From positions 164,585-228,584 of the forward strand of contig CASFBF010000010.1 in the NCBI GenBank assembly GCA_949292985.1: a stretch of DNA of 64,000 bases. Reading direction: 5' to 3'. This document shows positions 1 through 64,000 of the stretch, in pieces. The translations under genes were made by a program, and so were the position numbers. The DNA comes from an uncultured Bacillota bacterium. Its GTDB lineage: Bacteria; Bacillota; Clostridia; Christensenellales; UBA1242. The notes beneath the pieces are model-generated. The model was given only the letters and a program-made list of their open reading frames with translations. It was not told where the DNA came from and did no database searches. The first letter of the stretch is position 1. Each line of letters starts with the position of its first letter.

Positions 1-523
1 TTAAATTTCTACCTTTTGGCGTAGGTTTTATTTTTTCGTGATATATTTTAATGTTTAGATGTTCAATTCTACCGCTAGGCACAATAACCTCATGGATAGC
101 GTCAACCCATTTATAATTCTTACTTTTGAGAAAAACTCGTTCTCTCTCATAACTAAAAATAGGCGTCATGTCGTCTTCATGCGACAACACATACTCAAAC
201 ATATAAATATCCGCAGGATGTTCTACTGTTTTTAACAGTTTAATTTTTTCAATATCTTCACTTAAAATCACATCATCTGCGTCCAACCACATCAACAAAC
301 CACAGGTGGCTTTTGAAAACGCAAAATTTCGCGCATCAGAAAAATTATAGTTCCACTTAAAATAATATATTTTATCTGTATACTTTCGTGCTATGTCAAC
401 AGTTTTATCACTTGATCCTGTGTCAACGACTATGATTTCATCTGCAAATTTATTTACACATTCCAAACACCTTGCAATAACATCTTCTTCATTTTTGACA
501 ATCATACATACTGATAATTCCAT
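1..523 (-). CDS. Glycosyltransferase family 2, partial (runs off the left edge)
   Basis: Not in the ORF track. Manual translation from ATG 523 (RBS GGAG): MELSVCMIVKNEEDVIARCLECV...VVDTGSSDKT...FSDARNFAF...WLDADD, typical GT2 motifs. Frame is open to base 1. Confidence 0.9.
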   Translation of the reverse strand, partial: MELSVCMIVKNEEDVIARCLECVNKFADEIIVVDTGSSDKTVDIARKYTDKIYYFKWNYNFSDARNFAFSKATCGLLMWLDADDVILSEDIEKIKLLKTVEHPADIYMFEYVLSHEDDMTPIFSYERERVFLKSKNYKWVDAIHEVIVPSGRIEHLNIKIYHEKIKPTPKGRNL

Positions 524-848
524 TTTTATCTCCAAGTACAATTTATTCAAAAAAAATAAAATATGTGAAAAATAATTAAATTTACTAAATTTGCCATGTT
601 TTTTTAAAAAATATCAAAAATTATAATGTTTTTATTACAATTATTATTTTTTTGCTTTATTTTTAAATATAAATAAATGTTTTTTATTTTAATTTAAATG
701 TAATTGTTAAAAATTATTTTTACTCTTTTCTTCCAGTTTAATTTAAGACTATATTATATAATATTATATTTAATACATAAATTATTTTGTTTTTGCAGAA
801 AATTATGTTAGAATGTTTTTGTCAAAAAATGACAAAAGAGGTAATAAA

Positions 849-3800
849 ATGAGCAAAATAAAAAAAGTTTTAGGCTGTTTTGTTTTAGCAACCGTGGCCA
901 CTGTTATAGGTGTGGCTGGTGGAATTTCTAATCAACAGCAAACTCAAATTTATAATGCTGCTGTAACTGAGGAAGAAATAATAAATTCGCTTCCTGAATT
1001 TATTAATAAAAATACAGGATTAGAAAAACAATATTTTTTTAGCGAAAACAGTTCTACTGAACCAATCAAATTTTACTTTAATTATACGCCTGTACCTGTC
1101 GCGAACGAATCAGAAGGCACAACAAACAATAATTACTACTTCAAATACATACCTGATGAAAATGACACCAATCATTACTACTACTTTGATATATCAAGCG
1201 TAGCAATTTATGTAAATGATGTTAGGCTTAATATTTCAACGGAAGATTTGATTACTCGTTCTACTGCCTCTGTTCAAATAAATCAGCAAGGAGATTCCCA
1301 ATCTGCAAGCAATTCAATTTCCCCAGAAATTCTATATTTTAATATTGTTTACGGTGATAGACTTGAGATATCAACAAAATCAGAAGTTTCAGGCAATAGC
1401 GGAGAAATAACCACGCCTGCAACTCTTACTTTAAATCAAACTGGAATTTTAAGAATTGAAGTACAGTATGACCTCTATGACACCACCTTAGTGAAAGGCG
1501 CAGAAAACAGTGACATAGAAATTTCAAATATCCTTACTTCTCAGTCATTTTCTTACTCTTGTTTTTATTTAAATGGCAATGAGTACTTTGAAACAATAAC
1601 AAATCGAGATGCGCCTATTATAACTTATCCTTCATTTTTAACTAGAACCCCTAGCGAATCTTCTTTGTTTAAATATAATTATTTTTATAACTATAACGCC
1701 AATGAACTTCCTTACATATCGTACGATCCTAACAAAATTAGGTTGACCATTACTAAGTATTACAACAATAACACAGAAAGTGAAACATTGTTATATAATC
1801 CAGAATCTAAAACCATTTCTGAACCTGATTTTGTATATCAAACACTTATTATGGAAGATGGTACAGTCAGAGTTTATTTCAATGATGTTGGTCAATACAA
1901 CTTTAACTTTGAAATGATTTACACCGTAGCAAATGGAAGTGACTATAAAATTTATACCGTGCCTTATGAACTGCTTGCACAAAAAATATATATTTTCGGC
2001 GCTCAACTTTCTTACACCGACTACGCTACAAATCAATATAAAGAATTTAAACATATTGAAAATCAAACAAACAGCGAAAGTGTAACAACTTACAACAAAA
2101 TAACACAGGGCGCTGATGTTTCTTATTTGTTCAGTAAATATGAAAGTTCAAAAACTGATGGTAATCAAACTTTTAACGATTGGCTTATTGCAACCCAAAC
2201 TCCTTGTGTAAGCACTGACCAAACACCCCTTCGTTTTACAACAAATCTAAAACAATTATCTTCTGATTCTACTTTAAAAGTTTATGTATTGAATGAAAAC
2301 AAAGAATGGGAAAATTTTTCTTCAATATCTGATATAACTTCAACCATCAATTCACCGGGTACTTACTTTATAACGCTTGCATATAACTTCGCTTCATACA
2401 CAAACAATGCAGGGGCAATTGACTCGGCGGAAACTTTCTATCAATATTTTTACTTTACGATAGACAAAACCGCCCCTTCGTTTACTATGGAAGCACAAGG
2501 AGATTATAACGAAGGAGAAGCATCTTATGATTGGACACAAATATTATCAAAAGAATATACCAATGCCGAACAGGTAAAACTGACTTATGCTGATTTTCAA
2601 AATGAATTTCATTCAGCAGTAAAATTTGAGTTTGAAAGATACGACTTTATAAACAAAACAACTTCTTCTGCGACAATAAAATTTGATGACAATGGAGAAT
2701 ATTATTTCACCGAGCAAGGTAACTATACAATAAAAATCTATTATGGCAAGCAAGGCACAGCAACTGACCCAAGTACTGCATCGTTTACTATAGATAGAGA
2801 AAACATAAAGGATTTAGCCGTTAACAGCGTTTATACGAGTGGCGCCAACAATGACTACCGCGCAGACACCGTTATAGAACAGTATGTTACTAATCAAAAT
2901 TTTGTTTTCTCATGGCAAACTGTAAAAGAAAGCGGTGCAAAAACATATGGAAAGTATAAATACTATTCTCTTGACTATTTAGATTATTACTCAACAGTCC
3001 CTGAATCAAATCTATCCGATTTATTAGGCGCTTTACTTAGAAACGGAATTGTAGCAACCGATGCCGTAATAAATATGAATAGCGCATCAAATTCTTGGAT
3101 TGATTGTTCTAACTCTGCCAATTTAATCGCAAATAATAACATAATACCTTCTTCATATGTTAAAACTAATGCTGGTTTATATATTTTCCAAATTTATGAT
3201 GAAGCTGGCAATAGCAAAATCCAAATCGTTTTATTAGATAATTCACAACCATACTTTATTCTTTACACATCAGAAGGCTTTTCGCTTATAAGTTCTAATC
3301 ATACTATTACAAGTGATGCAACTCTTTACTGGGGCGATTACAAAGCAATTAGTATTGAAGGTTATAACTCTGGCTTTAATGATGCCGTATATAAAAATAA
3401 AGATGGCGAAATTGATAATGAAATTAAAATGGCACTTGAACAATTTGTAGCATCTATACGTACATATTCAAGTTCTTCATCATCTGCTGGCTCAATCGGC
3501 TACGGGAAAGATGGCAGTTATTATCTGTGTGAAATAAATGACACTTATGCCTTTAAACACAAAGATGCAGATGACGATGAATATGTTTTAACAACTGGCA
3601 ATAATATGAGTATTCAATTTTCATACACCGTTCATTACACTGAAGTAAATGGCGTTGTGACTTATTACTACTCTACAACAACAGGAACAAACTTCTTAAA
3701 TGCTGTTTCTGGCGAAACTATCACCGCTACAATTTCTCCTGGAACAGGCGAATATCAAATAAACGGACAAACTTTATATGATGCAAACATATATTTATGC

Positions 3801-6800
3801 TTTTCACAAGGCAAAAATATTTACTATTTCTCTAAGCCTGATTCCTTATCATTAACTTCTACATCTGGACAAACAGTAACGGCAACTAAAAATGAAAATG
3901 GAAAACTATTGGTTAATGGAGTTGCATTGCAAGATGTAACCTTTGTAGATATGGAAGGAAATTACATTTTCTTAATTAGAGATTCTTCAAATACCGAAGG
4001 CGCCAACGAAACAGAGTTACAAAGATATTTGCAGTATGCTTCTAATTACCAATATTTACGAGTTACAGGCGATCAATCTTTAACCCAAATTCAATATTAT
4101 GAAAGTGGCAATCCAACTGATCCAATAACATTAACGGACGCATCTTATGCAAACATTAAAGTGGTTGACGAAGATGAGAATTTGATGAGTAGGTCGAGTT
4201 ATTATACTCCAACTTCTTTGGAAACCATATTGTATCTTTCCTTTACGCCTACTATTGAACATAATGACAACACCACAACTCAAGTAAAGGAAGTTACACT
4301 CAGTTATTACCCATATCAAACAGTAGCAAAAACATATTTGGCAACTGATAATTCTATTAGATATATATTCTATCGAACTCTTTCTACAAATGCAGAATTT
4401 ACAACAACCGTTTATAATTTTGAAACAGATGGGGCAAGCACTTCAACAATAGAAAAACAAATCAATGTTTCTTCAAACATTACAAGCGCAGGAAAATATA
4501 TAATTACAAGAACTTATATGACAGGTGAAAGTTATACTATTGATGTTTTTGATTACTATCAAAGAAATATAACCAGCACCGTAGATAGATATGGTGTGTT
4601 GACTTCACCAGAGCCTATTTCCTACACTGCTGAAACAAGAGTATATGAAATAAATAATCAGTCTATATACGCTACTTTGTATGGAAATATCTTGCAACTA
4701 ACTACAACTGGCGACTTCACGCAATACGACTTGCGTTATTCTATAAAACAAGGTGAAGAACAAACAACCGCCGACGAAGTAGATATCAAAAATTTCAAAA
4801 ATGGTTCGGATACAATTCGCTTGTATATCTTTAATGAGATTGCAACTTATGACTTTTATCAAGATAATAAAAAAATTATTGAATATTCAACCGTGCAAAT
4901 AAACGACACATCGTTAGAAAGCATTGTCGGCGGAGATATGATGATCAACATGTATGATGGAATGTCCCCTAATTCTGGTGTTATATCAGTGGCATTCCCA
5001 TACTATGAAACTAATTCCCTGCTTCCTTCTGGCGAAAGTTTTTACACTGAAAACAACACATCTTGGCAAAACAGTGATCCCGTAAGCACTACACTGACAA
5101 CAAATAAACTGCCTTTAAATCTGTATATACCACAGTACAAATATACCATATACAATCAAGATGCCTTGGAACAGGATTCATCAATATCATATTCTAATAT
5201 AGCAAACAATTACTTAATCCGATATAATGAAGATGATGAGTTTTCAGTTATTTCACCGTACGAACTTGTTGCAAGCATATCATTTACTGGAAGTGATGGA
5301 ACCAGCCATACTTATACTTCTACGGCAGGAACAGATGGATATCTGGCTTTCATTGATGAAACTGGCGCACCAGTTGAGCAATTTACAAAACCTGGTACTT
5401 ATTATGTAACAATCACACAAGGTTATAATTCTGATTCTAACAGTAGTAATAATTTTAGAAAGAATTATAAGTTTGCATTTGAAATAGAGGATACTAAGCC
5501 TGAATTTACAATCACACAATCAGGCGCACCGCTCTCTACATTAAACGAAGATGTTGAAGTTCCGAATTACTATACAAATTCAAAAACCATAACTTATATT
5601 TGGGAAGATTTAAACGATAAATATATTGCCAATATAGATAAAACATGTTTACAGATCAAATATTCAAATGGACAATACTTATCGACTTCAAATGTTATCA
5701 TTGTTTCAAACAATGAACAAATATCTTTAAAAACGGCAAACGAAAAACTGTTAAATTCTTTAAGTTATTCTTCAAGCACTGACAGCCGAGGCGTTACAAC
5801 CAATTATTTAACATTAGATCTTAATGCGCTAGGGATTTATCAAAACAAAGCAACTGTATATATGACAATGCAATTTGAAGGACATAATGATCTTTACTAC
5901 ACACAAACAACAAAATGTGTAACCATCGATAAACAAGCCTCTTTTGAAACTGTAAACGGGTTAATAGAAAAATTACAAAACATATCAAGTGAATATCTAC
6001 CTCTCAACTCTTCTACTTTAAGGTCTTATTTAGATGTTGATTATAAAACGGTAGCAACAGCACAAGAAGCCGCTTACAATATTACTGCAAATTCAACAAC
6101 TGGACAATTTAGAAATTATAGTTATCTTGTTGACAGAGCCTTCTTTGACGATTTAGAAGGACTTGCATCAACAAATTATAATAAAAACAATGCACAAACA
6201 TATAATGGTGGTACTATCAGGGCCTTCTATAAAGCAATTGATAATCCTTATAATAGCAGTTATGAAGAGTCATACGCAGATTTCACATCTTCCGCCTATA
6301 CTGATATGGCAGATGAACTAAGTTTGGTGCCTAACACATATTATCAAATTGTAGAACAAGATTTAGCAGGCAATTTAACATTCTATATAGTTTATTATTA
6401 TTCTGTTGACGATGGAAACGGCGTAATTAAAAATGATGATATAGTTTATCAAGGCATTTCATTTAATGATCATAATGAAGAAAAATTAGCAAACGATGCA
6501 CAAATTGCAACTGGTAAATTAAACTTATATTCAACGACAAATTTCACTTTGAATAAATTAAATTTCCAAGGTGATAGTTGGTTAGTTATAACTGTTGATG
6601 ACAACTATTATATGTTCAGCCCATGGCTTGATGATGGATATGTTTATAAACTATCTAATTCAAATATAAGTACAGTAACAATTTCCAGCATTTTTGCAAA
6701 CATTAAATCATCAGCAACCCCTATCTCTATTAACATTTCTGATAGATTTACTGGTAATTTTGCGAATGTAAAACTAACAACACTTGATGGCGTACAATTA

Positions 6801-9569
6801 AATACCAATTTATCAAATTCTCAAGCAAATGAATTCATCAATGTTTCTTATTCTAATTCAGTATTTCCAGTATCAATTAAAATTTCTAATAACGGCAATA
6901 TAATATACGAACAATACAACGATCCTAACATATTGGAAAACCTTATAAATCCAAACTATGTTTATAATTCAAACTGGTTAAGCGCAGGAAATATAAATGT
7001 AACATTACAAGAATTATATTCAAGATTTAACTTCGCATTTATCTCACTGCCATCTAATGGAAGCAAAATTAGATATGAGTTGGTTGATAATTTTGGAAAT
7101 CCCACTATTTTAGTTCACATTTTTGGACAAACAACCATACAAGAAATAACAAGTGAAGGAAACAGATATGAAATTCAAATAAACGATGAAACAACTGATG
7201 GCGAATTAGTAACCTATAACATAAGCCCAGTTTCATTAAATTATAATTTCAACAATCAACTCCATTATGTAAAAGTAAAAAAATGGGACGGTTTTGGTTG
7301 GATAGATGCTGTTCAAAAGGTGGATTTCAACGATTCTACGAATGGTAATCTGGTTTCATACATTTTTTCAAATCTCAGCACTTCTGATTTAGCAAACTTA
7401 AAATTTAAATTAGAAATTTTTGAAATTTCAGATGATGAAACACTAGCGAAAGATGATCCTTCGTTATACATTAAAGATGTATATCTGCAAATATATCAAA
7501 TGCTTCCTCATCTTTTAAATGCAGATGAAGATGCATCCGACTTTATTTCAAGTTTAAAATTTACAGATAATTATGGAGAAAATGTTACTAGTGAAATTTT
7601 AACAGATAACACCCCTTACAGAGTAGTAATTGGTGACAAAACGTACAACGTGACCAAATCAGGAGAAACATTTGCAAGTAGGCTTACACTCACCTATTCA
7701 AATTCATCTAACTTTGATTTCCCATTCACTGTGCAAGTATACAAAGAAGACGGATCATTAGGCTCAAACTTCACAGAAATAAATTCAGGCTCATACTTAA
7801 CAGACAGCGGGATTTATTACTTCTTAGTAAAATATACTGACTCTTTAACAGAAGAATATAATCTTTACAAAATTGAAATTTTAGATTCTTCTTCAGAATT
7901 TTATAGAGTAACAAACAACGGCAAAAAAGTTGAAAAAGCCTCTACTTATTATAAAGATGAATCAGGAATAGAATACTCTGAATATTACATTGTCAATGTA
8001 AACTACAATACATCAGCGTCGCTGGTAGAAATTATTCCTAACGACTATCAAAACATCACTGTTACACAACTTGACCCAATAATAAATGAAGGTAATAATG
8101 TTATAACTGTTGGATATAGAGTTACAAACTATATAGGGGCAGATAAACCAACTGGCGGTGTATCCCCATTTGACAGAATTGTGTTTATCACGTATATTCC
8201 ACCGACATCATCACCTGTTGCAGAAGCTTATTTTACATATAATTCAGCTGAACAAACTGATGTTTTATCCCAAAGTTCAATAATGTCTGCAATAAGTATA
8301 GAAAATATTGACTCAGGCGTTCTTAAACTTAGTTATTCTCGTTCATACGGAATTTCTGGAAACTTGATAAATGTTTCTATACTCAAAGATGGAGTTCCAT
8401 ATTATCCAACAGTAAAATATGAAACAACTTCCAACAACAGACAGTTATCTTATGTGGAATTAGATAAATCTGGAACGTATTCAATTTCATTTACAGACAC
8501 AGCAGGAAACAAACAAATTTTTGCATCGGGAACAAGTGGTTCTTCAACAACATTAACTTTGATATTCTTAAAAGATGTATCATTCTCAATGACCTTTACA
8601 GATGCAAATGGTGTTACGCAAACAACAGACCCTATTCAAAAAGGAGTGTTCAATAATCAAGTTATTTTGAATTTGATAAACGCCAACACCTACTACACTG
8701 CACAATCGATAGGAAGCGGAGCCAACATGATAACCGCTACTAAAAATGGTGAACCATATAAAGACTATGCTTATAATGCAGAAAAATCATCGTTCACTTT
8801 CAACGAGCCTGGTTATTACAGCATTTACTTCTCAGCAACTGCAGCCAACGGTATAGAACTGCGTCATGAAATTTACAATTTTACCATAGTAAATACAAAT
8901 GAATCTAGATACTCTTTTGAATATTCATCTTACGATAATTATTACATCAAATCCATAATAAAAGATAATCTTGGCGACATAACTAAAAATGCTGATGGCA
9001 CTGTGCCTGACGCATTAAAACAAATATTCCAAACCGTTGTCGTTGATGGCAAAGAATATCTTAAAAATGTTGTAACATCATTCCAAGATATAACCACTGG
9101 CGAAGGTTATTACACAATTACAATCGCAACCAACAACAATTTGAATAGAGATGACTACACCACTCCTACCGAATTCTCATTTAGTTATTGGATTAACACA
9201 AGTTCAGTTCCAATAAACATTTCGGTAACAGAGGGCGAATCAACATCAAACAATATAACAGTAACATTTAATGCTGATAGAGTGTTCTCAGCGGTTGGAG
9301 AATGTATGATTTACATAGGTAATAATTCTTACCATGTCAACGCTAACAATATCACTGAACTTGGAACTGTAACCTCAACAATCTCTACATCGGGGACATA
9401 TTACATAACAGTAAGGTCTATGAGTGGCAACTTATTGTATAGTTACAAAGTGATAAAAACCGAACCTCTTAATGCTTGGGCAATAGCCGCAATCGTAATC
9501 GGAGCAGTTGTTGCAATAGTAGTTGTAATCATAATTATCAAAACTCGAAAGAGAATTAAGGTTAAATAA
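849..9569 (+). CDS. Giant (~2900 aa) secreted, C-terminally membrane-anchored surface protein with many Ig-like beta modules
   Basis: ORF 813..9569; ATG 849 follows AGAGGT. N-terminal signal-like segment, Tyr/Thr/Asn/Ser-rich body with recurring D-x-T-x-P and G-x-Y...D-x-A-G-N motifs, C-terminal TM helix plus KTRKRIKVK tail. Confidence 0.8.
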   Translation: MSKIKKVLGCFVLATVATVIGVAGGISNQQQTQIYNAAVTEEEIINSLPEFINKNTGLEKQYFFSENSSTEPIKFYFNYTPVPVANESEGTTNNNYYFKYIPDENDTNHYYYFDISSVAIYVNDVRLNISTEDLITRSTASVQINQQGDSQSASNSISPEILYFNIVYGDRLEISTKSEVSGNSGEITTPATLTLNQTGILRIEVQYDLYDTTLVKGAENSDIEISNILTSQSFSYSCFYLNGNEYFETITNRDAPIITYPSFLTRTPSESSLFKYNYFYNYNANELPYISYDPNKIRLTITKYYNNNTESETLLYNPESKTISEPDFVYQTLIMEDGTVRVYFNDVGQYNFNFEMIYTVANGSDYKIYTVPYELLAQKIYIFGAQLSYTDYATNQYKEFKHIENQTNSESVTTYNKITQGADVSYLFSKYESSKTDGNQTFNDWLIATQTPCVSTDQTPLRFTTNLKQLSSDSTLKVYVLNENKEWENFSSISDITSTINSPGTYFITLAYNFASYTNNAGAIDSAETFYQYFYFTIDKTAPSFTMEAQGDYNEGEASYDWTQILSKEYTNAEQVKLTYADFQNEFHSAVKFEFERYDFINKTTSSATIKFDDNGEYYFTEQGNYTIKIYYGKQGTATDPSTASFTIDRENIKDLAVNSVYTSGANNDYRADTVIEQYVTNQNFVFSWQTVKESGAKTYGKYKYYSLDYLDYYSTVPESNLSDLLGALLRNGIVATDAVINMNSASNSWIDCSNSANLIANNNIIPSSYVKTNAGLYIFQIYDEAGNSKIQIVLLDNSQPYFILYTSEGFSLISSNHTITSDATLYWGDYKAISIEGYNSGFNDAVYKNKDGEIDNEIKMALEQFVASIRTYSSSSSSAGSIGYGKDGSYYLCEINDTYAFKHKDADDDEYVLTTGNNMSIQFSYTVHYTEVNGVVTYYYSTTTGTNFLNAVSGETITATISPGTGEYQINGQTLYDANIYLCFSQGKNIYYFSKPDSLSLTSTSGQTVTATKNENGKLLVNGVALQDVTFVDMEGNYIFLIRDSSNTEGANETELQRYLQYASNYQYLRVTGDQSLTQIQYYESGNPTDPITLTDASYANIKVVDEDENLMSRSSYYTPTSLETILYLSFTPTIEHNDNTTTQVKEVTLSYYPYQTVAKTYLATDNSIRYIFYRTLSTNAEFTTTVYNFETDGASTSTIEKQINVSSNITSAGKYIITRTYMTGESYTIDVFDYYQRNITSTVDRYGVLTSPEPISYTAETRVYEINNQSIYATLYGNILQLTTTGDFTQYDLRYSIKQGEEQTTADEVDIKNFKNGSDTIRLYIFNEIATYDFYQDNKKIIEYSTVQINDTSLESIVGGDMMINMYDGMSPNSGVISVAFPYYETNSLLPSGESFYTENNTSWQNSDPVSTTLTTNKLPLNLYIPQYKYTIYNQDALEQDSSISYSNIANNYLIRYNEDDEFSVISPYELVASISFTGSDGTSHTYTSTAGTDGYLAFIDETGAPVEQFTKPGTYYVTITQGYNSDSNSSNNFRKNYKFAFEIEDTKPEFTITQSGAPLSTLNEDVEVPNYYTNSKTITYIWEDLNDKYIANIDKTCLQIKYSNGQYLSTSNVIIVSNNEQISLKTANEKLLNSLSYSSSTDSRGVTTNYLTLDLNALGIYQNKATVYMTMQFEGHNDLYYTQTTKCVTIDKQASFETVNGLIEKLQNISSEYLPLNSSTLRSYLDVDYKTVATAQEAAYNITANSTTGQFRNYSYLVDRAFFDDLEGLASTNYNKNNAQTYNGGTIRAFYKAIDNPYNSSYEESYADFTSSAYTDMADELSLVPNTYYQIVEQDLAGNLTFYIVYYYSVDDGNGVIKNDDIVYQGISFNDHNEEKLANDAQIATGKLNLYSTTNFTLNKLNFQGDSWLVITVDDNYYMFSPWLDDGYVYKLSNSNISTVTISSIFANIKSSATPISINISDRFTGNFANVKLTTLDGVQLNTNLSNSQANEFINVSYSNSVFPVSIKISNNGNIIYEQYNDPNILENLINPNYVYNSNWLSAGNINVTLQELYSRFNFAFISLPSNGSKIRYELVDNFGNPTILVHIFGQTTIQEITSEGNRYEIQINDETTDGELVTYNISPVSLNYNFNNQLHYVKVKKWDGFGWIDAVQKVDFNDSTNGNLVSYIFSNLSTSDLANLKFKLEIFEISDDETLAKDDPSLYIKDVYLQIYQMLPHLLNADEDASDFISSLKFTDNYGENVTSEILTDNTPYRVVIGDKTYNVTKSGETFASRLTLTYSNSSNFDFPFTVQVYKEDGSLGSNFTEINSGSYLTDSGIYYFLVKYTDSLTEEYNLYKIEILDSSSEFYRVTNNGKKVEKASTYYKDESGIEYSEYYIVNVNYNTSASLVEIIPNDYQNITVTQLDPIINEGNNVITVGYRVTNYIGADKPTGGVSPFDRIVFITYIPPTSSPVAEAYFTYNSAEQTDVLSQSSIMSAISIENIDSGVLKLSYSRSYGISGNLINVSILKDGVPYYPTVKYETTSNNRQLSYVELDKSGTYSISFTDTAGNKQIFASGTSGSSTTLTLIFLKDVSFSMTFTDANGVTQTTDPIQKGVFNNQVILNLINANTYYTAQSIGSGANMITATKNGEPYKDYAYNAEKSSFTFNEPGYYSIYFSATAANGIELRHEIYNFTIVNTNESRYSFEYSSYDNYYIKSIIKDNLGDITKNADGTVPDALKQIFQTVVVDGKEYLKNVVTSFQDITTGEGYYTITIATNNNLNRDDYTTPTEFSFSYWINTSSVPINISVTEGESTSNNITVTFNADRVFSAVGECMIYIGNNSYHVNANNITELGTVTSTISTSGTYYITVRSMSGNLLYSYKVIKTEPLNAWAIAAIVIGAVVAIVVVIIIIKTRKRIKVK

Positions 9570-9596
9570 AAAAAGTCGCAAATGCGACTTTTTTTT
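9568..9596. terminator. Intrinsic terminator, potentially bidirectional
   Basis: AAAAAAAGTCGCA-A-ATGCGACTTTTTTTT hairpin directly after the giant ORF stop. Confidence 0.85.
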
Positions 9597-9615
9597 ATTT
9601 GATTTTTTAATAAAC

Positions 9616-9640
9616 AAAAAAACAAGCCAAACGGCTTGTT
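9616..9640 (-). terminator. Intrinsic terminator of rplK-rplA
   Basis: AACAAGCC/GGCTTGTT stem with a T-run on the minus strand just after the rplA stop. Confidence 0.7.
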
Positions 9641-9643
9641 CTT

Positions 9644-10327
9644 TTAGCCAATAGAAACAATTTTAACGCCAGGGCCCATTGATGAGCAAATTGCAATATT
9701 TTTAAAATATTGTCCTTTTGCTGCGGCTGGTTTTGCTTTTTGCAATGCTTCAATAACGGTTGTGTAGTTGTCAACAAGTTTATCTTTCCCAAAACTTACT
9801 TTGCCTAAAATTACATGGACATTGTTTGTTTTGTCAAGTCTGTATTCAACTTTACCTGCTTTAACATCGTTGATTGCTTTCTTTACATCCATGGTAACTG
9901 TGCCACTCTTAGGGTTTGGCATCAAGCCCTTAGGTCCAAGCACTCTTGCCACTCTTCCTACAACACCCATCATATCAGGTGTGGTGATGCAAACATCGAA
10001 ATCAAGCCATCCACCTTGGATTTTTGCAACCATTTCTTCTGCGCCAACATAATCAGCGCCTGCTTTAACAGCATCATCAGCCTTGTCGCCTTTTGCAATA
10101 ACAAGCACTTTAACGCTTTTGCCTGTTCCATGAGGAAGAACTACAACTCCTCTAACCTGTTGGTCAGCGTTTCTTCCATCAACGCCAAGTCTAACATGAA
10201 GTTCAACTGTTTCATCAAATTTAGCCTTTGCAGTTTCAAGCATTTTATCAAATGCATCACTTACAGAATATGCCTGGGTTTTATCGTAACTGGAAAGGGC
10301 TGCTTGCATTCTTTTACCTTTTTTCAT
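9644..10327 (-). CDS. rplA: 50S ribosomal protein L1
   Basis: [32 protein letters not shown] motifs. Confidence 0.98.
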
Positions 10328-10338
10328 ACTCGTCCTCC

Positions 10339-10767
10339 TTATTCAGTCACAGTAACGCCCATGCTGCGTGCTGCACCCTCAATCATGCTCATAGCCGCTT
10401 CAATGCTTCCTGCATTAAGGTCTGGCATTTTAAGTTCTGCAATTTCTCTAATTTGCGCTTTTGTGATTGAGCCGACTTTTGTTTTGTTTGGTTTTGCTGA
10501 ACCTTTGTCAAGACCAATAGCCTTTTTAATTAAAACGGCTGCTGGTGGAGTTTTCAAAACAAAACTAAACGACCTGTCTTGGTAAATTGTGATTACCACA
10601 GGTATGATAAGCCCTGCCTGAGCAGCAGTCTTATCGTTAAATTCTTTGGTAAATGCCGCAATGTTAATTCCATGAGGTCCAAGTGAAGAACCTACTGGAG
10701 GTCCAGGTGTGGCTTTACCTGCTGGGAGTTGAAGTTTAACAACTGCCCCAATCTTTTTTACTGCCAT
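10339..10767 (-). CDS. rplK: 50S ribosomal protein L11
   Basis: [36 protein letters not shown]. Confidence 0.98.
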
Positions 10768-10782
10768 TTTATCCTCCTTATT

Positions 10783-10820
10783 GTGGTGAAATTTGAGTGG
10801 TGCAGTTCCACTCTCCCACG
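10783..10820 (-). promoter_or_regulatory. Probable L1-binding autoregulatory leader of rplK-rplA
   Basis: Minus strand GTGGGAG-AGTGG..CCACT-..ACCAC hairpin just upstream of the rplK RBS; resembles the L1 binding site seen ahead of rplK in Firmicutes. Confidence 0.65.
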
Positions 10821-10875
10821 ATTTTGCCGAGGCTTAACCTCGTATATTTAGCAAGTTGCCTTGCGAAATACCTTT

Positions 10876-11496
10876 TTAAGCATCAATTCTTCTCATTTGA
10901 GTGTAGTCAAGTTCTACTGGTGCTTCTCTTCCAAACATTTCAACAATTACTGTTGCAATGCTGTTATCTGGATTTACTGATTGAACTGTTCCAATGGTTC
11001 CTTCAAGTGGCCCGTCAATAACTTCCACTTTGTCACCAACTTGCAAATCAACTTCAACTTTAATTTTTTCAAGTTTGTTCTTTCTTACTTCTTCATCAGT
11101 AAGTGCAAGCGGACGACCGTTTGGCCCTACAAAACCCGTAATTCCACGAGTTCTTGTTACGTTATGCCATAAATCATCACCGTAAATCATTTTTACGAAA
11201 ATGTAGCAAGGCATACTTTTGCGTTCAACAAGTTTTTTCTTGCCATTCTTTTCTTCTACAACACTTTCCATTGGAATGATAATGTCAAATATTCTATTTT
11301 GCAAACCAAATTTAGTAACCACGGTTTCCAAATTTTCTTTTGCAACATTCTCATATCCAGAAAATGTGTGGAGTGCATACCATTTCGCCTCTTTTGATGG
11401 GTCGGCATCATGTGTAATTTCATTTGTCTGTGTTTGAGCAGTTGGCTGAACTTGTTCTGCTCCTTCTTGAATAACCTCGTCGTTATTGTTTTCCAT
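10876..11496 (-). CDS. nusG: Transcription factor NusG
   Basis: WYALHTFSGYEN, VTRTRGITGFVG, KOW motif VGDKVEVIDGP, MFGREAPVEL; acidic N-terminal extension. Confidence 0.97.
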   Translation of the reverse strand: MENNNDEVIQEGAEQVQPTAQTQTNEITHDADPSKEAKWYALHTFSGYENVAKENLETVVTKFGLQNRIFDIIIPMESVVEEKNGKKKLVERKSMPCYIFVKMIYGDDLWHNVTRTRGITGFVGPNGRPLALTDEEVRKNKLEKIKVEVDLQVGDKVEVIDGPLEGTIGTVQSVNPDNSIATVIVEMFGREAPVELDYTQMRRIDA

Positions 11497-11505
11497 GTTC
11501 CCTCC

Positions 11506-11883
11506 TTAGGTTAAAAGCCCAAATAAATAATAAAGCGCAACATCTAATCCAAAAAGCACAAGACCAAAAATTACAACAACAGAAAGCACTATGCTGGTTT
11601 TTTTGCAAACTTCACCAAAACTTGGCCAAGTAACTTTTTTAAGTTCGCTTGCTGTTTCCCTAACTTTTTTTCTAAACTTTTTTTCTTTTGGCTTTTTCTC
11701 TTTTTTTACTTTGCCATCTTTTTTATTGTCTTTCGCTTCTTTTTTATTTTCCTTATCTTGCTTCTTTCCTGATTTTGCAGGCAAAACAGAATCGCCCTCG
11801 TCTGTTACGACAACGGCATCTTTTTCTTCTTCGGTTTGAGAAATCAAAACTTCTTCTTGTAAGTTTTTGTTTTTCTTAGACAT
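11506..11883 (-). CDS. secE: Preprotein translocase subunit SecE with charged N-terminal extension
   Basis: ELKKVTWPS motif plus one TM helix; lies between rpmG and nusG. Confidence 0.93.
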   Translation of the reverse strand: MSKKNKNLQEEVLISQTEEEKDAVVVTDEGDSVLPAKSGKKQDKENKKEAKDNKKDGKVKKEKKPKEKKFRKKVRETASELKKVTWPSFGEVCKKTSIVLSVVVIFGLVLFGLDVALYYLFGLLT

Positions 11884-11900
11884 TTCTCCTCCCTGCTAAA

Positions 11901-12062
11901 TTATTTTGTTTCTTTATGAACAGTTCTTTTACCACATCTTGGGCAGAATTTTTTTATTTCAATTCTTTCAGGATTTGCTGTGCTGTTTTTAGATGTAGCA
12001 TAGTTCCTCTCTTGGCATTCTGTGCAAGCAAGAGTTATGTTTTTGCGTTTTGGTGCTGCCAT
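11901..12062 (-). CDS. rpmG: 50S ribosomal protein L33 (Zn-ribbon type), 53 aa
   Basis: Not in the ORF track. Manual translation [53 protein letters not shown]; RBS AGGAG; directly upstream of secE. Confidence 0.96.
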
Positions 12063-12156
12063 AATTATTATCTCCTAACAAAAAACTAACACCCCGATTT
12101 GGAAGTGTTAGTGTATTTTACCAAATATAAACATCTTTGTCAAGAGAAAACCATGC

Positions 12157-12450
12157 CTATTTTGAAGATTTTTTAAAGTTTTTAAGGTCGATTGCTGTAA
12201 CAATTGCGTCAATCAAAACAGGTGTTTGCCCTTCTCCACATTTTTGTTTTACGCTTTCAAAATCAGATGGCAAATTAAAATCTAAATCGTTTGTAACGGC
12301 GTATAAAAAATAAACCCTAAGCAAATCTTTCGCAAACAAAAAAGCGTCTTCAAAATTTTCGCCAGAAGTTGAAATATCTAAATCAGGAAAATATACATTT
12401 GTTTCATTTCCATCAACATAGAAAATGGCTGGATATATAAATTGTTGCAT
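12157..12450 (-). CDS. HicB-like antitoxin-fold protein
   Basis: MQQFIYPAIFY...VYFPDLDISTSGENFEDAFLFAKDLL...LPS pattern; ATG 12450 with GGAG RBS. Confidence 0.75.
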   Translation of the reverse strand: MQQFIYPAIFYVDGNETNVYFPDLDISTSGENFEDAFLFAKDLLRVYFLYAVTNDLDFNLPSDFESVKQKCGEGQTPVLIDAIVTAIDLKNFKKSSK

Positions 12451-12504
12451 GTTAATCTCCATTATCATTTTATCATTATTTTTAACATTTAGCAAACAAA
12501 TTAC

Positions 12505-12530
12505 ATAAAAAAACAGGCATTTGCCTGTTA
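12505..12530 (-). terminator. Intrinsic terminator after the 46-aa ORF
   Basis: Minus strand AACAGGCA-AA-TGCCTGTT followed by a T-run. Confidence 0.7.
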
Positions 12531-12542
12531 TTATTTTTATTT

Positions 12543-12683
12543 TTATAAACTTCTTCCGTCTAATTCTTTAACTTTTTTATTTTCGAAAGGCACTTTTTTA
12601 ATTCTTAATTCTCTTAAATTAGCACACACAACATCACTGCAAACATGTCCATAAACTGTTGTTCTATTTTTAATCTCTGGCAT
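12543..12683 (-). CDS. Small hypothetical protein, 46 aa
   Basis: MPEIKNRTTVYGHVCSDVVCANLRELRIKKVPFENKKVKELDGRSL; strong RBS AAGGAGG, upstream TTTACA-N17-TATATT promoter, downstream terminator. Confidence 0.7.
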   Translation of the reverse strand: MPEIKNRTTVYGHVCSDVVCANLRELRIKKVPFENKKVKELDGRSL

Positions 12684-12790
12684 TTAAACCTCCTTACTGA
12701 TAGCCCTAATATATCACAAAAGTTTTAAAATGTAAATACTTTTTTTAAAAATTTTTTAAGTTATTTTTTTGCCTTTATTTTAAAGGAAAA

Positions 12791-14527
12791 TCACATTTTT
12801 TCTGGGACTTCAATTCCAAGAATAAAACAACCTTCTTCAATAAATTTAAGCACCATTTTAAGCAATGTCAAATGTGCGCTTTGCAATTTTTTATCTTGCT
12901 CTGACAAAATATGACAAGCATTGTAAAGCGACGAAAAAGCGCTGGCCACATCATATAAACTTGCGCATAAATCATTTAAACTTTTTGCCTCAAAACAAAT
13001 TTTGTATGAAGCAGACATTCTATTCAAAGCCAAAAGCACATTTTTGTGATATTCGCTTGTAAAGGAATAATTTTCTTCAAACTTTGGCGCTTTTGAAAGT
13101 ATGGATTTTATTCGGCATGCGGTGTATTGAATGTATGGCCCGGTTTTCCCTTCGAAAGAAAGAACCCTGTCTATATCAAAGTTATAATCTTTTTCAACGC
13201 TGTTAGATAAATCCGCAAACTTTAATGCGGCATTACCAATTTTTCGTTTTAAATCTTCATCATACGCCGTGCCGTTTTCAATCAACTTTTGCTCGGCTTT
13301 TTCGTAAAGCATATTAAGAAGGTCGTTTAATTGCATATTGTTGCCATCACGAGTTTTTAACGCCTTGCCATCTTTTCCGTTAACCGTTCCAAACCCCGTG
13401 TGCCACAATTGTTGATTTACTGGGGAAATTCCCGCTTTCTTGCAAGCCCTAAATATTTGCACAAATCTTTGGTTTTGCCTTACATCTGTAAAATAATGTA
13501 GTATGTCTGGATTATAATCTTTATTTCTATAATAAATTGTGGCTATGTCAGAAGTTGCATACATGTCTCCACCGTTAGATTTTTGCAACATAAGCGGTGG
13601 CATTGGGTTTTCATACCTCTGAACTTCGTCAGGCGATTTTTTTGGAATAGGAATTTGCTCGCCTTCTTCGGCTACATCTACAATAAGTGCACCTTCACTA
13701 ATCCTAGACAACCCCTTGTCTTCAAAAATTTTAAGAACGGTTGGTATATATTCGTTTGCATCACTTTCTCCATTCCACAAATCAAAATCAACATTCAAAA
13801 GTTTGCAAACTTTTTTTATTTCACTTACAGAAACATTTCTTAATTTTTTCCAAAAATCATAATATGGCTGTTGCTTTTTTTGAAAAGCCAGTGTAAGTTC
13901 TTCGGCACGATGTTTAAATTCTTCGTCTTGGCTTTTAAGCAAACTTGCCTTAGGATATGCCACATTCATTACTTCAAGAGTGAGCGGTTTCTTTTCGTTG
14001 ATATAATCATCGAGTGAACCTTCTTTTTCTAGCATAGCCATGATTAAGCCCATTGGCATTCCCCAATCGCCTAAAAATATATCACACACAACATTAAAAC
14101 CAAGTTTTTTATAAAGTCTTTTAAAAGCCTCGCCTATATTAAAAGAACGCATATGCCCAATATGCATCGCCTTGCCTATGTTTGGCCCGCCATAATCCAA
14201 AAATATTTTTTTACCATCTGCTATGTCATAAGAAATTTTACTTAAATTTTTAGCCAAATGCTCCAAACCTTGCAAAGTTAAAGAAACATTTATAAAGGCA
14301 GGTCTTGCAACAGAAAAATTAAAATATTCATTGTTTGGAATATGATTAACAATATTGTTTGCTAAATCAAAAGGATTTAGCCCCATTTTTTTAGCGATTG
14401 CAAAACATGAGTTGCATTGAAAATCGCAAAGATTAGGTAATGATGAAAAAGAAACGCAAAACTCACCTTCGATGTTTTGCTTTTGTGCTGATTTATATAA
14501 AAGTTTTTCGATTTCTTTTCTAATCAA
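12791..14527 (-). CDS. argS: Arginine--tRNA ligase
   Basis: DYGGPNIGKAMHIGHMR, LKTRDG, FEGKTGPYIQY, LGIEVPEKM C-terminus. Confidence 0.96.
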   Translation of the reverse strand: MIRKEIEKLLYKSAQKQNIEGEFCVSFSSLPNLCDFQCNSCFAIAKKMGLNPFDLANNIVNHIPNNEYFNFSVARPAFINVSLTLQGLEHLAKNLSKISYDIADGKKIFLDYGGPNIGKAMHIGHMRSFNIGEAFKRLYKKLGFNVVCDIFLGDWGMPMGLIMAMLEKEGSLDDYINEKKPLTLEVMNVAYPKASLLKSQDEEFKHRAEELTLAFQKKQQPYYDFWKKLRNVSVSEIKKVCKLLNVDFDLWNGESDANEYIPTVLKIFEDKGLSRISEGALIVDVAEEGEQIPIPKKSPDEVQRYENPMPPLMLQKSNGGDMYATSDIATIYYRNKDYNPDILHYFTDVRQNQRFVQIFRACKKAGISPVNQQLWHTGFGTVNGKDGKALKTRDGNNMQLNDLLNMLYEKAEQKLIENGTAYDEDLKRKIGNAALKFADLSNSVEKDYNFDIDRVLSFEGKTGPYIQYTACRIKSILSKAPKFEENYSFTSEYHKNVLLALNRMSASYKICFEAKSLNDLCASLYDVASAFSSLYNACHILSEQDKKLQSAHLTLLKMVLKFIEEGCFILGIEVPEKM

Positions 14528-15117
14528 ATTTCAACCCTTCCTTCCATTGCTTTTGAAAGCGTTATCTCATCGGCATATTCAAGGTCGCTACCCATAGAAA
14601 TGCCCTGCGCCAATCTGGTAACCTTTATTCCCATAGGTTTTAAAAGTTTGGCTATATACATGGCAGTCGCATCGCCCTCAACATCGGGGTCGGTTGCCAT
14701 AATAACTTCTTGCGTGCCAAGTTCGTTAATGCGCTTTAAAAGTTCTTTAATGTGAATATCATTTGGCCCTTTGTTTTCAAGCGGACTTAACAACCCGAAA
14801 AGCACATGATAAACGCCATCAAAATTCTTAACCTTTTCCATAGATAAAATATCTTTTGGCTCTTTAACCACGCAAATAGTTTTTCCACTTCTGCTTTCGC
14901 ATATATCACAAACAGGCTTGTCCGTATAATTTCCGCATTTAGAACATAGCCCTATTTTTTGCTTAACCTGAATTATAGCGTCTGCAAAATTGTTTGCTCT
15001 TTCACTGCTTCCTTCAATAATTGAATAAGCATAGCGCTGGGCAGTTTTATATCCCACGCCAGGCAAACTTCTAAAATATTCAATAAGCCTTTCAATTGGT
15101 TCGTCAAACTTAGCCAT
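14524..15117 (-). CDS. recR: Recombination mediator RecR
   Basis: LPGVGYKTAQR HhH, C4 Zn finger, YHVLFGLLSP, TOPRIM EVIMATDPDVEGDATA. Confidence 0.97.
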   Translation of the reverse strand: MAKFDEPIERLIEYFRSLPGVGYKTAQRYAYSIIEGSSERANNFADAIIQVKQKIGLCSKCGNYTDKPVCDICESRSGKTICVVKEPKDILSMEKVKNFDGVYHVLFGLLSPLENKGPNDIHIKELLKRINELGTQEVIMATDPDVEGDATAMYIAKLLKPMGIKVTRLAQGISMGSDLEYADEITLSKAMEGRVEI

Positions 15118-15119
15118 TT

Positions 15120-15437
15120 TTACATTCCTGGAATTTGAGGAATAGATTGTTTTTCCTCGATATCAATCTTAGCCATAACATCGTTGAAAGCAGAAACAAT
15201 TAAGTCTTCCAACATTTCAATATCGTCTGGGTCAACAACTTCTGGTTTGATTTTGATTTCTTTAAGTGTTTTGTTTCCAAACATGGTTATTTCAACCATT
15301 CCACCACCAACAACACTTGTAAATTCTTTGGCATCAAGTTCTGCCCTTGCCCTCTGCATATCCTGTTGCATTTTTTGTGCTTGACGCATGAGTTGTTGCA
15401 TATTTCCTCCGCCAAAGCCACCAAATCCGTATCCCAT
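15120..15437 (-). CDS. ybaB: YbaB/EbfC nucleoid-associated protein
   Basis: MQQLMRQAQKMQ, VDPDDIEMLEDLIVSAFN; dnaX-ybaB-recR synteny. Confidence 0.93.
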   Translation of the reverse strand: MGYGFGGFGGGNMQQLMRQAQKMQQDMQRARAELDAKEFTSVVGGGMVEITMFGNKTLKEIKIKPEVVDPDDIEMLEDLIVSAFNDVMAKIDIEEKQSIPQIPGM

Positions 15438-15449
15438 AAATAACCTCCG

Positions 15450-15794
15450 TTAATCTATAATTTTAAATTTTTTTCCAAACATTTTTTGTAATGCTATTTT
15501 ATCTTCATCTGCCTGAGTTGGTTTAAAAACTTTCTCTGCAATTGTTACACAAAGCTCCACGCCTTGCCAACTTAATGCCCTTTCTATTTCCCTCTTGCCG
15601 TCATCAAGCAATGAAAACACGGTTTTATCAGGAGTTGTGATAATCAAATTGCCGTCAACTATCTCAACATCAGTTATATCACCGCAAGCCACATGCAACG
15701 CTACATGGTGGTGTTCTTTTAAAAACAAAACAACTTTACCCCAAATATCTTTTGCACTGCCAACTTTGGCTTGCCTATTTATCAGTTTTTTTTT
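15450..15794 (-). CDS. dnaX: C-terminal part of DNA polymerase III tau, in the -1 frame relative to dnaX
   Basis: The frame of ORF 15450..15728 stays open upstream to TGA 15801-15803 and crosses the A9 run: KKKLINRQAKVGSAKDIWGKVVLFLKEHHH... No RBS of its own; sits between dnaX and ybaB. Confidence 0.7.
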   Translation of the reverse strand, partial: KKKLINRQAKVGSAKDIWGKVVLFLKEHHHVALHVACGDITDVEIVDGNLIITTPDKTVFSLLDDGKREIERALSWQGVELCVTIAEKVFKPTQADEDKIALQKMFGKKFKIID

Positions 15795-16891
15795 GCGTCC
15801 TCACCATTTATACACGATATTGCAATGCTTTCAATAAGTAACCTTGTTGACAAGGTGTAGCGAAGTTCATTTTCGCAAGACGCAAAGTTTTGCATGTATA
15901 ATATCAGTTGTTTATCCGTTGCCTTATCTGCCTGCGCCATATATTTTTCAAGCACTTCACCAGAAAAATTTAATATTTCTTCTGGATTAGCGCAAGTTTT
16001 GCAAACGAGTAAATCTCTGGCATGCTTTGCCAAATCTTTCGCAAAAACCGCCAAATTTTTGCCAGAACGATCGATTTCATTTACAAGCGTAAGAACTCCG
16101 CCAATATCTCTATCAATTATTTTGTCAAAGAAATTTATAAGCAAATCGTGGTCGGTTGTTCCCAAAACTTTAAGAACATCTTGCTTTGTTATATGACCAT
16201 TGGCATAAGCATTGATACTATCTGCGATTGAAAGAGTGTCTCTCACACTACCTTCGCCACTAGATGCAATAAGTTTTACAGCCTCTGGCTCGGCTTCTAT
16301 CCCTTCACTTTTGAAAACATTGTTTAAAACTTTGCATAAGTCTTCTATTGAAAGCAATCTAAAATCAAACCTGGAACATCTTGAAAGAATTGTGGCAGGA
16401 AGTTTTTGAACTTCTGTGGTTGCCAATATGAAAATAACATATTTAGGTGGCTCTTCCAAAGTTTTAAGAAGTGCGTTAAATGCACTGTCTGAAAGCATGT
16501 GCACTTCGTCTATAATGTAAACTTTATATTTCGCACCAATCGGCGCAAATTTAACTTTTTCTCTAAGTTCTCTAATATCATCTACTCTGTTGTTTGAAGC
16601 AGCGTCGATTTCAATGATGTTTATGTCATTTTCTGCGCTAAGCCTTTTGCAAACTTCACACTCCCCACATGGCGAACCCGTTGTGTTATTTTGACAATTA
16701 ACTGCTTTTGCAAAAATTTTTGCCACGCTTGTTTTACCAGTTCCCCTTGAACCTGTAAAAAGGTAGGCATGAGAAATTTTATCAGCCAAAATCTGATTTG
16801 CAAGTGTTTTAGTTATATGCTCTTGCCCCACAACTTCTTCAAAAGTTCTGGGTCTATATTTTCTATAAAGAGCGAGATGTGTGTTTTCCAT
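15782..16891 (-). CDS. dnaX: DNA polymerase III gamma/tau, zero-frame product of about 369 aa
   Basis: ALYRKYRP, GSRGTGKTS, EIDAASN, IIDEVHML, TILSRC; ends GCA AAA AAA AAC TGA. Confidence 0.97.
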   Translation of the reverse strand: MENTHLALYRKYRPRTFEEVVGQEHITKTLANQILADKISHAYLFTGSRGTGKTSVAKIFAKAVNCQNNTTGSPCGECEVCKRLSAENDINIIEIDAASNNRVDDIRELREKVKFAPIGAKYKVYIIDEVHMLSDSAFNALLKTLEEPPKYVIFILATTEVQKLPATILSRCSRFDFRLLSIEDLCKVLNNVFKSEGIEAEPEAVKLIASSGEGSVRDTLSIADSINAYANGHITKQDVLKVLGTTDHDLLINFFDKIIDRDIGGVLTLVNEIDRSGKNLAVFAKDLAKHARDLLVCKTCANPEEILNFSGEVLEKYMAQADKATDKQLILYMQNFASCENELRYTLSTRLLIESIAISCINGEDAKKN

Positions 16892-16897
16892 AGCCAT

Positions 16898-16926
16898 ATT
16901 ATACAATTTTTCCTTTTGTTTGTCTA
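16898..16926 (-). promoter_or_regulatory. SigA-type promoter of dnaX (probably leaderless transcript)
   Basis: TAGACA-N17-TATAAT ending 6 nt before ATG 16891. Confidence 0.65.
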
Positions 16927-16929
16927 CAA

Positions 16930-17679
16930 TCACTTAACAGAATTTACAATATTTAAAAATGCATTTACATTAAGTGACAACCCGCCAATAAGCCCTCCGT
17001 CAATTCCAGCACTATTTAAAAGCGGGGAATAATTTTTTTCGTTAATACTTCCACCATAAAGCACTTGAATGTCACGGCTGGCTTTTTCTGAAAAGTTTTC
17101 TAAAATCACTTTTCTGATTACTTTTGCTGCATTTTCCACATCTTTAACAGAAGCATTATTTCCTGTTCCTATTGCCCAAATTGGCTCATAGGCAATTATA
17201 ACACTTTCAAGTTCGTTTTCATAAAGCCCTCGCAAATCTTCTTCAAGTTGTTTACGAATTACTTCATATGTTTGCTCGGTGTTTCTATCTGCCAAACTTT
17301 CACCAACGCAAACAATGCATTTTAAACCGTTTTTAAGAGCGGTTTTAATTTTTTTGTTGATGAGTTTATCACTTTCCTTAAATTTTATTCTTCTATCACT
17401 ATGCCCTATCAAAACATATTCCACTCCATACGCTTTGAGCATTTTTGCACTAACCTCGCCTGTAAAAGCGCCTTGCTCTTCATCGCTTACATTTTGAGCG
17501 CCTATTTTAACAACGCTTCCATCTGTTAAAAAACGAGCAAATGGAATATTCACAAATGTTGGGCAAATTACAACATCTGCCCTAACTCCTGTAAATTGCG
17601 AAACAAACTTAATAAAATATTGTTTAACTTCATTTGGTTGCTCATTCATTTTAAAATTTGCAACAATCAATTTTTTCAT
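16930..17679 (-). CDS. tpiA: Triosephosphate isomerase
   Basis: ANFKMN, GAFTGEVS, GHSDRR, AYEPIWAIGTG, LYGGS. Confidence 0.95.
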   Translation of the reverse strand: MKKLIVANFKMNEQPNEVKQYFIKFVSQFTGVRADVVICPTFVNIPFARFLTDGSVVKIGAQNVSDEEQGAFTGEVSAKMLKAYGVEYVLIGHSDRRIKFKESDKLINKKIKTALKNGLKCIVCVGESLADRNTEQTYEVIRKQLEEDLRGLYENELESVIIAYEPIWAIGTGNNASVKDVENAAKVIRKVILENFSEKASRDIQVLYGGSINEKNYSPLLNSAGIDGGLIGGLSLNVNAFLNIVNSVK

Positions 17680-18857
17680 ATATATTTCTCCTGAATAACT
17701 TCAACCCCTGGCAATTCGCCACCTTCAAGCAATTTTAAAGTTGCTCCACCGCCAGTTGAAACATGATTGATTAAACTTAAACAATGCGCCTGCTTTACTG
17801 CGCTTACGCTGTCTCCGCCACCCACGATTGAGTATGCATTACTGTGTCCAATTGCTTTTGCGATTTCAAATGTCCCTTTTTGGAATTTTTCATCTTCGTA
17901 TTTACCAAGCGGACCATTCCAAATAACTTGTTTTGCCGAGTCAATCTCTTTTTCAAACATTTTAATTGTTTGAGGACCTATATCACTTCCCACCATTTCA
18001 CCAGACAATGTTTCAGTAACAAATGCTCTCTGTCTTTTGTCGCCATAATTATAAGCAACATGGTCAACAGGCAGCAACACTTTTTTGCCAAGCCTATCTG
18101 CTTCTCCCAGTATTTCGTCTGCAACCCGCACACTTTCCATGCTGGAAAAACTTCTGCCGATGGTTTGTCCTTTTGCCATCATAAACGAATAAGCCATTGC
18201 CCCGCCAATTAAAACGCTATCTGCCGTTTTGAGAATGTTAAGTATTGCCTTTATTTTATCTTCAACCTTCGCTCCGCCAAATATTGCAATAAACGGACTT
18301 TTTGGGCTTTCTAGTGCGTTTGTTATAAGGTTGATTTCATTTTCCACCAAAAATCCAATGGCGTTTGGAAGAAGTCTTGCAACTCCATAAGTTGAAGCAT
18401 GCTTTCTATGTGCCACACCAAAAGCATCATTAACATATATGTCCGCCAAAGATGCAAGTTGCTTTGCAAAAGCAGGGTCGTTCTCGGTCTCTTCTTTATA
18501 AAACCTTACATTTTCAAGAAGTAAAATGGAGCCATTTGATAAACTGTTTACCTGCTCTTTAACTTCATCACCAAGAACCTTATGAGCAAACTGCACTTTC
18601 CCCGGAAAATATTTCATAAGCATAAGTGAAATTGGCCAAAGTGAAAGCCTAAAATCGAACCCATTTGGTCTGCCAAGATGTGAACATATTATAACTTTCG
18701 CTCCCCTGTCCACCAAAAATCTGATTGTTGGCAGTTCATTTATAAGTCTGGTCGTATCGGTAAAACGCCCAACTTTATCCATAGGCAGGTTAAAATCTGC
18801 CCTAAGTAAAATTCTTTTCCCTTCAATATTAACTAAATCTCTGATGCTTCTTTTCAC
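17676..18857 (-). CDS. pgk: Phosphoglycerate kinase
   Basis: RADFNLP, SHLGRP, LLENVRF, GGAKVEDK, GGGDS, STGGGA; GTG start with AGGAGG. Confidence 0.96.
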   Translation of the reverse strand: MKRSIRDLVNIEGKRILLRADFNLPMDKVGRFTDTTRLINELPTIRFLVDRGAKVIICSHLGRPNGFDFRLSLWPISLMLMKYFPGKVQFAHKVLGDEVKEQVNSLSNGSILLLENVRFYKEETENDPAFAKQLASLADIYVNDAFGVAHRKHASTYGVARLLPNAIGFLVENEINLITNALESPKSPFIAIFGGAKVEDKIKAILNILKTADSVLIGGAMAYSFMMAKGQTIGRSFSSMESVRVADEILGEADRLGKKVLLPVDHVAYNYGDKRQRAFVTETLSGEMVGSDIGPQTIKMFEKEIDSAKQVIWNGPLGKYEDEKFQKGTFEIAKAIGHSNAYSIVGGGDSVSAVKQAHCLSLINHVSTGGGATLKLLEGGELPGVEVIQEKYI

Positions 18858-18892
18858 TTAAAGCCTCCTTTTAATAATATACACTTTTTTGC

Positions 18893-19807
18893 TTAGTTTT
18901 CAAAATGATTATTTAGGCTTTGGAACAATTTCAAACTTTCGTCAATATTCGATTGCAGTGCCAATTTTTGTTTAATTTGAGATGAAGCGTGCATTTTAGA
19001 CGCATACGCTAAAAAATGTTTTCTCAAATATAAATTTAAAAATTTTTCGGGATATATTTCTCTAAGCAACTGCACATGTTTTTTTATTGATTCAAAGGCA
19101 TCAATTTTATCTCCATTGTGATTTAAAATACTAAAAATCCACGGACTTCCAACCGCTCCTCTACCAATCATTACACCGTCAACACCCGTTAATAACATTT
19201 TTTGATAAGACTTTTCGTCAACTATATCTCCGTTGCCATACACCGGAATTTGAACACTATTTTTTGCGGTAGCAATAGCATCGTAATCCACACTCCCAGA
19301 ATACATCTGTTTTGCAGTTCTGCCATGCACTGTAATAAAGTCTGCGCCACTTTCTTCGCACATTTTTGCTATTTGTGAGATATTATTAAAATCAAAACCT
19401 ATTCTGACTTTAACTGATAAAGTTTTATCGCCCACAACTTTTTTACATTCGCTGATTATCTTACTTGCCAAAGGCAAATTTTTAAGTAATGCCGACCCCT
19501 CACCATTTTTAATAATTTTGGGAGCGGGACAGCCCATGTTTATATCTATCCCTTCAAAATTTTGCAAAATAGGATTTTGAACAGCCTCCGCCATAACAGA
19601 TGCATCTTTACCAAAAATTTGTGCTATAACTGCCTTTTCGTTGTTGCCTCTAAACGCAAGAGATTTTGTTTTTTCGCTTTCATATTTCATAGCCTGAGCC
19701 GAAAGCATTTCAGTAAAAGTTAAGTCTGCGCCATAATCTGCGCAAACTTGTCTAAATCCCACATCACTATAACCTGCCATAGGCGCAAGAACAAACTTAG
19801 CATTCAT
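18893..19807 (-). CDS. dusB: tRNA-dihydrouridine synthase (DusB-like)
   Basis: LAPMAG, IDINMGCP, TVHGRT, GNGDI, VMIGRG. Confidence 0.92.
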   Translation of the reverse strand: MNAKFVLAPMAGYSDVGFRQVCADYGADLTFTEMLSAQAMKYESEKTKSLAFRGNNEKAVIAQIFGKDASVMAEAVQNPILQNFEGIDINMGCPAPKIIKNGEGSALLKNLPLASKIISECKKVVGDKTLSVKVRIGFDFNNISQIAKMCEESGADFITVHGRTAKQMYSGSVDYDAIATAKNSVQIPVYGNGDIVDEKSYQKMLLTGVDGVMIGRGAVGSPWIFSILNHNGDKIDAFESIKKHVQLLREIYPEKFLNLYLRKHFLAYASKMHASSQIKQKLALQSNIDESLKLFQSLNNHFEN

Positions 19808-19846
19808 GGCTATATTTTATCAAAAAAATAACCGAAAAACAAACAA

Positions 19847-21388
19847 TTATAAGGTTTGGTTTGGATTGTTTGACTTAGCCTTAAACTTATGCCACACTTC
19901 ACCAAGCACTTCTGATAAGATAGGATAAGTTAAAAACGCATAAAGGGCACAACCCATCAACACACTGCACACAATTTGCATAATATTTGACAAGACTATT
20001 TTCCTTGAAAACAATACAATCGATAAAGTCATTGCAGTGGAAGCGAGCAGTGGAAGCGCCAAATCAAAAAAGTCAACAGATATTTTCCTTTTGTTTTTAA
20101 TTAACGCCAAAATACAAACCGTAGCGGACAAGGCGATATTTCCAATAACCACCCCGTAAATATTTATGGTTGGCAAAGCGCATAGCAAATAAACGCATGC
20201 AATCTTTAACACCCCGCCTATTATGTATGAAGCCATGCAAAAACCAAACTTCCCTTTTGCCTGTAACAAAGCCACAAAAAATTGCATAAGTGCAGAGATT
20301 ACAACCGACGCTGAACCAAAATAGGTCAGATAAACAGCATAATCAAGCATAGCCTTATCAAGAGAAGGATAAACCAAACTATAAAGCGGTCTGCAAATGC
20401 AACAAAGCCCAAAAACAATTGGCAAAAGCACATACCACATAATTTTAAGGGCTTTTGAAATAGCCTGCTCACTATCATGCTGGGATAATTGTGCCTCCAT
20501 AAAAGAAACCGTTGGCAACATCGCCACAGATATTGAAGTTGATATGATAAGCGGAAAATTTAAAATTGCACCAACAACCCCTGTTTGCAAGCCAAATAAT
20601 GCAGTTGCAATCTGCGGAGCAAAACCAGCCACAGCAAGACGAGAAGTTACAATAAAACTATCAACAGCAGAAACAAACGGAAGAACTGCACTGCCAAAAG
20701 AAAGCGGAATTGAGGCCTTTAAAAAAACTCTTTGCATACACCTTTCTTTAACTGATGGCAATTTTGTTTTTATCTTCATGCTTATTGATAAAAAAATAAT
20801 TGCAGCAAGTTCACCAATTGTAACCCCTAAAAATGCGCCAAAAACGCCTGCTTCAACACCTTTTTTACCCAAAACAAAACTTAACCCTAGCCCCAATGCA
20901 AATTTAAAAACTTGCTCTAAAATTTGACTTACAGCAGTTGGCGTCATGTTTTCATAACCCTGGAAAACTCCCCTTAAAGAAGCGATAATGCCACCTAATG
21001 GAATTAAAAACACCATAAGCCTGTAAGATAAACAAGCACTGATAGAACCTTGCAAAGTTGCAATAGGTTTTGCCAAAACAAATAAAACTCCTCCACCTAA
21101 AACGCCAAACAAAATGCTGTAAAAAATTGCAACCCTAATAAGTGATTTTATTTTTGCATAATCACCCCTAGCCCTTGCCTGTGAAATAAATTTTGAAAGC
21201 GCCGTGGCAACACCTCCGCTTGTTAGAATAAGCATAAAAGAATAAACTGACATAACCATTTGAAACACGCCAATCCCTTCAATGCCTAAAATAGAGGTTA
21301 ACGGCAACCTAAAAAAAGCGCCCAAAAGTTTACAAATCAGCCCGCTTATAATTAAAACAATAGTACCTCTTCCAATACTTTTACTCAT
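19847..21388 (-). CDS. SpoVB/MurJ-family (MOP) polysaccharide or lipid II flippase
   Basis: KLLGAFFRLPL, RGVFQGYENMTPTAVSQILEQ, many TM helices. Confidence 0.88.
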   Translation of the reverse strand: MSKSIGRGTIVLIISGLICKLLGAFFRLPLTSILGIEGIGVFQMVMSVYSFMLILTSGGVATALSKFISQARARGDYAKIKSLIRVAIFYSILFGVLGGGVLFVLAKPIATLQGSISACLSYRLMVFLIPLGGIIASLRGVFQGYENMTPTAVSQILEQVFKFALGLGLSFVLGKKGVEAGVFGAFLGVTIGELAAIIFLSISMKIKTKLPSVKERCMQRVFLKASIPLSFGSAVLPFVSAVDSFIVTSRLAVAGFAPQIATALFGLQTGVVGAILNFPLIISTSISVAMLPTVSFMEAQLSQHDSEQAISKALKIMWYVLLPIVFGLCCICRPLYSLVYPSLDKAMLDYAVYLTYFGSASVVISALMQFFVALLQAKGKFGFCMASYIIGGVLKIACVYLLCALPTINIYGVVIGNIALSATVCILALIKNKRKISVDFFDLALPLLASTAMTLSIVLFSRKIVLSNIMQIVCSVLMGCALYAFLTYPILSEVLGEVWHKFKAKSNNPNQTL

Positions 21389-21480
21389 AAAAGTTAGTTT
21401 GCACGCATTAAAAAAAGTTATGCTTAGGGTATTTACAAAACAAAAAAAATGTGCTATAATTCGTCAATAAGGAGAAAGTT

Positions 21481-21975
21481 ATGGCAGACCAAACATTTAT
21501 TTCATACACCGATTCACAGAATAAAAAAGAGTTAGTACATCTTTGCATGGGTATTATGCGATCTTGTTATTATGACGAACCTCTTTCAGACCCAATGAAG
21601 GAATGGCTTGATTTAACAAGAAAATATTATTTATTTGGGACAGAAAACGCTGAAATGGAAAGAAAATGTCGACTATTTTTAAATTTATTTATTAAAAATT
21701 TTAACATTATAAAAGATTATCCTTGTTTTAAGCCATTTCAAAATTACTTACCGAATAAGGAAGCAAGGCATGTTTATTTAAAAGATCCAAAACAATCAGA
21801 AATTTTTGATATGGAAAAACTTATAGATGCAACAACCACCATAAATAACACTACTTATAACTTTAGACCTGCATCGGAAATCAATCTTGTTTCTGGTAAA
21901 GCAGTAACTGATGCTATTACTTCACAAATCAACACAATCAACGTTAACTTAGAAAGAGCAAATTATAGATTATAA
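21481..21975 (+). CDS. Hypothetical protein
   Basis: 164-aa ORF with AAGGAG RBS and TTTACA-N17-TATAAT promoter; no family recognised. Confidence 0.75.
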   Translation: MADQTFISYTDSQNKKELVHLCMGIMRSCYYDEPLSDPMKEWLDLTRKYYLFGTENAEMERKCRLFLNLFIKNFNIIKDYPCFKPFQNYLPNKEARHVYLKDPKQSEIFDMEKLIDATTTINNTTYNFRPASEINLVSGKAVTDAITSQINTINVNLERANYRL

Positions 21976-21977
21976 AA

Positions 21978-22020
21978 ACAGATAAAAAATGAAGCCAAAA
22001 TGCTTCATTTTTTTATCTGT
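21978..22020. terminator. Bidirectional terminator between convergent genes
   Basis: AAAAAATGAAGC-CAAAAT-GCTTCATTTTTT. Confidence 0.8.
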
Positions 22021-23269
22021 TTAAACTTAAACCATCCTGTTGTAAAAAAACGTCTCTAACGCTAAAATCATCATTGATAGAAACCTTATCTCGGTTTTTT
22101 TCTGCGCAAGAATCCAACGCCCTGTCTTCGCTAGTTATAAGCATACTTTTAAAACTATTTAACATTTCGTCTTGCAAATTAGAAGATTTTGCATTTATCA
22201 ATAAATTATCAAAACTTTTTTTATTTATACCTTGAAAATTTGGTTTGGGCAGATCAATCTTGGCGGGCCCTTTTGGTGTAAGAGAAATATCTTTTTTTGC
22301 TTTTTTCTTTTTGTCACCAGATTGTTTAATGAACGATTGCCCACCCTGTAACTTTGTTTTTGCTTTTGGAATTATGATTAAACTTTTAGTTGGGCTTGAC
22401 TTACCCGCTTTGCTAGAAGTTTCTTTTGCCGATTTAATAGGCTTTGGCGCCTGTGCATCATCAAGTTTTTTTGACACAATATCAAATCTTTTAACAGGCT
22501 TTGAATATATCAATGAAACTCTAATAAAATCAGGATTTTCTTGCGCAAACTTGTTAAAACCACCATTTTTTATAATCAAATCATCAAGTTTTAATCTAAG
22601 TTTTTGAAATACTCCGCTTTTGTTTGTCTGAGCAAGCGTATTTTCCATAATTGGTTTAAACTCTTCAATAATTACCTTGCCATTTTCGCCACTTTGTTCA
22701 AGCAACCTAAGCATTTCTTTAATGTAGAATTCAGATTGAATTTCAACAATATATTCTCTCTCTGCATTTTTTTGTTTTTGAATTTCACAAATTTCATCTA
22801 TCTTTTGAGAATATTCATCTTCAAAATCTTCAATCTCATTAAACAGATTGAACGCTTTTTTCGCCCGCTCTTTAAAATCGTCGTTATATTCACTTACATA
22901 TTGCGCAATAAAGCATACAAGGTCAGCACCGTCAAGTTTTTCTGTTAGATATAAATTTGCCACACCTTGATTATTTTCAGTTTTCCAGTATTTAACTGAA
23001 AAATTTAATGTAATATATTTCAATTGGCTTGTTGCCAAATACATGTTTGCAGAAACTTCTGTAATCAACTTTTTAACTTTAATTAAAATTTTTTTAGTTT
23101 CCTCGGGAATATCATATTTCCCTTCTGGCGTGAAATCTCCAAGAAGTTTATTCAAAAACAATTGGTCAACTTGATGCAGACGATAATAATCTATTAACGA
23201 GGGATTTTCTAAAACTTCCTCGCCACCAAAAACTTTAAGCATAACTTTTTGAGGTCGTGTTTCTGCCAT
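22013..23269 (-). CDS. Hypothetical protein (helical N-terminal part, Lys-rich C-terminal part)
   Basis: 418-aa ORF, AGGTG RBS, TATAAT upstream; no family recognised. Confidence 0.75.
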   Translation of the reverse strand: MAETRPQKVMLKVFGGEEVLENPSLIDYYRLHQVDQLFLNKLLGDFTPEGKYDIPEETKKILIKVKKLITEVSANMYLATSQLKYITLNFSVKYWKTENNQGVANLYLTEKLDGADLVCFIAQYVSEYNDDFKERAKKAFNLFNEIEDFEDEYSQKIDEICEIQKQKNAEREYIVEIQSEFYIKEMLRLLEQSGENGKVIIEEFKPIMENTLAQTNKSGVFQKLRLKLDDLIIKNGGFNKFAQENPDFIRVSLIYSKPVKRFDIVSKKLDDAQAPKPIKSAKETSSKAGKSSPTKSLIIIPKAKTKLQGGQSFIKQSGDKKKKAKKDISLTPKGPAKIDLPKPNFQGINKKSFDNLLINAKSSNLQDEMLNSFKSMLITSEDRALDSCAEKNRDKVSINDDFSVRDVFLQQDGLSLNR

Positions 23270-23337
23270 ATTTCACCTATGGCTATTATACTATAAATTT
23301 GCTTAGAATGCAAGAATTTTTAATTGAACATATTTCC

Positions 23338-23649
23338 TTACTTTTTTATAAAAGTTTGGCAATATGGCCTGCCACGATAATCATTTATTGTAATTCCATT
23401 TGCTTCGCATATGCCTTCTTTATTTAATAAGCATTTTGCACAACATTCAATCTTTATTGATTTGGTGTCTCGTTGAGGCGCAAATTTGGGAGTTTTTTCA
23501 AAAATGCTTACTACTTTATCAGCATCTGGCTTTGAACTATCATTCTCATAAATTTGGCAAACCGCATTTTTTGAAACAGCCAAATTTTTTGCCTTGCATG
23601 TATAGTGATTATTAAACTTACAATCCAGTTTTCTACATCTTAAATCCAT
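23338..23649 (-). CDS. DUF1540-like Cys-rich protein (two repeats)
   Basis: Two C-x3/4-C-x2-N-x4-C-x-A...C modules; AGGAG RBS. Confidence 0.7.
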   Translation of the reverse strand: MDLRCRKLDCKFNNHYTCKAKNLAVSKNAVCQIYENDSSKPDADKVVSIFEKTPKFAPQRDTKSIKIECCAKCLLNKEGICEANGITINDYRGRPYCQTFIKK

Positions 23650-23730
23650 TAGTTTCTCCTAAATAATAGTTTTAGCAATTTATTTGACTTTTAACCAAAT
23701 TATAGGTAAAATTTTGATAGCGAGGTTAAA

Positions 23731-24171
23731 ATGAAAGTTTTATTATTAAAAGATGTTAAAGGCTGTGGCAAAAAAGGTGATGTCAAGGAAGTTGCAAATG
23801 GTTACGGGCAAAACTTTTTAATAAAAAACGGATTTGCAAAAGTGGCAGACAACAGTGCACTTTCCATGAACTCACAAAAATTGTCTTCTGAGCAATACCA
23901 TATGGCGCAAGCACTTGAATCAGCCAAAAATGAAAAATCAAAATTAGATAAACTATCGCTAAGTTTTGAAATAAAATGTGGCGAAAACGGAAAAAGTTTT
24001 GGGTCCATCACAAGCAAGGAAATCAGCGAAAAACTATCGCAAATGGGCTATCAAATTGACAAGAAAAAAATAGACTGTCCACAACTAAAAGAAGTTGGCG
24101 ACTACAAAATAAAAATCAAACTTCACCCACAAGTTGTGGCAACAATAAATGTAAAGGTGGCAAGCGCATGA
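23731..24171 (+). CDS. rplI: 50S ribosomal protein L9
   Basis: [46 protein letters not shown]. Confidence 0.97.
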
Positions 24172-24947
24172 AAATTCCAAAGATAATTCACTATGTATGG
24201 TTAGGCACAAATAAAAAACCCGACTTATTCTACAAATGTTTGGAAAGTTGGAAAAAATATTGTCCAGACTACGAAATAAAAGAATGGAACGAATCTAACT
24301 TCGACTTTTCGGAAAGCCGTTTTGCTTCGGAGGCATATTCAAAGAAAAAATGGGGTTTTGTTCCTGATTATATTAGAGCAAAAGTTTTATACGAATATGG
24401 CGGAATTTATTTAGATACTGATGTTGAACTTACAAAATCATTTGATGATTTATTAGACCATGATTTTTTAATAAGTTTTGAAAATGATGTTTATGTTGAA
24501 ACAGCAGTTTTAGGTTCCGCTCCAAAACACCCGTTTTTGAAAAGGATGTGCGATTTTTATCTTACCCATCCTTTTATAAAGAAAAACGGAAAAATGGATT
24601 TAACTCCATCTACCCCACTTTGGACATGTGTTCTTAAAAAATACTATGGCTTGAAGTTAAAAGCCAGCACACAAGTTTTGCATGAACTAGCAAATCCAAA
24701 TGCTCCAACAGTTACAGTATTTAATCATGATTATTTTTGTCCTATAAATTACACAACCAAAACATTAAACAAAACATCAAACACATATGCCATACATTAT
24801 TTTGACGCATCATGGTTTTCTAAAAAATTGAAAACACGAGAAAAGTTTTTGAAAGGGCTTTATAAAGTGTTGGGAAGAAAAACTTTTGCATTCTTCACAA
24901 AGCAATATGTAAAAAGCGTGAACAATAAAATTAAAAAAGAAATTTAA
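24168..24947 (+). CDS. Glycosyltransferase family 32 (DXD sugar-binding)
   Basis: [47 protein letters not shown]. Confidence 0.92.
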
Positions 24948-24972
24948 AAAAACGGGATAATTCCCGTTTTTT
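24946..24972. terminator. Bidirectional terminator
   Basis: AAAAAACGGGA-TAAT-TCCCGTTTTTT between convergent genes. Confidence 0.8.
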
Positions 24973-26056
24973 ATTCGCCTTCTTCAAGTTTTTCGGTTCT
25001 ATCTTTCAATATCAATGCATCTATAAATATATCAATGTCCCCGTTTAAAACGCCTTCAAGGTCAAAAGACGAAACATTTACACGATGGTCTGTAACTCTG
25101 CCCTGAGGGTAATTGTATGTTCGCACCCTTTCACTTCTATCACCAGTTCCAACCTGTGCACGCCTGTTGTCTTTAAACTCTTTTTCCTTTTGCGATTGAT
25201 AAAGTTCATAAAGTTTGCTTTGCAATATGCGCATTGCTTTTTCACGGTTCTTTATTTGGCTTCGCTCATCTTGGCAAGTTACAACAATTCCTGTTGGAAT
25301 ATGTGTAAGGCGTATTGCACTGTCGGTTTTGTTAATATGTTGACCACCTGCACCACTGGCACGGTATGTATCAACTCTTAAATCACTATCCAAAATTTCA
25401 AAATCAACTTCTTCAATTTCAGGAAGCACAGCAACTGTTGCAGTTGATGTATGAATGCGCCCCTGCGACTCTGTTTCAGGCACTCTTTGCACTCTATGCA
25501 CACCAGCCTCATACTTTAATCGGCTGTAAGCGCCTTTGCCTTTAACAATAAATGTTACTTCCTTTATCCCGCCAAGTTCTGTTTCATTTACATCAGAAAT
25601 TTCAATTTTCCAGTGATGTTTTTCTGCGTAATAAGTGTACATTCTTAACAATTCAGTTGCAAACAATGCACTTTCTTCGCCACCTGCTGCGGCACGGATT
25701 TCCATAATAATGTTGCCGTCGTCGTTTTCATCTTTTGGAAGAAGCATAAATTTAATTTGTTCACAAACTTCTTCAATTTGCTTTTGCAAGTTTTCACATT
25801 CTTCTTCAAACATAGATTTTAATTCATGATCTTTTTCTGAATCTCTATCTTTTTCGCATTGTGCTTTGTCGCCAATCAACTTTTCTAACTTTTGTGAAGC
25901 CTCAACAATTTCTTGCAAAGAAGCGTGCTCTTTTGCAAGCGCCCTCCAACTTTTGTTATCCGCAATAACAAACGGCGATGAAATTAAATTTGATAATTCA
26001 TCGCTTCTGCTTCTAATTTTTAAAGTTTTTTGTAAGATTTCATTTGCGTTTGTCAT
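24971..26056 (-). CDS. prfA: Peptide chain release factor 1
   Basis: GVHRVQRVPETESQGRIHTS (PxT motif), GAGGQH, RTYNYPQGRVTDHR. Confidence 0.97.
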   Translation of the reverse strand: MTNANEILQKTLKIRSRSDELSNLISSPFVIADNKSWRALAKEHASLQEIVEASQKLEKLIGDKAQCEKDRDSEKDHELKSMFEEECENLQKQIEEVCEQIKFMLLPKDENDDGNIIMEIRAAAGGEESALFATELLRMYTYYAEKHHWKIEISDVNETELGGIKEVTFIVKGKGAYSRLKYEAGVHRVQRVPETESQGRIHTSTATVAVLPEIEEVDFEILDSDLRVDTYRASGAGGQHINKTDSAIRLTHIPTGIVVTCQDERSQIKNREKAMRILQSKLYELYQSQKEKEFKDNRRAQVGTGDRSERVRTYNYPQGRVTDHRVNVSSFDLEGVLNGDIDIFIDALILKDRTEKLEEGE

Positions 26057-27758
26057 ATTTTGCCTTTACCACTCTAACTATTTTAGCATAATCTTTTTTT
26101 GATGAAATGTCAACAAATCCCGCTTCACTAAGCAGTTTTTCAACATCTTTAAACTGACCTTGACCAATTTCTAGGAAGAGCATTCCCCCTTTTGTCAAAT
26201 GTTGTGGTGCTTGCTGAGCAATTATTCGATAAAATTTTAATCCGTCTTCACCTCCGTCCAAAGCAATTGAAGGGTCGTAATTCTTTACTTCTTCATCAAG
26301 CCCAACAATATCCAATGTTCTTATATATGGCGGATTTGAAACAATCACATCAAACTTTTTTCTGTTTTTAAGTTTTGAAAACATGTCGCTTTCAATAAAC
26401 TCCACCTTAACGCCATTTTTTTCAGCGTTGGTTTTGGCGGTTTGAAGCGCTTGCTTAGAAACATCTATTGCGCTGACTTTTGCGTTTGAAAATTTTGCTA
26501 TCGTTACGGCTATTGCCCCACTGCCCGTACCTAAATCTAGTACCTCTGCGTTTTTATGTTCTTTTAAATATTTTAAAACCTCTTCTACTAAAATTTCGGT
26601 TTCCATTCTAGGCGCAAGCACTTTTTTATTTACATCAAATTTTAAACCGTAAAACTCTACAAAACCAAATATCGCAGAAAGCGGTTTGCCTGAGGCACGC
26701 ATAGATGTTGCTCTTAAAATTTCTTGTGCTTGTTTTGGTGTGAAAAATTTGGTAAGTTTAGCCTCCGCCCTTGACACACCAAGCACGGTTGCTATAATCC
26801 ACTCAACATCACTTTTTTCGTATTTTCCCGCCTTTTCAAGTTCTGTTTGCATTTCTGCAAGCAAAGATGAAAGCGCAATTTTATCATCGTTCAACTGCTT
26901 TTCTCCTGTAAAAAGTTTTGCTTCGTTCAGTGCAACCCTTGCAATTTCGTCATGTGTTGTGCTGGGTTTTGCTGAAACAAAAAAATCTGTAATTAGTGCA
27001 ATCATCCTAAGCGAAGGAAGTTTATCAAACAACAAACAAATTTCAAAAGCCACGCCAGCACAAAACAAAAATATTGCAAGATTTATTAAAAAATTCCAAT
27101 GCGCCGCAATACTTATTCCTACACATGTTATCACAAACATTGATAAAAGAAAAGTAAAAACAATTATATTTAAAACATTAAACGGGGTGTGATATTCTGC
27201 TTTACCAGATTTTAATGTGCTTCCTTGCCTAAGCCTGACTTGATTGCAAGCACCGTTAAATTTGTATAAATCTTGCATAGCAGGAATAAATCTTAAAATC
27301 AACAAGATAAGATAAAAAAGAAAAACTTTAACAAGCGCTATTAAAAAATTTCTAAGCGCAAAATTCATACTCATGCCTATAAACACAAAAGAAAGTTTTG
27401 TGGGAACATACCCAAATAACACCAGTGCCACAACCAAACTGATTAACAGCAAAATTGAAATAATAACACTTTCTCTTTTTACATTCAGTTTTCCCGCAAT
27501 TTTTTCGCTTACGCCACCACTTGGCAATGGTTGTGAAGAAAGTTTGGTGGAGTCCCAAAAAGCACATAACAGTGCAATAATTGAAGCAAAAAAGTATGAA
27601 ATTCCCCTAAAAATTGGAAAATTCCATAAAATTATCTTATTTTTTGTGCGCCCGCTTCTTAATCGTTTAGCGCCACGCTCATCAATCACAGCCAAAGCAA
27701 AGCGCTTTGAAGTTTGACAACGCACGCCTATCGAACAAGGAAAAAAGAATTCTTTCAT
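26040..27758 (-). CDS. prmC: Fusion of a degenerate DUF1385-like membrane domain and release factor glutamine methyltransferase PrmC
   Basis: C-terminal half has PRMETEILVE, LDLGTGSGAI, SNPPYI, ALDGGEDGL. N-terminal ~280 aa is multi-TM with a PIFRG motif; located between rpmE and prfA. Confidence 0.88.
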   Translation of the reverse strand: MKEFFFPCSIGVRCQTSKRFALAVIDERGAKRLRSGRTKNKIILWNFPIFRGISYFFASIIALLCAFWDSTKLSSQPLPSGGVSEKIAGKLNVKRESVIISILLLISLVVALVLFGYVPTKLSFVFIGMSMNFALRNFLIALVKVFLFYLILLILRFIPAMQDLYKFNGACNQVRLRQGSTLKSGKAEYHTPFNVLNIIVFTFLLSMFVITCVGISIAAHWNFLINLAIFLFCAGVAFEICLLFDKLPSLRMIALITDFFVSAKPSTTHDEIARVALNEAKLFTGEKQLNDDKIALSSLLAEMQTELEKAGKYEKSDVEWIIATVLGVSRAEAKLTKFFTPKQAQEILRATSMRASGKPLSAIFGFVEFYGLKFDVNKKVLAPRMETEILVEEVLKYLKEHKNAEVLDLGTGSGAIAVTIAKFSNAKVSAIDVSKQALQTAKTNAEKNGVKVEFIESDMFSKLKNRKKFDVIVSNPPYIRTLDIVGLDEEVKNYDPSIALDGGEDGLKFYRIIAQQAPQHLTKGGMLFLEIGQGQFKDVEKLLSEAGFVDISSKKDYAKIVRVVKAKYDKRK

Positions 27759-27837
27759 GCCAAGATTATTGACACAAAAGAATATTTTAGACTTTTATTT
27801 AATAAAAAACAAACTCCCGTTTAGGAGTTTATTTTTA

Positions 27838-28044
27838 TTAGTTAAGACCATATTTTTTCTTAAATTTATCAACTGTTCCACTAGCGTCTACAATCTTCTT
27901 CTTTCCAGTGAAGTATGGGTGGCATTTATTGCAAATATCCACACTTAATGTGTCGCCTTTAACAGTTGAACGAGTTTTAAAAGTGTTGCCACAAGCGCAG
28001 GTTACTGTAACCTCGTGATAATCTGGATGAATATTCTCTTTCAT
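27838..28044 (-). CDS. rpmE: 50S ribosomal protein L31 (Zn-binding type)
   Basis: [26 protein letters not shown]. Confidence 0.97.
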
Positions 28045-28055
28045 TTTACGCCTCC

Positions 28056-28313
28056 TTAGTCCCCAACAAATGGAAGAAGTGCCACATTTCTTGCTCTCTT
28101 AATTGCAAGGGCAAGTTTTCTTTGATGATGAGAACAAACACCTGTTTGTCTTCTTGGCAAAATCTTTCCTTTCTCGGTTATGAATTTTTTAAGTTTAGCA
28201 ACATCTTTATAGTCTATTTCTTTTTCACCAGCAACGCAGAATGCACAAACTTTCTTTTTTGATGGTTTGCGGAATTTTTTTGCTGGTTTTTCTTCAACTT
28301 TAACTTCGCTCAT
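28056..28313 (-). CDS. rpsR: 30S ribosomal protein S18
   Basis: [39 protein letters not shown]. Confidence 0.98.
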
Positions 28314-28325
28314 TTTTATCTCCTT

Positions 28326-28742
28326 TTAAAATGGAAGCGAGTCATCATCAATAGGTTCAAGGTCTGCAACCGGCTTTGAAGATTTTTCAATTCTTTCAGC
28401 CATAGGTGCATCGCCATCCTCTCTCTGTCTCGTTCCAACAAATTCAACATTATCTGCAACAACTTCTGTTACATATCTTCTTGTTCCATCTTGTGCTTCG
28501 TATGATGAAGTTTGAATTCTTCCTTCTACTGCACATTTAGAACCTTTTTTCAAATATTTATGACAATTTTCGGCTTGTCCACGCCAAACAACAATATTGA
28601 TGAAATCGGCATCTCTTTCGCCCTCAGCGTTTTGAAATCTTCTTTGAACTGCAATTGTAAATCTGCAAACTGAAACTCCACCGTTTGTGGTTGCAAGTTC
28701 AGGGTCTTTTGAAAGATTTCCAATTAAAATAACTTTGTTCAT
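28326..28742 (-). CDS. ssb: Single-stranded DNA-binding protein
   Basis: MNKVILIGNL, ADFINIVVW, DDDSLPF tail. Confidence 0.97.
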   Translation of the reverse strand: MNKVILIGNLSKDPELATTNGGVSVCRFTIAVQRRFQNAEGERDADFINIVVWRGQAENCHKYLKKGSKCAVEGRIQTSSYEAQDGTRRYVTEVVADNVEFVGTRQREDGDAPMAERIEKSSKPVADLEPIDDDSLPF

Positions 28743-28762
28743 AATTTTCTCCTAATTAAGTG

Positions 28763-29044
28763 TTAAATTCTAACAAATTGATGACGCATAATGCCGTCTG
28801 TGATATTCATAAGTTTGCTTATTGCATCAACTTCGGTTGCAGGCACTTGTGCTTTGATAAGAACATAGAACCCTTCGTTTTTGAAGTTGATTGGGTAAGC
28901 AAGTTTTTTCATACCCCATTTTTCTACGCCCTCAACATTACCGCCTTTGGTTTGAATAAGAGATTTAAATTTTTCAATAATTTCTTCTCTTTTTTCTTCA
29001 CTTGCATCTGGTGCAATAATGAAAAGCAATTCATATTTAGGCAT
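28763..29044 (-). CDS. rpsF: 30S ribosomal protein S6
   Basis: Start re-assigned to ATG 29044 (AAGGAGG RBS): MPKYELLFII...WGMKKLAYPI..EGFY. Confidence 0.96.
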   Translation of the reverse strand: MPKYELLFIIAPDASEEKREEIIEKFKSLIQTKGGNVEGVEKWGMKKLAYPINFKNEGFYVLIKAQVPATEVDAISKLMNITDGIMRHQFVRI

Positions 29045-29050
29045 ATATAT

Positions 29051-29099
29051 TTCCTCCTTTTGGACAAATTTGGCTCTTTTCACATAAAAAGAGCAAGGA
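29051..29099 (-). promoter_or_regulatory. Probable S6:S18 autoregulatory leader
   Basis: Minus strand CCTT-GCTCTTTT..AAAAGAGC-CA..CC-AAAAGGAGG hairpin able to pair with the rpsF RBS; TTGCAA-N17-TATACT promoter upstream. Confidence 0.6.
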
Positions 29100-29212
29100 T
29101 TTTTTATCGACTGGCTAAGTATAGCATAAAACTTTTCAACTTGCAAGCAAAAGTTTTGAAATTTTAAAAAAACACACATTCTTCCTAACAGTCAGAATAT
29201 GTGTTTAAGGTT

Positions 29213-31933
29213 TTAAGCATTTTTGCCACAGCAGTTTTTATATTTCTTTCCACTTCCGCATGGGCAAGGTTCATTTCTGCCAACTTTTGGAACATCGTTG
29301 ACAACTGTTTTTTGCACAAATGGCTTTGATTTTTCTTGCTTTTTTTCTTCTGGCAAAGGCTCTTTTCTAGCAATTGGCGTGAATGTTGGTTTTTTAAATG
29401 GCGCTGGCTGTTGCTCCACTTGGAAATGGCTTGCAAGTAAAATTTGACAAGTTGTTTTTCTAATTTTTTCAATCATTTCTTCAAAAAGTTCAAAACCTTC
29501 ACGCTTATATGCAAGAACAGGGTCTTGATTGCCATAACTTCTTGAAAACATTTCGTTTTTCATTATTTGCATATCGTCAATATGGTTCATCCAATGTGCA
29601 TCTACAACCTTTAAAAGCACAAATCTTTCAATGTTTTCAAAGTTTATGTTAAGCCCTTTTGCCTCTTCTTCACGCTGGGCATATCTTTTTTCTATAAGTT
29701 TTAAAAGTTTTTCTTCTACTTCTTGCACATCGCACTCTTCAACAAACTTTTCATCAACTATGTTGCTTCCCTTTTCAAACCAGCCACGCTCTAAATCAGC
29801 ATTGATTGGCGCCAAATCCCACTCAAAATATGGCTTGTCTTCATCTAAATTTTCAACAACAATTTTGTGTATGATTTCAGGGAACATTCCCATAATTTGC
29901 TCATGAACTGGCAACCCGTCTAAAACTTTATTGCGTTCTTCATATATTATCTTGCGTTGTGCATTCATCACATCGTCAAACTGCAAAACAGTTTTTCTTG
30001 CAGAAAAGTTTTGTATTTCTATTTTCTTTTGAGCAGACGAAATTTGTTTTGTCAAAATTTTAAGTTGAATTGGAGTTGATTCATCAATCTTAAACACCTG
30101 AGCAATTTTTTGTAATCTTTCTCCACCAAATCGCTTTAACAAATCGTCTTCAAGCGAAAGAAAAAACACGCTTGAACCTGGGTCGCCCTGTCTCGCTGCA
30201 CGCCCCCTCAACTGATTGTCAATTCTTCGAGATTCATGTCTTTCAGTGCCAAGAATATGCAATCCACCAAGTTTAATCACTTCCTGCTTTTCAGCATCAG
30301 TTTGTTTTTTAAACTCAGCATAAAGAGCGTTAAACCTTTCTCTCGCCTTGTTCAATTCTTCATCATCAACATAATTGAAAGCCGTGGCATAAGAAATTTG
30401 CTCTGGGGTAAACTTTTCATCTTCCATTTTTTTCTTTGCCATGAACTCTGGGTTTCCGCCAAGCAAAATGTCGGTTCCTCTGCCCGCCATGTTAGTTGCG
30501 ATTGTAACAGCGCCCTTTCTTCCTGCTTGTGCAACAATAGCACTTTCCTGCTCGTGATTTTTTGCGTTGAGCACAACATGCTTAATTTTCGCAGATTTAA
30601 GTGCGTTTGAAAGTTCTTCTGATTTATCAATGGTAATTGTTCCCACCAGCACTGGTTGTCCAACTTCATGACACCTTGCAATTTCTTCAACTATGGCCTT
30701 AATTTTGCCTTTGTATGTTGTGTAAACAATGTCGGCCTCGTCTTTTCTCTTGTTTGGAAGATTAGGTGGAATGGTAACTACATCAAGGCTGTAAATAGTT
30801 CTAAATTCACCTTCCTCTGTTTTTGCAGTTCCAGTCATACCAGAAAGTTTTTTGTAAAGCCTAAAATAATTTTGGAATGTGATTGTGGCAAGAGTTTTGT
30901 TTTCGTCTTTTATTTCAACATTTTCTTTTGCTTCAATCGCTTGGTGCAATCCATCATTAAATCTTCTTCCCGGCATCAATCTTCCAGTAAACTCATCTAC
31001 AATAATCACTTCACCATCTTTGACAATGTAATTATCATCACGGAACATTATGAAATTTGCTTTTAATGCATTGTTGATATAGTGGTTCAATTCTAAGTTC
31101 TCAATATCTGACAAATTTTCCACACCAAAAAAACGCTCGGCTTTTGCTATACCACTTTCGGTCATGTTAATCTGTTTAGTTTTTATGTCTATTTCAACAT
31201 CAGCATCTTTTTTTAAACTTTTTGCAAATTTTTGAGCATTGATATAATTATCGCTGGATTTTCCACCACGACCGCTTATTATGAGTGGGGTTCTTGCTTC
31301 GTCAATTAAGATTGAGTCCACTTCGTCCACAATTGCAAAATTTTGTCCCCTTTGCATACGCCTGTCTTTTGAAACAGCCATGTTATCACGAAGATAATCA
31401 AAACCCAATTCATTATTTGTGCAATATGTTATGTCGCTGTTGTAGGCAATGCGTTTTTTATCTTCTGGCATGTTCGCCACAACAACACCAACTGTAAGTC
31501 CCAAAAACTTATAAACTTTACCCATCCATTCTGCGTCACGCTTTGCCAAATATTCATTGACAGTCACCACATGCACGCCTTCGCCTGCCAATGCATTCAG
31601 ATAAGCAGGAAGAGTTGCAACAAGCGTTTTTCCTTCACCAGTTGCCATCTCGGCAATTCTGCCTTGGTGCAACGCAATTCCACCAAGAATTTGAACATAA
31701 AAGTGTTTCATATTTAACACTCTGCTTGCAGCCTCTCTTGCCACAGCAAAAGCATCTGGCAAAATGTTATCAAGTGTTTCGCCATTTTTAAGCCTATCTT
31801 TCAAAATGTTTGTTTGCCCTTGTAATTCAGGGTCTGACATCTGTGAATATTTATCTTCTAACGCAATAACTTTATCAGCAATTTTCTTTAATTTTTTAAC
31901 TTGTGATTTATTTTCGCTTCCAAAAAGCCCCAT
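29213..31933 (-). CDS. secA: Preprotein translocase ATPase SecA
   Basis: EMATGEGKT, IVDEVDSILIDEARTPLIISG, ATNMAGRGTDI, C-terminal SEC-C CPCGSGKKYKNCC. Confidence 0.98.
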   Translation of the reverse strand: MGLFGSENKSQVKKLKKIADKVIALEDKYSQMSDPELQGQTNILKDRLKNGETLDNILPDAFAVAREAASRVLNMKHFYVQILGGIALHQGRIAEMATGEGKTLVATLPAYLNALAGEGVHVVTVNEYLAKRDAEWMGKVYKFLGLTVGVVVANMPEDKKRIAYNSDITYCTNNELGFDYLRDNMAVSKDRRMQRGQNFAIVDEVDSILIDEARTPLIISGRGGKSSDNYINAQKFAKSLKKDADVEIDIKTKQINMTESGIAKAERFFGVENLSDIENLELNHYINNALKANFIMFRDDNYIVKDGEVIIVDEFTGRLMPGRRFNDGLHQAIEAKENVEIKDENKTLATITFQNYFRLYKKLSGMTGTAKTEEGEFRTIYSLDVVTIPPNLPNKRKDEADIVYTTYKGKIKAIVEEIARCHEVGQPVLVGTITIDKSEELSNALKSAKIKHVVLNAKNHEQESAIVAQAGRKGAVTIATNMAGRGTDILLGGNPEFMAKKKMEDEKFTPEQISYATAFNYVDDEELNKARERFNALYAEFKKQTDAEKQEVIKLGGLHILGTERHESRRIDNQLRGRAARQGDPGSSVFFLSLEDDLLKRFGGERLQKIAQVFKIDESTPIQLKILTKQISSAQKKIEIQNFSARKTVLQFDDVMNAQRKIIYEERNKVLDGLPVHEQIMGMFPEIIHKIVVENLDEDKPYFEWDLAPINADLERGWFEKGSNIVDEKFVEECDVQEVEEKLLKLIEKRYAQREEEAKGLNINFENIERFVLLKVVDAHWMNHIDDMQIMKNEMFSRSYGNQDPVLAYKREGFELFEEMIEKIRKTTCQILLASHFQVEQQPAPFKKPTFTPIARKEPLPEEKKQEKSKPFVQKTVVNDVPKVGRNEPCPCGSGKKYKNCCGKNA

Positions 31934-32088
31934 TTTTTTTCTCCTAATATATTAAGTTTACTAAAATTTTAAATTTAGTCAAGCATATTAGGTGTTGAGT
32001 TTTGTCAATATTTAGTAACTATTCCCTTATTGATGTTGACTTTTAGGTAATTTTGGTTTATAATAAAATAGACAAATGTGGAGGGAAA

Positions 32089-34995
32089 ATGGCACAAACA
32101 ACACAATCGAAAAAAATTAATCTTTCAGATTTTTCGGCAGATGAAAAAAATGTGGTTGGTTTTAACAGTTATTATTCATCTTCAAATGAAAATGGCAAAA
32201 CCACAGAGTATATTCAACAAAACAAAATTGCGTTAGATAAACAAAATGTGGCTGATAAAAAAGTGCTTTTAAGCATTAAAGACAATGCAACAAATAAATT
32301 GCAAATTTTTTGCTATCAAGTTGATGGCAAAAACTATGCAATGGTTCCAAAAAACGCAATTTCAGATGAAGCAAAAATACAACTCGATAACATTTTAAAA
32401 GATGACGCTAATTCAGAAAGTAAAGAATATATATTCGAAATTGAGAAAATAGATTTAATTGATTCATCAGTAGCTACAAAACCAAAAGGTTTTCAATTGC
32501 AATTAAAAGGAAATGATGAAAACAAAATAACAATAAACTCAAACGCCAGAGCATTGCAAATAAGTATTGATGGCAAACCAATTGAACAAAAACAACCAGA
32601 AGGAAACACCAAAACAAGTGTTTTCGGATATTCTTTTACAACCTCACTTATTAAGGATTGTTTTTCAAAAAAAACAGATTACGCGAATATTTATACGACT
32701 AATGGCACTAGTGGAGAATTGCAACCCGCAACAAACATTTCTGGATTTTCGACTGAGTTTTTACTTGCTTTGGCAAACTGCCACGAAAAAACAACAAAAC
32801 CTTATTCAATAATTGATTACGGTGATTTAAAACTTTTCCATGCTCCTTTAGTAAAAGGGATAGGCGGGAAAAACAACAACACTGAAACAAGAAATGAATT
32901 AGTTTTTGCAAGAATTAAAACTAAAAGCGGTAAGGAAAAATACAAAGACTATGTTTTAAGTAATGGTTCGTTTAAACCTGTTTCGCAGGTTGCTTATACT
33001 TACACAGAAAACAATACAAATGATATCGGGATTGATTTTGCTATAGGCGCCTCTCAGGCGACAGTTGAATTGCCTATTAAATTAGACTCAAACAAACAAT
33101 CGAAATTTGTGAATAATGATAACTATAAAATAATAAATGCTTTTTCGAGATTTTTGGCCGATTCTAGTTCTATAACCCAATTACCTGACACAAACAATGC
33201 TTTACCAGATATTAAGGGTGGCCACATAAGAATTGGAGACTTTATTGAAGTTGTGCAAGCCGATAAAACTGGTTTTAGGGAAATTTCCACTGAATTTGTA
33301 AGAGAAAACGTTTCAATTTTAAACCAAAACATTCAGGAACCAATAGACTTTGTAGATCCTGGGCCAGATTCAAATATCCCAGAAGATCCTTCCCCTGTGA
33401 ATCCTGAAGATCCTGTAAACACAGATCCTGATGTCCCTAAAAATCCAGAAGAACCAGGACCGATAGACTTTGTAGATCCTGGGCCAGATTCAAATATTAC
33501 AGTGGATCCTTCCCCTGTGAATACTCAAGATCCTGTAAACACAGATCCTGATGTCCCTAAAAATCCAGAAGAACCAAAAAATTCTATTGACAATAGTTCG
33601 AACACTTCACAAGAACCATCGAACAAATTAAACAATCCTAGTTCACAACCTGCATCAGCCAATCAAACAGCGTCAAATAAGATTCCTAATGTTGATGTAA
33701 AAAAAGAGCGAAGTTCTTTTGGTCCGTTTATAAAAACATTAGGCATTTTGGCTTTGATCGCATCAGTATTTCTATTCGTAGGAGCCGTCCTTGTTCCTGG
33801 TGTGGCGGCACTTGTACCAGCCGCGATAGGTTGCTTATGTGCAGGTGGTGCGTTATATTTCGGTTCTAACTTTATAGATGGAAAGATGAATATTGATTCT
33901 ATCTTTAACTCTGCAATAAACAATCAAAAAAATAGAAAGAAAAAACGTGAAAGAAAAGCAAAAAGATTTTTAAGTAGAGAAAATAAAATTGAAAATTTAA
34001 GATCTTTTGGCAAAGAAATGAGCGTAAAAACAAAAGCCAAGAGGCTTGCTAAAGCACAAAAATTGGAAGATAGAAACTTTAACTCTTTAGCAAGTGGAGA
34101 TTTTAGATTTATTGAGCAACTTTCTATATTAAATGAAAACAAAGCAATTGAGTTAGAAAAAAGCAAGCACTCTGATAAAGAACTAACTGACGAAGAAATC
34201 TTTGCTATAAAACAAGAGGCAAGAAATAAATTTATAAGCGACAATGCTCTTCCTATCGCACAAAGCGTTTTAAGTAGACATGGAGAAAAAGCAACTAGAG
34301 CGTTTTTGTCTAATTGCTCTCAACAACAGAGAACTTATATTACAAGTGCTAGTAACGATATAATTAACGCTATTCAAAATGATAAAACAAACAAAAATAT
34401 TCTTGGGACAGCGTTATCAAACTATTTAGTTGGTATTGACACTAAAAAGGCTTCACAAAGAATAAAATATTTAGCAAATGTTTCTACTGAACAGCACAAT
34501 TGGTTGAAAAAATATTGCGAAAAACGAAATGAGTTAGAATTAGCATATGAAGCAGCAGAAGCAAAAGGAAAAAATACAGAAGAATTAAGAAGGCTTATAA
34601 GGCTTGAACAAAAACTTGAAAACGATTCTGCTATAAATTCAAGAAAAGCGTTAAGGAATACTTTTGATAAAGTAAGGGCAAAATTAGAAGAAAAACATGC
34701 AGGAAAAAATGAATTAAGTGAATCAAATGTACAACCTTCAGAGGCCATCACACAATCGGCAACATCTTCTAATGAAACAGAACGTAATGCAGAAAATCAC
34801 GAACAAGAAAATCCTGCAAATGTTGAAAATCTTAATTCCGCACCTACAGATTCAACAACAAATGACGAGAGTGTAGAGGCTCAACCAGTTGGTGAACCAA
34901 ATACTACAGCGTCTTCTGATTCCGCTACGCCTGTAGCAAATGAAAGCCAATCACCTGCAATCTCGCCTTCTGATGAAACTGCAATAACTAGATAA
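32089..34995 (+). CDS. Large hypothetical membrane protein with a Pro/Asp-rich duplication, central hydrophobic hairpin and helical C-terminal half
   Basis: ATG 32089 after GGAGGG; TTGACT-N17-TATAAT promoter; ~45-aa hydrophobic stretch followed by KNRKKKRERKAKR. Confidence 0.8.
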   Translation: MAQTTQSKKINLSDFSADEKNVVGFNSYYSSSNENGKTTEYIQQNKIALDKQNVADKKVLLSIKDNATNKLQIFCYQVDGKNYAMVPKNAISDEAKIQLDNILKDDANSESKEYIFEIEKIDLIDSSVATKPKGFQLQLKGNDENKITINSNARALQISIDGKPIEQKQPEGNTKTSVFGYSFTTSLIKDCFSKKTDYANIYTTNGTSGELQPATNISGFSTEFLLALANCHEKTTKPYSIIDYGDLKLFHAPLVKGIGGKNNNTETRNELVFARIKTKSGKEKYKDYVLSNGSFKPVSQVAYTYTENNTNDIGIDFAIGASQATVELPIKLDSNKQSKFVNNDNYKIINAFSRFLADSSSITQLPDTNNALPDIKGGHIRIGDFIEVVQADKTGFREISTEFVRENVSILNQNIQEPIDFVDPGPDSNIPEDPSPVNPEDPVNTDPDVPKNPEEPGPIDFVDPGPDSNITVDPSPVNTQDPVNTDPDVPKNPEEPKNSIDNSSNTSQEPSNKLNNPSSQPASANQTASNKIPNVDVKKERSSFGPFIKTLGILALIASVFLFVGAVLVPGVAALVPAAIGCLCAGGALYFGSNFIDGKMNIDSIFNSAINNQKNRKKKRERKAKRFLSRENKIENLRSFGKEMSVKTKAKRLAKAQKLEDRNFNSLASGDFRFIEQLSILNENKAIELEKSKHSDKELTDEEIFAIKQEARNKFISDNALPIAQSVLSRHGEKATRAFLSNCSQQQRTYITSASNDIINAIQNDKTNKNILGTALSNYLVGIDTKKASQRIKYLANVSTEQHNWLKKYCEKRNELELAYEAAEAKGKNTEELRRLIRLEQKLENDSAINSRKALRNTFDKVRAKLEEKHAGKNELSESNVQPSEAITQSATSSNETERNAENHEQENPANVENLNSAPTDSTTNDESVEAQPVGEPNTTASSDSATPVANESQSPAISPSDETAITR
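33340..33576 (+). repeat. In-frame tandem duplication, period 120 nt (40 aa)
   Basis: 33340..33456 and 33460..33576 are near-identical, encoding PIDFVDPGPDSNI..DPSPVN..DPVNTDPDVPKNPEEP. Confidence 0.92.
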
Positions 34996-35007
34996 ATAAG
35001 GATTAAA

Positions 35008-36099
35008 ATGAAAATTGGCGTTGTAGGACTGCCAAATGTTGGCAAAAGCACTTTATTTAACGCAATAACGGAAGCTGGCGCAGAAAGCGCCAACTATCCT
35101 TTTTGCACGATAGAACCAAATGTTGGTATGGTTGATGTGCCAGACGAAAGATTGCAAGTGTTGGGCGAAATGTATCACACCCAAAAAATAACTCCTGCAA
35201 GCATAGAGTTTGTGGACATTGCAGGGCTTGTCGCTGGAGCAAGTCAAGGCGAAGGTTTAGGAAATAAGTTTTTAAGCCATATTCGTGAAGTTGACGCAAT
35301 CGTGCATGTTGTAAGATGTTTTGACAATCAAAACATAATTCATGTAAGCGGAAGTGTCGATCCAATTCGTGATATTGAAGTAATAAATCTCGAACTAGCC
35401 TTAGCGGATTTAGAACAGGTTACAAAAAAGTTTGAAAAAGACGGCAAACTTATTAAAACTGGCGATAAAAGTTTGATAGAGAGCGTTGCACTTCTTGGCA
35501 AAATAAAATTACAGTTAGAGCAAGGCAAACCTGTTAGAACACTTGCCATGAACGAAAAAGAAAATGAAATTGTTAAAAACTTTTCTCTTTTAACTGCAAA
35601 ACCTGTTATTTATGTTGCTAATATCGGTGAAAATGATATAGAAAAAGGCGAAAATGAATATGCAAAAAAAGTTAAAGAATATGCAAACGCTGAAAATTCT
35701 GGTTGCATAACTCTTTGTGCAAAAATTGAAGAAGAACTTATTTTTTTGCCAAAAGACGAACGCGAAATGTTTAAAGAAGAACTTGGCATTAAGCAGAGCG
35801 GACTTGAAAAACTTGTTAAGGCAAGTTATGATTTACTTGGGCTTATGAGTTATTTAACCGCTGGTGAAAAAGAAGTAAGGGCTTGGACAATAAAAAAAGG
35901 AACCAAAGCACCACAAGCCGCTGGTAAAATTCATACCGATTTTGAAAAAGGTTTTATTAAAGCCGAAATCGTTTCTTACACTGATTTAGTGGAAACAGGA
36001 AGTTTTTTAAAAGCGAAAGAAAAAGGCAAAGTCAGAATGGAAGGCAAAGAATATATCATGCAAGATGGCGATGTTGTTCTTTTCCGCTTTAATGTGTGA
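35008..36099 (+). CDS. ychF: Ribosome-binding ATPase YchF
   Basis: GLPNVGKSTLFNA, NYPFCTIEPN, DIAGLV, APQAAGKIHTDFEKGFI. Confidence 0.97.
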   Translation: MKIGVVGLPNVGKSTLFNAITEAGAESANYPFCTIEPNVGMVDVPDERLQVLGEMYHTQKITPASIEFVDIAGLVAGASQGEGLGNKFLSHIREVDAIVHVVRCFDNQNIIHVSGSVDPIRDIEVINLELALADLEQVTKKFEKDGKLIKTGDKSLIESVALLGKIKLQLEQGKPVRTLAMNEKENEIVKNFSLLTAKPVIYVANIGENDIEKGENEYAKKVKEYANAENSGCITLCAKIEEELIFLPKDEREMFKEELGIKQSGLEKLVKASYDLLGLMSYLTAGEKEVRAWTIKKGTKAPQAAGKIHTDFEKGFIKAEIVSYTDLVETGSFLKAKEKGKVRMEGKEYIMQDGDVVLFRFNV

Positions 36100-36107
36100 G
36101 GCACGAA

Positions 36108-36476
36108 ATGAAGGAACTTACTCCCCTGCAATTAGCCTTTTTAGGCGATGCCATACACACACTTTTTGTGCGCAAATGGGTGCTTGAAAATTTTAACAAG
36201 CCTATGAACGATATTCATAAAATTTGCGCCAAATATTGCAGTGCCGTTCACCAAAGCGAAGTTCTGTTGCAATTACAATTAAATGAAGACGAACAAGAGA
36301 TTGTTAGAAAAGCCAGAAATGTTAAAGCGAAACACACAGCAAAAAATGCAGAAATTAAAGATTATAAATTTGCAACTGCTTTTGAAGCATTAGTTGCATA
36401 CCTAAAAATAAATAATAAAACCGATCGATTAAATTATGTTTTAAAAGAGTCTATAAAGGAAAAAAATGCAGATTGA
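36108..36476 (+). CDS. mrnC: Mini-ribonuclease III
   Basis: LAFLGDAI, YKFATAFEALVAYL; upstream of rlmB. ATG 36108 preferred over GTG 36096. Confidence 0.88.
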   Translation: MKELTPLQLAFLGDAIHTLFVRKWVLENFNKPMNDIHKICAKYCSAVHQSEVLLQLQLNEDEQEIVRKARNVKAKHTAKNAEIKDYKFATAFEALVAYLKINNKTDRLNYVLKESIKEKNAD

Positions 36477-37176
36477 AGGAAGAAACCAAGTAAGACAAGC
36501 CATTGAAGGCGGGCTTACAATCAACAAAATTTTAGTTGACACAAATTTCTCTAATCGAAAAGATGAAATTGTTTTTCTCGCACGAAAAAAGCGCATAAGG
36601 GTTGATTTTGTGCCTAAGCAAGCACTTGATAGAAAAAGCACAACTTCTCATCATCAAGGCTATATCGCTGAAACCGTAGACTTTAAATACACCCCACTTG
36701 ACCAACTTCTTGCTGTAAAAAGCGAAAAGCCATTTTTTGTTTTATTGGACGGGATAGAAGATCCACATAACTTTGGCGCAATCATACGCTCTTGCGAATG
36801 CGCTGGCGTTGATGGGATAATTATTCCTAAAAATCGTGCCTGTGTTGTTAATGACACAGTTGTAAGAACCAGTACTGGCGCAATAAGCAATATGAAAATT
36901 GCAATGGTTACAAATCTGAAAGAAGCGATAACTTCTTTAAAAAATATGGGCGTTTGGGTGTATGCTGCCGAGACTGGTGGTGAAAACATATATTCAAAAA
37001 ATTTAAATCAACCTATTGCAGTGGTGATAGGCTCAGAAGGTAAAGGCGTGAAAAAAAGCATAATCGAAATGTGCGATGGTGTTCTCACCCTTCCTTTAAA
37101 AGGAAAAGTCAATTCACTAAATGCAAGCGTGGCATGTGGTATAGTTATTTTTGAAATTTTAAGACAAAGGGGTTAA
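36466..37176 (+). CDS. rlmB: 23S rRNA Gm2251 methyltransferase (TrmH family)
   Basis: HQGY, LDGIEDPHNFGAIIRS, IGSEGKG, SLNASVA. Confidence 0.93.
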   Translation: MQIEGRNQVRQAIEGGLTINKILVDTNFSNRKDEIVFLARKKRIRVDFVPKQALDRKSTTSHHQGYIAETVDFKYTPLDQLLAVKSEKPFFVLLDGIEDPHNFGAIIRSCECAGVDGIIIPKNRACVVNDTVVRTSTGAISNMKIAMVTNLKEAITSLKNMGVWVYAAETGGENIYSKNLNQPIAVVIGSEGKGVKKSIIEMCDGVLTLPLKGKVNSLNASVACGIVIFEILRQRG

Positions 37177-37177
37177 A

Positions 37178-37756
37178 ATGACAGACGAGCAACTTGTCTT
37201 ACTCGCCAAAGAAGGCAACAGTGAGGCGGAACTTGAACTATTTAACAAATACCGAAGTTTAATAAATAAATATTCGCGTGGCTATTTTTTGGTAGGTGGC
37301 GATGTTGAAGATTTAATTCAAGAAGGTATGATTGGGTTATATAAAGCCATCAAAAATTATTCGCAAGAAAAAGATGCTTCTTTCGCTACATTCGCTTCGC
37401 TTTGTATTCGCCGTCAAATACAATCTGCAATAAGAAACGCTTCAACTCAAAAAAATAAAATTCTTTCTTCGGCTGTTCCAATTACTGATGAAGAAGATGA
37501 TGACTATGGAATTTTTTCAATCACATCAGCAGACCGTCCAGATCAAAAACTGATAAACAAACAAACAAACGAAGAAATTTTTTCACAATTAAAAAAAATG
37601 TTATCTCCCCTTGAATTTGATGTGCTGAAATATTATCTTGCGGGACTTACATATGAGCAAATTTCTCAAAAAACAAATTTATCCAAAAAGAGTATCGATA
37701 ACGCACTTTCACGAATAAAAAATAAACTTTCTTCAATAAAAAAAGTGCTATTTTAA
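37178..37756 (+). CDS. sigH: RNA polymerase sigma-H factor
   Basis: YFLVGGDVEDLIQEGMIGLYKAI, FASLCIRRQI, KSIDNALSRIKNKL; follows mrnC-rlmB. Confidence 0.9.
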   Translation: MTDEQLVLLAKEGNSEAELELFNKYRSLINKYSRGYFLVGGDVEDLIQEGMIGLYKAIKNYSQEKDASFATFASLCIRRQIQSAIRNASTQKNKILSSAVPITDEEDDDYGIFSITSADRPDQKLINKQTNEEIFSQLKKMLSPLEFDVLKYYLAGLTYEQISQKTNLSKKSIDNALSRIKNKLSSIKKVLF

Positions 37757-37765
37757 GGAGTATAA

Positions 37766-39544
37766 ATGGACAATCGAAAAAAATTAGGAATTTTTAAATA
37801 TTTAAATGCTCATAAATTTGCTATTTCATCATATGTCGTATTTTCAATTTTAAGTTCTGCCTGTAATGTTCTTACAACAATTTTTTTAGCAAATGCTATA
37901 GAATTCATTACTTGCTCAGAATATAAAAGCGCTATTTTTACGATATTGATTGTCGGCGGTATATATTTAATACAACATATTTGTATGATATTCGTGGATT
38001 ACATTTATTATAAATATTCAAATATTATAGTAGCAGAATTAAACCGTGATTTAACTAAGCAGGCATTTAAGTTCACCTCAAAAACATATTCTGAATATGA
38101 TACTGGAACTTTTGTGCAAAGAATTCTAAATGATCCTTCTTTAGTAGTTAATAACCTTACTAATATAGTTGATCAAATTGCAAGTATTTTAACAACATTA
38201 ACAATTTTAATTTACATAATAGTCTTAAATATTTATATTGGAATAATTTTGGTTACACTTATTTCTATATGCGGATTGATAGAGTTTTTTAGAACCAAAA
38301 TACTAAAGAAAAACAAATTTTTGTCATATAAAAAATCGGACAAAATAAACTCATTAATGACTGAAATAATAAGAAGCGAAAAAGACATAAAATCTTTAGG
38401 TCTTGAATTAACATTAGGCAAAACTTCTGAATTTTATTATAACGATAGAATGAAACAAGCAATAAAAACTAATACCACCGATCTTTGGTGGCAATCAGCA
38501 CGTAACATTCTTATAAAACTTATAAGTGTTGGTGTTCTTATTTTGGGCATTTACTTTGTTGACATAGGCACCATCACATTAGCAACTTTTATGATTATAT
38601 ACTCTAACAATTATTCCGTATTTTCATTTGTTTGGTGTGTTGGACATGTTTGGAGCATATTAATAGAAATCAAAGTTTCTTCCAAACGAATGTTCTCGCT
38701 ATTTGACGAAAATCTATTTCCTTGTGAGCATTTTGGGACTACTCACATTGACAGAATGCAGGGTAAAATAGAATTCCAAAATGTAAGTTTTGCTTTTTTA
38801 GAATATGAAACTGTTGAAAGCAATGCTAAAACCTATCAGCTTCAGCGCAAAATAGTTTCAAAAACAAAAGTTTTAGACACAATCTCCTTCACAATAGAAC
38901 CTAATACAAGTGTGGCCTTTGTAGGCCAATCAGGGTCTGGAAAGTCTACTATTTTGAATTTAATATCCAAGATGTATGAAGTAGATAGTGGACAAATTTT
39001 AATAGACGGAATTGACATAAAAAATTTAGATAAAAAGACTCTTAGAGATTCAATTTCTCTTGTTAACCAATTCCCATATATATTTGACATGACAATTAAA
39101 GAAAATTTATTGCTCGCAAAAAATAACGCTACTGATGAAGAACTTTGGCAAACAATTGATAAAGCTTCACTTAATGAATTTGTACTTTCTTTGAAAAATA
39201 AATTGGATACAAAAGTAGGAGAAGGTGGTATCAAACTTTCAGGAGGGCAAAAACAAAGGCTTGCCATTGCGAGGGCTTTGCTTAGAAACTCACCAATCAT
39301 AATCTTCGACGAAAGCACCTCTTCGCTTGATAACTTTGCTCAAAGCGACATCAAACGCAGCATAGATGAGTTAAAAGGCAAAAGCACAATCATAATTGTT
39401 GCACACAGGCTTTCAACGATACGCGATGTTGATAAAATATTTTTCCTTGACAATGGAAAAATTGAGGATGTTGGAACATTTGATGAGTTGTTTGAAAATA
39501 ATGTTAAATTCAAAAATATGTTCTATGCTGAAAACTTAAATTAA
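37766..39544 (+). CDS. ABC exporter, fused TMD-NBD (multidrug/peptide type)
   Basis: N-terminal TM domain; GQSGSGKST, LSGGQKQR, IIFDESTSSLD, VAHRLST. Confidence 0.92.
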   Translation: MDNRKKLGIFKYLNAHKFAISSYVVFSILSSACNVLTTIFLANAIEFITCSEYKSAIFTILIVGGIYLIQHICMIFVDYIYYKYSNIIVAELNRDLTKQAFKFTSKTYSEYDTGTFVQRILNDPSLVVNNLTNIVDQIASILTTLTILIYIIVLNIYIGIILVTLISICGLIEFFRTKILKKNKFLSYKKSDKINSLMTEIIRSEKDIKSLGLELTLGKTSEFYYNDRMKQAIKTNTTDLWWQSARNILIKLISVGVLILGIYFVDIGTITLATFMIIYSNNYSVFSFVWCVGHVWSILIEIKVSSKRMFSLFDENLFPCEHFGTTHIDRMQGKIEFQNVSFAFLEYETVESNAKTYQLQRKIVSKTKVLDTISFTIEPNTSVAFVGQSGSGKSTILNLISKMYEVDSGQILIDGIDIKNLDKKTLRDSISLVNQFPYIFDMTIKENLLLAKNNATDEELWQTIDKASLNEFVLSLKNKLDTKVGEGGIKLSGGQKQRLAIARALLRNSPIIIFDESTSSLDNFAQSDIKRSIDELKGKSTIIIVAHRLSTIRDVDKIFFLDNGKIEDVGTFDELFENNVKFKNMFYAENLN

Positions 39545-39545
39545 A

Positions 39546-39575
39546 TAAAAACACGCTAAAATAGCGTGTTTTTTA
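39546..39575 (+). terminator. Intrinsic terminator
   Basis: TAAAAACACGCTA-AAA-TAGCGTGTTTTT. Confidence 0.8.
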
Positions 39576-39614
39576 TTAAATTCTAGATAATTTTTATTAT
39601 TTTTTAAAAAAATG

Positions 39615-39643
39615 TTGACAATATTTGGAAAGTGGCATATACT
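39615..39643 (+). promoter_or_regulatory. SigA promoter of tRNA-fMet
   Basis: TTGACA-N17-TATACT, 10 nt before the tRNA. Confidence 0.85.
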
Positions 39644-39653
39644 ATAACCACAT

Positions 39654-39730
39654 CGCGGGATAGAGCAGTCCGGAAGCTCGTCGGGCTCATAACCCGAAGG
39701 TCGCAGGTTCAAATCCTGCTCCCGCAACCA
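39654..39730 (+). tRNA. tRNA-Met(CAT), initiator (fMet)
   Basis: 77-nt cloverleaf CGCGGGA...TCCCGCAACCA; C1:A72 mismatch, GGG/CCC anticodon stem, CAT anticodon, encoded CCA. Confidence 0.97.
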
Positions 39731-40117
39731 AAATAAAGACGAAGAGACATCTCTTCGTTTTTTTATTATTCATTTGAACCTGCGAACCTCTAAGCGAACA
39801 AAGTGAGCGTGTGGTTCATTTAAGGTTCAAATCCTGCTCCCGCAACCAAAGTGAAAGCGAAGGCACAAGCCTTCGTTTTTTATTTTAATTTGGACCTGCG
39901 AACCTCTAAGCGAACAAAGCGAGCGTGCGGTTCATCTAAGGTTCAAATCCTGCTCCCGCAACCAAAGTGAAAGCGAAGGCACAAGCCTTCGTTTTTTATT
40001 TTAATTTGAACCTGTGGACCTCTAAGTGAACAAAGTGAGCGTGCGGTTCATTTAAGGTTCAAATCCTGCTCCCGCAACCAATGAAAAAAAGCGAAGCGGA
40101 AATACTTCGCTTTTTTT
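39705..40117 (+). repeat. tRNA-linked tandem array: 4 copies of the 26-nt tRNA 3' end separated by terminator + hairpin units
   Basis: AGGTTCAAATCCTGCTCCCGCAACCA at 39705, 39823, 39939 and 40055 (periods 118, 116, 116); each copy is followed by a terminator-like hairpin with a T-run. Confidence 0.95.
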
Positions 40118-40164
40118 ATAATTTAATTTTATATATTTTAACAGCAACAATAACTAAAATTTAT

Positions 40165-40995
40165 TTAATCAATCTTTTTATTTTCTTTCTTTACCCACAA
40201 ATTTACTATAAAATCTAATGTGATGTTTTTTAAATTTAACATAACCAAATTTTGTTCGTTTTTTGCGCCGTTATACCAATAAGGCGTCATCATCAAAAGG
40301 CTGTTCAAATCTTTAATATCTTTTAATTGGATTTTATATGTTAAACGATTGCTTTTCAGTAAATTAAATTCCGAAAAAGCATATTTTTCTGTATTAGGCT
40401 TTGCTTCTTGGTTGTAAATAATTTCTTTTATTTCTTTTAAATGATTTTTACCTGGAACTACTTCTACTATTATTCCATTGTCTTTAAGTATTCTTTTAAA
40501 CTCTTGTTGTGGCTTTGGTGCAAAAATATTGAATATGATATCAACCGACTGTTCTTTAATTGGCATATTGAAAATTGAAGCAACAAAATATGATGACTTT
40601 TCATCGTTTTTTGACGCTTTCTTTATAGCAAATTTTGAAATGTCTATCCCCGCTTTTATGCAATCATTCGCTTCAATGTTTGACAAATAATATCCAGTTC
40701 CGCAACCTGCATCTAACATAATCTTACCAGAAAAATCAACTGTTGAACCAATTTGATTTTTTAATTTTTCAAAATAACCTGATTTTAAAAATTCATCTCT
40801 TGCGTTTATCATTACAGAATCATCACCAGGATTTTTTGTTTTTTTCTGATTTGGCAACAACAAATTAACATATCCTTCTTTGGCAAAATCAAAAAAATGT
40901 CCTGACTGGCATGACAAACCTTTATCTTTTACAAGAAGTTCACTGCCACAATTAGGACATTTTAATATGTTTAAAGCGTTTATTATTTTATTCAT
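40165..40995 (-). CDS. 23S rRNA m1G745/748 methyltransferase (RlmA-like)
   Basis: N-terminal Zn finger CPNC..CQSGHFFDFAKEGYVNLL, LDAGCGTGYY, MMTPYW. Confidence 0.88.
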   Translation of the reverse strand: MNKIINALNILKCPNCGSELLVKDKGLSCQSGHFFDFAKEGYVNLLLPNQKKTKNPGDDSVMINARDEFLKSGYFEKLKNQIGSTVDFSGKIMLDAGCGTGYYLSNIEANDCIKAGIDISKFAIKKASKNDEKSSYFVASIFNMPIKEQSVDIIFNIFAPKPQQEFKRILKDNGIIVEVVPGKNHLKEIKEIIYNQEAKPNTEKYAFSEFNLLKSNRLTYKIQLKDIKDLNSLLMMTPYWYNGAKNEQNLVMLNLKNITLDFIVNLWVKKENKKID

Positions 40996-41014
40996 TCAAA
41001 ATTCTTTTCTTAAA

Positions 41015-42982
41015 TTAGTTTTGCTCTGCAAGTTGAGATGGGTGTTTTTTGAAAAAGTCTTCTTTCTCTTGCAAAGTTTTAATCTGCCCAGATGTTTTAA
41101 AGAAAGTGAAATCTTCAAAGATGTAATCCCAACTAAATGAGCGCTCATCAAAGCCCAAATATTCCCTAACTTTTTCAGTTCCAACAGGTGCAAGCGGATG
41201 CAACAAAATGTTTGCCACTCTGATTAGTTCCACCGTGTCAACTGTAAGTTGCTTCAAACCTTCTTCGTCGCAAGAATTTACTTTTGCAACCCAATTTTTG
41301 TTTATATTTCTAACAAAAACATCTACGCAATTTATTACCTGATGGAATTTTTTGTCATACATAAAGCGTTCGTAATCTAAAATCGCTTTTTTGCAAGTTT
41401 CTTTTATTTCAGGCGAAATTGATTTTTCAGGAATGCTTCCGCCAAAGTATTTTTGTGTTGAATAGAAAACTGTTCTTAGTACTCGGTTATAGACATTGGT
41501 AAGTAAATTACCTTCTTTTAAAACTGGGTCAAGTTCCTCAGGTTTAGCATCCGGGTTAAATGGTTTTGGCATAAAATTAACATTATTATTGGTAAGGTTC
41601 ATGCCTAAGAAATGCATTCTAAGTTGCTCTGGCGTGTAATAGTTTAAAAATTCTTTTGCCATTGGTGGTTTAATTGCACCAGAAGAAGAAGCCTTTTTAT
41701 TTAAGAACAAAAGGTGTTTAATTGGCACAAGATTTGTAAGTTGAAAATCTCCATCTTTTGGTGGAAACTTTGCATTTTTGCCCTGCATATGCAACCATAT
41801 GCCCTGTTGTGCAGGACCATAGAATGATATGTTGTCTTCCCCTAGCACTTGATAAACCTGTGCATCAGCGCTTTTCCAATACTTTTTCCATTCGTCCTCG
41901 CCCTTGCCTTGACTTATCAAATATGCCTTTGTAAGCGAAATTGGTGCCCACAAACTTTCTGGCCAACAATAAAAAGTTTGACCTTTTAAGCCATCTATCT
42001 CTCTGCAAGGCACGCCCCACTCGGTGTTGCCTGTAAGCCTGAACGGAACAAGAGTTTTACCATTTCTGTAATGAATGTAATTTTCAGCAAGAATTTTACA
42101 TGCCTGCTCCCTGTCGCTGAGTTTATCAAATATTAAAGTAACGCTTGGTGCATTTTTATCAACAAATTCATGACTAGGCAAAGAAAGCGTTTTAAGTTTT
42201 GGCACATATTCTTTTTTCACATATATTTCTGGCTTTTTAAGAAATTCTTTAATTTCTTTCACCATAAAGTTTGCAGTATCGCTTCTTCTTTCAATACTAT
42301 CTATCCACTGTCTAACTTCATCTGTGCATTTATCCAAATCAAAAAACCAATTTTCAACTTCAATAAGTTTTGGTGTTTCACCAGAAAGTGCACTTACAGG
42401 ATTTATCAAATCCATAGGCAAATATTGATGCCCTAAATCACATTCATCAGCATAGCCTTTTTCGCTTTGACAACCTTCTATCGGGCATTTGCCAATCACT
42501 TGTCTGCCGTTTAACAATACGCCCAACTTTTCATCGTAAAACTGCAAAGATTTGTGTTTTGAAACAAGTCCGGTTTCGTAAAGTGTTGTGAAAAAATAAT
42601 CACTCATTTTTTCATGTTGGGTTTTCATTGGTTCAATAGCAGAGCCACCGAAAAAATTGTGCTGAATTTCAAAATCTTCAAAAGTCTTTTTTTGGTCAAG
42701 ATAATTGGAATAAACAAAATCTTCGACCGACTGATTTGTAAGTTTGCCTTCTTCCTTTAACTTTCTGTAAGTTTCTGTGATTGTTGAACCATAACAATCT
42801 GTTCCCGAAACAAAAACAACATTTTCACTGCCAATTCTATCACGCAAAAAACGCGCAAGCGTATCCGCTCTAAGCATCATGGCAACATGCCCAAAATGCA
42901 AATGCTTGTTACCGTATGGCATTCCGCCTGTAACTACGGCGCGCTTTGGAAATACTGGTCTTGGTCTTACGAAATCTGGCAT
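41015..42982 (-). CDS. metG: Methionine--tRNA ligase, divergent type
   Basis: GMPYGNKHLHFGH, SGTDCYG, Zn knuckle CPIEGC..DECDLGH, GEDNISFY, KASSS; ATG 42982 with AAGGAG RBS. Confidence 0.88.
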   Translation of the reverse strand: MPDFVRPRPVFPKRAVVTGGMPYGNKHLHFGHVAMMLRADTLARFLRDRIGSENVVFVSGTDCYGSTITETYRKLKEEGKLTNQSVEDFVYSNYLDQKKTFEDFEIQHNFFGGSAIEPMKTQHEKMSDYFFTTLYETGLVSKHKSLQFYDEKLGVLLNGRQVIGKCPIEGCQSEKGYADECDLGHQYLPMDLINPVSALSGETPKLIEVENWFFDLDKCTDEVRQWIDSIERRSDTANFMVKEIKEFLKKPEIYVKKEYVPKLKTLSLPSHEFVDKNAPSVTLIFDKLSDREQACKILAENYIHYRNGKTLVPFRLTGNTEWGVPCREIDGLKGQTFYCWPESLWAPISLTKAYLISQGKGEDEWKKYWKSADAQVYQVLGEDNISFYGPAQQGIWLHMQGKNAKFPPKDGDFQLTNLVPIKHLLFLNKKASSSGAIKPPMAKEFLNYYTPEQLRMHFLGMNLTNNNVNFMPKPFNPDAKPEELDPVLKEGNLLTNVYNRVLRTVFYSTQKYFGGSIPEKSISPEIKETCKKAILDYERFMYDKKFHQVINCVDVFVRNINKNWVAKVNSCDEEGLKQLTVDTVELIRVANILLHPLAPVGTEKVREYLGFDERSFSWDYIFEDFTFFKTSGQIKTLQEKEDFFKKHPSQLAEQN

Positions 42983-43068
42983 AAAAAACTCCTTATTTTG
43001 TGTTAAGTTTACATTCAATATTTTAAAAAGTCAATTAAATATGATAAAAAGAAGGCTTTTGCCCTCTT

Positions 43069-45567
43069 TTATTCTTCAATTTCTTGTTCTTGTTCTACGG
43101 ACGCATTTTCTTCCGCTACCTCTTCTTTATCAGCAAGCGCCACACTAACAATCTTTGCGCCATCTTTAAGCCTCATAACTTTTACGCCTTGGCTTACACG
43201 AGAGAACATGCTGATTGCGTCAACCGGAGTTCTTATAATCACACCGCTGTCTGCGATCATCAAAATATCTTCATCTCCACTAATTTGTTTAAGCGCAACA
43301 AGTTTGCCAGTTTTTTCGTTAAACACACCTGCTTTAACGCCCATACCACCTCTGCCTTGCAAACGATATTCATCTACGCTGGAACGCTTACCATAACCGT
43401 TTTCAGAAATTGTTACAATTTGCGAACCTTGTTTAACTATAGTCATGTCGATAATTTCATCTTCGTCACTCATAGTCATTGATTTTACGCCCTGTGAACC
43501 TCTGCCGGTTTTTCTAACATCTTTTTCTGAGAAGCGTATGCATTTGCCTTCATGCGACGCAATCAAAATTTCATCTTCGCCTGTTGACATTTGTGTTTCA
43601 ATAAGTTCATCGCCTTCAAGCAATGAAATTGCAATTTTACCGTTTTTGTTGATGCGCTCAAACTCACTTAAATCGGTTTTTTTGATTAGACCGCGTTTTG
43701 TCGCCATGATTAAATTGCCTTTGGCATTCTCGCCACGAGGAATTATTGTTGTCACTTTTTCATCGGCATCAAGCGCAATCAAATTAACAACACTTCTGCC
43801 TTTTGCAGTGCGCTGAGCCTCTGGAACTTCATATGCTTTAATTGCATAAACTTTGCCTTTGGTTGTAAAGAACAAAAGGTCGTCATGAGAAGATGTAATA
43901 AACATCTTATCAACATAATCTTCATCTTTGGTTTTGTGTGCTGTAATTCCCACACCACCACGCTTTTGTGAGTGGTATTCGCTTGTGCTCATTCTCTTAA
44001 CATACCCTAAATGAGTCATTGAAATTACAACATCTTCTTTTTCTATCAAATCAGCGATTTCTATCCCGCCCATATCCATGCTTATTTCGGTTTTTCTTGG
44101 CTCGCCAAACTCTGATTTAATTTCATCCAAGTTATCACGAATAATTTTCTTAACTCTTTCAGGATTAGCAAGGATATCTTCAAGGTCGGCAATTCTCGCT
44201 TCCAACTCTTTAAGTTCTTCATTAAGTTTTTCAACTTCCAAACTTGTCAGTCTTGAAAGTTTCATTTCCAAAATTGCATTTGCTTGAATTTCATCAAGTT
44301 CAAAATTTTGGATAAGTTTAGCCATTGCGTCCTGTTTATCATCAGAAGATTTGATGATTTGAATTACTTCATCAATATTTGCAAGTGCAATAACCAACCC
44401 TTTAACGATATGCTCACGCTCTTTTGCTTTGCCAAGGTCAAATCTGGTTTTTCTTTCCAAAACATCAATTTGGTGAGCAAGATAGCATTCAAGCACTTGT
44501 TTAAGGTTTAAAATTTTAGGCACTCCGTCAACAAGCGCAAGCATAATTATACCCGCACCCTGTTGAAGTTGTGAGTGTTTGTAAAGCAAGTTAAGCACAA
44601 CTTGTGCGTTTGCATCTTTTTTAATATCAATAACAATTCTCATGCCTTGGCGGTCAGATTCTTCTTTGATATCTGAAATGCCTTCAATTCTTTTATTTTT
44701 TACAAGGTCAGCCACCTGCATGATAAACTTTGCTTTATTAACTTGATATGGCAGTTCGGTTATAACAATTCTTTGTCTGTTGTTTGAAGTTTCTTCAATC
44801 TCAGCCTTTCCTCTTAAAACAATCCCGCCACGGCCTGTCCTGTATGCGTGTTTGATTGCGGTTCTGCCCATTATTATTCCGCCCGTTGGATAATCTGGCG
44901 CTGGAATAATTTTGATAAGATCGTCAATATCAATGTCTGGATTATCAATAATCGCCTGCACGCCGTTTATAACTTCGGTAAGGTTGTGTGGTGGAATGTT
45001 TGTGGCCATACCAACTGCAATTCCGTCAGACCCATTCACCAAAAGGTTTGGAAATTTTGCAGGAAGCACTGTTGGTTGCATTAAGGTTTCATCAAAGTTT
45101 GGATAAAAAGCAACAGTTTCTTTGTCTATATCTTCAAGCATCAATGACGCAATTTTTGAAAGTCTTGCCTCTGTGTAACGCATAGCCGCAGGTGGATCAC
45201 CGTCCACAGAGCCAAAGTTTCCGTGGCCATCAATAAGCGGACATCTTATTGAGAAATCTTGCGCAAGACGAACCATTGCATCATATACAGAACTATCTCC
45301 ATGAGGGTGATATTTACCCATAACTTCACCGACAATTCTGGCGCATTTTTTGAATGGCTTGTCATAAAAGTTTCCAAGTTCGCCCATCGCATATAAAATT
45401 CTACGGTGAACAGGTTTAAGTCCGTCTCTGACATCAGGTATGGCACGAGAAACGTTAACTGCCATAGCATAAGATATGAACGACTTTTTCAATTCGCCCA
45501 CAGCATCGACTTTTTCAATTTTTGTGTTTTGCAAAAGTTCTTCCAAACTTTTCTTTTCTTCTTTCAT
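43069..45567 (-). CDS. gyrA: DNA gyrase subunit A
   Basis: [32 protein letters not shown], GyrA-box QKRGGVG. Confidence 0.98.
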
Positions 45568-45589
45568 TTTATTTTCCCTTTATTTGATT

Positions 45590-47542
45590 TTACACATCTA
45601 AATCAGTTACAAGTGTTGCATTTTCTTCAATAAAACTTCTTCTAAGTTCTGGGTCTTCACCCATAAGTTGATTGAAAAGTTTATCTGCTTCAATTGCGTC
45701 TTCCATTGTAATTTGAATAAGCGTTCTTTTCTCAGGGTTCATAGTGGTTTCCCAAAGTTGCTCAGCGTTCATCTCGCCAAGACCTTTATATCTTTGAATT
45801 GTAACGCCTTTTCTGCCGTTTGTTTCAAGTTCTTCATTCAATTCTGCGTCTGAATAGAAGTATTTTTCATCTTTCCCCCTTGCCACTTTGTAAAGAGGTG
45901 GTTTTGCAGAATAAACATACCCATTTTCAATAAGTGGTTTCATGTATCGGAAGAAGAATGTTAAAAGCAAAATTCTAATGTGCGCACCGTCTACATCGGC
46001 ATCGGTCATGGAAATTATTTTGTGATAACGAAGTTTGCTTGCATCAAATTCGCTTCCAATTCCTGCACCAAAAGCAGTAACCATGTTTTTTATTTCGTTG
46101 TTTTCTAAAATTTTGTGAAGCCTTGCTTTTTCAACATTTAGAATTTTACCTCTAAGAGGAAGTATCGCCTGAAAACGCCTGTCTCTGCCTTGCTTAGCAG
46201 TTCCACCAGCCGAATCTCCTTCGACAAGGTAAATTTCACAATGTTCAGCATTTTTCTCAGTGCAGTCTGCAAGTTTACCAGGAAGTGTGGTGTTTTCTAG
46301 CACGCTTTTTCTTCTTGTAAGTTCCCTGGCATTTCTAGCTGCATCTCTTGCGCGTTGAGCATTAACCGATTTCATGATCAAATTTTTTGCTTCAACTGGG
46401 TGCTCTTCTAAATAATCCCCAAAATTATCAACCATGGCTTTATAAACGATTGTTCTCATTTCACTGTTGCCAAGTTTGGTTTTGGTTTGTCCTTCAAACT
46501 GTGGATTTCTAAGTTTAACACTGATAACAGCGGTTATTCCTTCTCGGCAATCTTCACCTGAAAGTTTTTCGTTTTCTTTAATTATTTTATTTTTCACCGC
46601 ATAATCGTTAATAACTTTTGTAAGGCCGTTTTTAAAACCTTCTAAATGTGAACCGCCTTCTTCGGTGTTAATATTGTTTGCATATGCGTTTATAATTTCG
46701 TTGTAGCCATCATTAAACTGAAAGCAAACTTCAATTTCGTTTTCAATTTCTCCATTTTCGTTACGATTGAATTTATTAAAGTAAACTGGGCTTCCAAGCA
46801 ATGTTTCTCTGTTTTTATTTAAGAAATCTACAAACTCAACAATTCCGCCTTTAAATTCAAAAACCTCTTTTCTTTCTTTGCCCGGTCTTTTATCTTCAAG
46901 AGATATAACAAGCCCTTTGTTAAGAAAAGCAATTTCTCTAAAACGATTTTTCATTGTGTCGTAATTAAATATTGTGGTTTCAAAAATTTCATCGTCTGGC
47001 CAAAATGTTACTGTTGTTCCACGCTTATCTGTTTTACCAACTATCTTTAACGGAGTTACTGTTTTACCTCTTGAAAATTCAATAACATGGTAAAGCCCGT
47101 TTTGATAGACTTCCGCCACAAGTTTTGAAGATAAGGCGTTTACGCAAGACACACCCACACCATGCAAACCACCAGAAATTTTGTAGCCTTCGCCACCAAA
47201 TTTTCCGCCGGCATGAAGTTTTGTAAGAACAACTTCAACTGCACTTTTGCCTTCTTTTTCAATAATGCCTGTTGGAATACCACGACCATTATCGGCAACC
47301 GAACAAGAGCCATCTTCATTGATGGTAACTTCGATTTTTGTGCAATATCCTGCAAGCGCTTCATCAATAGAGTTATCCACTACTTCGGTTACTAAATGGT
47401 GCAGTCCATGCTCGTCAGTTGAGCCAATATACATGCCCGGTCTTTTACGAACAGGTTCCAGCCCTTCTAAAACTTGAATATCACTAGCATCATATTTATT
47501 TGATTTTGAAAGTTCTTGTTCTTCAACTGTAAAGTCTTCCAT
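45590..47542 (-). CDS. gyrB: DNA gyrase subunit B
   Basis: EVVDNSIDE, GGLHGVGVS, VEGDSAGG, MTDADVDG, QRYKGLGEMN. Confidence 0.98.
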   Translation of the reverse strand: MEDFTVEEQELSKSNKYDASDIQVLEGLEPVRKRPGMYIGSTDEHGLHHLVTEVVDNSIDEALAGYCTKIEVTINEDGSCSVADNGRGIPTGIIEKEGKSAVEVVLTKLHAGGKFGGEGYKISGGLHGVGVSCVNALSSKLVAEVYQNGLYHVIEFSRGKTVTPLKIVGKTDKRGTTVTFWPDDEIFETTIFNYDTMKNRFREIAFLNKGLVISLEDKRPGKERKEVFEFKGGIVEFVDFLNKNRETLLGSPVYFNKFNRNENGEIENEIEVCFQFNDGYNEIINAYANNINTEEGGSHLEGFKNGLTKVINDYAVKNKIIKENEKLSGEDCREGITAVISVKLRNPQFEGQTKTKLGNSEMRTIVYKAMVDNFGDYLEEHPVEAKNLIMKSVNAQRARDAARNARELTRRKSVLENTTLPGKLADCTEKNAEHCEIYLVEGDSAGGTAKQGRDRRFQAILPLRGKILNVEKARLHKILENNEIKNMVTAFGAGIGSEFDASKLRYHKIISMTDADVDGAHIRILLLTFFFRYMKPLIENGYVYSAKPPLYKVARGKDEKYFYSDAELNEELETNGRKGVTIQRYKGLGEMNAEQLWETTMNPEKRTLIQITMEDAIEADKLFNQLMGEDPELRRSFIEENATLVTDLDV

Positions 47543-47693
47543 CAGTCACCCCTTAACTGTTTATTGACAAAATGTCCCTTATATATAAATATATTATATA
47601 ATATTATATATAAAAAAACAAGCGATTTAGCAAGATTTATGCTAAATCGAGGGTTTTATCATAGAAACTGTAATATGCGCTTTTTTACCCCTT

Positions 47694-48386
47694 CTAACGC
47701 GCCAAAACAAGCCCTTGCGTTCTCCAACAGAAAATTTTGTAATGCAAAACAGGAAGATAGAAGCCCAAAGTAACTATACTCAGAAAAACATCTTTCCACC
47801 AAAAACCATATAAAGTTTTTTCGCTTTCTATGAAACTTAAATTTTGTCCGCTTATTTTTAAACACTTTGCATAGTATTTCATTTTTATGTTATGTGCCGT
47901 TGGCGAAGCCAGTTTAAGAGAAAAACATGTTATTAGCCATGCCAAAAAATAAACTTTCATGCTATCAAAAATTTTACTTTTCACAATAGTTGGTACCAAT
48001 GATTCAGCAAAAGTCACTTGTCTTTTTGCCCACATTCTGTAAATGCTTTGTAATAAATTTGCGTTTAAATATAAAACTATCGCATTTACCACCCAGAATA
48101 CTACATCGTGGGGCAAAAACAAATCTAAAATATACAAAATATAGTTAGAAACAGCAAAAAATACAGCCAAAATGCAAAGCCAAATTAAAAACAACCCGTA
48201 AGCATGCCATAACTTGCCTTTAAAAATTAGACTTTTCCCAGAAATTTGTGAATTTTCGGTTCTCCACTTTTCAAAATTATAAACACTAAGCGGTGTTAAA
48301 ATGCTGAGCGAGACAATAGACACCAGCCATTTTGACAATTCCAAAATATAATAATCTCTTTTGCTACCCCAAAATACAGATTGCAT
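47694..48386 (-). CDS. DUF898/YjgN-like membrane protein
   Basis: Repeated W..LSIVTLG(F)Y.P...W...ISG..L.F units; AGGGG RBS. Confidence 0.65.
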   Translation of the reverse strand: MQSVFWGSKRDYYILELSKWLVSIVSLSILTPLSVYNFEKWRTENSQISGKSLIFKGKLWHAYGLFLIWLCILAVFFAVSNYILYILDLFLPHDVVFWVVNAIVLYLNANLLQSIYRMWAKRQVTFAESLVPTIVKSKIFDSMKVYFLAWLITCFSLKLASPTAHNIKMKYYAKCLKISGQNLSFIESEKTLYGFWWKDVFLSIVTLGFYLPVLHYKIFCWRTQGLVLAR

Positions 48387-48403
48387 TTTATCCCCTGTTT
48401 TAC

Positions 48404-48973
48404 TTATCTTGCATGTTTTTCATCAACAAAACTAAAATTTTCGTTTTTTAATTTTACAAAATATGTTTTGTTTTCAATGATTAAATCACCCTTATAGAAA
48501 ATTTTCGCATGGCGCTTTACATCACAGCCAACTTCAATATAGATTATATCGTAAAAACTATATCCCAATAAATTTAAAAAGGGATTGATGTAATAAAGAG
48601 AATTATGAATATAGACAACACCAATCATTATCAATATTACGATGTACACACAGTAAACGCTAACATACGACAAGTCTAAAGGTATAGCAAAGAACACAAA
48701 TAAAGAAAAGTAGCCTAAAAAGTGCTGGTCTGTTATGTTATGTTTGGTTAGTATTCGAACTTCTTTGGATTTTTCTTTATTAAATTTAATATTCCACACA
48801 AGCCCACCAACACCTGCTAAAATTAGCAACAAAAGCGTTATTAAATTTATAGTATTTAAAACATTGAATGACAAATTTTGATTGATAAGTTCAACCAAAA
48901 GTTTGATAAGCACTAATAAATACATTGGTATAAAAGCCGAAATGTATAGAAGAAGATTTTTAAAAAATTTCAT
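48404..48973 (-). CDS. Four-TM membrane protein resembling Kiwa KwaA
   Basis: Start re-assigned to ATG 48973 because the longer ORF overlaps the divergent gene. LYISAFIPMYLL...YINPFLNLLGYSFY pattern; family call is from memory. Confidence 0.6.
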   Translation of the reverse strand: MKFFKNLLLYISAFIPMYLLVLIKLLVELINQNLSFNVLNTINLITLLLLILAGVGGLVWNIKFNKEKSKEVRILTKHNITDQHFLGYFSLFVFFAIPLDLSYVSVYCVYIVILIMIGVVYIHNSLYYINPFLNLLGYSFYDIIYIEVGCDVKRHAKIFYKGDLIIENKTYFVKLKNENFSFVDEKHAR

Positions 48974-49071
48974 AAACATAGTATGCCTAAAAGGAAAATA
49001 TTTATTAAAGCCTAATATAGCATTTGTTTTAATTTTTTTTTGTTGTATAATGTATGGATATTGGAGGGCAT

Positions 49072-50187
49072 ATGCAAAAAGTTTATCTTTTAATCGGGAT
49101 TCCAAGATGCGGAAAATCAACATTCGCAAAATCTTTAAATGATGCAGTTTTAGTAAGTGTAGACGATATAAGACAAAAAATGAGCGATGACGGAATAATT
49201 GGAAAAGAGTATTCAAGCGATGATAATAAAATCGTTTTTACAGAATTTCACAAAAAAATTTTTTTACATGTGAAAAATGGCGAAAATGTTATCGTTGATG
49301 CAACAAACGCAAGGCTTTGCGAGCGCGAAGAAATTTACACTTTGCTTGCACAATTTAAACCAAAATTTATCGGAGTCTTTTTTGAAATAAATAAACAAGA
49401 AAGTATGGATAGAATAGCAAAATTACAACAAAAAGGAAAAACTTGCGTACACTATTTTAATAATCCTAGTGAAGCATTAAACACTTACATAGACAGATTA
49501 AAAAATAATATGCCAACTTTAAACGAGCCTCTCTCAGAAATTATTTTTTACAAAGAAGGCAAAATTGAAAGAATGCAACAAAAAATACTAATTGCATCAA
49601 AAAATACTGGCAAAATAGCGATTTATCGTGATGTATGTGAAAATTTAGGTTTAAAAACCACTGATTTATGCCAAATAAAAGTTGATAAAGAAGTTGAAGA
49701 AAACGGAGCAAGCGAAACAGAAAACGCGATTATAAAAGCAAAAACATATCATGAGATTACAGGCTTGCCAGTGATTGCAAATGACAGCGGACTTATAATT
49801 GACAAACTTGCGCCAGAAGAACAACCCGGCATGTTTGTAAGAAGATATACAGGGAAAGAACTTTCTGACGAAGAAATGATTAAAATTTTTATCCAAAAAT
49901 TAAATTTGGTTGGTGGAGAAAGTGATGGCCATTACAATGTGGCTCTTGCGCTAATAGATTATGACGGTAAACTACATTGCAAAAATTTTACTCCTAAAAG
50001 ACATTTTATAAATAAACCAAGTAAAATCGTAATTAAAGACCAGCCCCTTAATTCTATTGAAATAGACAAAACGACAGGAAAATATTTCAGTGAAATGACC
50101 GTTCATGAAAAAAATTTAAGCGAACGCGAAGAAATGCAAAAACAACAAGAATTTATAAAACAAGTTTTTTTAAAAAGCAACACATAG
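49072..50187 (+). CDS. Fusion of a P-loop (AAA_33/PNK-like) kinase and a Ham1/ITPase-like NTP pyrophosphatase
   Basis: N-term GIPRCGKST, SVDDIR, IVDATN; C-term ASKNTGK, ENAIIKA, IANDSGL, PGMFVRR. ATG 49072 after GGAGGG. Confidence 0.85.
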   Translation: MQKVYLLIGIPRCGKSTFAKSLNDAVLVSVDDIRQKMSDDGIIGKEYSSDDNKIVFTEFHKKIFLHVKNGENVIVDATNARLCEREEIYTLLAQFKPKFIGVFFEINKQESMDRIAKLQQKGKTCVHYFNNPSEALNTYIDRLKNNMPTLNEPLSEIIFYKEGKIERMQQKILIASKNTGKIAIYRDVCENLGLKTTDLCQIKVDKEVEENGASETENAIIKAKTYHEITGLPVIANDSGLIIDKLAPEEQPGMFVRRYTGKELSDEEMIKIFIQKLNLVGGESDGHYNVALALIDYDGKLHCKNFTPKRHFINKPSKIVIKDQPLNSIEIDKTTGKYFSEMTVHEKNLSEREEMQKQQEFIKQVFLKSNT

Positions 50188-50244
50188 GTTGCTTTTTTGT
50201 TGAAAAAAATATTTGTATTTGATAATATATATTTAGAGGAAAAA

Positions 50245-53200
50245 ATGAAATCTATATACAAGTATTATAAAGAACGCTTAATTGAAATAAGTGGTAAAAA
50301 CAGAAGTTTATACTCAAAAAATTTAAGCAAAAAATACGCTTATGACATTGGTGCGATTATTGGCGACGACGGAAAAGAGTTTGACGAATTCTTCACTTTT
50401 TTGTGGAAAGGTAAGCGCACCTCCTTCCCGCTTATAAGAAAAGAAATTAAAGATAATATTTTTAAAAACTTTAACCTTGAAGAAAAAATTCAAGCATCTT
50501 TTTTAGACACCACAAACCTTTCCGCCGAAGAAAAAAGAAACGAAAATTTGCGCAGAGAAAGAATTAAGCGTGAAGAAATTAAAAAAGCACTCACTGGTCA
50601 GGTTACAAAATTAAAAGCATTAAAACGAGAAGTGGAAGAATTTGCAAAGGAAACAGGAAGATATGAAATGTTCGTGGGCTATCCATTTGTTACCGGATAC
50701 ATAAATAAAGATTTGCAAATTAAAGCACCACTGATTCTTTTCCCTGTTGTAATCAATATAGAAAGCGACAGTGTGGTTTCAATAGAAGCAAAACACGACG
50801 AACTTGTGCAATTTAACAAAGTTCTTATGCTGGCATATGCCAAAGAGCATCGCCTAAATTGCGACGGAATGTTAACTGAATTTGACAACCTTTTAGATTA
50901 TAAATTGAAGAGCGTAAAAGATGTTATGGAATATCTCAGCGCATACGGCTTTAAATTTGAACTGCCTAAAAATTTTGGCGACAAAATGGTTAAGTTTGAA
51001 AAACTTCCAGAGCCTTCCTATCGTGATGACGCCCTAAAAATTCACAATGCCTGTGTGATTGGAAGATTTCCACTTGCAAACGCTATATACAACGATTACA
51101 CACTTTTAGAGAAGAAAAAACTTTCATCAGAAGCGATTGACGAACTGCTTTTAACAAAGCCTTCTAAAAAAATTCGTAGATATGATGAGCGTGTGTTTAC
51201 AATAAATGACCTAGATTATGCACAAGAAAACGCTATTGAAAAATTGAACCAATCAGGCAACCTTGTAATCTACGGCCCCCCAGGAACTGGCAAATCACAA
51301 ACCATAGTTAATATAATTTCCGATGCCCTGTGCAAAGATAAAAAAGTTTTGGTGGTTTCGCAAAAAAAAGCAGCGTTAGATGTTGTATTCAACCGACTTA
51401 AAGCCTTAAATTCAAAATGTATGTTTATTACCGATGCTGAAAAAAATAAAGTTGCATTTTATGAACGCTGTAATAAAATGCATAATGCTTTGATGGAAAA
51501 CTACCGCCCAGCAGAAGAAAACGATGATTTTGAACAAGTTGAAAAAAATTTAAACCATGAACTTAACGAACTGGAAACAATTTCTGACACCCTGTTCACA
51601 AAAACACCATTTGGTTTAACTTTGCAAGAGATGTATACAAACTCTGCCAAAATTGGGAAAAACAGTTTTGACTATACTTTATACAAGCAAATGCTTAAAA
51701 ACTCTTACATAATGAAAATGAACTATAAGCGCCTGTATTCAACCGTGCGTGTTATAAAAGAGAAAAACAAAAGCGGTTTATATTACAGATATATAATGCT
51801 TAAAAAGAACAACCCCCTTATTGACCACATTAAATCTAATGTTGACATACATGTTATCAATCAAATGAAAACCTATTTAAACACCTTACTTCAAAGAAAT
51901 ATCATTCCTTTTGATACAGCCAAAAACCCGCACGCAAGACAACTTATGGTTTACATGCTTGAAAACAATATTGAAGACGAAAATAAACTTCAACCACTTG
52001 TTCAAATGATTGCAAAAATAGAAAACCCTAAACTTAATGTTGCATTAAACTGGTCTAAAATTCTGTTGCCACTGTATCCTTTTATGAGATATAAAATGAA
52101 CAAAAAGCAATCTGAGTTAAAATCTCAATTTTCATCAACGCTGCAAGAGATGCGCCAATATATAACAAACTACACTCTGCTTGAAAAAGTTCTTGATAAA
52201 AAAGGATATTTGATGACGGTCGACAACATTATCAACGGCAACCCAACCTTTTTAAAACTTTTGTTAAATGCCTTAAATGATTATGTTGAAATTAGGGATA
52301 TGAATGTTGCGCTTCAAAGTTTAAGCGAAGATGAACGAGAACTTTTAAATTTTGCTTATCAAAACTCCACAAGCGCGAAACAATATCGTGAAATCATAGA
52401 TAAAATTTTAGAAATCAGAGTTTACCACGAAGCCATAACATATGAAGAAAAATACAAAGAGAAACTTTCAAAAATTATGGATTTCGAAAACATTCGAAAC
52501 AGAATTCTTTCACTTAAAGAAGAGCAAAAACAAATTGCAATTCAAATTTGCGCTGATAAATTTAAAGGCGATTATGTGGAGCACTTTAACAATAGTGCAG
52601 ATAATAAGAACTATTTATATCAAATCACGAAACAGCAAGGTTTGTTACCAATCAGAACGATGATGGAACTTTATGGTGATTATCTTCTAAAACTTTTCCC
52701 TTGTTGGCTGTTGTCCCCTGAAAGTGTTTCAACAATTTTCCCATTAAAGAAAAATATGTTTGATATAATTTTATTTGACGAAGCAAGTCAGGTGTTTATT
52801 GAAAATACTTTGCCAACAATTTATAGAGGTAAATATATTGTTGTAGCGGGTGACTCAAAACAACTTAGGCCGACTGCAACTTTCATGAAAAGATATTTGG
52901 GCAATGACAGCGATGATGAACTTGACCTTGCCACAATTGCAGCACTGGAAGTTGAAAGCCTTTTAGACCTTGCTACTTCAAGATACAACGCAGCAAACCT
53001 GACTTATCACTACCGAAGCAAAAGCGAAGAACTTATCAACTTTTCAAACCATGCTTTTTATGATGGCAAACTTCAAGTTGCACCAAACATTTCGAAAAAT
53101 GTTGGAGAAAAACCTATTGAAAGAATTAAAGTAAACGGCAGATGGCTTAACCGAAGAAATGAAGAAGAAGCCAATGCTGTTGTCATGCTTTTGAAAAAAC

Positions 53201-54069
53201 TTATCAAAAACAAACATAATCTTTCTTCAATTGGCATTATAACTTTTAACACCGAACAAGAAAATGCAATAGAAGATGCCATTGATAGAGATTGCGCAAA
53301 AGATAACGCTTTTAGAGATGCATATATCAGAGAACTTAACCGAAAGGAAAATGATGAAGATATTTCACTATTTATAAAAAATCTTGAAAATGTTCAAGGT
53401 GATGAGCGTGATATTATAATTTTCAGTATAGGTTATGCTCAAAACGAATACGGCAAGGTTGTTGCACACTTTGGTCCACTTTCTGTTGAAGGTGGTGAAA
53501 ACAGGCTTAATGTGGCCATAACCCGTGCAAAACAAAAAATATATGTGATAACTTCAATTGAACCAGAAGAACTTGCAGTGGAAGGAACAAAGAATGCAGG
53601 GCCAAAAATCTTTAAAAGTTATTTAAAATATGTTCGAGCAGTTTCAAACAAGAAAAACAAAGAGGCAGAATACATTTTAGATTCTTTTAAACCTAATCTT
53701 CCTCAAACAAATGATGTTATCGTTCTTAACCAACTTGAAAACGACATAAAGGCAGAACTTGTTAAATTAGGTTATGAAGTTGAAACAAATCTTGGCAACA
53801 CAAATTACAAGATTTCACTTGCAGTTTATGACAAAAAACTTGATAGATATCTTTTAGGCATTGAATGTGATTATGCTGCGTTCAAGAGTAGCGATTCAAT
53901 ATTAGAGCGTGATGTTTACAGAACCAAATTTCTCTCCTCTCGTGGTTGGAAAATTATGAGAGTTTGGAGTAGAGATTGGTGGCTGAATAAAAACAGAGTA
54001 ATCGCAAACATTGTTAAAGAAATTGCGTTAAGTAAGAAAAAACTTGAAAATAAAGGCTCAAAAAAATAA
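50245..54069 (+). CDS. DUF4011 / SF1 (Upf1-like) helicase / C-terminal Vsr-like nuclease protein
   Basis: ERLIEISGKNRSL and APLILFPV (DUF4011-like), GPPGTGKSQT, FDEASQ, GDSKQL, HYRS, ENVQGDERD, RLNVAITRA, C-terminal GIECD..ERD..R...L..RGWKIMRVWSRDW. Confidence 0.88.
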   Translation: MKSIYKYYKERLIEISGKNRSLYSKNLSKKYAYDIGAIIGDDGKEFDEFFTFLWKGKRTSFPLIRKEIKDNIFKNFNLEEKIQASFLDTTNLSAEEKRNENLRRERIKREEIKKALTGQVTKLKALKREVEEFAKETGRYEMFVGYPFVTGYINKDLQIKAPLILFPVVINIESDSVVSIEAKHDELVQFNKVLMLAYAKEHRLNCDGMLTEFDNLLDYKLKSVKDVMEYLSAYGFKFELPKNFGDKMVKFEKLPEPSYRDDALKIHNACVIGRFPLANAIYNDYTLLEKKKLSSEAIDELLLTKPSKKIRRYDERVFTINDLDYAQENAIEKLNQSGNLVIYGPPGTGKSQTIVNIISDALCKDKKVLVVSQKKAALDVVFNRLKALNSKCMFITDAEKNKVAFYERCNKMHNALMENYRPAEENDDFEQVEKNLNHELNELETISDTLFTKTPFGLTLQEMYTNSAKIGKNSFDYTLYKQMLKNSYIMKMNYKRLYSTVRVIKEKNKSGLYYRYIMLKKNNPLIDHIKSNVDIHVINQMKTYLNTLLQRNIIPFDTAKNPHARQLMVYMLENNIEDENKLQPLVQMIAKIENPKLNVALNWSKILLPLYPFMRYKMNKKQSELKSQFSSTLQEMRQYITNYTLLEKVLDKKGYLMTVDNIINGNPTFLKLLLNALNDYVEIRDMNVALQSLSEDERELLNFAYQNSTSAKQYREIIDKILEIRVYHEAITYEEKYKEKLSKIMDFENIRNRILSLKEEQKQIAIQICADKFKGDYVEHFNNSADNKNYLYQITKQQGLLPIRTMMELYGDYLLKLFPCWLLSPESVSTIFPLKKNMFDIILFDEASQVFIENTLPTIYRGKYIVVAGDSKQLRPTATFMKRYLGNDSDDELDLATIAALEVESLLDLATSRYNAANLTYHYRSKSEELINFSNHAFYDGKLQVAPNISKNVGEKPIERIKVNGRWLNRRNEEEANAVVMLLKKLIKNKHNLSSIGIITFNTEQENAIEDAIDRDCAKDNAFRDAYIRELNRKENDEDISLFIKNLENVQGDERDIIIFSIGYAQNEYGKVVAHFGPLSVEGGENRLNVAITRAKQKIYVITSIEPEELAVEGTKNAGPKIFKSYLKYVRAVSNKKNKEAEYILDSFKPNLPQTNDVIVLNQLENDIKAELVKLGYEVETNLGNTNYKISLAVYDKKLDRYLLGIECDYAAFKSSDSILERDVYRTKFLSSRGWKIMRVWSRDWWLNKNRVIANIVKEIALSKKKLENKGSKK

Positions 54070-54092
54070 TTACATTATCATTTTTCAATCGT

Positions 54093-54121
54093 TTGACATA
54101 ATAAAATTTGGGTAGTATAAT
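54093..54121 (+). promoter_or_regulatory. Consensus SigA promoter
   Basis: TTGACA-N17-TATAAT ahead of the AAGGAGG RBS of 54142. Confidence 0.85.
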
Positions 54122-54141
54122 TTCGGTATAAGGAGGAAAAT

Positions 54142-54462
54142 ATGGCAAACTCATCTAAATCATCAAAATCAAAATCCACTTCATCATCAAAAAGCGGAAT
54201 GTGGGGATTGAACAAAATTTCATTTTGGACGATTGTGGCTGTAACAATTCTTTATGCAGTTGCTCTTATTTTGGCTGCATGCGGAGTTACATCTGTTGCA
54301 GTTTCTGCCCTTCAAGGTGTGGCAGCGGCTATGATGATAATCATTGTTTCAATCTTGGCATGGAGATATGTAAAACCTAAACCAGCAGTTTGGAAAGTGC
54401 TTTACTTTGTGTGCTTGCTGATTGTTATTGCCGGCATCATTGTTCCACTTGTAATTGGATAA
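54142..54462 (+). CDS. Small three-TM membrane protein
   Basis: Strong RBS and promoter, three hydrophobic helices, downstream terminator at about 54465-54496. Confidence 0.8.
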   Translation: MANSSKSSKSKSTSSSKSGMWGLNKISFWTIVAVTILYAVALILAACGVTSVAVSALQGVAAAMMIIIVSILAWRYVKPKPAVWKVLYFVCLLIVIAGIIVPLVIG

Positions 54463-54517
54463 TTAAAAAAAACAGTCTTTTCTAGGCTGTTTTTTTAATT
54501 TATGATATAATTAAACT

Positions 54518-54970
54518 ATGAAATTTGCATTTTACAAATATGATTTTGGGTATATAAAAATCGGCTATGAAAACCGTAATGTTTTATTATTACAAAAATG
54601 CGAAACTCCCGACGAAGAAAATTCTCCTAACTGCTTTACAGACGAAGTAAATCTACAATTAAAGGAATATTTTAACGGGCAACGCAAAAAATTCGATATT
54701 CAATTTAAAATGCACGGCACTGAGTTTCAAAAAAAAGTTTGGAAGCAACTGTTAAAAATTCCCTATGGACAAACACGAACATATAAACAAATTGCTGAAA
54801 GCATAGGAAATGCAAAAGCCTGCCGTGCGGTCGGAATGGCGAACCATGCAAATCCTATCGCCATAATTATTCCCTGCCACAGAGTTATAGGCTCAAACGG
54901 CAACCTAACAGGCTACGCTGGTGGGTTAGAATTTAAAAAATATTTATTGCAAATAGAAAATGAAAATTAA
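54518..54970 (+). CDS. ogt: Methylated-DNA--protein-cysteine methyltransferase
   Basis: GTEFQKKVW, IPYGQTRTY, RAVG, active site IPCHRVIG. Confidence 0.95.
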   Translation: MKFAFYKYDFGYIKIGYENRNVLLLQKCETPDEENSPNCFTDEVNLQLKEYFNGQRKKFDIQFKMHGTEFQKKVWKQLLKIPYGQTRTYKQIAESIGNAKACRAVGMANHANPIAIIIPCHRVIGSNGNLTGYAGGLEFKKYLLQIENEN

Positions 54971-54977
54971 AAAATGG

Positions 54978-55877
54978 CTAGTCTGCCATTTTTTTGTTTA
55001 TATTCTGATAAATTTCTTCCGCTTTATTAAAAATTTTTGTTATCTCTTCTTGCGAACATGACTTTAATTTTTTACATTTTGGCATACCCCAAATGTTAAA
55101 AATTTTTGGACCAAACCATTCGCAATAACCATGTTCGCCAAAAATACCTTTTATTATTGACAAACTTGATTTTTTAGGTGAATTGAAAATTAGTTTCATA
55201 GGTACTTCAATAATTTTTGAAATAAATTTTGGAAAATTCTTCATAATGTTTGTATAACTTATTCCAGGATGAACTATTGCCAAATCAACTTTCTTGTTAT
55301 CTTTTAAAAGTTCCATCAACGAATACATAACAAATCTTTTTGAATTGCCATAAATTTTCTGGTCATCTTTGTTATTAGAATAGTCTATGTCTTTTTCATC
55401 GTATCTTGCATAAGTGTGCGCAATACTTGAAACTACAATAACTTTTGCCATCCCACTTTTTTCCAATAACGGCAACAATTTCTTTGTCATGTAATATGGC
55501 GCAATAAAGTTGACTTTAAAAATTATGTTGTAATCGCCTTTCTCATGCTCCACCGGCAGCCTGAACACTCCTGCATTGTGAACAAGAATATCAATGCGCG
55601 AAAGTTTTTTAAGTTTTTCCACGCATTTTTGCACATCTGCCATATTTGACAGATCGGCTTCTATGATTTCAACATTTAAATTTGCATGCTTTTCAAGCAG
55701 CGCGCTTTTAAGTTTTTCAAGCCCTTCTATGTTTCTGTCGATTGCAACAATATCCGCTCCAAGTCTCGCCAAATGAAAGCAACATTGCGTGCCGATGCCG
55801 CCCGCTGCCCCTGTAAGCACAGCGGTTTTGCCTTCAAGCGACGAAGTGTTTCGTTTAAACCAACCATTATATTCCAT
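54978..55877 (-). CDS. Short-chain dehydrogenase/reductase
   Basis: TGAAGGIG, HNAG, YGNSK, HPG. Confidence 0.92.
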   Translation of the reverse strand: MEYNGWFKRNTSSLEGKTAVLTGAAGGIGTQCCFHLARLGADIVAIDRNIEGLEKLKSALLEKHANLNVEIIEADLSNMADVQKCVEKLKKLSRIDILVHNAGVFRLPVEHEKGDYNIIFKVNFIAPYYMTKKLLPLLEKSGMAKVIVVSSIAHTYARYDEKDIDYSNNKDDQKIYGNSKRFVMYSLMELLKDNKKVDLAIVHPGISYTNIMKNFPKFISKIIEVPMKLIFNSPKKSSLSIIKGIFGEHGYCEWFGPKIFNIWGMPKCKKLKSCSQEEITKIFNKAEEIYQNINKKMAD

Positions 55878-55958
55878 GCTTTCACCTTTGTTTAATTATA
55901 TCATAAAACAAAAAATTGCACAAAAAAAACCATGAGTTAACATGGTTTTTTGTTTTAA

Positions 55959-56612
55959 TTATGCTTCTTGTTTTGGTTGCTCTTCTTTTGGAGCTTTGCC
56001 TTTGCCGATTATATAAAGCGCAACTGAAAGCCCTGCGACTGCTAAAAGCAAAGCTTCAACAACGCCAAACACAGCCGCAAAGATTACCGCACCATCGCAA
56101 GTTAATTCGTCCAAGCCATCCAGCGATGATGTTTCACCAAATGTGCTTAATTTAAACGCATCAATTTTCATAACTGCCGCACCGCTTGCGTTAAGTTCGC
56201 CCGCCCAAATGGCATCCCAACTTTCCTTGTCGCTTTTAAGTTCTGCCACAGCAGCATCATATTCTTCCTGCGTCATGTCTTGACTTGTTGTAAGCAACAA
56301 AATTTTGTTGCCGTTGCGAAGCGTCCAAAACTCGCCAGATTGCTGTTCGCTTTTTTCTTCGCCCGACTCATACGAGTAAACTATATTTGCTTTATTGCCG
56401 TTGAAGATGATTTTGTATTCTATTGTAACGCCGCCCTGCACGCCGTCTTCTTCTGTCAGGGTTTTGGTGAAAGAATATGCCATCCCCGTGCTGACTGGAC
56501 GAGCCAGCAAACCAATGTAGATTGCAAGGCCTGCAACGGCAATCACTACAGCCACAATCATCACTGGCAATTTTGCAAAAAACTTTTTTGCATTTGATAA
56601 AAATGTTTTCAT
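55959..56612 (-). CDS. Hypothetical membrane protein (N- and C-terminal TM helices)
   Basis: 217-aa ORF, AAGGAGGG RBS, TTGACA-N18-TATAAA promoter, terminator at about 55922-55951. Confidence 0.8.
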   Translation of the reverse strand: MKTFLSNAKKFFAKLPVMIVAVVIAVAGLAIYIGLLARPVSTGMAYSFTKTLTEEDGVQGGVTIEYKIIFNGNKANIVYSYESGEEKSEQQSGEFWTLRNGNKILLLTTSQDMTQEEYDAAVAELKSDKESWDAIWAGELNASGAAVMKIDAFKLSTFGETSSLDGLDELTCDGAVIFAAVFGVVEALLLAVAGLSVALYIIGKGKAPKEEQPKQEA

Positions 56613-56815
56613 TTTTCCCTCCTTAATTTTTTATACCATATTTTAGCCTTATATGTCAAACAATACGCGCATGCTACTTCGGCGCGACTTGTCACATAAA
56701 AAAACGCGCCAGCGCAAGCGCGATTTTCGTTTGGCCGCGAAAAGAAAATTTCCAGCGTCAGAGCGCAGCTTTTCGGGCAAAGCCCGAAAACAAGCAAACA
56801 GCGCAGAAATTTTAT

Positions 56816-56892
56816 TGGTGCGCCGCAAGGGATTCGAACCCCTGACCTTTGGTTCCGTAGACCAACGCTCTATCCAGCTGAGCTAGCGGCGC
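56816..56892 (-). tRNA. tRNA-Arg(ACG)
   Basis: GCGCCGCTAGCTCAGCTGGATAGAGCGTTGGTCT-ACG-GAACCAAAGGTCAGGGGTTCGAATCCCTTGCGGCGCACCA. Confidence 0.97.
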
Positions 56893-57062
56893 ATAAATTA
56901 TTAGAAAGAATGAATTTAAAATTAAGTTTTCATTGTTCGAAGAAAGGAGAGAGCGTAAACGCTCATTAGAACGAGTTTGAGTGACGCTGCTTGCAAGCGT
57001 AGATCAAGCGAGTTCGCATCAAAAATTTTAATTTTTGATATCCAGCTGAGCTAGCGGCGCAT
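56871..57062 (-). repeat. 24-bp direct repeat of the tRNA-Arg 5' end flanking a 144-bp palindromic insert
   Basis: TATCCAGCTGAGCTAGCGGCGCAT at 56871..56894 and 57039..57062. Confidence 0.92.
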
Positions 57063-57076
57063 GTTTAAACTTTGAT

Positions 57077-57105
57077 ATTATATCAAATTTATTTAAAAAT
57101 GTAAA
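57077..57105 (-). promoter_or_regulatory. SigA promoter for the tRNA-Arg locus
   Basis: Minus strand TTTACA-N17-TATAAT with extended TG, upstream of the duplicated tRNA 5' fragment. Confidence 0.75.
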
Positions 57106-57165
57106 TGTTTTTCAATATTTGTTAAATAATTATTAAAAAAAATGCTAAAATATAGCATTTTTATA

Positions 57166-57942
57166 TTACGACCCAGCGCTTTTATATCTTTTTAACGCAA
57201 ATCTAAAAAATAGATATGCAGGTATTATAATTATCATTCCATATATAGGAGTTAAAAACCCTCCCCAAATGCTATCATTCATACCTATTATATAATGCAA
57301 AGGGAAGAAATTAAAACAAGCAAAAGGAATAATGTAAGTGAAAAACTTTCTAAAAATATTATCTCCATATAAGTCAATAGGATATTGCAATAAATCTCTT
57401 CCGCCGTTCGTCAAAATGTTCAAGACCTCACTTTCCCCCACAGTGAACACGCTTATGCCTGCAGAAACAAGAAATAATGAAAACACAATCACAATGCCAG
57501 ATATTATTGTAAATGCCAAACAAAAACCTTTCAAAACAGTCCATTCAATAGATGAGTTTGCAAGTCCAGAAACAAGCACAACAACGCCTACTGCTGCCCT
57601 ACCTAGTTTTGTAAAGTCTTGTTCGTAACTAAGTGTTTGCTTTAAAATCGATCTTGGCCTTGACAAGAATTTATCAAGTTCGCCTGTTTTTATAAATTTA
57701 GGAAAATGGTCAATTCCTCTCGCAAAGCATTCAACCAACGAAAAACAAATCATCACTATTCCAAATGTGATATAAAAGTTGTACTTTTCATATCCACCTA
57801 AACTATTAAATGCACCTAAAACAATCTCCAAACTTAAAAAATCAAAAAGCGTAACTAAAATGTTGTTTAATACAAAAAACAAAGTGTTAACGCGATATTG
57901 TAGCAAAGATTTAAAATTTATTGAAATGTTTTTGAAATACAT
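57166..57942 (-). CDS. ABC-2 family permease (DUF990-like)
   Basis: GELDKFLSRPRS, QYPIDLY, ALKRYKSAGS C-terminus. Confidence 0.88.
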   Translation of the reverse strand: MYFKNISINFKSLLQYRVNTLFFVLNNILVTLFDFLSLEIVLGAFNSLGGYEKYNFYITFGIVMICFSLVECFARGIDHFPKFIKTGELDKFLSRPRSILKQTLSYEQDFTKLGRAAVGVVVLVSGLANSSIEWTVLKGFCLAFTIISGIVIVFSLFLVSAGISVFTVGESEVLNILTNGGRDLLQYPIDLYGDNIFRKFFTYIIPFACFNFFPLHYIIGMNDSIWGGFLTPIYGMIIIIPAYLFFRFALKRYKSAGS

Positions 57943-57945
57943 GTC

Positions 57946-58761
57946 TTACCCTCCCTGAACTACAACTTTTTTAAACATACGGTTTAATATCAGTTTGCCA
58001 ATTATCATAAGTCCGATAATCCAAGCCACTTGAATTCCTATTTGAATTCCTATTTGAGACAAACTGATCGAGCCGATATATGTTTGGTAGCATAAGTCAC
58101 TTGTATATCTAAATGGAAAAAATGATATTATGTCTTGCAGCCATTTTGGCATTAAAGGAATTGGCATGAAAAATCCAGAAAGAAAACCATGAATTACATT
58201 AAAAAAACTTATACATGCTTTATCTGAAAGTGTCTTCATTACAACCATATATATAAACATGACTATTACAGTACTTAAAATCAAACCTGTAAAAATTGTA
58301 ACTAAAAACAAAACAAAATTAGGCACGCTTGCAGGCAAACTTAATCCAATATTTGTTCCGCTTAAAGCAAAGCCAAGCACAATTATTGGTAAAAATCTTA
58401 ATGTTGCCGCACTTAATTTTTTAGCGCAGGTTGAAGCAAACCATTTATTATAAACATTGATTGGTCGAACAAGTTCATAACTGATTCCTCCATTTAAAAT
58501 ATCTGTGACAATTTCAGAATTGAATGATAAATAAAATGTTGCCATGAATGCCTGTTGCAACCAAATATAAGACATCATTTGAGGTTGTGTAAAGTTTGGG
58601 TTTGTATGCCCAAAACTAAACAGCGTTGAGAAAAGCAGAACTTGCATAAAGCCCCAAAAAACCTGCGTTAAAATACCTGAAAGCGCCGCTCCCCTGTAAG
58701 CAAGTCCAGCAATAAAATGTGTTTTGAAGATTTTTGGATATGGAGAAGATAATTTTCTCAT
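57946..58761 (-). CDS. ABC-2 family permease (DUF990-like)
   Basis: GGISYELVRP, FLSGFFMPIPLMP, VVVQGG C-terminus. Confidence 0.88.
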   Translation of the reverse strand: MRKLSSPYPKIFKTHFIAGLAYRGAALSGILTQVFWGFMQVLLFSTLFSFGHTNPNFTQPQMMSYIWLQQAFMATFYLSFNSEIVTDILNGGISYELVRPINVYNKWFASTCAKKLSAATLRFLPIIVLGFALSGTNIGLSLPASVPNFVLFLVTIFTGLILSTVIVMFIYMVVMKTLSDKACISFFNVIHGFLSGFFMPIPLMPKWLQDIISFFPFRYTSDLCYQTYIGSISLSQIGIQIGIQVAWIIGLMIIGKLILNRMFKKVVVQGG

Positions 58762-59744
58762 ATTTGAAACTCCTGATACAAATTTGCAAGAACCTGCTCG
58801 ACATTAATAGGTTCTATGTTGATATCAATTATTTTAAATTGTGATAGTTCTTTAACTAAGTCTGGCAGATGAAATGCTTTTTCGCCAACATACTTTAATT
58901 TATATTTGTTAACATCGTGAAAAATCAACTCATAGTTTTTTAAGTTTATTTCGCCACAGTCAGATTCGAACTCGATGTTAATTATTTTGTTGTGGTCATA
59001 TTTATTTTTTATTGCGGTAAAAGTTCCCTGGTATAAAAGTTTTCCTTTACCAATCAAAATGATTTTATCAGTCAAAGCCTCAATATCGTTCATGTCATGA
59101 GTGGTTAAAATTACTGTTATTTTATATTTTTTGTTTATCTTCTTAATAAATTCTCTAACAGCAAGTTTTGTAACAGCATCAAGCCCAATTGTGGGCTCAT
59201 CTAAAAATAATATTTTTGGATTATGTAATAAAGAACCGCATAATTCACACTTCATTCTTTGTCCTAGAGACATTTGTCTTAACGGAACATTTAAAAGTTC
59301 TTTAATTTTTAATTCTTTATCTAATTCTTCTAAGCGTTGATTGTATTCTTCATCGCTAATTTTATATATTGATTTTAAAAGTTCAAAGGAATCTATTGCA
59401 GGCACGTCCCACCACAGTTGTGATCTTTGCCCAAAAACAACACCTATATTCTTAACAAACTTAACTCTGTCTTTATAAGGAACCATCCCATCTATTACAC
59501 ATTTACCTGAGGTTGGGGTTAATATTCCACTCATTATTTTAACCGTTGTACTTTTCCCTGCCCCATTAGGCCCTATGTAGCCTATAATTTCTCCTTCATT
59601 AACCTCAAAAGACACATCGTCCAGTGCTTTCTTTATCTCGTGCTTTCTTACGAATAGCGACTTGATTGCGGCCCAAAGTCCTTTGCTTCGTTTAAAGACT
59701 TTAAACTCTTTTGAAATGTTTTCAAGTTTTATTAGTGGTTCCAT
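58758..59744 (-). CDS. ABC transporter ATP-binding protein
   Basis: GPNGAGKST, SLGQRMKCE, LDEPTIGLD, TTHDM; ATG 59744 with GGAGG RBS. Confidence 0.93.
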   Translation of the reverse strand: MEPLIKLENISKEFKVFKRSKGLWAAIKSLFVRKHEIKKALDDVSFEVNEGEIIGYIGPNGAGKSTTVKIMSGILTPTSGKCVIDGMVPYKDRVKFVKNIGVVFGQRSQLWWDVPAIDSFELLKSIYKISDEEYNQRLEELDKELKIKELLNVPLRQMSLGQRMKCELCGSLLHNPKILFLDEPTIGLDAVTKLAVREFIKKINKKYKITVILTTHDMNDIEALTDKIILIGKGKLLYQGTFTAIKNKYDHNKIINIEFESDCGEINLKNYELIFHDVNKYKLKYVGEKAFHLPDLVKELSQFKIIDINIEPINVEQVLANLYQEFQI

Positions 59745-59862
59745 TGTTCCTCCTTCGTTTTTCTTCAAGTAACGCAAGGCAGTATGTCAGTTTACCACAT
59801 GGCTTAAGTAATGTCAATAGTTTTTTTGAATAAAATAAAAAAAGAAAGCAAAATTTATGCTT

Positions 59863-61671
59863 TCATTTTTTTTCAAAATACTTTTTAATTTCTATCGCAA
59901 GCGCTTCATGGATTCCTGGCACTATTTTTAGTTCGTCAACGCTCGCGTTTTTTATTTGCTCAATTCCTCCAAAGGCATGCATAAGTGCCTCCGCCTTTTT
60001 TGCTCCAAGGCCTTTTATGTTTTCAAGTTCGCTGTGAGTTTGCATTTTGCTTCTAACTTGCCTATGAAAAGTTATTGCAAAACGGTGCGCTTCATCTCTA
60101 ATCCTTTGCAAAATCTTTAATTCTGCGCTTCCCGGTTTTAATAATATTGGCAGGCTTTGATGCGGCACAAAAACTTCCTCAATTCGCTTTGCCAATGAAA
60201 TAATGGGTATATTTAATCCGCTCTCTTGTAAAATTTCTAAACAAGACGAAAGTTGGCCTTTACCGCCATCGATGATTAAAAGTTCTGGCATTTCTTTAAA
60301 ACTTTCACCATCCTGATCTTTAAGCCTTTTAAGTCTGCGCTTTAAAGCCTCCTGCAAACAAGCAAAATCGTTTGAACCTTGAACTGTTTTAATTTTAAAT
60401 TTTCGATAGTCTTTCTTCGACGGCTCTCCACCTTTGAAAACAACCATTGAAGCAACTTTATTTGTTCCACTTATGTGAGAAATATCATAACATTCCATAC
60501 GATTTGGAAACTGGGGTAAATTAAGCGCAAGTTGAAGTTTTTCCAGTGCACCAAAAGTGTTTGCATATTTGATTTTGTTTTTCTCAATATGTTTTTCTAG
60601 ATAATCTTTTGCGTTTTCTTTTGCCATATTAAGAAGCGTTAAATTTATGCCATGCGGGTTTACAATTATTTTACTTTTTTTATTTAACACACTAAACAAT
60701 AAATTTTCGTCTTCAACAACATGGCTTAAAATAATTTCATCAGGAACCATTAGATTTTCATAATATTGAATTAAAAAGTTGAACAAAGTTTGTCCTTCTT
60801 CTAAACTTGCGTCATCGCACGGATAATTCATGACACCTAATATTTTACCGCCACGAATAACCATTGATGTGATAACGCCATTTAGTCCATCAGTAACATA
60901 AGCAAACACATCTTTGTTAACATTTTTTGGAAGATTTGTCACAACACGCTGTTTCAATTTGGCAACCATTTTTAGTCGTTCTCGATACATCAGCGCACTT
61001 TCAAAATTTTCGTTGTCTGCGGACTCTTTCATTTTTGTAGTTAAAACGCTCTCTATTTCTTCATCATTTCCGTTTAAAAAGTTTATAACTTTTTTAATTC
61101 TCTCGGCATACTCCTGTTTATTTACTCGTTTTGTGCATGGTGCACAACATAGTCCAAGAAAAAAGTTCAAGCACTCTCGTTTCGCAACAGAAGTTTCACT
61201 TATTTTTAAATTACAAGTTCTAAGCCCAAAAGCAGAGTTGGCAGTTTTTACTATTTCGCCTGCGTTTAATCCTGCAAAATAAGGCCCAAAATATTTATAT
61301 CCTTTTTTGCCAACTCTTCTTAAAATTTGCAATTTTGGAAAAGGGTCGCTCATATTTATTGCAATATATGGAAAAGCCTTTCCGTCTTTAAGAAGTATGT
61401 TGTAATGTGGCTGATATTTTTTTATCAAATTGCTTTCAAGCGCAAGTGCATCTCTTTCAGAAACTGTTATAAAATATTCAAAATCATCAATGTTTTCCAC
61501 CATTGCCTGAACCTTACTTGGCTTTGGTGAATTTCTAAAATATTGGCTTACTCTGTTTTTTAAGTTTTTTGCTTTTCCAACATAAATGACAGCACCGCTT
61601 GAATTCTTCATAACATAAACGCCACTTTTTGTTGGAAGCATTTTTAATTTATTTTTTATTGTTTCATTCAT
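59863..61671 (-). CDS. uvrC: Excinuclease ABC subunit C
   Basis: GIY-YIG (GVYVM..IYVGKAKNLKNRV), ECYDISH, IDGGKGQ, RDEAHRFA, HhH. Confidence 0.97.
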   Translation of the reverse strand: MNETIKNKLKMLPTKSGVYVMKNSSGAVIYVGKAKNLKNRVSQYFRNSPKPSKVQAMVENIDDFEYFITVSERDALALESNLIKKYQPHYNILLKDGKAFPYIAINMSDPFPKLQILRRVGKKGYKYFGPYFAGLNAGEIVKTANSAFGLRTCNLKISETSVAKRECLNFFLGLCCAPCTKRVNKQEYAERIKKVINFLNGNDEEIESVLTTKMKESADNENFESALMYRERLKMVAKLKQRVVTNLPKNVNKDVFAYVTDGLNGVITSMVIRGGKILGVMNYPCDDASLEEGQTLFNFLIQYYENLMVPDEIILSHVVEDENLLFSVLNKKSKIIVNPHGINLTLLNMAKENAKDYLEKHIEKNKIKYANTFGALEKLQLALNLPQFPNRMECYDISHISGTNKVASMVVFKGGEPSKKDYRKFKIKTVQGSNDFACLQEALKRRLKRLKDQDGESFKEMPELLIIDGGKGQLSSCLEILQESGLNIPIISLAKRIEEVFVPHQSLPILLKPGSAELKILQRIRDEAHRFAITFHRQVRSKMQTHSELENIKGLGAKKAEALMHAFGGIEQIKNASVDELKIVPGIHEALAIEIKKYFEKK

Positions 61672-62318
61672 TTTTTGATAATACTATATACTTGTTCAGC
61701 AATATCTTCGGGTAATCTAATATTGCCGTCTTTAAAACAATTTATTTTGTTAAAATTAAACATTTTTTCAATTTTTAAATAGGTTGCCTCTGCCTTATTT
61801 AAATATTCATCATCTTGCTCATGCCCGTCTGCTCTTTCTTTGCGGCTCGCACGCAATTTTTTTATTGCGCTAACTGTAAGATATAAAAATATTGCTTTAT
61901 CAGGTTTAGGTAAACCAAGCATATCAAATTCCAAGGTGGAAATAAAATTAAAAAATTTTTCCTGCTCAGATTCTGGCAATTTGCAACCTTGATGAGCCAT
62001 GTTGGAATAAACATATCTATCCAAAATAACATAGTCATTTTCTTTAAGCGCTTTTGCGATTGTTTCAGCGTTATATTTTTTATCCGCAGCAAAGAAAAGC
62101 GAGGCAACATATGGGTCTACATTTGAAGCCCCCTCTTCGAAATAACTGTTATTATCTTTACCTAAATATTGTCTGCCTATTATCTTCCCAGTTGGCGAAC
62201 TATAAAAAGGATAACTAAACCTTGCAACTTTTTTGCCATCTTCAATAAGTTTTTGTTCAAGCAGTTTAGATTGCGTTTCCTTTCCTGAACAATCCACCCC
62301 TTCGATTGTAATAAGCAT
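61668..62318 (-). CDS. tmk: Thymidylate kinase
   Basis: IEGVDCSGKETQ, LDRYVYSNMAHQG, PKPD. Confidence 0.9.
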   Translation of the reverse strand: MLITIEGVDCSGKETQSKLLEQKLIEDGKKVARFSYPFYSSPTGKIIGRQYLGKDNNSYFEEGASNVDPYVASLFFAADKKYNAETIAKALKENDYVILDRYVYSNMAHQGCKLPESEQEKFFNFISTLEFDMLGLPKPDKAIFLYLTVSAIKKLRASRKERADGHEQDDEYLNKAEATYLKIEKMFNFNKINCFKDGNIRLPEDIAEQVYSIIKK

Positions 62319-62321
62319 TTT

Positions 62322-63617
62322 TCACCTCAGTAAATTTAATAATTCTTGTTTTGTTAATGATTGTTGTTGTGATGAAGCCATATCTTTTACGGCAATAATT
62401 CCACTTTGCACTTCATTTTCGCCTATGATAGCAACAAATGGAACGCCACGCTTGTTTGCCTCTTTAAGTTTTGATTTAAAACTTTTATTTTCCGCATACA
62501 CTTCGGCACAAATATTGTTTTGTTGTAAAAACGAAACTAGGTTTAAACACTCTTTGAGTGTCTCACCCATAGGAATTACTGCACACTTGCAAAACTCAAC
62601 TTTTTCTTGTGATGATTGTTCGATAATGTCAAACAATCTGCTCATTCCTATGCTCATGCCAACGCCGGGAAGTTTTCTTTGAGTAAAATACCCTGCAAGG
62701 TCATCATATCTTCCTCCGCCACCAACTGCGCCAGCAACTCTGTTGTTTGCAAGATAGGCTTCAAAAACTGTGCCTGTATAATAATTATGTCCACGAATTA
62801 CACCAAAATTAAATTTATAATCTTGTTCAGTTAATCCCATTGCCTTTAAATATTCATCAATGCTTTTTAACTCATCAATGCCCTGCATAAAAACTTCATC
62901 ATTTGACAACTTGCTTGCACTTTGCAAAATCTGGCTGTTCCCAGACATTTTGATTAAATCAATCAGTTTACTAATTTGGTTTTTATCTAATCCTAATTGG
63001 GTCAGACTTTCTGCCACATTATCTTCACCAATCTTGTCAAGTTTATCAAGACAGATTGCAATATCAGAAAACTTGTCGCCTAAACCTAAACCATTTACCA
63101 ATCCAAACAAAACTTTTCTGTTAGAAATTTCGGTTTGCACCGCAAGGTTTAAATTTTGAAAAATGTCTTTATACATTTTAACGCATTCTGCATCGTTTAC
63201 AAGTGAAAGTTCGCCATCACCAATTATGTCTGCATCGCATTGATAAAATTCTCTCAGTCTACCTTTTTGTGGTCGTTCACCCCTATACACCTTGCCAATT
63301 TGATAACGCTTAAAAGGAAAAGAAAGTGTGTTTTCATTCATAGCAACAAATCTTGCAAGAGGAACAGTTAAATCATACCTAAGGCAAGCATCTGTTGAAC
63401 CTTTAACAAATCTGTATATTTCTTTATCAATGTCGCCCCCGCTTTTAGCAAGCAAAATTTCTGAAAGTTCCATTGCCGGAGTATCAAGCGGTAAAAAACA
63501 ATGCTTTTTAAAAATCTCTTTAATTTTTTCAAGCATTTCTTCAAATATAACCTGTTTTTCTGGTGCGAGTTCCCAAAACCCTTGAAGTTTTCTCGGCACA
63601 ATCTTTTTCTCTGTCAA
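62322..63617 (-). CDS. hisS: Histidine--tRNA ligase
   Basis: LRYDLTVPLAR, RGERPQKGRLREFYQCDAD, RGHNYYTG, GGGRYD; TTG 63617 with AGGAG RBS. Confidence 0.96.
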   Translation of the reverse strand: MTEKKIVPRKLQGFWELAPEKQVIFEEMLEKIKEIFKKHCFLPLDTPAMELSEILLAKSGGDIDKEIYRFVKGSTDACLRYDLTVPLARFVAMNENTLSFPFKRYQIGKVYRGERPQKGRLREFYQCDADIIGDGELSLVNDAECVKMYKDIFQNLNLAVQTEISNRKVLFGLVNGLGLGDKFSDIAICLDKLDKIGEDNVAESLTQLGLDKNQISKLIDLIKMSGNSQILQSASKLSNDEVFMQGIDELKSIDEYLKAMGLTEQDYKFNFGVIRGHNYYTGTVFEAYLANNRVAGAVGGGGRYDDLAGYFTQRKLPGVGMSIGMSRLFDIIEQSSQEKVEFCKCAVIPMGETLKECLNLVSFLQQNNICAEVYAENKSFKSKLKEANKRGVPFVAIIGENEVQSGIIAVKDMASSQQQSLTKQELLNLLR

Positions 63618-63762
63618 AATAATTCTCCTGTTAATTCTCATTTAGTGTATAACATTGAAAGCAAATTGTCAAATGAATGGGCGGTTGTAAGTACTTTAAA
63701 AAATCAAAAAACAGGCATTGCATAGTACGCCTGTTAATAATATAAAACCAAAAGTATATATA

Positions 63763-63829
63763 GCAAAAGTTATCACAAGAAGCGCGAACTTGCTTGCAAG
63801 AGTGAGCACGACGAAGTGACATCTTTTGC
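63763..63829. repeat. Long imperfect palindrome (REP-like hairpin)
   Basis: GCAAAAG..TCAC..GCGAACT-TGCTTGCAAG-AGTGAGC..GTGA..CTTTTGC. Confidence 0.7.
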
Positions 63830-63906
63830 AGCGTTGCAACGTTTGAAAAAACGTTGCGTTGTCCTCTTGCCAGAGGGCAAAAATGCGCAGCATTGCCCTG
63901 CAAAAG

Positions 63907-63990
63907 TTATCCACATTTCCACACTTAAATATTTATGCAAAACTGCTTATTTTTATACAAAATGACGGTTTATGGGGACAATGTGGGCAA
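63907..63990. promoter_or_regulatory. DnaA-box cluster
   Basis: Perfect TTATCCACA at 63907..63915 plus degenerate boxes (ATTTCCACA 63915, TTATACAAA 63953, TGGGGACAA 63973, TGTGGGCAA 63982). Confidence 0.55.
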
Positions 63991-64000
63991 CTTTGGGTAA

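Follow-up and report, generated by a model that had tools for sequence, protein, structure and literature searches.

tRNA genes are classic landing sites of mobile DNA, and partial tRNA copies are normally read as integrase scars. Gene-less derivatives of these attL/attR repeats include decayed islands, CIME-like elements and tandem accretions, and Williams reportedly drew up, in 2002, a scheme of sublocations for integrase sites in tRNA genes. Integron arrays adjoin an IntI-type tyrosine recombinase with attI, their attC sites carry RYYYAAC...GTTRRRY cores, the two boxes of each arm are mutually inverted and the cassettes normally carry an open reading frame (ORF), and palindromic miniatures derived from IS200/IS605 are moved by HUH (Y1) transposases. 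The RtT repeats of Escherichia coli have been known since about 1980 and comprise the 178-bp tandem repeats of the tyrT-tyrV locus (gene rttR) and elements in other tRNA operons. Rfam lists RtT as an RNA family (RF00391). Two sources cite Bosl and Kersten 1991 for rtT RNA, which is reportedly released from the tyrT transcript by processing (PMC3318445; preprint 10.1101/2024.07.17.603846); the 2024 preprint calls the role of RtT unknown and notes that coverage of the tyrT region rises in exonuclease-resistant DNA under stress (10.1101/2024.07.17.603846). Partial tRNA genes that arise from integration are well described (PMC9897764). The literature searched (supplements excluded) contained only general accounts of tRNA fragments arising from integration, with no description of a build that joins a forward tRNA piece to an inverted one and no account of RtT-like units outside enterobacteria.

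The window analysed here, by which we mean the whole stretch of 64,000 nucleotides, lies on contig C10 of a genome of 897 kb in 11 contigs (34% G+C, 98.96% complete, 40 tRNA genes). A tRNA-Met(CAT) gene was called on its forward strand at 39654-39730 (ARAGORN; Rfam RF00005, 65.3 bits), and its C1/A72 end was read as that of the initiator type, tRNA-fMet. Three units of 116-118 bp follow the 3' end of this gene, and Tandem Repeats Finder reported the array with a period of 116, 3.2 copies and 91% matches over 39705-40081.

39615..39643, + strand: sigma-70-type promoter of tRNA-fMet, TTGACA-17-TATACT (11/12 matches)
39654..39730, + strand: tRNA-fMet, anticodon CAT, source of unit arms and tails (ARAGORN, RF00005)
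39735..39762, + strand: terminator T0 behind tRNA-fMet (12-pair stem, then T run)
39772..39832, + strand: unit 1 hairpin, left arm 39772-39785 being inverted tRNA positions 48-61, with conserved loop core CTCTAAGCGAACAAAGTGAGCGTGT (fold, arm identity)
39823..39848, + strand: unit 1 direct copy of tRNA positions 52-77 (exact 26-nt match)
39853..39880, + strand: terminator T1 (terminator search)
39888..39948, + strand: unit 2 hairpin (fold, arm identity)
39939..39964, + strand: unit 2 direct copy of tRNA positions 52-77 (exact match)
39969..39996, + strand: terminator T2, identical to T1 (terminator search, sequence)
40004..40064, + strand: unit 3 hairpin (fold, arm identity)
40055..40080, + strand: unit 3 direct copy of tRNA positions 52-77 (exact match)
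40093..40113, + strand: terminator T3, the array end, facing the convergent RlmA-like methyltransferase gene at 40165-40995 on the - strand (terminator search)

In each unit a terminator is followed by a 61-nt hairpin, and the tRNA 3' end is repeated exactly over 26 nt; this copy runs from the T-stem and T-loop to ACCA and overlaps the right arm of the hairpin. The three units and the three exact copies of tRNA positions 52-77 had been described in the original prediction and were found again at the coordinates above, as was the identity of the left arm with the reverse complement of the tRNA at 39701-39714: in unit 1 the left arm, ATTTGAACCTGCGA, matches tRNA positions 48-61 exactly in reverse complement and exceeds the duplicated tRNA fragment by four bases. 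Hairpin and tail together measure 77 nt, which is the length of tRNA-fMet. The 61-nt hairpin has a predicted folding energy of -19.7 kcal/mol (z = -4.1, with 0/200 shuffles as good), and the 77-nt units 1-3 fold at z = -2.6, -1.3 and -3.1. Units 2 and 3 are identical in their terminator and tRNA-copy parts and differ from each other at six positions, all of them transitions within the hairpin.

Eight terminator-like sites were found in the region on both strands, compared with 1.1 expected from shuffles, and the four on the + strand follow tRNA-fMet and each of the units. Between 39300 and 40400 the + strand has a single promoter-like site, that of tRNA-fMet, therefore the units are without a promoter of their own. 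No ORF of at least 80 aa was present in 39731-40117, and tRNA was the only Rfam family above its cut-off in the array region. The array sits between convergent genes, an ABC transporter (37766-39544, +) and the RlmA-like methyltransferase, which is followed by the MetRS gene, and a search of the genome found the array unit at this one locus. Pieces of the array were found on contigs from three other studies, so that the array is not an artefact of a single assembly, a possibility that had been raised when it was first noticed. Among the contigs of four runs none spans the array, and one joint from 39621 to 40110 (run X1), which had 21 letters on one side, was disregarded. At most 5% of the sampled words matched in any RNA run, probably those of the tRNA itself.

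A mention of the E. coli tyrT repeats in the original prediction turned out to be its most useful pointer, since RtT repeats likewise combine forward and inverted tRNA pieces. E. coli K-12 contains 18 RF00391 matches, 13 of them above the cut-off, and all lie at tRNA loci (tyrTV, proK, the lysT operon, valU-lysV, serX and arg/ser tRNA loci). The neighbouring tRNA's last 18-19 nt form the end of every one of the 13 RtT copies examined. An inverted T-arm piece is present in nine of these 13, among them the Pro copy, three Ser copies and two of six Lys copies, and is absent from four copies in the lysT-operon spacers; in the Lys RtT the inverted segment is 49-61, which is also the one inverted in the window units. 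The 178-bp units behind tyrV, and likewise the tyrT-tyrV spacer, have four parts: tRNA-Tyr 68-77 in inverted copy, 59-67 in direct copy, a GC-rich module that lies inside the T-loop, and 67-85, again in direct copy; the spacer copy also inverts tRNA-Tyr 56-65. The closing helix of the Rfam RtT model is made of the inverted tRNA piece and the direct copy, as in these tyr units.

RtT repeats and window units are therefore alike in several respects that follow from this comparison: both are found on the strand of the tRNA, immediately after tRNA genes or between them; both are tandem (3.14 copies in E. coli, 3 here); both end in the neighbouring tRNA's own 3' end including CCA, as checked for Tyr, Pro, Lys and Ser; and in both the closing helix of inverted tRNA piece and direct copy encloses small GC-rich hairpins. 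They differ in that the E. coli module lies inside the T-loop of the partial copy, whereas the core of the window units is flanked by the inverted arm and by a T-loop that is intact, and in that the E. coli units are co-transcribed without terminators, whereas each window unit has its own. At the sequence level they share only short words, for example CGAGCGAAGCGAG. The RF00391 model (gathering cut-off 45 bits) had no match in 39300-40400 at E values up to 10 and none in 11 related Clostridial loci at E values up to 1, while the E. coli control loci scored 133-137 bits. Searches in the opposite direction, with nhmmer and the module of a second unit type (type B, see below) against E. coli, or with a covariance model built from nine hairpins of the window's type (type A; the model is termed R1) against the E. 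coli loci, gave no significant RtT match, the best RtT-related E value of R1 being 0.32. The units are thus RtT-like in build and not demonstrably members of RF00391, and the link is architectural only.

The build recurs at other tRNA genes of the same genome, where at least 11 of the 40 have partial self-copies beside inverted tRNA pieces. Seven of the 40 are followed at short distance by a copy of their own last 20 nt. In all five short 3' units examined (fMet, Gly-CCC, Ile-GAT, Thr-TGT and Glu-TTC), the intervening DNA contains an exact inverted tRNA copy of 10-15 nt, which derives from the part of the tRNA where the direct copy starts or from immediately 5' of that point. A mirror image of this arrangement, with 5' partial copies, was found upstream of five tRNAs (Met on contig C4, Asn, Leu-TAA, Ile-GAT and Arg-ACG), and the Arg-ACG copy lies inside the window at 57039-57060. 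The inverted piece measures at least 9 nt in Met on C4, Leu-TAA and Ile-GAT and is near-exact by eye in Asn. Val-TAC and Glu-CTC are two further affected tRNAs, and elsewhere in the genome the modules are also found in D-loops and as simple, non-duplicating loop insertions. In addition, three tRNAs are accompanied by ordinary-looking repeats: a 45-bp repeat at tRNA-Thr(GGT) around 3 kb with a serine hydrolase and a beta-lactamase-fold gene, a 34-bp repeat at tRNA-Arg(TCG) around one ORF without a Pfam family, and a 17-bp repeat at tRNA-Trp with an arm-type integrase adjoining.

In the genome, PF00589 matches are confined to contigs C11 and C1 and comprise one Xer-like protein and one arm-type phage integrase beside tRNA-Trp; the window itself has no integrase, as had been noted at the outset, and both tyrosine recombinases lie on other contigs. 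The genome has three large serine recombinases, no IS110 transposase and no reverse transcriptase, and a search for a Y1 transposase or RAYT (PF01797) gave 0 matches at 98.96% completeness. It is without a recombinase able to serve about a dozen different tRNA sites. The REP, BIME and REPIN repeats and the IS200/IS605 miniatures resemble the window units as short extragenic hairpin repeats behind genes or terminators that are non-autonomous and variable in copy number, but the window units are tied to a tRNA, and their arms copy the adjacent tRNA instead of a fixed repeat. The hairpin likewise resembles an integron attC site, being an imperfect palindrome of about 60 nt with AAC...GTT ends that occurs in cassette arrays. 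It departs from attC in that the GAACC/GGTTC boxes are direct repeats within an arm and not inverted, that sequence is conserved and not structure alone, and that identity with the target extends over 26-45 nt compared with about 7; its ends, ATTTGAAC/GTTCAAAT, miss RYYYAAC/GTTRRRY by one inserted base.

To place the array among its relatives, copies of the fMet 3' end were searched by pattern in the genus, represented by 154 reference species, and counted by hand. At least one match was present in 142 of the 154 and at least two in 42, a number that is an undercount because units with decayed tails were missed (for example in G015, G116 and G105); 112 species have no second copy. The copies are mostly spaced 98-217 bp apart, and unit number varies among relatives from 0 to 3, which bears out an expectation of the original prediction. 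The short units of the genus fall into at least four types (A, B, C/E and D). Type A, that of the window, is the T-loop hairpin; type B consists of inverted positions 22-41, a module GCCGAGC-hairpin-GCGAACGCCACGRAG and then positions 36-77; types C/E and D measure about 100 bp. Behind tRNA-fMet the order of types varies, with B, B and an A remnant in G011, B then D in G150, and D then B in G146. Cassette types thus assort independently behind one tRNA, and the cassette-like behaviour that had been proposed is seen in these different orders of different types. Cargo genes between units and a linked recombinase had been proposed as well; the short units seen in relatives contain no gene, hairpin-type units included, and no recombinase is linked to the units. 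A module, GCGAACGCCACGAAGC, was considered as an integrase arm site and rejected, since the adjoining ORFs in L071 and L076 are not recombinases.

Several arrays end in truncated left half-hairpins. Partial copies in G146 and G074 carry a T-arm allele foreign to the resident tRNA, and G066 has a hybrid allele. Larger insertions use the same gene: fMet copies lie 10-14 kb apart in G028, G088, G089, G127 and G101, and elements of 10-14 kb flanked by 45-bp tRNA-fMet repeats were recognized in G028, G101 and G040 and, by spacing, in G088, G089 and G127. In G101 a 10.8-kb integrase element is followed by two short units, and a large element followed by short units is also present in G088 and G093. 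Outside the genus survey, a pattern for the right arm of the hairpin had 0 matches in viral contigs and 22 in genome contigs, of which 19 were chance matches, mostly inside protein-coding genes; the true matches were three MAGs of the same lineage, all of them short units. One contig matched in the metagenome scan.

The R1 model matched 14 of 151 genus genomes. At fMet loci it found three units in G015 and one each in G007, G023, G107, G006, G011, G116 and G105, and other loci with the core were those of tRNA-Gly(GCC), in G165 (two units) and G112, and of tRNA-Arg(ACG), in G096, again behind the tRNA; five weaker matches were also obtained (G015 C22, G074, G031 and two in G105). At the Gly and Arg loci the core loop reads ACC-TTCTACGAGCGAAGCGAGT-GGT, and the outer arms are TTCGAAC/GGTTCGAA, like the local T-loop, versus TTTGAAC/GGTTCAAA at fMet. 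The tails of the Gly units (...TGCTGTAACCA) resemble a shortened fMet tail and not the Gly 3' end. The core of the cassette is common to different tRNA loci and species, and in its outer arms and tail it conforms to the sequence of the tRNA in front, so that copies at other tRNAs with arms following the host tRNA, anticipated in the original prediction, do exist. The Gly and Arg copies of the core suggest, from their sequences, transfer between tRNA loci.

We further examined how well pairing is conserved. In the nine closest hairpins 88% of cells are paired, 0 of 17 pairs changed on both sides and 500/500 shuffles do as well, therefore the covariation rests on a wider set of 18 hairpins whose alignment was fitted to the model. 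In that set pairing extends to 86% of cells, with changes on both sides in 5 of 16 pairs; its covariation score was reached by 0/500 shuffles and its pair count by 20/500. Type B shows double changes in 10 of 34 pairs, five of them in one fully variable helix that is almost wholly Watson-Crick, and 0/500 shuffles were as good, the structure having been derived from the same alignment as the count. Self-correcting DNA palindromes also keep their arms complementary, hence such covariation is no proof of RNA. Compensatory changes between the G000 and G006 hairpins were considered and rejected, as the two differ by a paired one-base deletion and one-sided changes, and the mini-hairpin word GCGNAGC was too weak as a hallmark (8 in tRNA flanks versus 4.0 expected). 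The original prediction had inferred a single-strand fold from G-T pairs on the top strand. This holds for the two stem substitutions among the window's units and fails across the 18 related hairpins, in which G-T and A-C mismatches are balanced (16 versus 11 cells, 4 versus 4 columns), so that the strand argument does not generalise; type B has a slight G-T lean of 6 versus 2.

Taking these data together, we consider it about an even chance that the array is a set of three tandem, gene-less, non-autonomous but recombinationally mobile DNA cassettes of RtT type, amplified by unequal crossover. Each cassette has four parts, namely its terminator, the T-arm of the host tRNA in inverted copy, a hairpin core that is GC-rich and conserved, and the tRNA from T-loop to ACCA in direct copy. 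Cassettes may enter or be exchanged by recombination within conserved tRNA loop sequences, and the agent could be a tRNA-targeting integrase acting in trans, or host recombination or template switching. The triple copy could have arisen by unequal crossover between repeats of the 26-nt copy and terminator, and the identical terminator and tRNA-copy parts of units 2 and 3 fit the expectation for a recent event of this kind. Any unit RNA would come from read-through of the tRNA terminator and would fold as a hairpin with a tRNA-like 3' tail, like E. coli RtT RNA.

A far broader claim, which we regard as a long shot, would unite the RtT-type units in a single, very widespread class of hairpin cassettes that propagate themselves and home in on tRNA genes by nucleic-acid complementarity. 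The inverted and direct tRNA pieces would then be retargetable homology or guide arms around a conserved core, and homing with host functions alone would account for an occurrence in hosts as different as E. coli and tiny gut Clostridia. Independently of this broader claim, if tRNA-linked units with an inverted tRNA piece and a conserved core do form a class, the orphan RtT family gains comparative context, annotators have a warning on pseudo-tRNA calls, and the formation, movement and copy-number change of cassettes can be studied in E. coli as a tractable model.

The array could instead encode structured RNA of the RtT kind, processed from read-through transcripts into a hairpin RNA with an ACCA tail that serves tRNA processing, acts as a decoy for tRNA-binding enzymes or takes part in stress signalling; we regard this as unlikely, though it deserves serious weight. 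The units are invariably on the strand of the tRNA, with ACCA and a terminator at their end, their loop sequences are kept between species and between the fMet, Gly and Arg loci, their pairing is maintained and shows some covariation, and the Rfam listing of RtT and the citation of rtT RNA as a processed tyrT product (PMC3318445; 10.1101/2024.07.17.603846) point the same way. Conserved loop sequence and constant orientation would fit a functional RNA equally well. However, a strong terminator precedes every unit and none contains a promoter-like site, and presence, number and type turn over fast, the 112 of 154 species without a second copy included. The inverted arm also fits the real tRNA better than its own partner (14 versus 10 nt, and a perfect 16 nt in G101), and wobble pairs show no top-strand excess.

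The large fMet elements bear on another reading, in which the units are passive attL-attR scars of tyrosine-integrase islands that inserted in the T-loop of tRNA-fMet and lost their interior. Like integrase-element repeats, the units form tandem arrays with direct repeats of the tRNA 3' end that begin where such repeats usually do, in this array in the T-loop and in type B units in the anticodon loop; the elements of relatives use the same tRNA-fMet, the G101 element has its integrase gene at the attR end, and the genome itself has gene-carrying islands at tRNA-Arg(TCG) and tRNA-Thr(GGT) with repeats of 34-45 bp as well as the integrase beside tRNA-Trp. Unlike such scars, the units here are 98-217 bp long, gene-less and unlinked to an integrase. 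In the G028 and G101 elements, which were read through, the 45-bp repeats begin in the anticodon loop and the arm repeats are TTGACACCA or TTGACTCTCAA; the ends of the fMet elements of G028, G040 and G101 have no hairpin and no inverted tRNA piece, whereas the window units have both. Among the elements examined there was no full-length relative with this hairpin in its attP arm. One hairpin core conserved at three different tRNAs, modules that also occur in D-loops and as simple, non-duplicating insertions, and K-12 RtT units in tRNA operon spacers all speak against scars, and we consider this reading quite improbable. The combination of an inverted tRNA piece with a conserved hairpin core, here and in RtT, is left unexplained by integrase chemistry.

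That the inverted pieces are exact copies of the real tRNA would also be expected of replication or repair debris, produced by template switching or fold-back priming at tRNA stems, with palindrome self-correction keeping functionless arms complementary. Whether upstream or downstream, the partial copies bear a palindromic cap at the end nearer the real tRNA, and the truncated left half-hairpins at the end of several arrays, the almost wholly Watson-Crick variable helix of type B and the six transitions inside the hairpins of units 2 and 3 are in keeping with such an origin. Debris would not be expected to keep an intact terminator in each unit, to carry foreign tRNA alleles in some copies or to repeat a conserved non-tRNA core and loop at different tRNAs and in different species, and we hold it to be very unlikely. 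Least credible of all is the integron-like mechanism of the original prediction, in which attC-like single-strand sites of empty cassettes at the tRNA are served by a dedicated tyrosine recombinase: the size of the hairpin, its AAC/GTT-containing ends and the variable number of cassette-like units agree with it, but it finds no support in the arm layout (ends one base off, second box direct within each arm), in the 26-45 nt of target identity in place of about 7, in the absence of an integrase from the window and of any linked to the units, in the gene-less state of every hairpin-type unit examined, in wobble pairs without strand bias or in the 0 matches of the viral-contig scan.

The runs containing the stretch are animal-gut metagenomes, many of them from chicken.

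At least 11 of the 40 tRNA genes of the genome carrying the window (G000) have short flanking units built from direct and inverted pieces of the gene's own sequence, and in some of these units a hairpin is inserted into the T-loop, anticodon loop or D-loop of the partial copy.

tRNA-flanking self-copy units in G000
Contig C9: 38252-38485, 41341-41648, 60391-60650 and 12170-12581
Contig C10: 126410-126613 and 10200-10575
Contigs C3, C4 and C8: 3550-3990 on C3, 3960-4367 on C4 and 25040-25446 on C8

Another hairpin module, CCCYGAAAAT-loop-ATTTTYRGGG in form, is found repeatedly in G000, within partial copies of four different tRNAs. This module is distinct from the conserved core of the hairpins in the fMet array and was not matched when the genus genomes were searched with R1, a covariance model built from nine hairpins of the fMet-array kind (type A).

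CCCYGAAAAT-loop-ATTTTYRGGG modules in G000
C10:126485-126613, at tRNA-Glu(TTC)
C10, downstream of 10501, at tRNA-Glu(CTC)
C9:~12400, upstream of tRNA-Leu(TAA)
C9:~41400, in the 3' unit of tRNA-Ile(GAT)

Within the fMet array itself, reading units 2 and 3 side by side (window 39849-40080) revealed no difference in the 39-nt terminator parts or in the 26-nt tRNA copies, whereas the 61-nt hairpins have six differing positions, all transitions. Because the terminator and the tRNA copy are identical and all six differences fall in the hairpin, change between these two units is concentrated there. Among relatives, the partial fMet copies in L119 (G066), L078 (G146) and L120 (G074) carry a T-arm allele unlike that of the resident tRNA (AGTGG/CCACT versus ACAGG/CCTGT). 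In the G066 copy the allele is hybrid, with each half of the stem derived from a different allele, and its sequence looks as if a crossover had taken place within the T-loop. The last element of type-A arrays is often truncated to the left half of a hairpin, as in L126 (11264-11698), L011 (G023) and L108 (G107), and the break point of these terminal half-hairpins lies within the conserved loop.

At tRNA-Arg(ACG) in the window the fMet arrangement is mirrored on the 5' side: a promoter is followed immediately by an exact 22-nt 5' copy, then by about 146 nt of unrelated sequence, and then by the real tRNA.

Features at tRNA-Arg(ACG) in the window
56816-56892, minus strand, tRNA-Arg(ACG)
57039-57060, minus strand, exact partial copy of the first 22 nt of tRNA-Arg(ACG)

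The GCCGAGC-hairpin module of type-B units, which in those units lies between inverted and direct tRNA pieces, also forms part of an intergenic element, about 150 bp long and conserved among L071 (G132), L081 (G152) and L076 (G140). In these three loci the element has no partial tRNA copy; it ends in TTGCCGAGCC-GTAA-GGCGAACGCCACG, after which come short repeats of the AATCAAAA type. It is located behind tRNA-Thr(GGT), behind tRNA-Lys(TTT) and once without a nearby tRNA. Behind tRNA-Thr(CGT) in L072 (G035), the module is inverted and lies between two pieces of the tRNA-Thr anticodon arm, one inverted and one direct, so either orientation is possible for it.

G000 also contains tRNA-bounded islets and recombinase genes next to tRNAs.

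Islets and recombinase loci in G000
C10:43523-46602, integrase-less islet L140, 45-bp tRNA repeats at its borders
C10:150186-151407, integrase-less islet L139, 34-bp tRNA repeats at its borders
C8:54154-54244, tRNA-Ser(GCT)
C8:55320-69896, minus strand, three large serine recombinase genes (frames of 524-544 aa)
C1:84863-87244 (L037), at the contig end, arm-type phage integrase (387 aa) and CI/LexA-like repressor

L140 has genes for a serine hydrolase and a beta-lactamase-fold protein as well as an ORF of 156 aa, and L139 has a single 292-aa ORF with no Pfam family; the inverted tRNA piece is absent from both. The three serine recombinase genes, all within 15 kb and adjoining tRNA-Ser(GCT), are probably part of an integrated element. 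The integrase and repressor on C1 directly adjoin tRNA-Trp. At position 257484 of C11, 17 nt of the end of tRNA-Trp are repeated, accompanied by matching TTTAGGAAC arm repeats, and C1 and C11 are probably joined by a prophage-like element.
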